The notes under the pieces: model-generated | Told to the model about the DNA's origin: nothing | The model's input: only the letters and a program-made list of their open reading frames with translations | Database searches by the model: none | Shown: positions 1-32,000 of the stretch, piece after piece | Layout: each line of letters opens with the position of its first letter | Numbering within the stretch: position 1 is the stretch's first letter | Assembly: GCA_003056265.1 (NCBI GenBank) | Contig: NBVN01000004.1 | Location: 30,001 to 62,000 of the forward strand | Source: Zestosphaera tikiterensis | GTDB taxonomy: Archaea; Thermoproteota; Thermoprotei_A; Sulfolobales; NBVN01 | Length of the DNA: 32,000 bases | Direction: 5' to 3' | Position numbers and translations under genes: made by a program

Positions 1-1
1 T

Positions 2-1294
2 AAAGGCACTAAATACGTTGGTGATCTGCCGGAGCTTTTAAAGCTTGTTCGTTTAGGCTTTGAATTCAGTTATGAAACGCCGGCTGATGAGTTAATTCAA
101 GAATACTTAAGTAAGACATATTATGATAAGGTTGTTAACGCCATAGAAACTAAAGCACCGTTATTTACGGTTAAAAACGTTAAATTCACGAAAACACCTC
201 CACCGCTGAATCTATTCTTCGAGTATTTAATGAATGAACATAACTCGCTTAACGAATTCAACAACTTACTTAGTGAGTTAAAGGTAAGTAAGTATGAAGG
301 GGTAGTAGTAGGTTGTAACGTTGAATGTCAAAACTACGGTGAAGTTATGAAATACGTTAACTTAGCTCTAAATGAAAGGTTAGTTGTCGGTATCGACGTA
401 CCGATAGACTTAACGAAAGTTGATATCGTTAAAGATTTACTGCGGTTGCCGGACATGATTTTCAACGTTACTAGTAAGGATTTAGATGTGCTTACTAAAT
501 ACTTAAGCAGTGAGCAAGTAGTTGTTGTAGTGCCTTCTAAAGAGGGTCTTAAAGACGTGGAGGAAGAGATAAATGAAATTATTTATAAACTTAATGAGGT
601 GGGGATAAACAAAGTTTTAATAGATCCTGTGGTTAAACCGCCGATGTTAGGTTTTTACGAAAGTCTTATCAGGTACTCAACATTAAACGCTAAAACACCT
701 TATCCTCTACTCATAGGTTTCTCAAACGTATATGAGTTACTTGATGTAGACTCGCATGGTGTTTTAGTTCTACTATCAAGCATAGCATTCGAGCTAGGTA
801 TTTCATCAGTTTTAATAACTGAATCAAGCGTTAAAGCAGGTGGAGCTTTAAAAGAAGCTTCAATATCTAGGGAAATGATCTACAGAGCATATGTTAAGAA
901 ATCACCACCGATTAACGTAGGAGTAGATCTACTCATAGTAAAGGATAAGAGAAAACTCACGGTAAAGCCTCCGAAGGTCGAGGAGGGTAGAATCACTTAC
1001 GTTACTGACGTCATACCCCCTAAAATGGAGGCTTCATATTATCTGAAAATATACGTCAATCATGAAGAAGGGAACATAATAGTGGATGTAGTATCTAGAG
1101 AATCCGATGAAGTTTTAAAAAGATACGTTGGTAAAAACCCCTTAAGTATAGGTAGGAAGCTGCTACGTGACTATATGTTAAGCGCTGAACACGTTCTCTA
1201 CTTGGGTTATGAACTCAGCAAAGCTGAAACCTCCTTAAAGTTAAGGAAGAACTACGTCCAAGATGAAGACCTATTTAAATTTAGCTACGCTTAA
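2..1294 (+). CDS. Dihydropteroate-synthase-like (pterin-binding barrel) protein with a DUF4346-like C-terminus; the 5' end lies outside the window
   Basis: Frame 2 is open from nt 2 into the listed ATG at 230 (KGTKYVGDLPELLKLVRLGFEFSYETPADELIQEYL...), so the 230 start is a track artefact. VLIDPVV..LLIGFSNVYELLDVDSHG..VLITESSVKAGGALKEA resembles the C-terminal half of DHPS-type barrels. The tail LYLGYELSKAE..YVQDE resembles DUF4346. Recognised from memory only. Confidence 0.6.
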   Translation, partial: KGTKYVGDLPELLKLVRLGFEFSYETPADELIQEYLSKTYYDKVVNAIETKAPLFTVKNVKFTKTPPPLNLFFEYLMNEHNSLNEFNNLLSELKVSKYEGVVVGCNVECQNYGEVMKYVNLALNERLVVGIDVPIDLTKVDIVKDLLRLPDMIFNVTSKDLDVLTKYLSSEQVVVVVPSKEGLKDVEEEINEIIYKLNEVGINKVLIDPVVKPPMLGFYESLIRYSTLNAKTPYPLLIGFSNVYELLDVDSHGVLVLLSSIAFELGISSVLITESSVKAGGALKEASISREMIYRAYVKKSPPINVGVDLLIVKDKRKLTVKPPKVEEGRITYVTDVIPPKMEASYYLKIYVNHEEGNIIVDVVSRESDEVLKRYVGKNPLSIGRKLLRDYMLSAEHVLYLGYELSKAETSLKLRKNYVQDEDLFKFSYA

Positions 1295-1345
1295 TTTTTA
1301 AGCCGTAGCTTGAGGTTCGTTATTTCTCAGTGTTTTTAAATACTT

Positions 1346-1486
1346 TTAATTGCTTTCTTCTATGGCTATAACGTTAATCTTTTTTCCGTGGAGCTTCTTG
1401 AGCTTCTCCTGGTATTCCTTTGGTGGGTATATTAGGTATCTTGTGCTGCTTTTAACTACTCTAGCTTTAAAGACGTATATCAGCAT
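1346..1486 (-). CDS. Small (46 aa) AbrB/SpoVT-like putative DNA-binding protein, below the ORF-track length cutoff
   Basis: My own translation of the minus strand gives MLIYVFKARVVKSSTRYLIYPPKEYQEKLKKLHGKKINVIAIEESN. The pattern xRYLIYPPKEYxEKLxxLHGKKINVIAI fits the swapped-hairpin 'IPKE..L.L..G..V.V' motif. A TATA-like cttttatg sits about 25-30 nt upstream on the minus strand, consistent with a leaderless ATG at 1486. Confidence 0.3.
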   Translation of the reverse strand: MLIYVFKARVVKSSTRYLIYPPKEYQEKLKKLHGKKINVIAIEESN

Positions 1487-1552
1487 ATATTCACTCACCA
1501 AGATGTGGTCTGTGCATAAAAGCTCATAAATCTATACACCAATAGAGTCTTT

Positions 1553-1628
1553 AGGTGTTTACAACTGAAAGCCCGCTTCTTTAAGGCGGGGATGAAGGTT
1601 TATAAGTTGTTTCTTCTAATTTGTTTTT
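1553..1628 (+). ncRNA. Candidate small RNA (element A), paralog of the element at 12651-12725
   Basis: AGGTGTTTACAACTGAAAGCC, then a 7-bp hairpin (1572-1578/1584-1590, including a T-G wobble valid only on the + strand RNA), then GGATGAAGGT. It begins about 25 nt downstream of the AT-rich cataaaagctcataaa (1515-1530) and is followed by the T-run ttgttttt (1621-1628). Confidence 0.35.
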
Positions 1629-1639
1629 ACAGTGATGAT

Positions 1640-1955
1640 GTTTAATGTGTGTGGGAGGTAAGCCTTAAACAAATCAATCAAGGCATACGCACAACCCATA
1701 CAATGCCTCCCACGTGAAGTTTTGAGGCTTTCGAGGCCGATGATTGATGGAGGTGTCCCGTAACTCCCTTAAGGAGGGGTATCGCCCAAGACCCAGCAGT
1801 GAAACCCCGCTTTAAAAGCGGGAAGAGGGTCATACGCCATTTATTATCCTGAGCGGATTCAACGACTAGATGGGTATTTAAACCACTCATATAAGCAAGC
1901 GTCTGAATCAACAGGAGGGAAATTAGAAAAACCGCCTCTTCAAAACCTTTAAGGT
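1640..1955. ncRNA. Structured non-coding block of unresolved identity and strand
   Basis: No convincing CDS. Several stems are present: gtgggagg 1651-1658/cctcccac 1706-1713; gaccc 1790-1794/gggtc 1827-1831 enclosing the hairpin ccccgc 1805-1810/gcggg 1818-1822; gattca 1856-1861/tgaatc 1904-1909. By eye it is GC-richer than the flanking spacer. Confidence 0.25.
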
Positions 1956-2906
1956 TCACATAGAAGGCCTCCGTTTAATCATTATATAAAATAAGAATGA
2001 TAGACAGAGGATCGTCAAGAAAGCAACGCCGACTAAGGAGGGTTCAACCAGCGCTGGACTGGCATACGATCCCGACGTGGTTAAGGAAGATGTGGTTAGG
2101 GACGTAGGGCTTGGCTGTGAGGAGACAGAAGTTGACGAAGATATTTCACTTACCGGTGCGTGATCGTAACTTGAGGGTATCATAGCATATTCAAGAGATT
2201 CAACGTATAGCGAGTAAGAACGAATGTTTTTAGTAAGCCACCATTCCTCAACAACTACTTCGTAGTTGGTTTTTTCGTGAGGTCCAATCTCATATATGTA
2301 GGTTTCTGTCGCTGTTATTACACGTCCCGCCTCATCATAACAGGCAACAGCGACCTTCACGATATCGGCTTTAGAGTCACCGGTGTTTTCAATCTCACCG
2401 CTTATACTTAATTTCTGATCAATGTAAATTTGTGTTTTGCTTGACAAAATCTTAAGCTTTTCAGGCTTAGGGTTTGTAGTGGTGTACTTAACGTCAAATT
2501 TATAGCTACTAACCTTACTTGCGGCTGCAGTGCTTAAATACAGTTCAAAGGGTGATTTCGCTCCAGCAGGTAAAACATCTAGAAACGGACTACCGATTTT
2601 CTCACCGATTACGTTACCGCTTGCGTCAAAGAACGTTACAGTAATTATTATGTTTGAGGCCGCGGAACTGCCCCTATTTTCAATCTCTCCGTAAACTACG
2701 TAGTAACCTAACGCGTTTATACGACCCATGTGATTAGGCAGAACAACCAATTCCTCGGCAGAGGTTGTCTGATAGAGAGCAGTAAACATAACATTCACCA
2801 ACGTTATGAACATCAAGACAAAAATAATGGAAGTTTTAATCCTCCCTAAGCTTAAGCCATTGAAAGACATCACATTCTTTAAAAACTTTAACAGGAAGTT
2901 CACCAC
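1956..2906 (-). CDS. Secreted or surface-anchored protein with two FxLYD-like beta-sandwich repeats, a Ser/Thr-rich stalk and a C-terminal TM anchor
   Basis: N-terminal TM/signal segment (IIFVLMFITLVNVMFTALY). Internal duplication: VVYGEIENRGSSAASNIIITVTFFDASGNVIG..PFELYL versus LSISGEIENTGDSKADIVKVAVACYDEAGRVI. STSVSSQPSPTSLTTSSLTTSGS linker, then VGVAFLTILCLSFLFYIMIKRR. GTG start. Confidence 0.65.
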   Translation of the reverse strand: MVNFLLKFLKNVMSFNGLSLGRIKTSIIFVLMFITLVNVMFTALYQTTSAEELVVLPNHMGRINALGYYVVYGEIENRGSSAASNIIITVTFFDASGNVIGEKIGSPFLDVLPAGAKSPFELYLSTAAASKVSSYKFDVKYTTTNPKPEKLKILSSKTQIYIDQKLSISGEIENTGDSKADIVKVAVACYDEAGRVITATETYIYEIGPHEKTNYEVVVEEWWLTKNIRSYSLYVESLEYAMIPSSYDHAPVSEISSSTSVSSQPSPTSLTTSSLTTSGSYASPALVEPSLVGVAFLTILCLSFLFYIMIKRRPSM

Positions 2907-3140
2907 TTAACAAACGCAACCGAAGTTTAAAAACTTATCTCTACTGAGTGAGATCCCGCTTCCACTTGACTAACATAACACTTATATACCTTCCTTAAAG
3001 CTTAAGTATTTAAAACATTAATCCTTATATTTATTTACAACGTTGCCAAGAATCTCGGAGTTCTTAAATCGTCAATACCCTGTATTATTGGTGGAAGGCA
3101 CGTTGTTCTCTATTACGATAAAGTTTAGATTTCGAACTTA

Positions 3141-3400
3141 TAGAGTTATGTTAGAGGATAATCTAGCACATCAAGAAATAAAACGCTTACTTCTCTACCT
3201 AGTAATGAAGCAACAGAAGGCGTTGTTCTTCCTTCATCACCTGTTATCAATTCCTTAACGTAAAGACCGCTAGAGTTATGTTAGAGGATAATCTAGCACA
3301 TCAAGAAATAAAACGCTTACTTCTCTACCTAGTAATGAAGCAACAGAAGGCGTTGTTCTTCCTTCATCACCTGTTATCAATTCCTTAACGTAAAGACCGC
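3141..3400. repeat. Perfect tandem direct duplication, 2 x 130 bp (3141-3270 and 3271-3400)
   Basis: Base-by-base reading shows the two copies are identical. The flanks differ (3140 a vs 3270 c; 3272 a vs 3402 t). Each unit carries the last ~41 codons, the stop and 5 nt of 3' flank of the minus-strand pus10 gene. Confidence 0.95.
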
Positions 3401-4571
3401 TTTCACATTTTAGAATTAGTTCTGCTACATGATCGTTGAGGAGTTTCCCATTAACGGAATAAACCTTCCGCGTTCTTAAGACGTCTTTCTTTCTTTTAAG
3501 TATTCTCTTAGGTGTTCTTTGTCTAATTTCACAGTTGTTTAATGCTGTGAATATCCTCAGCAAGTCCTCATTTGTAAAAGGTTTATCGGAGTATATGATA
3601 GCTCTATATGTTTTAGGTTTCTTAGACTGCTTAATCTCCCTAACTAGTGAGAGGTCAGCATATCCCTCAATTTTTATTGAGACCCAAGGCTCTTCTTTAA
3701 GTGTTTCGTTAACTATATTTAAGTTAACGCCTCTAATTTTAGGATTTAACACCTCTATAACTATAGGTCTGCCGTTCCCCATCATACGAACGTCTACATC
3801 CTCACGTCCAGCCGCATGTATGTTTATACCGTCAGCTTTGAATAACGTTCTAACCTTCTCCGCAACACCCTCTATTGATAAGGGATACCTCTTAGTGCCT
3901 TCTCTCGTAAACCACCATCTTTGAGAAATGTTCCTACCTAACTTAAGATAGCGGCCGTATATGTAGACAGGCTTAACAACCACCTTCACGGAGTTCTTAT
4001 CTAAGTTTATTATAGCTACGGCGTCAGGCTTCTTAAAATCCGGGGGTATGTTTAACAACCCCTGAACGCGTTTACCCACCTCCCTCCTAATCTCCCTTCT
4101 AATGCTTTCCCAAGTATCTATACCCAACCCTTCGAAAACGTGTTTTTCCTTAAGCTCTATATTTGAGTTTTTCTCCACACCTATTAGGAACGATGTAATG
4201 CTATACTCCTTTAAAGCCTCCACTACTTTAACCGTTAACTCACCTATTAAATGGTTTAAACTATCTTCACATACGACGCACTTATTAACTTTAACCTCAC
4301 CTATTAAGTTCCGAGCTATTGTGGTCACAGGCTCTCCTGAATTACTTGCTATAGTTAGTAATTCCTCCTTAACCTCATCTAAGCTTCTACTGTTTAAAGC
4401 TTTCCTATGTATCTCCATAGCTATTAAGGTTTTAAGCGCTCTCCCCCTTTCAGCGTTGCTTAAACCTAAGCCATATTTAGCGAAAAGCCTACCTAAACAC
4501 CTATCGCAGAGGGGGTACTTCTTAAGAACCTCAAATGCTTTGTTAAGGATGTCATCTATATTACGAGACAT
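3276..4571 (-). CDS. pus10: tRNA pseudouridine(54/55) synthase Pus10
   Basis: N-terminal Zn-binding PLCDRCLGRLFAKYG and CVVCED, a THUMP-like middle and a pseudouridine-synthase C-terminal half. About 430 aa, typical of archaeal Pus10. Overlaps the SRP54 stop by 11 nt. Confidence 0.85.
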   Translation of the reverse strand: MSRNIDDILNKAFEVLKKYPLCDRCLGRLFAKYGLGLSNAERGRALKTLIAMEIHRKALNSRSLDEVKEELLTIASNSGEPVTTIARNLIGEVKVNKCVVCEDSLNHLIGELTVKVVEALKEYSITSFLIGVEKNSNIELKEKHVFEGLGIDTWESIRREIRREVGKRVQGLLNIPPDFKKPDAVAIINLDKNSVKVVVKPVYIYGRYLKLGRNISQRWWFTREGTKRYPLSIEGVAEKVRTLFKADGINIHAAGREDVDVRMMGNGRPIVIEVLNPKIRGVNLNIVNETLKEEPWVSIKIEGYADLSLVREIKQSKKPKTYRAIIYSDKPFTNEDLLRIFTALNNCEIRQRTPKRILKRKKDVLRTRKVYSVNGKLLNDHVAELILKCESGLYVKELITGDEGRTTPSVASLLGREVSVLFLDVLDYPLT

Positions 4572-5898
4572 CCTTAAGACCTAACCTCTTTAGGACGTCT
4601 TTCCTGCTTCTCAACGTCTTAATAGTTGATTTAAGAGTTTCATAGTACTGAAGCAATTCCCTAACATCGTCGGGTTTTACGCCGGAACCTCTAGCAATTC
4701 TGTAGATTCTCTTCCTATCTATTATGCTTGGGTTAGCTAACTCTTTATAAGTCATTGAATCCATTATGTTTAACCACCTACTCATTTTTTCTTCAGACAT
4801 GCGTAGCTTATCATCCTCTAAAGGTAACGTGATAAAACCTGGGATCATCTGAAGGACTTTCCTCAGAGGGCCTAACTTCTTGAGGGATTTAATCTGTACG
4901 TATACATCCCTTAAGTCTATCCTCCCCGTAACCACAGCCTTCTCAAGTCTCTTCTGAACCTCCTCACTTTCTTCTAACGCTTTAAACTTTTCAAGTAGGG
5001 TTTCTAAGTCCCCAAGCCCTAAAAGCCTTGAGACGAATTTCCTCGGGTTAAACGGCTCTATATCTTCCAGTTTTTCTCCATCACCGATGAACTTTATCTT
5101 AGCCCCTGTAGCGACTACAGCTGAGAGTGCACCACCACCTTTAGCCGTACCATCGAATTTAGTTATGAATATAGAACCTACGGGTGTTTTTTCATGGAAT
5201 CTCCTAGCTAAGTCGTAAGCTTTTTGACCTATGTAAGCATCTATAACTAACATAACCTCATCAGGTTTTAACTTATTGGCTAAGTTCTCCATCTCGTTAA
5301 GTAGGTATTCCTCTTCCCCATATCCGTGTCTTCCAGCCGTATCTATAATTACTAAGCTACAGCCCTCCCTTAAGGCGTTTTTCAAGCTTTGAAATCCTAT
5401 CTCTACTGGATCGCCGCCGTCTTTAACTCCATAGAAGGGAACATTAAGTTTTTCAGCTATTTGTTTCAGTTGGTCGTAGGCGGCTGGTCTGTAAACGTCT
5501 GTTGTTATTAAGCAAGGCTTATAACCTAGTTTTTTATAGTAGTAAGCCAGCTTACCAGCACTCGTTGTTTTACCACTTCCTTGAATTCCTACAAGCATTA
5601 TAACCCACGGTATCTTCTTAGGTAGGATTTCAGCAGATTCCCCTCCGAATAACTCAACAAGGCTATCGTAAACGATTTTAACAAACCATTCACGTTTTAG
5701 AATGCCTGGCGGGGGTTCAGTTTTTAAAGCACGTTCTTTAATTTTACTTGTTAAATCTAAAACTAACTTCACGTTTACGTCGGCTTTTATTAAATCTTTT
5801 TGAAGTTCCTTAATAAATTCGTTGACGGACTCCTCATATGAACCTTTACCTTTGATAAAATTTGTTATTAAGTCTTTTAACCTTCCTAAGGAAGACAT
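4561..5898 (-). CDS. srp54: Signal recognition particle protein SRP54
   Basis: GIQGSGKTTSAGKLA (P-loop), DTAGRH, TKFDGTAKGGGALS, Met-rich M domain (MSEEKMSRWLNIMDSMT). Confidence 0.95.
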   Translation of the reverse strand: MSSLGRLKDLITNFIKGKGSYEESVNEFIKELQKDLIKADVNVKLVLDLTSKIKERALKTEPPPGILKREWFVKIVYDSLVELFGGESAEILPKKIPWVIMLVGIQGSGKTTSAGKLAYYYKKLGYKPCLITTDVYRPAAYDQLKQIAEKLNVPFYGVKDGGDPVEIGFQSLKNALREGCSLVIIDTAGRHGYGEEEYLLNEMENLANKLKPDEVMLVIDAYIGQKAYDLARRFHEKTPVGSIFITKFDGTAKGGGALSAVVATGAKIKFIGDGEKLEDIEPFNPRKFVSRLLGLGDLETLLEKFKALEESEEVQKRLEKAVVTGRIDLRDVYVQIKSLKKLGPLRKVLQMIPGFITLPLEDDKLRMSEEKMSRWLNIMDSMTYKELANPSIIDRKRIYRIARGSGVKPDDVRELLQYYETLKSTIKTLRSRKDVLKRLGLKDVS

Positions 5899-6305
5899 TA
5901 AGCTCCCTTAAGGACTCTAATGATTTTCCTCCTACCCATCATAACCCAATACTCTACTTCCGCTCCAGGGGCAAGCTTACTTCGAACTTCCTCTTCGTCA
6001 GGCATTTCAGCTTCGAAGGTTTCGTAAGTTTCTAAATCCATTAGCTGAACGTTAGAACCTACTACAGCTATGACCTGCGCGGTTCTCTTATCTACGATAG
6101 GAACCTCAACTTTCTGATCCACTGGAGCAACTAAAGTTTTCTTAGCGCCTGTAAAGAGACCTACAGCAACCACATGTGCTTTAGCGCTTCCGTGTTTTCC
6201 AGTTTTAGCTTTACTTAACTCAACAATTCTGCATGGTTCGCCGTCGATAACTATATAGCTACCCACCCTAAGCTCGCCAAGCTCCGCATAATTAACGCCA
6301 CTCAT
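5898..6305 (-). CDS. eif5a: Translation initiation factor 5A (aIF5A)
   Basis: Hypusine loop [15 protein letters not shown]. 135 aa. GGTGAT Shine-Dalgarno sequence upstream. TAATG overlap with the srp54 start. Confidence 0.95.
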
Positions 6306-6620
6306 ACCATCACCTTAACACTATGTCTTAATAAACCCTAATAAATGTTAACTAATCCCGTTGCTTAAACGATAAGTAAGCTGTAATTATTGAATGTCTA
6401 TTACCGCAATTAGAAACTTCACCCACAATTATAGTGGAGTTAACGCTCACCTCTTAGTAAGTCCGCTAATTTCGTTAACTCCTAAAATCTTAGGAAAAGC
6501 TAGGCAGTTCTGACGATAACTATCGTTGTTAGAGATGGTATATACTCCATGCTATAAATCGAGTATAAGTTTAGTTTATGTACTCTTTATTAATTTAACC
6601 AGCAATGTAATTAACTGGGG

Positions 6621-6935
6621 ATGTGTATGGAGGTAAGTATTTCAACCCTCACAGCATCTATGTTTTTTATCTTGTTAGCTTTTAGCGTGTTAGGGATATT
6701 GCTTGGTTTTAACGTCGGGATAATAGTAGGTGCTGACCTCACTGTATTTTCGATTATGTTTCTAGTATACGGAGCTAAAGTTAAGAAGGAGAAGGTCTTA
6801 TACGTATTTTGGGGTCTTTTAACGTTGGTTTTAGCTATAACCATAACGATCTCAACGATCTACGGTTTCATATACGGGTTAATAGCGTTGTTTATCGGTA
6901 TAGGAGTGCTGATTCTTTATGCAGGTAAGCGTTAA
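6621..6935 (+). CDS. Small polytopic membrane protein (3-4 TM), unknown function
   Basis: Almost entirely hydrophobic helices with one KVKKEK loop. It lies 54 nt upstream of, and co-oriented with, the 6989-10477 module. Confidence 0.55.
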   Translation: MCMEVSISTLTASMFFILLAFSVLGILLGFNVGIIVGADLTVFSIMFLVYGAKVKKEKVLYVFWGLLTLVLAITITISTIYGFIYGLIALFIGIGVLILYAGKR

Positions 6936-6988
6936 ACTTATTAAGTCTCAAAGGGGTTTATTTACTGTAGGTGATTGGTGATTAGGCT

Positions 6989-7492
6989 TTGACTAAAGAG
7001 AAAAGTGCTTTAGAGAAGCTTTTAGATCTTCTACCAGGTTTTCACGGGTATAAAGCGAAGGAATACCTAAGGGAGGATGATCAGCTTATTAGAGAGTATG
7101 TTTACAACATACTGGCTGATAGCGTTAGAAATATAGAGAACTCCATAGCTAGGGCATCTACGTATGATTTTAATAGTGCTGAAATTCTTAACGAGTATTT
7201 AAGGGATCTTAGATTGTTGATGGATAAGATTAGGTGGGCTGAGCACGGCTACTCCCCGCATTACGACCTTGTCAAGGTAAAGAATGAAGATCTTGAGAAA
7301 ATAAGGGAAATAGATGAGAAGTTAGTTTCTATTGCTATAGACATAAAGAATAAGAGTGTTGAGATTTTAAACGATTCAGAGCTTGGTAATCCGTTAAGAC
7401 CTAAGATAAATGAGCTGAAAAACCTTACATCTAGGGTTAGGGAGATTATTTTTGAAAGAGAAAAACAAATTAAAGGTTGGGGCGGTAAGTAA
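6989..7492 (+). CDS. All-helical, coiled-coil-like protein of unknown function; first gene of the SPFH/Zn-ribbon module
   Basis: TTG start preceded by duplicated GGTGAT (6971-6976, 6978-6983). N-terminal LPGFHGYKAKEYLREDDQLIRE motif, and charged heptad-like sequence throughout. Its stop overlaps the next start (TAATG at 7490-7494). Confidence 0.6.
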   Translation: MTKEKSALEKLLDLLPGFHGYKAKEYLREDDQLIREYVYNILADSVRNIENSIARASTYDFNSAEILNEYLRDLRLLMDKIRWAEHGYSPHYDLVKVKNEDLEKIREIDEKLVSIAIDIKNKSVEILNDSELGNPLRPKINELKNLTSRVREIIFEREKQIKGWGGK

Positions 7493-8529
7493 TGGTTATA
7501 GATAAGATAGGTAAGGGTATAGGGTTTATAGGTAGGAAGACGTCGGGTTTCGCACCTATAGTGGTAGAGTGGAGGAATGCTACACCGCAAGATATAGTTT
7601 GGAAGTTTCCGGAGGAGGTCATCCCGTGGGGATCTACAGTAATTGTTAAGGAGTGGGAAAGGGCTGTTTTCTACAGGGATGGTAAGGTTTACGGAGTTCT
7701 CGATCCGGGTAGGCATGTACTAGATACTCAAAATATACCTTTCCTTAAGGGGCTTATGGAGGGACTCTACGGCGAAAGCATATTTAAAGCTATGGTGATC
7801 TTCGTTAATATCAACAGGCTTCAAGGCAGGTTTGGAGGGCAAAGCCAAACTGTAGAGATCATCCCCGTAAAGTTCTACGGCAGTTACTACTACAGAGTTG
7901 CGGATCCCGCGCTGTTTGTGAATAAAGTCGTTGGGCCTGACAACAGGTTTACAACTGAGGAGTTAGACTCCTATATTAGAGGCTATTTCATGTCTAAACT
8001 TATTGGTTTTCTCGCACAGACTAGCATAAGGGATATTTACCAGAGGATCGATGAGGCGGGTAAGAGAGCTTTGTTTGTCTTAAGAAAGCCGTTTGAAGAG
8101 ATAGGACTCATGCTTGAGGACGTGGTTTTTGAGGGGTTAGATATACCTCCTGAGTATAGGGAGAGGATCTTCTGGTTGTTGCAAGGAACAACAGCTTCGT
8201 ATTTAGTTCAGCAGGAGACAGCAAGAAAGTTTGCTGAAGCTATAGAGAAGACTCAAGCTGGAGGGGCAGCTGTTGGGGCGGGTATTGTTGCGATTCCCTA
8301 CGCTTTTCAACCACCTCCACCATCGGCGCAGCAACCAACGCCAGGAGCCGCCGTAGGTGGGGTTACGACAGGCTATGTGGCTAGATGTCCCTATTGCGGA
8401 GGCACCCCTATCCCGCAAGGAGCTAAGTTCTGCCCGTACTGCGGCCATCAGATAAGGTGGTGTAGAAACGGTCACGTCGTTCCTTTAGAGGCTAGGTTCT
8501 GCCCGGTTTGTGGTGTGAGTGTTGAGTAG
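7492..8529 (+). CDS. SPFH/Band_7_1 (YdjI-like, COG4260-type) protein with a Pro/Ala/Gly linker and a C-terminal double zinc ribbon
   Basis: IVWKFPEEVIPWGSTVIVKEWERAVFYRDGKVYGVLDPGRHVLDTQNIPFL.. matches my memory of the 'virion core protein-like' SPFH family. The linker is QPPPPSAQQPTPGAAVGG. The C-terminus is CPYCG-x10-CPYCG..C..H..CPVCG. Confidence 0.7.
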   Translation: MVIDKIGKGIGFIGRKTSGFAPIVVEWRNATPQDIVWKFPEEVIPWGSTVIVKEWERAVFYRDGKVYGVLDPGRHVLDTQNIPFLKGLMEGLYGESIFKAMVIFVNINRLQGRFGGQSQTVEIIPVKFYGSYYYRVADPALFVNKVVGPDNRFTTEELDSYIRGYFMSKLIGFLAQTSIRDIYQRIDEAGKRALFVLRKPFEEIGLMLEDVVFEGLDIPPEYRERIFWLLQGTTASYLVQQETARKFAEAIEKTQAGGAAVGAGIVAIPYAFQPPPPSAQQPTPGAAVGGVTTGYVARCPYCGGTPIPQGAKFCPYCGHQIRWCRNGHVVPLEARFCPVCGVSVE

Positions 8530-9532
8530 TGATAGTGGTTTTAGGTGTGGTAGGTGTGGCGCACCTTTAGAAGTTTCCCCTGAGACTATAGTCTCCATAT
8601 GTTCGTACTGCGGTTACCCTAACTGGATTAGAGAGGATTTGAAAAGCGATATATACATAGTTGAAAACGTTGTTGAGGAGGAGGCTGTAAAAGCTGCAAG
8701 GAGGTATGTAGGGATCTCATCTATAGATAGACCTTTAACACTATTCATACCGTTCTACATTGTTGAAGCTAAGGCTGACGCAGACTACGAGGCTTTAGTG
8801 AGGGTTACTGTTCAGAAATGCGTGAGGGATAGTAGGGGTAGGACACGATGTATGTCGGAAAGTGTTAGGGTCAGCGTAGGTGGGGTTCTTAGAGGTTTCC
8901 ATCGCAGATACCCTATCGCCGCTAGGAAGGGGGTTAGAGGTAAAACCGTAGAGATATTATCTAAGTATATTTCATCGTCAAGTCTTAGAAGCATAAAGCT
9001 TAGCGAAGCAAACCTCGACAAAAGCAAATCAAGGTCTATATTAATGATAGATCTCTCACGCGATGACGTGAGGGATTTAGCGTTGGACAAGCATTTAGAC
9101 GCTCTACGTAAAAAAGTTGAGGATGAGATAACACGTGAGGCTAAGGTTAAAGCATCAATCCATGGTACGCCGGTATCCGCAAACATTTTGCGGAGGAGGA
9201 TAACGCCCAGAAACATAGATGTAATCATATCGACGCCTGTGTTAATTCCCCTATATATATTCGCTGACGAGGAAGGTAAGTATAAAGTTGTGTTGTCAGG
9301 GTGGGATTTAAAACCGTTGATATTGGAGAAGCCTGTGAGCTTCATATATAGGGCTGCTTGGTTTTCAGCGGGTGTTTTAGTGTCTGGTTTTGCTGGAGGT
9401 GTGGTTGGTTTCACATCTTTTTACGAGTTTAATCCGGTGCTTTCCTTAATAGCGATGGTTTTAGGTGGTGTTGGCTCTTGGTATTCAGTTAAGAAAGCTT
9501 TAAGACCCGTTAGGGTTGTAGTCGAGGTGTAG
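8519..9532 (+). CDS. Zn-ribbon protein with a soluble middle domain and a C-terminal two-helix membrane hairpin (paralog 1)
   Basis: GTG start overlapping the upstream stop by 11 nt. FRCGRCGAPLEVSPETIVSICSYCGYPN. C-terminal AAWFSAGVLVSGFAGGVVGF and VLSLIAMVLGGVGSWYSV. Confidence 0.65.
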   Translation: MLSSDSGFRCGRCGAPLEVSPETIVSICSYCGYPNWIREDLKSDIYIVENVVEEEAVKAARRYVGISSIDRPLTLFIPFYIVEAKADADYEALVRVTVQKCVRDSRGRTRCMSESVRVSVGGVLRGFHRRYPIAARKGVRGKTVEILSKYISSSSLRSIKLSEANLDKSKSRSILMIDLSRDDVRDLALDKHLDALRKKVEDEITREAKVKASIHGTPVSANILRRRITPRNIDVIISTPVLIPLYIFADEEGKYKVVLSGWDLKPLILEKPVSFIYRAAWFSAGVLVSGFAGGVVGFTSFYEFNPVLSLIAMVLGGVGSWYSVKKALRPVRVVVEV

Positions 9533-9538
9533 CTCTGT

Positions 9539-10477
9539 ATGTCTGCTGCGGGTGTTAACGTTAAATGCCCGTATTGCGGTGCTGAATACAGCGTTCCTAG
9601 GAGTGTTACGTATGCTACATGCCCTTACTGTGGAACTACATTTAAGTTAAATAACCCTGGTGAGAAGGTAGATCATTATTTATTTAAGGTGTTTATAGAT
9701 GATCAGAGAGCGTTTAGCCTTGTTAAGTCCTTTAGCTCTCAACAGGTCGGTGCTGAGAAGAGTGTTGTTAGCGAGGCTAGTTTTACTTCTTCAAAGCTTT
9801 TCTACATACCTATATACCTATATGAGGTTAAGGTAAAGGCCTTATGCAGAGATGGTAGTAGCGATTTTCACGGAGGTGAGTCTTACAACCAATACGTAGT
9901 TGCTGCTGTCGATGAACTACCTATAACGTTACCTAGAGGTTATGGCTTCCCAGCTAGGGGGAGGGAGTATTTCAAGCCTTCTATATCTAGAAACTATGTA
10001 TACCTACAACCGCTTAAAGACCCTACAGCAGTGTTTGAAGAGTTGAAAAGAGGGGATATTAATGAAGCTTTAAGTGAGGCTAGGGAGGCGTGTCCTTCAT
10101 CCAATATAGAGCTTGTTGACGAATCTAGGTATGTTGGCTTAGCGCATTATCCGTTTTGGGAGATAGAGTATTCCTATAGGAATGAAGTATTTAAAGCTGT
10201 TGTTGACGCAAGCGACGGAACTATAGTGTATCTAGAGTACCCGTTAAGTATGAAAAACTCTTTTAAAGCGTTAGTCGGGGTTTTTACAGGCGCTATCACC
10301 GCGAGTTTAATCGGCGCTATGATAGCAACACAAAACAGCACAGCCCTTATAGGAGGTATAGCTAGCTTTATAACGTTTACTCCAGCACTATATATTTCAC
10401 TGTCGGCGTTTTTGAAGAGGAAAGGTAGGTATACATACAACCCTAAAGAAGAAGCGGAGTTCTTACCAACTAGATAA
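9539..10477 (+). CDS. Zn-ribbon protein with a soluble middle domain and a C-terminal two-helix membrane hairpin (paralog 2)
   Basis: VKCPYCGAEYSVPRSVTYATCPYCGTTF. PepSY-like FWEIEYSYRNEVFKAVVDASDGTIVYLEYP. C-terminal LVGVFTGAITASLIGAMIA and LIGGIASFITFTPALYISLSAFL. Lies 6 nt after paralog 1. Confidence 0.65.
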   Translation: MSAAGVNVKCPYCGAEYSVPRSVTYATCPYCGTTFKLNNPGEKVDHYLFKVFIDDQRAFSLVKSFSSQQVGAEKSVVSEASFTSSKLFYIPIYLYEVKVKALCRDGSSDFHGGESYNQYVVAAVDELPITLPRGYGFPARGREYFKPSISRNYVYLQPLKDPTAVFEELKRGDINEALSEAREACPSSNIELVDESRYVGLAHYPFWEIEYSYRNEVFKAVVDASDGTIVYLEYPLSMKNSFKALVGVFTGAITASLIGAMIATQNSTALIGGIASFITFTPALYISLSAFLKRKGRYTYNPKEEAEFLPTR

Positions 10478-10636
10478 CTTAAAGAGAAATGAAATGTGAT
10501 ATAAACAAAATATTTTGGATTATCAAACGATTGAATTAAACGAAGTGAATGTAGGCTTCATCCACTGTAGATATTATAGATAGAGATATTATTATTTATA
10601 AGTATCTTATATTGAAGATGTTTTCTCTATTTGGAG

Positions 10637-10711
10637 CGCCGCGGCCGGGATTTGAACCCGGGTCACGGGCTCGACAGGCCCGCATACTGGGCCGGGCTAT
10701 ACTACCGCGGC
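10637..10711 (-). tRNA. tRNA-Asp (anticodon GUC); no intron, CCA not encoded
   Basis: The reverse complement folds as a cloverleaf: acceptor GCCGCGG/CCGCGGC, D arm GTAT..GTAT, anticodon stem CGGGC/GCCCG with loop CTGTCGA (GTC), T arm CCGGG-TTCAAAT-CCCGG, discriminator G. Confidence 0.95.
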
Positions 10712-10735
10712 TCCAATTATTTAGGAGTGGTGGGG

Positions 10736-10744
10736 TTTTATAAG
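10736..10744 (-). promoter_or_regulatory. TATA box for tRNA-Asp
   Basis: The minus strand reads cttataaaa, centred about 29 nt upstream of the tRNA 5' end at 10711. Confidence 0.5.
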
Positions 10745-10746
10745 CT

Positions 10747-10935
10747 TTATTTCTGGTTGTTTGAGTTTTGAGTTTGCATGTTTTCGTATTTTACTTTGAT
10801 TCTGTAGGTTAGGTATTTATCGTTTGGTGAGTATTTGGGTGGATGTGCTGTTACTGTTTCGGCTCCGCAAGCGGGGCATTTAGTTTTTAAGGTGTATTTA
10901 CCGCATTTTACACATTTCCTAATTAGGAACTTCAT
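10747..10935 (-). CDS. nop10: H/ACA ribonucleoprotein subunit Nop10
   Basis: RKCVKCGKYTLKTKCPACGAETVTAHPPKYSPNDKYLTYR is the canonical Nop10 zinc ribbon plus the AHPP.FSP.D.Y motif. Confidence 0.9.
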   Translation of the reverse strand: MKFLIRKCVKCGKYTLKTKCPACGAETVTAHPPKYSPNDKYLTYRIKVKYENMQTQNSNNQK

Positions 10936-11747
10936 TAAGGTTTCTCCCTTTGGAATGTGAAGTTAACGCCTAGTTTCTTAGCTGTTTTGGCCATCGAATC
11001 TATTAAGTTGTTTAAGACTTTCTCAGCTGTTTTATAGTCTTGAGCAACTACCTCTATGGCGTATCGTGGGGCGCCTAACGTATATATCTTTACAGAAGCT
11101 TCATCAACGTTTAACGCTTCGTTTAAAGGCTTTGTTAAAACCTCCTTAACCTTATCCACTCCGTCCGGCGCCGTTGAAGTTACTGTGGCTACACCTCTAA
11201 CGCTTACCCTCTTAGGCTTGATATGCTTTCTAACCTCCTCAACTACGGCGGGAATCCATTCATCAGGTATTCCTAAACCGCGGAGGGCGTCTTCACCTCT
11301 AACCGCGACTTCCTCAAATCCTTTGAATATCTCCCCGTAAGCGTCCTCTAACTTCCAACCTACCTCCCTATAAGCATCCTCTAAAGACCTCCCTAACTTC
11401 TGAGCTATAACTTCCAGCATCTTCTCAGCACGCTGCTCACGTTTAAACTCTACCATCTTACTTCTTTGCTCAACGTCTGAAACCCTCTTTAAAGACACGT
11501 CAATATGTCCTTTCCTCCTATCAACCCTAATAACCTTAACAACGACTTTCTGACCTTCCTTAAGAACCTCACTTATATCCTTAACCCACTTGGAACTAAC
11601 TTCAGACCACGGAAGGTAAGCCTCAATGTCGTTGTACTCATCAAGTTTTAAGTAAGCTCCATACTCAAAGATCTTATTAACGGTACCTACGACCAACTCA
11701 CCAACTGAAGGCATGTCCTCCCTTCTTCTAACCAAAGAAGAAATCAC
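10935..11747 (-). CDS. eif2a: Translation initiation factor 2 alpha subunit (aIF2alpha)
   Basis: N-terminal S1 domain (GELVVGTVNKIFEYGAYLKLDEY..IEAYLPWSEVSSKWVKDI). About 270 aa. Conserved position between S27e and Nop10. Confidence 0.9.
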   Translation of the reverse strand: MISSLVRRREDMPSVGELVVGTVNKIFEYGAYLKLDEYNDIEAYLPWSEVSSKWVKDISEVLKEGQKVVVKVIRVDRRKGHIDVSLKRVSDVEQRSKMVEFKREQRAEKMLEVIAQKLGRSLEDAYREVGWKLEDAYGEIFKGFEEVAVRGEDALRGLGIPDEWIPAVVEEVRKHIKPKRVSVRGVATVTSTAPDGVDKVKEVLTKPLNEALNVDEASVKIYTLGAPRYAIEVVAQDYKTAEKVLNNLIDSMAKTAKKLGVNFTFQREKP

Positions 11748-11754
11748 CTAAACG

Positions 11755-11952
11755 TTAACTTAATATCTTAATAACGTCACCTAAAACCTCAGCCTTACCG
11801 CCAGTAGGCTTCACTAGCTGAGTGCCGCAGATTAAACATCTAACTGGGAAGGTTGCGTGATCGAACACTATCTGTTCATTACCACACGAGGGGCATTTAA
11901 TCTTCAGGAATTTAGACCTAGGCATAGGTATTAATACTTTAGACCTCTTCAT
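11755..11952 (-). CDS. rps27e: Ribosomal protein S27e (eS27)
   Basis: [36 protein letters not shown] zinc ribbon. 65 aa. Confidence 0.9.
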
Positions 11953-12242
11953 GCTCCCTTAACCACCTCAGCCATTTCAGCCTTCTTTAACCTAATACCC
12001 TCCCTATGACTTATATAGCCACATACACTACACTTTAACTTAAGAACTACCTTCTTAGTTGTTTTGGCGAATCTCTTCTGCTCAGGCTTTCTCTTGCTGC
12101 CATAACCTAAGTTCTTCCTATCATATCTCCTCTGACCTTCAGCTAAAGACCTCCTCTTACCTCCCTTATACAAGGTAACCGAATGCTCTGTATGCTTCTT
12201 ACACCTCGGGCAATACGTGTTAAGCTTCTTAGGTATCTTCAC
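11949..12242 (-). CDS. rpl44e: Ribosomal protein L44e (eL42)
   Basis: [50 protein letters not shown]. Overlaps the S27e start by 4 nt. Confidence 0.9.
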
Positions 12243-12276
12243 GTTCCCCCACCTAAGTTATCTAGTCTTTAAAACC

Positions 12277-12576
12277 CTAAATAGTTTTCTTAGGCACGGA
12301 TTTACGCTCTTCTTCAGACCTAACCTTAACTATACCTAAAAACACAGCACAACTCACACAGTAACATTTAGTCACCGGATATCTAGCTATTATAGCACCT
12401 TTTTTCTCAAGCTCCGCAGCTAACTGAGGATCAACCGGTGAGTACCACCTAGTAACGCATATAGCCTTATCCTCAGGAACCATCCTACCGCATTGATCGC
12501 ATTGAACTAACTTAACAGATCCTTTACTACCTTTACGTCGTCCTCTACTTTCCCTCTTCTTCGTCACTTCAAACAC
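12277..12576 (-). CDS. rps26e: Ribosomal protein S26e (eS26)
   Basis: KKRESRGRRKGSKGSVKLVQCDQCGRMVPEDKAI...CYCVSCAV is characteristic of eS26. GTG start. Confidence 0.8.
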   Translation of the reverse strand: MFEVTKKRESRGRRKGSKGSVKLVQCDQCGRMVPEDKAICVTRWYSPVDPQLAAELEKKGAIIARYPVTKCYCVSCAVFLGIVKVRSEEERKSVPKKTI

Positions 12577-12650
12577 CTATAGGTAGTGAATTACACCCTT
12601 ATTAATATTTATGAAGCGTATTTAAGCGAATTAACTAACAGCATTACAAA

Positions 12651-12725
12651 AGGTCTTACAACTGAAAGCCTCGCCTCTTTAGGGCGGGGAGGAGGTCAGA
12701 AACAATCAGGACATGTAAGCTTTTA
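12651..12725 (+). ncRNA. Candidate small RNA (element B), paralog of the element at 1553-1628
   Basis: AGGTCTTACAACTGAAAGCC (15 nt, ttacaactgaaagcc, identical to element A), then a 7-bp hairpin 12669-12675/12683-12689 (with a T-G wobble valid only on + strand RNA), then AGGAGGT. It starts about 25 nt downstream of tatttaag (12619-12626), and a T-run follows at 12721-12724. Confidence 0.35.
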
Positions 12726-12776
12726 TACGATGAAGAAGTGGTTGAAGAGTTATAAGTTTCTGCTTTCTTAAGGTTA

Positions 12777-14246
12777 ATGGGTGTTAAGTTGAGTAGCGCG
12801 TTCGTATATAGAGATTTAGGCCGAAGCTTTAGCGAGTGGTTTGACTGGGTTTTAAGTGAGGCTGAGATCTATGATTACGGGCGATATCCAGCTAAAGGTG
12901 TTGGCGTATGGATGCCCTACGGATTCAAGCTTAGGAGCAACGTAATCAACTTAATACGTAGCTTACTTGACGCCACAGGACATGAGGAGATATTGCTGCC
13001 ATTGTTAATACCTGAGAATATACTAGCTAAGGAATCAGAGCACGTTAAAGGTTTTGAAGATCAGGTCTACTGGGTCACGCACGGCGGGCTTGAACCTCTA
13101 GACGTTAAGCTTGCTTTAAGACCGACCAGCGAAACCTCACTTACCTATATGGAATCCTACTGGATTAAAAGTTATAAGCAACTACCTAAGAAATACTATC
13201 AAGTAGTGAGTATCTTTAGATATGAAACTAAAGCTACCAGAGCCATGTTGAGAGTTAGGGAGGTAACGACATTTAAAGAAGCCCATACAGTACATGAAGA
13301 CTTCATGGATTCTGAAAGGCAAGTTCTTGAAGCAGTAAACATTTACAGTAAGTTTTTTGATGAGTTAGGAATACCTTACTTAATATCTAAAAGACCTGAA
13401 TGGGATAAATTCGCCGGAGCTTTATACACCATAGCATTCGATACCTTAATGCCTGATGGGAGGGCGTTGCAGATAGGTACAGTTCATAACTTAGGTCAGA
13501 ACTTCACTAAAGCTTTCGAGGTTAAGATACAGAAGAGAGATGAGACCATTGATTACGCGTGGCAAACATCATACGGGATTTCCGAGAGGGTTATAGCTTC
13601 GTTACTAAGCGTGCATGGGGATTCCGATGGAGCCGTTCTACCGTTTCATATAGCACCCATTCAAGTAGTTGTGATACCCATACCATCTCAAGATGCGGAG
13701 GTTAAGAAGGCTGTAGTTGAAAAGGCTTTAAACGTAGCTGAGACTCTAAAGAAACATAGCCTAAGGGTTTACGTAGATTTAGACGAGGATAAAGTACCTG
13801 CTGAGAAGTTCAGATATTGGGAGCTACGTGGTGTGCCCATAAGAGTTGATTTAGGCCCTAAGGAAATCGCGGAGAACGTAGCTACAGTGGTTAGACGCGA
13901 TACTAAAGCTAAGGTTAAAATCAGGATTGAGGACCTACCTCAAGAAATCGTTAAGTTGGGCAGCGAATTAACGGATAATTTAAGGAGGAGGGCTTGGGAG
14001 GCGTTTAAGCAACGGATAAGAACAGTTAAGACTTTAGAGGAGATAGAGAATCTTATGGATTCAGGCGCATGCGTTGTTGAAGTGCCTTGGTGTGGCGATA
14101 GAGGGTGTTGCGATGTTATATCCAGTAAGTTTGGAGTTGAGGCTCTGGGAACCCCGTTGGAAGGCACGTCCTTAAGAGATCATGATACATGCCCCGTATG
14201 TGGTAGGAAAGCAGTAACTTTCATGAGGTACGCTAGGAAATACTAG
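12777..14246 (+). CDS. proS: Prolyl-tRNA synthetase (archaeal/eukaryal-type class IIa)
   Basis: [48 protein letters not shown] (motif 2), a C-terminal anticodon-binding domain and a Zn-binding tail ending in ..YARKY. Confidence 0.93.
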
Positions 14247-14291
14247 CTCATCTTCCGTCTAATTTTCTTAATTATAAACGTTTTTAAGGTT

Positions 14292-14621
14292 ATGAACTCA
14301 GTAATTCTAGGTGTGGATGCGGTGGTCAAAGCACCTCAAGGATACAGACATAGAACCAGGAAACTCTTAAAGAAGGATGTAAGGGAGAGAGGGGCAATAC
14401 CTCCGTTAAGTCAAGTAATGCGTGAGTATAAAGAAGGTGATAAGGTTTTCATAGTTCCTAATCCAGCAATACATGACGCGTTACCGCATAGAAGATACAT
14501 AGGTAAAGTAGGTACTATAATCGGTAGAAGAGGAAGGGCTTACTTAGTTGAGGTTTACCTAGGAGATAAGAAAAAAACTTTAATAACATATCCAGAGCAT
14601 TTAAAGCCTGCGAGTGCGTGA
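14292..14621 (+). CDS. rpl21e: Ribosomal protein L21e (eL21)
   Basis: APQGYRHRTRKLLKKDVRERG..KEGDKVFIVPNPAIH. The true start is probably GTG 14322 (MVKAPQGYR..), which lies 8 nt after AGGTG. Confidence 0.9.
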   Translation: MNSVILGVDAVVKAPQGYRHRTRKLLKKDVRERGAIPPLSQVMREYKEGDKVFIVPNPAIHDALPHRRYIGKVGTIIGRRGRAYLVEVYLGDKKKTLITYPEHLKPASA

Positions 14622-14950
14622 GAGTAATGCGGATTAAAAGTTATAGGAACGTAACTTACGATACTGTAATCAGGATTATCGAAGACTTAAAGTCTAAAGG
14701 CATAGAGTTAGACAGCCTTAGCATAAGAGTTTCTGAATACCTACATAAATTCACTAAATGCGATAAAGGTGAGGAGTTAGTTAAGGCTCTGACAGAGAAA
14801 GGTCTGAATGAAATCACCTCCGTTATGATAGCTAATATAGTTCCTAAAAACATCGATGAGTTAAGGTCTTTACTGAATTTTGAGACTCAAACTTTTAACG
14901 AAGAGAAACTGAACGAGATACTCGCATTAGTTAACAGCTTTTGTGGTTAA
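14618..14950 (+). CDS. rpoF: DNA-directed RNA polymerase subunit F (Rpo4)
   Basis: About 110 aa, helical. EYLHKFTKCDKGEELVKAL..IANIVPKNIDELRSLL matches the Rpo4 pattern. Conserved L21e-RpoF-DUF655 order. ATGA-type overlap with the L21e stop. Confidence 0.75.
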   Translation: MRVMRIKSYRNVTYDTVIRIIEDLKSKGIELDSLSIRVSEYLHKFTKCDKGEELVKALTEKGLNEITSVMIANIVPKNIDELRSLLNFETQTFNEEKLNEILALVNSFCG

Positions 14951-14982
14951 GCTCCTGATTTAATTAAAAGGAGGTACACCTT

Positions 14983-15660
14983 ATGAACGATAAACATTAT
15001 ACTCCTAGGGAAGATAAAAGAGTAATAAGGGAGGATTATGCGATAGTACTAGATTTCATGCCTGGAGGCAACCCCATCGATAGACACCATCCTTCACATA
15101 GAACCAAACCCTTAGCTCAAGCTGTAGGTGATAGGTACTTCACCTTAGTGGAGTTCCACCCAAAACCCGGTGTCTCAGTTTCTCAGGGGGAGAAAGTATT
15201 AATTAGCTTTAGAATGCGTGAGTTAAGAGATAAGGTAGGTTTCGTATGGGGTGAACCACTGGTTTACGAGGACCTCACAGGCGTTGCTAAGTCTTACCTA
15301 CCGGAAGCTCTTAGAAACATAGTGCTTGAGAAAGAGAAAGTATTCGTAACTTTTTTTAATATAGCCGCGCCTTTAACTATAAAACTTCACTCGTTGGAGT
15401 TAATCCCTAACATAGGCAAGAAAACCATGTGGACTATCATTGAGGAAAGGAAAAAACCTTTCGAATCTTTTCAAGACATTCAATCAAGAGCTAAAATACC
15501 TGATGTCGTCTCCCTCATTGTTGAGAGGCTTCTTAAAGAGATTAAAGGTGAGGAAAGAATATACCTCTTCGTCGATCCACCACCTAACGTTCAAAACGCT
15601 ATAGTGGTGGGTTATCTCCATAGAATCTACGGACTCTTAGAAAGGGAAGGACTTATTTAA
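14983..15660 (+). CDS. DUF655-family putative RNA-binding protein (OB fold plus helix-hairpin-helix)
   Basis: EDYAIVLDFMPGGNP... N-terminus and ..IPNIGKKTMWTIIEER..FESFQDIQSR HhH region. AAGGAGGT Shine-Dalgarno sequence upstream. Confidence 0.7.
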   Translation: MNDKHYTPREDKRVIREDYAIVLDFMPGGNPIDRHHPSHRTKPLAQAVGDRYFTLVEFHPKPGVSVSQGEKVLISFRMRELRDKVGFVWGEPLVYEDLTGVAKSYLPEALRNIVLEKEKVFVTFFNIAAPLTIKLHSLELIPNIGKKTMWTIIEERKKPFESFQDIQSRAKIPDVVSLIVERLLKEIKGEERIYLFVDPPPNVQNAIVVGYLHRIYGLLEREGLI

Positions 15661-15675
15661 GAGCTAACCTAATAC

Positions 15676-15891
15676 TTGAGAGGGTTCGGGTCTAAACGTT
15701 ACTCCTAATCCACTTTCTTCATCCCCTCATTTTTGTTCCTCCGCTCCGTCGGGTTTCATTCTTCATTGCGGAGGCTCTTAGGGGTGACCCAGGCACCCCC
15801 GCATACGCTTAACCACTCTCTCCCCTAATCTCCATGTACTCCCTCAGGGATCCACCTACCCTATAGGTGGATAAACCCCCCTCATCAACCC
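15676..15891 (-). ncRNA. Candidate ~215-nt structured RNA, identity unresolved
   Basis: By eye this intergenic block is GC-richer than its surroundings and strongly strand-skewed (the minus strand is purine/G-rich). Terminal pairing is UUGAUGAGGG (15888-15879) with CCCUCUCAA (15684-15676). There is a 9-bp hairpin 15850-15858/15864-15872, a 6-bp hairpin 15781-15786/15794-15799, and a 7-bp stem 15738-15744/15768-15774. The minus-strand TATA tttatatttt (complement of 15917-15926) lies about 25 nt upstream of the 5' end. Confidence 0.35.
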
Positions 15892-15996
15892 AAAAATAAT
15901 ACTTACTTCTAAAATATAAACTTTAAAATATAAAGAAAGAAATTAAAAACATTTAAGAATATCGAGGAATTACATAGAGGGCGATACGGCTTAGCA

Positions 15997-16713
15997 ATGC
16001 TTAAGTTAAGGCTTGTTATAGTGGAGCCCGAAGGCAGGATAAACATGGGTTTTATATTTAGGCTAGCTAAGAACTTCGAAGTTGATGAAATATGCATTGT
16101 CAACCCACAATTCCATATTAACGACCCTGAAGTTATAGAGTTTTCAGCTAAGGGGGCAGACCTTATAGAGAAGGCCATCATTAAGAACTCTCTAAGCGAG
16201 TGTTTAGAGGGCGTTAAACTGTCTATATGCACTACAGCCATAGCGGATCCAGAATCCGACGTTTTAAGACATGGCGTTCAACCGGAGGTTCTCCCCTACA
16301 TAATACCATATGATGGAGTTCTAGCTTTAGTCTTCGGTCGTGAAAGCGTTGGATTAAAGAGAGAGGAGTTGAAGGAATGTGATGTAGTTTCCACGTTAGA
16401 AACTGGTTCCGAGTATAACGTTCTAAACCTATCGCATGCCGTAGCTATCTATCTCTATGAAGTTAAGAAAGCCTTAATCAACCAACGCGTTAAACCTAGG
16501 TATGAATGCTCTGAAGACGTACTTAAAGCCATTAGGCGAGAGTTAAGTAATTTATCTATAGCTTTAAACGATGAGAAAGGGGTTAGAGCGTTAAAGAACT
16601 TGATTTTTAGGTCTGCCCCTAGAGCTGCTGAATGTGGTGCCCTCTATAAATTACTTAAGAGTTTAAGGTACGTAGCTGAGAAAGCAAAATCCTTAAATAC
16701 CGAGTACGACTAG
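15997..16713 (+). CDS. SPOUT (SpoU/TrmH group, TrmJ-like) RNA 2'-O-methyltransferase
   Basis: LRLVIVEPEGRINMGFIFRLAKNF, LVFGRESVGLKREEL and NLSHAVAIYLYE are SpoU motifs 1-3. Confidence 0.75.
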   Translation: MLKLRLVIVEPEGRINMGFIFRLAKNFEVDEICIVNPQFHINDPEVIEFSAKGADLIEKAIIKNSLSECLEGVKLSICTTAIADPESDVLRHGVQPEVLPYIIPYDGVLALVFGRESVGLKREELKECDVVSTLETGSEYNVLNLSHAVAIYLYEVKKALINQRVKPRYECSEDVLKAIRRELSNLSIALNDEKGVRALKNLIFRSAPRAAECGALYKLLKSLRYVAEKAKSLNTEYD

Positions 16714-16731
16714 TATTTTTAGGTGTGAAGT

Positions 16732-17253
16732 ATGCCTTTAAGGCCTGCGAGATGCTATAAAGACATGCACAAGCCCCCCTACACCAGGAGTGAGTACATA
16801 GATGGTATACCACAACCTAAAATAACTAAGTATGTTATGGGTAACCCACACGGTTCATATGACGTCGTTTTAGAGCTCATCTCGTTGGAGAACGTCGTAA
16901 TAAGGCATAACAGTCTTGAAGCCGGTAGGGTTATGGCTAATAAATACTTAAGTAAGTTCGTTGGCGACGATAAGTTCTTGCTCATCATCAGGCAATACCC
17001 CCATCACGTTTTAAGGGAGAATAAAATGATGGCTTTCGCAGGGGCTGACAGACTGCAGGACGGCATGAGGCAGGCTTTCGGAAAACCTGTTGGTGTAGCT
17101 GCTAGAGTAACTTACGGAAGTGCCATAGCTGAAATCAGAACAACTAAGAAGTATCTTGAACACGCTAAGGAAGCTATGAGAAGGTTAAAGGATAAGTTAG
17201 GCGTTAGAGCACGAATAATAATTAAGGAGTTATCAACACAAACACAAGCTTAA
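16732..17253 (+). CDS. rpl10e: Ribosomal protein L10e (uL16)
   Basis: MPLRPARCYKDMHKPPYTRSEYIDGIP...MMAFAGADRLQDGMRQAFGKP. Confidence 0.93.
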   Translation: MPLRPARCYKDMHKPPYTRSEYIDGIPQPKITKYVMGNPHGSYDVVLELISLENVVIRHNSLEAGRVMANKYLSKFVGDDKFLLIIRQYPHHVLRENKMMAFAGADRLQDGMRQAFGKPVGVAARVTYGSAIAEIRTTKKYLEHAKEAMRRLKDKLGVRARIIIKELSTQTQA

Positions 17254-17267
17254 GAGATTACGTAGAA

Positions 17268-18272
17268 ATGAGTTTCTTTGAGTTTTATGAAGTTGATGTA
17301 AGTAAAATCCTAGAGGTAATTAAAGAAAGGAAACCACGTAAAGTACTTATTCAGCTTCCCGAAGGCTTTAAAAGACATTATTATGAAGTCGCAGACAGCA
17401 TTAAAAAAGAGCTGGAATATCCTATTGACGTTGACGTGGATTTAAGCCCTAGTTATGGCTCATGCTTCATGGATCTTAACATGCTCGCCAATTATGACTT
17501 AGTAATTCACTTAGGTCATGATCCATATCCCTACTGGCAGCCTCCAAGCAATGTGGTGTTTATAGACGTAGCTTCCCGAACGAGAATTTCCGAAGAAACT
17601 TTAAATAAACTACTTAAGTTTATGAATGACAGCAAAATAAGTAAGGTAGCGATCTACACCACCGCACAACATAAGGCATTGACACGATCTATTGCTGACA
17701 AGCTACTTAACGCAGGCGTCAACGTGGTTAACACGTTAGAAAAGTCTGTAATCTTCGGTTGTTGGTTTTCAGATCTAGACACGGTTAAGGACTTAATAGA
17801 CGCTGTAATTGTTTTAGCTGGTGGAAGCTTCCATGCTTTAGGGGTAGGCTTAAGAATTAACGCAAGGAAACCTGTAATATCTTTAGATCCATATATGGAC
17901 TCGTTTAAAGTGATGAACGACGAAGTATATAAGACACTTAAAGTTAGGTTAAGTAAAGTATTTGAAGCTCAAAACGCTGAAAGATGGTTAATTGTTGGGG
18001 GCGTTGCCGGGCAGTATAGACCATACATAATTAAAGCGTTGACTGAGTTGATAAAGTCTTTAGGTAGGAGGTACTACTACGCTAGCGCTTCCTACATAAA
18101 TAAAGAGTTAATCGTTAACATCGACTCGAAAAACGTTGACGCCATAGTAATTACGTCCTGTCCTAGGATAGCAATCGAAGATTTAAGGGATTACCATAAA
18201 CCTATATTAACACCTGGCGAAGCGTTTATGGCTTTAAAAAACGAACTTAACCACTACAGGTTCCCCTTCTAA
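17268..18272 (+). CDS. dph2: Diphthamide synthesis radical-SAM enzyme Dph2 (2-(3-amino-3-carboxypropyl)histidine synthase)
   Basis: KVLIQLPEGFK, SYGSCF, ITSCPRIAIED. About 334 aa, as in archaeal Dph2. Confidence 0.85.
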   Translation: MSFFEFYEVDVSKILEVIKERKPRKVLIQLPEGFKRHYYEVADSIKKELEYPIDVDVDLSPSYGSCFMDLNMLANYDLVIHLGHDPYPYWQPPSNVVFIDVASRTRISEETLNKLLKFMNDSKISKVAIYTTAQHKALTRSIADKLLNAGVNVVNTLEKSVIFGCWFSDLDTVKDLIDAVIVLAGGSFHALGVGLRINARKPVISLDPYMDSFKVMNDEVYKTLKVRLSKVFEAQNAERWLIVGGVAGQYRPYIIKALTELIKSLGRRYYYASASYINKELIVNIDSKNVDAIVITSCPRIAIEDLRDYHKPILTPGEAFMALKNELNHYRFPF

Positions 18273-18291
18273 CTTGCTGCTTACATAACCC

Positions 18292-19413
18292 TTAAACTTC
18301 AATACCTAAAAGCAACCTAGCTACAGCACCTATGAGGTACGTAATTAAAGCCGAAGCAACCCCTGTTAAAACCATCTCTAAAGCTTTCTTCTTAATGCTT
18401 AAGTTACTTGTTATCGCTATTAACGTACCCGAAAGGAATAACATAGCTGAAGCTAATAGGAAGGACGTAGCTAAAGCTACGTTAATAGGCAGTGAAGTAA
18501 AGTAGGGCGTTAAAGGTATTAAAGCACCTACTAAATACGAGAAGCCCGTATAGAAACCAGACCTTACCGGATCTTCTAAAGCTTCCTCTTTAAGACCTAG
18601 TTCTTCACTGATTACGGCCTCACTAAGTAGTTCCGGTTTAGTTACTATTTCATCAGCAAGTCTCTTAACTAATTCGTCTGTATAGCCTTTAGATTTAAAC
18701 CTGTTTACAAGCCTATTAACAACCACGTTAGGCACTAAAGCTACGTTCAATCTAATCCTATTGATTAAGCTTTCTTTAACTTCCCTATGCGATTTAACGC
18801 TTATGTAAGCACCTATACCCATAGATAACGCACCACCAACCCCCACTAAAGAACCTCCGATGGCTACGTAGAGAGGGTTTACGTAAGCTCCTGCTAAGCC
18901 AGCGGAAACGGAGAGTATCTCCACTAAGCCGTCGTTCATCCCCAACACTATATCCCTTACATGCTCTATGAAGTTTGCTAGCCTGTCTTCAACCACTTCA
19001 AGCTCCGCTTCATGAATAAGTTCATCCTCTAATATCCTCTTTATGCCTTCCTTCTCTTCAGGGGTTAACTCAGTAGAGTTCAACATAGCTGAATAAGTAC
19101 TTACCGCTTTGTTTTCATCGTTCTCCAAGAGTTTAACAGTTAACGAGATACCTAAGAGTTTCTGTATTAACTTAAGGAATGTAATCTTAACTTTACTAAC
19201 CTTAAAGTTTGTTGGATCAACTCCCCTCCTACGTAGAAAATCCACCCAAAACCTCACGTGATTGCCTTCCATTTCAGCTAACTTTAATAACTTCTCAGCT
19301 AACTCTGCTTGCTTAACTCTCTTAGATAAGTAAGCATAAACAGTTACGGCTTCAAGCTCGTTTATTAACGAGTTAATAGCTTGCCGTATGATACGGCTTG
19401 AATATTCAGTCAT
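18292..19413 (-). CDS. Ferritin/rubrerythrin-like domain fused to a VIT1/CCC1 iron transporter domain
   Basis: N-terminal four-helix ExxH-type region (LAEMEGNHVRFW, EDELIHEAELE) followed by GMNDGLVEILSVSAGLAGA and C-terminal TM helices. Confidence 0.8.
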   Translation of the reverse strand: MTEYSSRIIRQAINSLINELEAVTVYAYLSKRVKQAELAEKLLKLAEMEGNHVRFWVDFLRRRGVDPTNFKVSKVKITFLKLIQKLLGISLTVKLLENDENKAVSTYSAMLNSTELTPEEKEGIKRILEDELIHEAELEVVEDRLANFIEHVRDIVLGMNDGLVEILSVSAGLAGAYVNPLYVAIGGSLVGVGGALSMGIGAYISVKSHREVKESLINRIRLNVALVPNVVVNRLVNRFKSKGYTDELVKRLADEIVTKPELLSEAVISEELGLKEEALEDPVRSGFYTGFSYLVGALIPLTPYFTSLPINVALATSFLLASAMLFLSGTLIAITSNLSIKKKALEMVLTGVASALITYLIGAVARLLLGIEV

Positions 19414-19419
19414 GAGAGC

Positions 19420-20652
19420 TTATCCTCTAACTAACTCAATAATCTCCTTGATTAACTTATTTAGTTCTACGTAATCCTTATCTTTAACTAAGCCGTTAAT
19501 CCCATAATTACGTACTATTTTGTACTTAGACTTGGATATAAGTTCTTTAGCTTTGTTAGAAGCTATGTCACCCCATCCATAAACAGTTAACAGGATTAAG
19601 GGCTTTTCCGCGTTAGTTTTCTTTACGATTAACTCCAGTATATAGGTTGTTAAAGGGAATAAATCCGCGTCGTAAGTAGCTGAGGCTACAATCACCAATT
19701 TAGAAGTTAAAACTTCCCCTAGTAAGTCAGATACGTTGCTCCTCTCGTATGAAGTGAACTTAAAGACGTTGGCATTAACTCCATTCTCCGATAGTGCTTT
19801 GACAATATATTCAACAACTCTCTCTACGTATCCGTACATAGACGTATACACCACAGTTACTTTGCTATCTAGGGCTTCTGCTTTAGCCCAACTCTCGTAA
19901 AGGGTTAAAGCCTTCTCTAAAACGTTTTCACCCTTCAATATGGAACCGTGAGAAGGCGCTATAGCTTCAACCCTTAGGTTAAGCTGTTTTAACTTGTTTA
20001 AGTTTTTAAGGATGTTTTCGCGGTAGTAGCCTATGACGTTAGCGAAGTACTTACGCATGAAATATTCATATTCAGTAGGAAGTTGATTAACGTCTATCTC
20101 AACGTGTTTCGGTATTGAATAAGCGCCGAAGACATCACACGTTACTAAATACTTCAGGTCTTCCACGTAGGTTAACATCGTTTCAGGCCAATGTAGCCAA
20201 GGCGTATGTATGAAAGTTAGTTTATGCTGACCTAACTTAACGACTTCACCGTCTTTAACAGGTCTGAACCGTGGTTTTAAACCGTAGAGGGATTCTATCA
20301 ACCTACCAGTTAACGGATGACCTAAAACCTCAGCTGCCTGATTAAGCTCTTTAATGAGTTCAGGCAATGCTCCACTATGGTCGGGCTCCATATGATGCAC
20401 TACAACAAATTTAACGTCCTTAACATCAATTAAAGACTTCAGAACTTCGATGAATTCTTTAGTAAAGCCTCTACTTACGGTATCGAAAACTGCTGAGCCT
20501 TCATCTCCTATTAGAACATATGAATTGTACGTAACGCCCTCTGGGATCTCCCAAAGTCCTTCAAAATACTTTATCGAAGTGTCTTCAGCTTTAATCATGT
20601 AGAAATCTTTCTGAATTTTATGTACTGATACTCTGCGATTATCTTCAGCCAT
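19420..20652 (-). CDS. fprA: Flavodiiron protein (FprA-type: metallo-beta-lactamase domain plus flavodoxin domain)
   Basis: VVHHMEPDHSGALPE (HxExDH di-iron motif) and a C-terminal flavodoxin-like VTVVYTSMYGYVERV. Confidence 0.85.
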   Translation of the reverse strand: MAEDNRRVSVHKIQKDFYMIKAEDTSIKYFEGLWEIPEGVTYNSYVLIGDEGSAVFDTVSRGFTKEFIEVLKSLIDVKDVKFVVVHHMEPDHSGALPELIKELNQAAEVLGHPLTGRLIESLYGLKPRFRPVKDGEVVKLGQHKLTFIHTPWLHWPETMLTYVEDLKYLVTCDVFGAYSIPKHVEIDVNQLPTEYEYFMRKYFANVIGYYRENILKNLNKLKQLNLRVEAIAPSHGSILKGENVLEKALTLYESWAKAEALDSKVTVVYTSMYGYVERVVEYIVKALSENGVNANVFKFTSYERSNVSDLLGEVLTSKLVIVASATYDADLFPLTTYILELIVKKTNAEKPLILLTVYGWGDIASNKAKELISKSKYKIVRNYGINGLVKDKDYVELNKLIKEIIELVRG

Positions 20653-20736
20653 AGCGTTAACCCAATTAGAACTTACTATTCAATAATTTATTTAATTAAA
20701 CGGTTGGGAATAGGTTTAATTAAAAATAAAAGAATT

Positions 20737-21438
20737 TCACGTTTTAGGTTTAGCCACCCTCTCAAGGAATTTCCTAGCAATTTCAGCTTCTTCTTTAGGT
20801 ATCTCCTTATGGCAGAACCACCAGTCAAAGCACGTATATGACTTAAGCCTTTCAGGAATTTCATCGATAGTCGATGGTGGCGGCACAATAACCCTCTCAC
20901 CTATTAACTCGTTGTTAGGCCAGTTAGCTGGGATGGCAACTTTATATTGGGTGTTTAGCTGTAGAGCTTTAATCATCCTAAGTATCTCATCAATGTTTCT
21001 ACCTAACTCTAGCGGGTAGTAGAGTATAGCTCTTATTATCCCGTTAGGGTCAACTATGAAGACAGCCCTAACAGTGGATGTTGAGGATTGAGCGTGTAGA
21101 AGACCTAACTTCTCAGCCACACTACCTCTAGGATCGGCGATTATAGGGAAGGGTATTTCATAACCTAATTTTTCTTTAATCCACTCAACCCATTTTATGT
21201 GGCTGTAGTTGCTGTCTATGCTCAACCCCAGTAACTCAGTGTTTAATTTTTTGAAGTCTTCATACCTTAAGGCAAACGCTACAAACTCCGTTGTACAGAC
21301 TGGCGTGAAATCTGCTGGATGGCTGAATAGCACAAACCACTTACCTTTATAGTCGTCTGGCAATACTTTCTTACCATGTGTCGTTACTACCTCAAGTTTA
21401 GGGAATTGCTCACCTATTAGAGGTATTAGACCTGGCAT
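20737..21438 (-). CDS. Peroxiredoxin (Prx6/archaeal 1-Cys-like type)
   Basis: [19 protein letters not shown] peroxidatic-Cys motif and a C-terminal CFDWWFC. GGTGAG Shine-Dalgarno sequence and TATA upstream. Confidence 0.9.
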
Positions 21439-21926
21439 ACACTCACCAATTAACTTATAGATTATATATATTTAAGCTTTTCGGTTCAATAACTTTACTT
21501 ATAACTACAGTAAGTATACCTAAATCTTAATTATTATTCGTATCTACATTAAAATGCGCTAATCAAAAACATTTCCTAACTCTAACTACCTACGAATAGA
21601 GATTGTTTCACCTTCTTTACTTTGAAATATCTTATACTGTTTCCCACTTATGGTTTTCGTGGTTTCTTTAAGCCCCTCACCGCCCACTGATGGGTGAATG
21701 TTGGAAACTCGAGGCTACTAGTAGATCTATATGTTAAACACACTATAAATCCCCCTACAAAATCAACATAATACACAATAATTAAATAAATAAGAAATAC
21801 AGAGACCTTAAAACTTATTAACCCTTAATAGAGAAGTAGCTGAAGGCTCTCTGAAGTGGTTTGTTGATTTAGAGATAAGTAGGAGTATATTTGAACGGAT
21901 GGGATGGTTTTATTTAGGGTGTGTGG

Positions 21927-22649
21927 TTAAGGTTTTACGGTGTAATAAACCCGTTTTCTATTCTTGCCTTTATTCTCTACTTTAAGTAGGGTTATCTCAC
22001 CTATTTCGGAAGTGTTTTTAACGTGGGGTCCGCCATCAGCTTGGATATCTACCCCGGGAATCTCCACTATCCTCAGGGTTTCTATTGCTGGCGGCATTCT
22101 TGAAGCTAACTTAACTATACCGGGTATTTTTAAGGCTTCCTCTCTACTTAACCAGTATATCTTAACTTCAATTCCCTTCTTCACTATCTCATTAGCTTTG
22201 CTGATTGCTTTAGCGAAAGCTTCCTCGGGCTTAGCTTCTTTAATATCGTAGTCTTCCTTTGCTTTGTCGGGTTCAACGCTACCGCCCGTTACTAAAGCTC
22301 CGTAATCGTTGTAAAGTATTGCTGAAAGTATGTGTGCGGCTGTATGAAGCCGCATAAGTTTATACCTCCTATCCCAATTAAGCTCTCCTCTAACGTTTAA
22401 TCCAGGCTTAACGCCTTCTAAAGTGTTGAGTACATGCACCACCTTACCAGACTCTTTATCGATTTTAACATCAATAACTTCATATTTGTTTAACCCTATG
22501 TAGAGCCAGCCGGTATCGTTAGCTACACCGCCGGTAGTTGGGTGAAAAGCTGTTCTATCTAAGACTACACCTTCATTAGTAACCTCAACTATCACAGCGT
22601 CGAAAACCCTTAAGTAACTATCGTTTTGATAAAGTAGTTCCGTACCCAC
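21927..22649 (-). CDS. alaX: AlaX-M-type alanyl-tRNA editing (Ser/Gly-tRNA-Ala deacylase) protein
   Basis: LDRTAFHPTTGGVANDTG, NWDRRYKLMRLHTAAHIL (HxxxH), ..DGGPHVKNTSEIGEI (variant of CGGTHV). Confidence 0.8.
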   Translation of the reverse strand: MGTELLYQNDSYLRVFDAVIVEVTNEGVVLDRTAFHPTTGGVANDTGWLYIGLNKYEVIDVKIDKESGKVVHVLNTLEGVKPGLNVRGELNWDRRYKLMRLHTAAHILSAILYNDYGALVTGGSVEPDKAKEDYDIKEAKPEEAFAKAISKANEIVKKGIEVKIYWLSREEALKIPGIVKLASRMPPAIETLRIVEIPGVDIQADGGPHVKNTSEIGEITLLKVENKGKNRKRVYYTVKP

Positions 22650-22707
22650 TGCTTACACCGTTTAATTAAGTTCTTAACTTAATTATAAATAAGTATAAGT
22701 CGAGTAA

Positions 22708-23217
22708 TTAACGCTTTAAAAACCTACTGTAATCTACGGGTTTAAGACCTAACTCCACCCTTAATTTATTGAGTTTTTCCTTCCCTTCAAGTAATGCTTC
22801 GTTAGCTGTTTCAACTAAATATCGTAAGGCTTGATCGTCCTTAATTAAAACCTCATCCTTTGTTTTGATTAAGTTAGCTACTCTCACACCAGTTTTTAGC
22901 TCTACTATAAAACCTTTATCTTTACTGAAGGAGAGTATTCCAGAATGTTTCATACCAGCTTTTCGAGCTATTTTCAATAGCTTCCTAGCGGTTAAGACAT
23001 TATTAGCGGAAGCATGTATTATAGGTCCCGTAACTACTAACCATAACCTATTAACCACCCCTACGTTCATGTACGGTTTAATATCTTCAACTTCAATTGG
23101 CGTATGTTTCTTAAACAGTATTGTAGAACCTCTTCTATGCCAAGGCATTAACGCGTCTAAAAGTGTTATCCTACCGCTACATGAACTTATTGTGTAGATA
23201 TCTTCAAACTCAAACAA
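22708..23217 (-). CDS. taw3: tRNA wybutosine-synthesizing protein 3 homolog (Taw3/TYW3 methyltransferase). The homologous region continues upstream to 23334.
   Basis: YTISSCSGRITLL signature. The listed start is a TTG. 39 further in-frame sense codons upstream look like the family N-terminus (see findings). Confidence 0.75.
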   Translation of the reverse strand: MFEFEDIYTISSCSGRITLLDALMPWHRRGSTILFKKHTPIEVEDIKPYMNVGVVNRLWLVVTGPIIHASANNVLTARKLLKIARKAGMKHSGILSFSKDKGFIVELKTGVRVANLIKTKDEVLIKDDQALRYLVETANEALLEGKEKLNKLRVELGLKPVDYSRFLKR

Positions 23218-23472
23218 CCTACGTAGGACGTCGAGTATATCTCTATCTAGGTACCCTATCTCAAGATCTTCAAATAACCTCCTCCTAAACTCTTCCTTCC
23301 TTTTAAACCAAACACTCTTGTCAACAGGCGTCTCTTACACCTCCCAACTGTAAAATAAGCTTACGTTAGTTAAATCGCTATGAAGATCCTCCGTTGGAAT
23401 CTCTAATTTAAGCTGTCGAAACTTGATAAAACCTTTAATAAATGTTTGCTTAAAGCTAATATGGTGTGAAAG

Positions 23473-24633
23473 ATGGGCTTACTAGATAATATAAAGGCGA
23501 TATCTCCAGGTCAAGAGAAGCTGAAGGAAGCGTTAACTAACGAACAGTATTCTATAGTTGGTGTTTTCGGCCCTACAGGCGTAGGTAAGTCTTTGTTTGC
23601 CCTGGCTTACGGGATAGATGCCGTATCAAGTGGGAGATTCAAGAGGTTAATAGTAATAAGGCCTGTTATTGATGTAGCTACAGGTAAGGAAGTTACTTTA
23701 GTTGAAGCTGGCGAGCAGTTTCTAAACTTATCTAAACAATACGTAATAGACGTTTTAGGAGGTTTTATGAGCTGGGGTGATATAGAGAAGTTAATAAATG
23801 AAGGGAAGTTTACATTCGCAGATAGTCATTACCTTAAAGGAAGGACTTTCGACGAGTCGGTAGTGTTTATCGATGACGCACAAACGCTTAAGATAGAGTC
23901 GTTAATTGAGGCTATAGTTAGAGTTGGTAGAAACAGTAAACTCATAGTTGCTGCCGACCCCATATTTCAAGCCTTGAGGGGAGTTACTCAAGATCCTACA
24001 TCGGTTTTAAGGGAGATTCTACTAGGTGAGTCACGAGCTGTAGTAGTTGACTTAGGCGTTAAGGATATAGTCCGTGAAGGCGCTAAGATGGGGTTAAGAC
24101 TCCTAATGGAGTATATGTTAAGAATTAGGAAGATGAGGGAGTCCGAGCTTAAGGCTGCTGAAGTAATTAAAGTTAAGTCGCCGGACGCCGACGTGATAAC
24201 CGTGCTTGAAGTTTCACAACTGATTAAAGACTTAAGCATATCACCAGAGCACGTGCCGGATTTTCTAGTGCTCGTCAAGAAAGGACATATGGGTAGGTTA
24301 GTCGGTAAAGGTGGGGAGAGGATCAACGCTATAGAGAAGGAACTAGGTAAGAAGGTTAGGGGCGTTGAGCTTGATACGGACATAACCGACTTGATTAGAG
24401 CTGTACATCCAGTTTCATGGATATGGAAAAGGGTGGAAAGCATAGATTTTAAAGGTGCTTACATAACGGTTGAGATAGATGAAGGTGTTTTAGGTGCTTT
24501 TGTAGGTCAAGGAGGTTCCTACGTAAGATTCCTTGAGCGGGTTACTAAGGAGCTCTTCGGTATTGGTGTTAAGGTAATACCTGTTGAAGGAACTACTAAG
24601 GGAAAAACAAGAAAGCAGAAGAAGACAGAGTAA
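23473..24633 (+). CDS. PhoH-like P-loop NTPase fused to two C-terminal KH domains
   Basis: GVFGPTGVGKS (Walker A), VVFIDDAQ (Walker B), then LVGKGGERINAIEKELG and FVGQGGSYVRFLERV (two KH GxxG loops), and a basic tail. Confidence 0.75.
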   Translation: MGLLDNIKAISPGQEKLKEALTNEQYSIVGVFGPTGVGKSLFALAYGIDAVSSGRFKRLIVIRPVIDVATGKEVTLVEAGEQFLNLSKQYVIDVLGGFMSWGDIEKLINEGKFTFADSHYLKGRTFDESVVFIDDAQTLKIESLIEAIVRVGRNSKLIVAADPIFQALRGVTQDPTSVLREILLGESRAVVVDLGVKDIVREGAKMGLRLLMEYMLRIRKMRESELKAAEVIKVKSPDADVITVLEVSQLIKDLSISPEHVPDFLVLVKKGHMGRLVGKGGERINAIEKELGKKVRGVELDTDITDLIRAVHPVSWIWKRVESIDFKGAYITVEIDEGVLGAFVGQGGSYVRFLERVTKELFGIGVKVIPVEGTTKGKTRKQKKTE

Positions 24634-24650
24634 GCCCTACCAAACGAACT

Positions 24651-25517
24651 TCATTTTATCTCGTCCTTAACTATCTCTATATCAAGTACTATCTGATAGT
24701 ATTTAGGCCCTACACTCCTTACAACCCTACCGTGGTTTATCGAAGCTTTAACCCCCAACCCACTTAACTTGCTTGAAAATTTCAAGCTCCCCAGCCTTAA
24801 CGCTTCTGTAGGGTTTTCAGCAGTTACGAAGTCGTAAACATGTATGAAGCCTTTAGCCTTAAGAGCTTCGACGGCTTCGCTGAGGTATTTATAAGAAAGC
24901 TCGGGAAGAGGCATTAAAACCCTATCTGCCCAACCTCTATAGGCTTTAACGACCTCTGCAGCATCACCTAAAACCGGTTGAACCACGTCCTCAACTTTAT
25001 TTATCTTAACGTTTTCAAGCATTAACGCATATGCCCTCGGGTTGATGTCTATCGATAATATCTTAGTTGGCTTGGCGTGTTTAGCGATTATTATGGAGAA
25101 TAAGCCAGCCCCGGCGAACATGTTTATGATGTTTTCGTTTTTCATAACCAGCTTAGCTATTCTTATATGTTCGTAACTTAAGGTTGGGGATATGTAAACA
25201 TTAAGTATGTCTATTTTGAAGAGGCATCCATGTTCCTTATATATGGTTTCAGACCTAGGCTCGCCAGCTAGGTGAACGTATTCCCTAACACGGTGTTCTG
25301 ATTTAATTGGGGATATAGCAAGCCAAACAGATTTAACGTATGGTAGTTTCTTTAACAACACTTCCGCTACAGGTTTAAAAAACTCTATATTTAAATCGGG
25401 GGGCTTCCTTAAAATAGCTATATCACCTATTACTTCAAGCCTACCCCAAACTTTCTTAGCTGCTTCAACTCCGTATAAATCAGCTACGATCTCTCTTAAT
25501 AACTTACCCCTACTCAT
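24651..25517 (-). CDS. Trm5/Taw2-family class I SAM-dependent tRNA modification enzyme (the size favours Taw2, the acp-transferase for wyosine derivatives)
   Basis: Met-10+-like: IINMFAGAGLFSI SAM-binding loop, DINP, RVLMPLP. At 288 aa it lacks the N-terminal D1 domain of full Trm5. Confidence 0.65.
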   Translation of the reverse strand: MSRGKLLREIVADLYGVEAAKKVWGRLEVIGDIAILRKPPDLNIEFFKPVAEVLLKKLPYVKSVWLAISPIKSEHRVREYVHLAGEPRSETIYKEHGCLFKIDILNVYISPTLSYEHIRIAKLVMKNENIINMFAGAGLFSIIIAKHAKPTKILSIDINPRAYALMLENVKINKVEDVVQPVLGDAAEVVKAYRGWADRVLMPLPELSYKYLSEAVEALKAKGFIHVYDFVTAENPTEALRLGSLKFSSKLSGLGVKASINHGRVVRSVGPKYYQIVLDIEIVKDEIK

Positions 25518-25590
25518 TTAAAACATACCCACTAGCTATGAAGTTAATCAATATAAAAACGTTTATATTTCGCATAATGGTTTAATAATT

Positions 25591-26304
25591 ATGGTGGGAA
25601 TTATGCCTACGTTAAGATCTGGGTTAGTTATCGCGGGAGGCTACGCTAATAAAGTAAGAGCTACTGTATTTGCTCAGTTAAGAGAAGACATAAAACAAGG
25701 GAGGATAGACAATAAAAGCGTGGCTTTCCATATAGCTCAATTAAACAGATTCCTTTATACATTGTTCGTCGAGCGTTTAAAAATAGATAAAGGCGATGTA
25801 GTGCGGATCACTATAAATTATGAAGTGACTGACGGCAAGATAGTTTGGGATTTTAAATCACTTAAGGTTGAGGTCTTCAAAAGGGTACCGGAGGTAGAAG
25901 TCGAGAGGGTTTTAAACGAAATCATACCGGAAGCGGAGAAAATTATGAAAGCACCTATTGAGTACTCCGTTGAGCTTTTAGGTTCGACGGTAGATGGGGA
26001 TTTAATATATGTGGTTAAGGTAGGTAACGTAGAGAGTGGTGTTATTGAAGCCCTTCAAATAAATGAAGACCTCGTGTATGTTAAGACGGGCGCGGTTCTA
26101 GACCCCGAGCCCGCTGTCATAGAGAAGGTTAAGCTACCTTTAGAAGGGTTAAAGCTTGAGGAGCTGTTAAAACAGAAAATGCCTGAGATCGTGAGTAAGG
26201 CTAAATACGTGACTAGAGAGGAAGCTGAAGCAACAATACAATATATAAGGAAACGCCTTCAAGAAGTAAGGCCTGTTGAAGGTGTGGAAAAGCCGGAGGA
26301 GTGA
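25591..26304 (+). CDS. Conserved-looking hypothetical protein (acidic, mixed alpha/beta)
   Basis: Clean 237-aa ORF with coding-like composition and a TATA (gtttatattt) about 20 nt upstream. I recognise no motif with confidence. Confidence 0.5.
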   Translation: MVGIMPTLRSGLVIAGGYANKVRATVFAQLREDIKQGRIDNKSVAFHIAQLNRFLYTLFVERLKIDKGDVVRITINYEVTDGKIVWDFKSLKVEVFKRVPEVEVERVLNEIIPEAEKIMKAPIEYSVELLGSTVDGDLIYVVKVGNVESGVIEALQINEDLVYVKTGAVLDPEPAVIEKVKLPLEGLKLEELLKQKMPEIVSKAKYVTREEAEATIQYIRKRLQEVRPVEGVEKPEE

Positions 26305-26337
26305 GTTTGATTAGGATTCCTAACTACGTAGTTTTTC

Positions 26338-26904
26338 TTACCATTTAAACCTTTCCTCATTCCATACGTTTCCTCTTTCATGATAACCTAACGCTTCCCA
26401 ATAGCCGTCTTTATAGTAACTCAGCAAGGTTATTTCTGAAACCCATTTAGCGCTTTTCCATCCGTAAAGATGTGGTATGAAGATCCTCGCCGGAAATCCC
26501 TGCTCTAAAGTGAGGGGTTTGCCGTTTATCTTAAGAGCTAAGATTGCTTTTTCGTGAAGAGCGTCTTCTATTGGGATGATCGTAGTGTAGTTATCGACGC
26601 TTAATACATAAACCCACTTGACAGTATCTCTAGGTTTTGAAGCTTCTATTAGTTTCCTCAACGATACACCTTCCCAACGTACATTCTCAACAGACCATCC
26701 AGTAACGCAGTGAAAATCCTCAACGTATGACACATCGGCAAGCTTTAAAAGGTCTTCATACGTGTATGTCATCTCACGCTCAACCTCACCCTTAACTTTA
26801 AGGGTCCAGGATTGAACGTCTATGTTAGGCTGGCCTAAGATCCTGTAAATTATGAAGTTAGGTATGATTTTCTGGCCTGGAGGTACGTGTCTACTTCCAT
26901 CCAT
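26338..26904 (-). CDS. Small molybdopterin-binding oxidoreductase (sulfite oxidase / YedY-MsrP fold)
   Basis: EDFHCVTGWSVENVRWEGVSL and ALKINGKPLTLEQGFPARIFIPHLYGWKSAKWV are typical of the Oxidored_molyb domain. Confidence 0.75.
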   Translation of the reverse strand: MDGSRHVPPGQKIIPNFIIYRILGQPNIDVQSWTLKVKGEVEREMTYTYEDLLKLADVSYVEDFHCVTGWSVENVRWEGVSLRKLIEASKPRDTVKWVYVLSVDNYTTIIPIEDALHEKAILALKINGKPLTLEQGFPARIFIPHLYGWKSAKWVSEITLLSYYKDGYWEALGYHERGNVWNEERFKW

Positions 26905-26912
26905 AAATCACA

Positions 26913-27254
26913 TCACCTTTGAGAAGAGCTTATCGTACATATAACACTCTTCACAAAGTTTTTATGGGTTACGACCCTACAACTACCTAGGTAGGACTTA
27001 TCACTAGATCTAAATACCCTATACGTATATATAATGTAATCCGTACCTATAGGTTCATTTTCTGAAAACGAGTACGTTAGAGCTTCTCCCCAGAAACCCT
27101 CGACATGATGAACTGCTTCACCTATAATTGAACTTAATTGAGTTAAGTCCTCAACACGTATAGTCGCTAAAGGCAAACATTCAAGGACGTTGCCTATGCC
27201 TTTAGGCTTAAGCGCATGTGAATCTTTAAGATGGCAACGAAGCAACGTTACCAC
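26913..27254 (-). CDS. Hypothetical protein, GTG start, 8 nt upstream of the molybdoenzyme gene
   Basis: 113-codon ORF in an otherwise unassigned 0.5-kb spacer. TATA-like ttttaaat lies about 17 nt upstream. No recognisable motif. Confidence 0.35.
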   Translation of the reverse strand: MVTLLRCHLKDSHALKPKGIGNVLECLPLATIRVEDLTQLSSIIGEAVHHVEGFWGEALTYSFSENEPIGTDYIIYTYRVFRSSDKSYLGSCRVVTHKNFVKSVICTISSSQR

Positions 27255-27418
27255 CGTTTAAAAGAAGCATTTAAAAATTTAAGTGCTTGAAAATATTGTA
27301 TCATAACCTCCCATACAGTCATTATTGTTTAATCATTATACTTATACAATTTATGTTTTTATTAGCGCGTAAACATTTTTATACTTGTCTAAGAACAATA
27401 AATGGAAGTGAGGATCTG

Positions 27419-28996
27419 ATGAACTCCTTTGCGGCAGACGTTGCTGCTGCGTTGCCCTTAGCTTCTATAGTAATAGCTTTCTTAATTCCCTTAGTAAGTT
27501 TAAAGATTAAGGATCCGAAGGTTCCTCACTACATTTCTTCAGTAGTTACGGGCTTAGTGTTTTTACTTAGTGCGTATGTCTTTATTCATGTTTTCTCAAC
27601 TGGTGATGTTCTAGTATATACCTTCTCCGGGTTTCCCCCTCCTTTAGGCATTGTTTACGTTGTTGATGTGGTTAATTCCTTCGTTGGTTTTTTAATTGGG
27701 TTTGTGTTCTTCTTTGTTAATATTTTCTCTTTAAAGTATATTTTAAAGTTTGGAGGAAGTGAATGGTATTATACGTTAATGTTGGGTTTAGAGGCTGGGT
27801 TGATGGGTTTAACTTACACAGGAGACGTTTTCAACGTGTTTGTTATGATGGAGGTTGCTTCCGTATCCACATACGCGTTAATAACATTCTTTAGGGAGAG
27901 AGGCTATCCTTTAGATGCGGGGGTTAAATACGGGATTTTAGGGGGTGTAGCAACCACGATATATTTCGTCGCCGCTGTAATAGCTTACTACTCCTTCGGA
28001 ACTTTAAATATGGCCGACATAGCCTCTAAGATATTAGGCCGTGAAACATCCTTCAATACCTTCTCGCAGGGGTTTACTTACGACGTAGGCGTTGCGGCAG
28101 TAATCTTTCTAGGTTTAAGCGTGTGGACTTTCGCTATAGAGTCAGCGTTGTTTCCAATGCATTTTTGGTTGCCTGAAGCTTATACTGCCGCACCAGCTAC
28201 GGCATCTGCGGCTTTAGCGGCCGTAGCTGAAGGTACGTATGTTTACTTAGTTATGAGGTATATATATACGATTGTAGGGCTAGAGCACGCCCTACCTGTG
28301 AGGATAGCGTTTCTGGTTTTAGGTTCTTTAGCTGTCATATTCGCAGGTTTCTTAATGTCTCAACAGAATGGGTTGAAGAGGATAATATCCTACAGTACGG
28401 TTTTAGACGTAGGCTTTATGTACATAGGGTTAGGGATAGGTAGTAAGTTAGCAATCGCCGCAACTCTCTATTATATCCTATCCCACGCTTTCGTAAAGCC
28501 TCTGCTATTCCTCACGGCAGCTGCTTCAGAATACCTATTCGGTACGACTAACCTAAACAAGCTAAGTGGCGTCTATAGGAAATACCCAATCCTTGGAGCC
28601 TCACTTGCCGTTGGTGGTTTAGCTGTGGCGGGCGTTCTCCCGTTTAATTTATTCTTTGCTAAGTTGAATTTAGCTATTGCTGCTCTGCAGGAAGGTTACG
28701 CACCTGTAATCATAGTTATCGCCGTTGGTTCAGCATTTGCCCTGGTGTCGTTTTCTAGAGCTCTTTACGCAACATACTTCAAACCAGGAAATGCTGAACT
28801 ACCCTCTTTAACCTTGCCAGCGTCTTTCAAAAGCGTTTTAAGCATTCTTTTAGTGCTTACGGTAATTACCGGGCTTGGCTACACATTAATAAACACTGAT
28901 TTAATAACTCCTATAGCTGAAAACTTAACGGACTCTACTCTAAGGTTAAAGTATTTACTAACTGTTGAGGAAATATTAAGTGCGGGGTTTAAGTAA
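27419..28996 (+). CDS. Mrp/NuoL-M-N-type antiporter-like membrane subunit (MbxH/MbhH-like)
   Basis: About 14 TM helices. HFWLPEAYTAAPATASAALAAV is the family signature. I place the start at ATG 27419 (GTGAGG 6 nt upstream, TATA catttttatac at 27374-27384), not at the TTG at 27287. Confidence 0.8.
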   Translation: MNSFAADVAAALPLASIVIAFLIPLVSLKIKDPKVPHYISSVVTGLVFLLSAYVFIHVFSTGDVLVYTFSGFPPPLGIVYVVDVVNSFVGFLIGFVFFFVNIFSLKYILKFGGSEWYYTLMLGLEAGLMGLTYTGDVFNVFVMMEVASVSTYALITFFRERGYPLDAGVKYGILGGVATTIYFVAAVIAYYSFGTLNMADIASKILGRETSFNTFSQGFTYDVGVAAVIFLGLSVWTFAIESALFPMHFWLPEAYTAAPATASAALAAVAEGTYVYLVMRYIYTIVGLEHALPVRIAFLVLGSLAVIFAGFLMSQQNGLKRIISYSTVLDVGFMYIGLGIGSKLAIAATLYYILSHAFVKPLLFLTAAASEYLFGTTNLNKLSGVYRKYPILGASLAVGGLAVAGVLPFNLFFAKLNLAIAALQEGYAPVIIVIAVGSAFALVSFSRALYATYFKPGNAELPSLTLPASFKSVLSILLVLTVITGLGYTLINTDLITPIAENLTDSTLRLKYLLTVEEILSAGFK

Positions 28997-29005
28997 TGGT
29001 TTCTT

Positions 29006-29587
29006 TTGGTGATCTTCATGAATGAAGAAGTAACTCCACGTGAAACGGTTGAGGCAAGGAAAAAGTTCAGGTTGAGTGACTGGTTTAGATCAAAATCCCT
29101 TTGGATGATTCATTACTGTTCCGCATGTGGGGCTGTAGAACTACCTCCAGTGTTTAACTCCCCGCTGGATTTAGAGAGATATGGGGTCATGCCTGCTCCT
29201 TCACCTAGACAAAGCGACGTGTTAGTGATTATGGGTTACGTCAATAAGAAAACCTTAAAAGTGCTTCTAAGGATGTATGAGCAAATGCCTGAACCTAAGT
29301 ACGTATTAGTTGGTTGTAATTGCCCAGCTACTGGCGGCCTCTACTGGGACTCTTACGCCACTATAAAGAGGATTGATGAATACCTACCAGTTGATTTATG
29401 GGTTCCTGGATGTATGCCAAGAGATGATGACTGGCTAAAGGGATTTATCGAGTTAGCTAGGTTAATTAGGGAAGGTAAGGTACCTCAAACCCCCAGGCCA
29501 CTTGAGAGGAAGCCCGGTGAGCTAGAGGAGTTATTAATTAAAGACCTTGAGGAACGTGAGAAACGTATGCTTAAGGAGAGAGGCTAG
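29006..29587 (+). CDS. NuoB / [NiFe]-hydrogenase small-subunit-like protein (MbxJ-like)
   Basis: SPRQSDVLVIMG, MPEPKYVLVGCNCPATGG, PVDLWVPGCMPR. Possible starts are TTG 29006, GTG 29009 and ATG 29018. Confidence 0.8.
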   Translation: MVIFMNEEVTPRETVEARKKFRLSDWFRSKSLWMIHYCSACGAVELPPVFNSPLDLERYGVMPAPSPRQSDVLVIMGYVNKKTLKVLLRMYEQMPEPKYVLVGCNCPATGGLYWDSYATIKRIDEYLPVDLWVPGCMPRDDDWLKGFIELARLIREGKVPQTPRPLERKPGELEELLIKDLEEREKRMLKERG

Positions 29588-29589
29588 CT

Positions 29590-30111
29590 ATGTCTACTGA
29601 AGAAGATCTGTTAACTATGTTGAGGGATCGGCTGCCGAAGGATAAGGTTAGAGAGGTAAATATTACTAAGTGGTTAAATAAATTCGAAATTATTACAGAC
29701 CCCGAGAACATAAGATACGTCATCCTAGCTTTAAAAGGTCTTGGATTCAATCATTTAGTGGCTATAGAGACTATAGACTGGCTTAAGAAAGAACCTACTT
29801 TTGAGTTGATTTACTACTTAGCCTCAATAGAGAGGAACGGTGCTATGGTTTTAGTAAGGACTAAAATACCTAGGGATAATCCCGTGATAGACTCTATACA
29901 TGATATACTACCGTTTGCCTATTATCAAGAACTAGAGAACTACGAGTTCTTCGGAATTACGTTTAGAGGACATAAAGGGCTGAAGCTATGGATACTCGAG
30001 GATAATTGGGATGGACCACCACCCTTAAGGAAGGATTTCGACTCTGTAAAGTACGCGTTAGAGCATTACTATAAGGGGCTTAGGTATGAAAGAGGTGATA
30101 GTAATGAATGA
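29590..30111 (+). CDS. NuoC (30 kDa)-like subunit (MbxK-like)
   Basis: YYQELENYEFFGITFRGHKGLKLWIL matches the complex I 30-kDa family motif (E..D.FG..F.GH). Confidence 0.8.
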   Translation: MSTEEDLLTMLRDRLPKDKVREVNITKWLNKFEIITDPENIRYVILALKGLGFNHLVAIETIDWLKKEPTFELIYYLASIERNGAMVLVRTKIPRDNPVIDSIHDILPFAYYQELENYEFFGITFRGHKGLKLWILEDNWDGPPPLRKDFDSVKYALEHYYKGLRYERGDSNE

Positions 30112-31204
30112 AGAGATTGAGCTGTTTTTCGGTCCCCAACATCCTGGAGCTCCGGGTAACGTAGGTTTTAAACTAAAACTTAAAGGTGAGAGAGTTCTAG
30201 ACGTTGAGCTGATTCCCGGCTTCCTCCACAGAGGCTTTGAGAAAATGATGGAAAACAGGTGGTGGGAGGTAAACGTAGTTTTATCGTCTAGATACTGCGT
30301 TGAGGACCCAGACAACATGGAGTTAGGGTATGTCTTAGCTGTTGACGATCTCTACGGAGTTGAAGTACCTGAGAAGGCAAATCACGTCAGAACGGTAGTA
30401 GCCGAGATGAGTAGAATACAATCGCATCTTTTCTGGATTATGTTTATGGGCGCAGGGTTAGGAGCTAGGTACATACCTAGTTGGGCTATGGCGGCGCGTG
30501 AAGAGATACTTAAGTGGTATGATTACCTCACCGGGCATAGGATCTATCATCACTACATGGTTCCTGGAGGGATACGTTGGAACGTACCTCAAGACTTTAA
30601 TGAAAGAACGCTACATACCTTGAACACCGTGAGTAAGATAGTTAGGGATATCGAGGAAGCCTTTATAACGAATAAAATCGTTCGAGAGAGGACGGAAGGT
30701 GTCGGCGTAGTTAAAGGTTCTATAGCGGTTGAGTTAGGCGTTTCAGGACCTACCTTAAGAGCTGCTGGAATACCCTACGACATAAGGAAAGCGGATCCAT
30801 ACGCATCATACGGAAAGGTGAGCTTTGAAGTTCCCGTAGGTTCTAGAGGAGATTCATACGATAGGATTAAAATCAGGGTTAAGGAAATCTATGAAAGCAT
30901 TAAGATAATCGAACAACTACTTCCGAAGATTAACTACGAGGACAAAGCCTACAGGTTACAGTTACCTACCATACCACCCAACGGAGAAGGGTTGGGACGT
31001 GTTGAGGCTGCTCGCGGGGAGCACTTAGTTCATGTGGTTAATTTAAGAAGTAGGTACCCATATAGAGTAAGGATAAGACCTCCCTCCATGCCGTTACTTA
31101 CTACGGTGCTTAAGTATATAGTAAGTAATGAGGAGGTAACGATAGCCGATTTTCCAGTAATAGTTAAAAGCCTAGATCCCTGCGCACCAGATATAGATAG
31201 GTGA
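30104..31204 (+). CDS. NuoD (49 kDa) / [NiFe]-hydrogenase large-subunit-like protein (MbxL-like)
   Basis: FGPQHPGAPG, GFLHRGFEKMMENR, C-terminal DPCAPDIDR. I prefer ATG 30104 (GAGGTGAT 4 nt upstream, ATGAATGA overlap with the nuoC-like stop) over 30086. Confidence 0.85.
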   Translation: MNEEIELFFGPQHPGAPGNVGFKLKLKGERVLDVELIPGFLHRGFEKMMENRWWEVNVVLSSRYCVEDPDNMELGYVLAVDDLYGVEVPEKANHVRTVVAEMSRIQSHLFWIMFMGAGLGARYIPSWAMAAREEILKWYDYLTGHRIYHHYMVPGGIRWNVPQDFNERTLHTLNTVSKIVRDIEEAFITNKIVRERTEGVGVVKGSIAVELGVSGPTLRAAGIPYDIRKADPYASYGKVSFEVPVGSRGDSYDRIKIRVKEIYESIKIIEQLLPKINYEDKAYRLQLPTIPPNGEGLGRVEAARGEHLVHVVNLRSRYPYRVRIRPPSMPLLTTVLKYIVSNEEVTIADFPVIVKSLDPCAPDIDR

Positions 31205-31210
31205 GCTGGT

Positions 31211-31681
31211 ATGGTTATTAAGACGTTTAAAGTAGGTCTTAAATACCTTTTGAGAAGACCCTACACTAGGTTAGTACCGGATAGAGAAGGCCCCCTAACT
31301 TCAGATAGGACGCGTGGAAGGCATGTGTTAGACATGAGTAAATGCACGGGTTGTAGCATGTGCCAGAAGGTTTGCCCGGCCGATGCTATACAGATGGTTA
31401 AAGTTGAAGGTCCCTGGCCTCAAAACGTTAAAAAGATATTCCCCAGAATTGATTACCAGAGATGTACCTTCTGCGGTATGTGTGTTGAAGCATGTCCATT
31501 CAACGCATTATCAATGACTAACATCTCAGGCTGGTATTTAATAACAAGAGATAAGAAATCCACACTCTATAATCCTGAAAAACTCTCTAAGGTTTTTGAA
31601 ACGAAGGAATATAGGATCACGATGGTTAAATCCTTAGCTGAAGTCCAACGTCTTAAGAAGGAAGGTGAATCTAATGCTTGA
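31211..31681 (+). CDS. NuoI-like 2x[4Fe-4S] ferredoxin subunit (MbxN-like)
   Basis: CTGCSMCQKVCPADAI and CTFCGMCVEACPFNAL. Confidence 0.88.
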   Translation: MVIKTFKVGLKYLLRRPYTRLVPDREGPLTSDRTRGRHVLDMSKCTGCSMCQKVCPADAIQMVKVEGPWPQNVKKIFPRIDYQRCTFCGMCVEACPFNALSMTNISGWYLITRDKKSTLYNPEKLSKVFETKEYRITMVKSLAEVQRLKKEGESNA

Positions 31682-31955
31682 ACTACTGCAGGATTACCTC
31701 CTTTGGGCGTTAGTCACCGTGTATTTCATAGCTGGCATGCTTTACTTAGGTAGGTTATTTAAAGGTGTTGATGTCCCATCGATGGTGATTTTAGTAGATT
31801 CTCTAACGTATGATGTCGCTGTATTGATTTTAGTTATAGCTATATACACGAGGAACGCTTTTTTAGCTATAATAGCGTTGCCGCTATCCTTATGGGCTTA
31901 CGCCCTTGACATCTACGTATCTAAGTACTTGGAGGGGAGAGAGTTTGGTGATTGA
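31674..31955 (+). CDS. Small membrane subunit of the same operon (3 TM)
   Basis: Hydrophobic MLELLQDYLLWALVTVYFIAGMLYLG.. ATG 31674 is preceded by GGTGA (GTG 31665 is also possible). Overlaps the nuoI-like stop. Confidence 0.55.
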   Translation: MLELLQDYLLWALVTVYFIAGMLYLGRLFKGVDVPSMVILVDSLTYDVAVLILVIAIYTRNAFLAIIALPLSLWAYALDIYVSKYLEGREFGD

Positions 31956-32000
31956 TCCTTATGTATTAACTGAGGTGTTAACAACGCTACTTTTAATGGG
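31948..32000 (+). CDS. 5' end of a further membrane-subunit gene (partial, runs off the window)
   Basis: GTG 31948 overlaps the upstream stop (GTGATTGA) and is preceded by GGAGGGG. It reads VIDPYVLTEVLTTLLLMG. Confidence 0.35.
   Translation, partial: MIDPYVLTEVLTTLLLM

Follow-up and report, generated by a model that had tools for sequence, protein, structure and literature searches.

We identified a conserved archaeal gene cassette that is probably the counterpart of the Bacillus SamG/SamI (YdjG/YdjI) sub-membrane complex without PspA and whose likeliest role is that of a PspA-independent sub-membrane scaffold or stress sensor. The cassette lies in a 32,000-nucleotide stretch of contig NBVN01000004.1 of Zestosphaera tikiterensis (hereafter the window) and consists of five co-oriented genes, g0 to g4 (positions 6621-10477), which are predicted to form one operon that is conserved in archaea. 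These genes encode a small membrane protein (g0), a four-helix protein (g1), an SPFH protein (g2), and two paralogous Zn-ribbon membrane proteins (g3 and g4) (Table 1).

Table 1. Genes of the cassette and their features in the window
Feature	Position	Strand	Basis or remark
Candidate TATA-like promoter element, ctttattaatttaac	6584..6598	+	~25-35 nt 5' of g0 start; inferred from sequence
g0	6621..6935	+	104 aa ORF; stop 54 nt 5' of g1
g1	6989..7492	+	167 aa ORF, TTG start
g2	7492..8529	+	345 aa ORF
g2 SPFH (Band_7_1) domain, aa 36-226	7597..8169	+	Pfam PF13421
g2 C-terminal double Zn ribbon, aa 299-341	8386..8514	+	Pfam DZR, Zn_Ribbon_1, Zn_ribbon_3
g3	8519..9532	+	337 aa ORF, GTG start
g3 N-terminal Zn ribbon, aa 10-31	8546-8611	+	
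g3 Gly-rich C-terminal TM hairpin, aa ~280-324	9356-9490	+	hydropathy peaks
g4	9539..10477	+	312 aa ORF
g4 Zn ribbon, aa 10-31	9566-9631	+	AF2 domain order
g4 PepSY/YpeB-like alpha+beta domain, aa 162-236	10022-10246	+	AF2
g4 TM helical hairpin, aa 238-292	10250-10414	+	AF2; followed by a basic C-terminal tail

The junctions in the ORF list are tight: the stop of g1 and the start of g2 share TAATG at 7490-7494, the last 11 nt of g2 (8519-8529) are also the first of g3, and a gap of 6 nt (9533-9538) separates g3 from g4. This agrees with the four packed, co-oriented ORFs of the original prediction, and the motifs quoted there (LPGFHGYKAKEYLREDDQLIRE, PPPPSAQQPTPG, and CPYCG..CPYCG..CPVCG) were all found in the translations. 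The single operon that it proposed is supported by the overlaps, which are kept in Ignisphaera aggregans, and by GGTG SD-like motifs 5' of the internal genes g1, g3, and g4; g0 has no such motif, a pattern consistent with an operon beginning at g0. The four genes it had grouped as a module are indeed linked, but the unit comprises five, with the small membrane gene g0 included. The cassette encodes four Zn ribbons, of which g2 has a pair and the paralogs g3 and g4 have one apiece (C10/C13/C28/C31); four or more separate CxxC ribbons had been noted originally. Homologs were found for every ORF of the cassette. As had been described, the cassette is flanked in the window by genes for translation and RNA functions, with Pus10, SRP54, and aIF5A upstream and tRNA-Asp, Nop10, aIF2-alpha, S27e, L44e, and S26e downstream.

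Synteny was kept in I. aggregans, in other Thermoproteota, and in Thermococcus, and neither g1 nor the g3/g4 paralogs fell into a characterized family of unrelated function. All five genes are present in I. aggregans (L097) with the same overlap pattern and other flanking genes, and the five-gene set recurs in further Thermoproteota; the cassette is also found with differing flanks in the archaeal loci L001, L003/4/5, and L009. Four of the five genes are present in Thermococcus in the permuted order g3-g4-g1-g2. The fifth cassette member, g0, travels with the other four genes, and its orthologs occupy the same cassette position in L001, L003/4/5, L009, and L097. Hydropathy analysis predicts four TM helices in g0, with a basic loop (KVKKEK) at its center. 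This protein has no family match in Pfam, NCBIfam, or PADLOC; in 11 metagenomic loci, the SPFH gene is followed by a member of a related 115-aa four-TM family (hhalign, 92%, E 6.5e-7).

The g2 product is a soluble SPFH protein of the YdjI/SamI type, in line with the YdjI/COG4260 assignment made earlier. The Band_7_1 domain (PF13421) matched at 86.8 bits (cutoff, 24; E 2.1e-24), the DZR match scored 32.3 bits (cutoff, 27.3), and Zn_Ribbon_1 and Zn_ribbon_3 were also above their cutoffs. A BLASTP comparison with B. stercoris YdjI (4e-19) extends over the full length (residues 24-321), and no TM segment was evident from hydropathy. The ribbon follows the low-complexity linker PPPPSAQQPTPG and reads CPYC..CPYC and then C..H..CPVC, a motif shared by the Thermococcus g2 ortholog.

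The g3 and g4 products are paralogous homologs of YdjG/SamG, and each carries a Zn ribbon on the cytoplasmic side, a domain resembling PepSY, and a TM hairpin at the C terminus. The similarity of g3 to YdjG is collinear along the full length (BLASTP, 2e-8), and the g3 family profile matches YdjG over 260 columns (hhalign, 98.6%, E 7.6e-16; hmmsearch, 6e-21), with a corresponding match for the g4 family (hhalign, 97.5%, E 6.9e-12). The two families match each other at 99.5% (hhalign, E 3.6e-22), which agrees with their earlier description as membrane Zn-ribbon paralogs. The AF2 model of g4 (pLDDT 92) displays, in order, the Zn ribbon, a beta-hairpin region, an alpha+4-beta domain, and the TM hairpin, an order that matches the published description of YdjG, with its Zn ribbons, YpeB-related domain, and TM segment (PMC11237479). 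PepSY matches, weak and below cutoff, were obtained for 6 of the 39 g4 family members, and an I. aggregans protein with 73% identity to g4 is annotated as a "zinc finger TFIIB-type domain-containing protein." The original prediction regarded the locus as a candidate uncharacterized system with no part assignable to a studied archaeal function. The homology of g3 and g4 to B. subtilis YdjG/SamG instead makes it a version of a bacterial system that has been studied.

The likeness to the B. subtilis pspA-ydjGHI (pspA-samGHI) operon is extensive. YdjI/SamI, like g2, is a soluble SPFH protein of the Band_7_1 type in which a low-complexity linker is followed by a C-terminal Zn ribbon; YdjG/SamG, like g3 and g4, joins a Zn ribbon to a YpeB/PepSY-like domain and a TM segment at the C terminus; and in both loci the genes are co-oriented in one operon. 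In contrast to Bacillus, however, the YdjG-like gene has been duplicated here, and the products of the two diverged copies have one ribbon where YdjG has two and a TM hairpin in place of its single TM. The four-helix bundle g1 and the four-TM protein g0 are additional and have no counterpart in Bacillus. The host also differs, being an archaeon with ether-lipid membranes and no sigma-W. Further, both PspA and the TPM-domain protein YdjH/SamH are missing. PspA_IM30 matched none of the five proteins in Pfam, and a single-sequence HMM found no PspA-like ORF in the 32-kb window; the earlier observation that the module contains no PspA/ESCRT-III-like gene agrees with the Pfam, Foldseek, hhalign, hmmsearch, and HMM results, all of which were negative. 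There was no TPM_phosphatase match in the cassette, and the YdjH HMM returned nothing in the window or the archaeal loci. YdjH/SamH is the main anchor and signaling subunit in Bacillus, and with it absent here the Bacillus wiring is not directly transferable. In that wiring, the soluble YdjI is recruited to the membrane in dependence on YdjG/H (PMC8581546), and SamI restrains SamGH signaling (bioRxiv 10.64898/2026.02.06.704340).

The g1 product had been described as an all-helical protein of 167 aa with an unusual N-terminus. The AF2 model bears out the helical part, showing a soluble four-helix bundle (pLDDT 86; helices 24-56, 61-87, 99-132, and 137-162), but the N-terminus proved to be the signature of a large SPFH-linked family, whose motifs in g1 are LPGFHGYKxKExLREDDxLIRE and AEHGYxPH. 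An exhaustive HMM search (E<=1e-3) placed 1,085 clusters at 50% identity in this family, which has no Pfam model and no literature. The family is unnamed, and its genes are almost always found directly 5' of a Band_7_1 SPFH gene in bacteria and archaea. This was the arrangement in every archaeal locus examined and in 57 of the 64 informative metagenomic loci, and the dyad was also found in Armatimonadota and Lokiarchaeota; a YdjG-like gene lies 5' of the g1-family gene in 9 of 46 loci. The Thermococcus ortholog was recovered by hhalign at 4.7e-22. PspA was found in none of 80 g1-family metagenomic loci, a set that comprises the top matches to a single bacterial query alignment rather than a random draw from the family. 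In one clade of g1 homologs no SPFH gene is adjacent, some relatives are fused or adjacent to DUF4178, and one homolog (L093) is part of a g1-DUF4178-NfeD-stomatin operon.

Bacterial relatives of g1 match the LIMLP_15305 family (NCBIfam NF047596), which comprises uncharacterized Leptospira proteins with no described function, over nearly the full model length (E 1e-8 to 1e-17), with scores of 35-63 bits that are all far below the equivalog cutoff of 210 bits. The window g1 itself had no match to NF047596 at E<=1. On these scores, g1 and LIMLP_15305 are related at the superfamily level only. The LIMLP_15305 locus tag occurs in one paper, which names it merely as the neighbor of a small RNA.

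No fold match to the g1 model was obtained in the PDB at E<0.1 (Foldseek). The best matches were generic four-helix bundles (IncA and the Tar ligand-binding domain; E>0.1, TM<0.5), the top 50 contained no ESCRT-III, PspA, or Vipp1 structure, and PDB profile searches returned coiled-coil noise only. PspA, Vipp1, and ESCRT-III proteins are likewise all-helical and of similar size, and in Firmicutes they are encoded beside SPFH/YdjG-type genes, but they show no likeness to g1 in sequence or predicted fold. The identification of g1 as PspA was rejected (hhalign probability, 0.1; hmmsearch, 0 bits), as was its membership in the PspA/ESCRT-III superfamily, with neither profile similarity nor a match to the long alpha1-alpha2 hairpin.

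By extension from B. subtilis, g3 and g4, probably as a heteromer and perhaps together with g0, would form a membrane-embedded receptor or sensor that recruits g2, which would then oligomerize beneath the membrane as a scaffold. The g1 protein would bind this scaffold as a regulator or client, filling the slot of YdjH and PspA in the Bacillus operon. Its conserved residues (P16, Y21, E25, R28, D31, R35, G87, Y88, D109, and R157), which the helix topology would place at one pole of the bundle, may constitute the interaction site. The output would be the PspA-independent sensing or stabilization of membrane integrity. For the g1-g2 and g2-g3/g4 contacts, we draw solely on gene order and on remote homologs in bacteria (22-24% identity). 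A broader proposal, which is possible but which we put forward tentatively, is that the g1 family (~170-aa four-helix bundle, IPG[FY]xGY[KR]xKExRRExD...AxxGYxGxFD) could be an ancient and previously unrecognized family dedicated to physical partnership with Band_7_1 SPFH scaffolds. In combination with YdjG-like anchors and the small four-TM protein, it would define a membrane-maintenance system of bacteria and archaea that does not depend on PspA and in which g1 would act as a regulator or effector in the role that PspA has in Firmicutes.

It is unlikely that g1 is itself the effector, a functional analog of PspA/ESCRT-III whose bundle opens and polymerizes on damaged membrane after recruitment by the SPFH/YdjG-like platform, so that the cassette would be a membrane-repair machine. 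Such a role would fit the position of g1 in the slot of the PspA/YdjH-type partners of the Bacillus operon and the lack of PspA from all of the metagenomic loci, and closed ESCRT-III monomers are compact helical bundles as well. Some g1 relatives, in addition, carry or adjoin DUF4178, a domain that has been reported elsewhere from PspA operons (PMC11237479). The absence of PspA similarity and of ESCRT-III, PspA, or Vipp1 structures from the searches above argues against it, however, as do the g1 helices of ~30 residues, compared with ESCRT-III hairpins of >50 residues, and no amphipathic membrane-binding helix is evident in g1.

SPFH-NfeD operons (stomatin/NfeD and QmcA-YbbJ) and HflK/C-FtsH likewise pair an SPFH scaffold gene with a dedicated operon partner and organize the membrane or sub-membrane space. 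The cassette could accordingly be imagined as an SPFH cage in which a membrane client is sequestered or regulated (cf. HflK/C-FtsH and stomatin-NfeD), with g3, g4, or g0 as the client and g1 as an assembly factor, serving protein quality control or the regulation of a channel or transporter. Membrane clients are generally organized by SPFH proteins (bioRxiv 10.64898/2026.02.06.704340), the L093 operon joins a g1 homolog to NfeD and stomatin, and the small, polytopic g0 could serve as a client. We nevertheless consider this improbable: g2 lacks the TM anchor that is present in the cage-forming HflK/C and stomatins, its nearest characterized homolog, YdjI, is soluble and recruited (PMC8581546), the all-helical cytosolic g1 differs from the OB-fold NfeD, and the cassette contains no protease, transporter, or NfeD domain (Pfam).

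An envelope-linked antiviral defense or abortive-infection module, raised speculatively in the original prediction, is very improbable. The cassette flanks vary between genomes, and some carriers have neighbors of the kind seen in defense islands, with Cmr2 upstream in L009, HEPN/MNT and ATPase_2 neighbors in L001, and PIN and KaiC-like/nSTAND3 genes in L004. Against this, none of the five proteins matched a PADLOC-DB model (nothing better than E 0.025), searches of the IMG/VR viral contigs yielded no relatives, and the cassette encodes no effector domain such as a nuclease or NTPase. The flanks in the window are housekeeping translation genes, and the homologous system of Bacillus deals with envelope stress. 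Accidental adjacency of functionally unrelated genes is refuted by the conserved synteny, in which the genes recur jointly in Thermoproteota and Thermococcales with start/stop overlaps kept and flanks differing, and by the frequency of the g1-SPFH dyad.

SPFH proteins are universal membrane organizers, and, to our knowledge, their soluble Band_7_1 branch has been studied solely in Bacillus, in connection with PspA. Here, a YdjG-YdjI core is present in hyperthermophilic archaea with neither PspA nor YdjH. The evidence points to the g1 family, with >1000 clusters at 50% identity, as the partner that Band_7_1 proteins most often have in their operons, in bacteria and archaea alike, and this family merits a new domain definition. 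The cassette offers testable candidates for how an SPFH scaffold may be coupled to membrane-stress responses without ESCRT-III-like proteins and for how archaea may monitor the integrity of ether-lipid membranes. In addition, g3-g4 pairs occur with no SPFH or g1 gene nearby, in locus L007 and as a second pair in L001, which suggests that the pair may have a separate function of its own.

The ORF listing resolved the locus as a small membrane ORF (g0) followed by four plus-strand ORFs (g1 to g4), so that the co-orientation of g1 to g4 claimed in the original prediction was borne out. The junctions were likewise recovered (g1 and g2 share TAATG at 7490-7494, the 11 nt of 8519-8529 belong to both g2 and g3, and 6 nt at 9533-9538 separate g3 from g4), as was every peptide motif that had been quoted. 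Inspection of the sequence revealed an SD-like GGTG ahead of g1, g3, and g4 and an AT-rich, TATA-like element ahead of g0, which agree with a single transcript that would start at g0. An Rfam scan of the window and ARAGORN on the region examined gave no match besides tRNA-Asp. The long antisense ORFs were judged to be spurious because homology is confined to the plus strand, where the ORFs have conserved homologs. GC skew is +0.2 to +0.3 over 7-11 kb, and the antisense ORFs are probably artefacts of a coding strand that is strongly G-over-C.

Features of the cassette and its surroundings in the window
Feature	Coordinates	Strand	Remarks
Pus10, SRP54, aIF5A	upstream of cassette	-	housekeeping
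g0	6621-6935	+	104 aa, small membrane ORF; ends 54 nt upstream of g1
g1	6989-7492	+	167 aa, start TTG
g2	7492-8529	+	345 aa, start ATG
g3	8519-9532	+	337 aa, start GTG
g4	9539-10477	+	312 aa, start ATG
Antisense ORF	7261-7716	-	long, ≤200 aa; opposite g1-g4
Antisense ORF	8203-8475	-	long, ≤200 aa; opposite g1-g4
Antisense ORF	8812-9414	-	long, ≤200 aa; opposite g1-g4
Antisense ORF	10174-10440	-	long, ≤200 aa; opposite g1-g4
tRNA-Asp (GTC)	10636-10711	-	Rfam/ARAGORN; convergent gap between g4 and Nop10
Nop10, aIF2-alpha, S27e, L44e, S26e	downstream of cassette	-	housekeeping

The g4 protein shares 73% identity with one from Ignisphaera aggregans DSM 17230, which makes the source of the window a relative of that organism. 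The I. aggregans genome carries the full g0-g1-g2-g3-g4 cassette, in which g1 and g2 again share bases at their junction and g2 and g3 again overlap by 11 nt. The flanks differ: upstream stand a phosphate ABC transporter and a Metallophos gene, downstream an integrase fragment and NurA/HerA. Further Thermoproteota contigs hold the cassette between other flanks, one of them with an inserted ATPase gene, and the order in Thermococcus sp. LS1 is g3-g4-g1-g2, with all four genes clearly orthologous. This recurrence with differing flanks, together with the Thermococcus orthologs, establishes the cassette as a self-contained unit kept across two archaeal phyla. The predicted operon-like unit is thus upheld by synteny, for the cassette in Thermoproteota and for g1 to g4 in Thermococcus, and accidental adjacency is excluded.

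The SPFH protein g2 matched Band_7_1 in Pfam at 86.8 bits (cutoff, 24), which also placed a double Zn ribbon at its C terminus, and it aligned over the full length with YdjI (BLASTP E value, 4e-19), confirming its proposed YdjI-type identity. Hydropathy indicated no TM segment in g2. The Bacillus reference was the pspA-ydjGHI locus of Bacillus stercoris, located via the B. subtilis ydjG primers (PMC8581546). The g3 protein is collinear with YdjG from the second YdjG ribbon through the TM segment (BLASTP, 2e-8), and YdjG matched the g3 family profile by hhalign (98.6%; E value, 7.6e-16; 260 columns) and hmmsearch (6e-21) and the g4 family by hhalign (97.5%; E value, 6.9e-12). The g3 and g4 families are paralogous, as had been proposed (hhalign, 99.5%; E value, 3.6e-22; 265 columns). 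Pfam, NCBIfam, and PADLOC gave no family above threshold for g0, g1, g3, or g4, the remaining sub-threshold matches being noise. The sole family signals in these four proteins were generic Zn-ribbon matches and a weak PepSY match in g4.

The AlphaFold2 (AF2) model of g4 (pLDDT, 92) comprises a Zn ribbon, long beta-hairpins, a sheet of four strands against which one helix packs, and a TM helical hairpin followed by a basic C-terminal tail. This architecture agrees with that published for YdjG, which consists of Zn ribbons, a YpeB-related domain, and a TM segment (PMC11237479). The ribbons and the positive-inside distribution suggest that the entire soluble part is cytoplasmic. Whole-chain Foldseek returned no meaningful structural neighbours of g4 (TM scores of <0.15).

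The AF2 model of g1 (pLDDT, 86) shows four helices in an up-down bundle, with a short helix and a conserved PGFHGY loop ahead of them. Foldseek against the PDB matched it to generic bundles alone (IncA, the Tar ligand-binding domain, and designed proteins; E > 0.1, TM < 0.5), with ESCRT-III, PspA, and Vipp1 structures absent from the matches; sequence profiles gave no match in the PDB, and hhalign and hmmsearch detected no similarity to PspA or YdjH. These searches rule out g1 as a PspA/ESCRT-III protein. The PspAA domain, published as three helices plus a sheet of four strands (PMC11237479), is also ruled out on architecture because the g1 model is all-helical. A word-indexed search found 28 clusters of g1 homologs, Ignisphaera among them, and an HMM search run exhaustively over 1.84 billion representatives extended the family to 1,085 clusters (E ≤ 1e-3), of which 474 reach E ≤ 1e-10. 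Almost all of them are 160 to 190 aa in length, and named members are annotated as "hypothetical" throughout. Carriers include archaea (Desulfurococcales, Pyrobaculum, Infirmifilum, Thermococcus, Bathyarchaeia, Lokiarchaeota, and Culexarchaeia) and bacteria (Armatimonadota and Thermodesulfobacteriota). Among 10 members scanned, no Pfam family covered the g1 region and NCBIfam LIMLP_15305_fam matched below threshold only; we found no functional literature on the latter family. Residues P16, Y21, D31, R35, and R157 are invariant family-wide and G17, G20, E25, R28, G87, Y88, L102, and D109 nearly so, and the helix topology of the model would put all of them at the same end.

Scanning metagenomes with an alignment of 10 g1 sequences (bacterial-type and Lokiarchaeota members) recovered 570 relatives, from which 80 loci, the best matches to that one query rather than a random sample of the g1 family, were retained for an HMM survey. 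A Band_7_1-like SPFH gene lies directly 3′ of g1 in 57 of the 64 loci with at least 600 nt available downstream, and a YdjG-like gene directly 5′ in 9 of the 46 with at least 900 nt upstream. The g1 protein is a near-obligate operon partner of Band_7_1 proteins, and recognition of its family as a widespread partner of this kind is the most valuable by-product of the analysis. Dyads inspected singly include an Armatimonadota locus (g1, a DUF4178-like gene, and Band_7_1/SHOCT) and a Lokiarchaeota locus (a Zn ribbon-g1 fusion, then Band_7_1). Most exceptions fall into a single g1 clade (L044, L060, L083, L087, and L090; N terminus MSDLFE or MGDLFE) with no SPFH gene downstream, where xanthine-dehydrogenase-family genes (FAD-binding, 2Fe-2S, and molybdopterin) follow instead. 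One further exception (L093 457-3731) is a g1-DUF4178-NfeD-stomatin operon, whose SPFH protein is of the TM-anchored stomatin type instead of Band_7_1. DUF4178, otherwise reported only in PspA/polyamine operons (PMC11237479), is sometimes fused to, or just after, g1-family proteins (P0176; L093 457-3731; L014 2801-4855).

An N-terminal Zn ribbon occurs on the g1 domain of P0133 (L016 6001-6666, Lokiarchaeota) and of P0145 from another lineage. The ribbon can thus sit on any of three components (SPFH, YdjG-like, or g1), a hint that it is a shared interaction module. A 115-aa four-TM protein directly follows the SPFH gene in 11 loci and resembles g0 in topology; the profile match (hhalign, 92%; E value, 6.5e-7) is inflated by TM-protein composition, which makes this putative link weaker than the others. 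At 10 loci (L024 386-907 and 9 others), an approximately 173-aa protein whose TM helices are N-terminal and whose CxxC motif is C-terminal lies directly 5′ of bacterial g1-SPFH dyads, where it may anchor them to the membrane in place of the YdjG-like protein.

The YdjG-YdjI pairing, already known in Firmicutes, is common to the Bacillus pspA-ydjGHI operon and the cassette. In contrast to Bacillus, the archaeal cassette has duplicated YdjG-like anchors, adds g0 and the g1 family, and lacks both PspA and the TPM protein YdjH, which are also absent from all related loci examined; the predicted lack of PspA extends to the survey (0/80 loci). We found no literature on this archaeal form, nor on the module or the g1 family in publications on LIMLP_15305, Band_7_1/PF13421/COG4260, DUF4178, or archaeal SPFH and zinc ribbon proteins. 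YdjI of B. subtilis, a soluble protein, requires YdjG and YdjH for membrane foci and PspA recruitment (PMC8581546), and SamI (YdjI) has been proposed to restrain signalling by a SamG-SamH membrane complex (2026 preprint, bioRxiv 10.64898/2026.02.06.704340). With the observed homology and gene linkage as its footing, a scheme for the contacts, stoichiometry, and output of the cassette may be drawn by analogy. The g3 and g4 proteins, a probable heteromer that may also include g0, would form a membrane receptor; g2 would be recruited and oligomerise under the membrane; and g1 would bind this scaffold as a regulator or client, filling the place that YdjH/PspA have in Bacillus. Rival readings are an SPFH cage that regulates a membrane client and a g1 that acts as a PspA-like effector.

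The original suggestion of a defence module is unsupported: although some carriers have defence-island-like neighbours, such as Cmr2 (type III CRISPR) beside the cassette in L009 (1-4669) and inserted ATPase_2, HEPN/MNT, PIN, and KaiC-like/nSTAND3 genes in L001 (9761-10972 and 13373-14096) and L004 (5114-7265), PADLOC matched no cassette component, and viral-contig scans with the 10-sequence g1 alignment and a second alignment found no viral relatives. The neighbourhood of related cassettes is variable, and its occasional likeness to a defence island may or may not exceed the toxin-antitoxin density that is usual in hyperthermophile genomes. YdjG-like g3-g4 pairs also occur with neither g1 nor SPFH nearby, in L001 (14181-16377), where this second pair directly follows a HEPN/nucleotidyltransferase pair, and in L007 (7001-8932), a Thermoprotei MAG, where it adjoins ribonucleotide reductase; the g3-g4 pair may have a function of its own.
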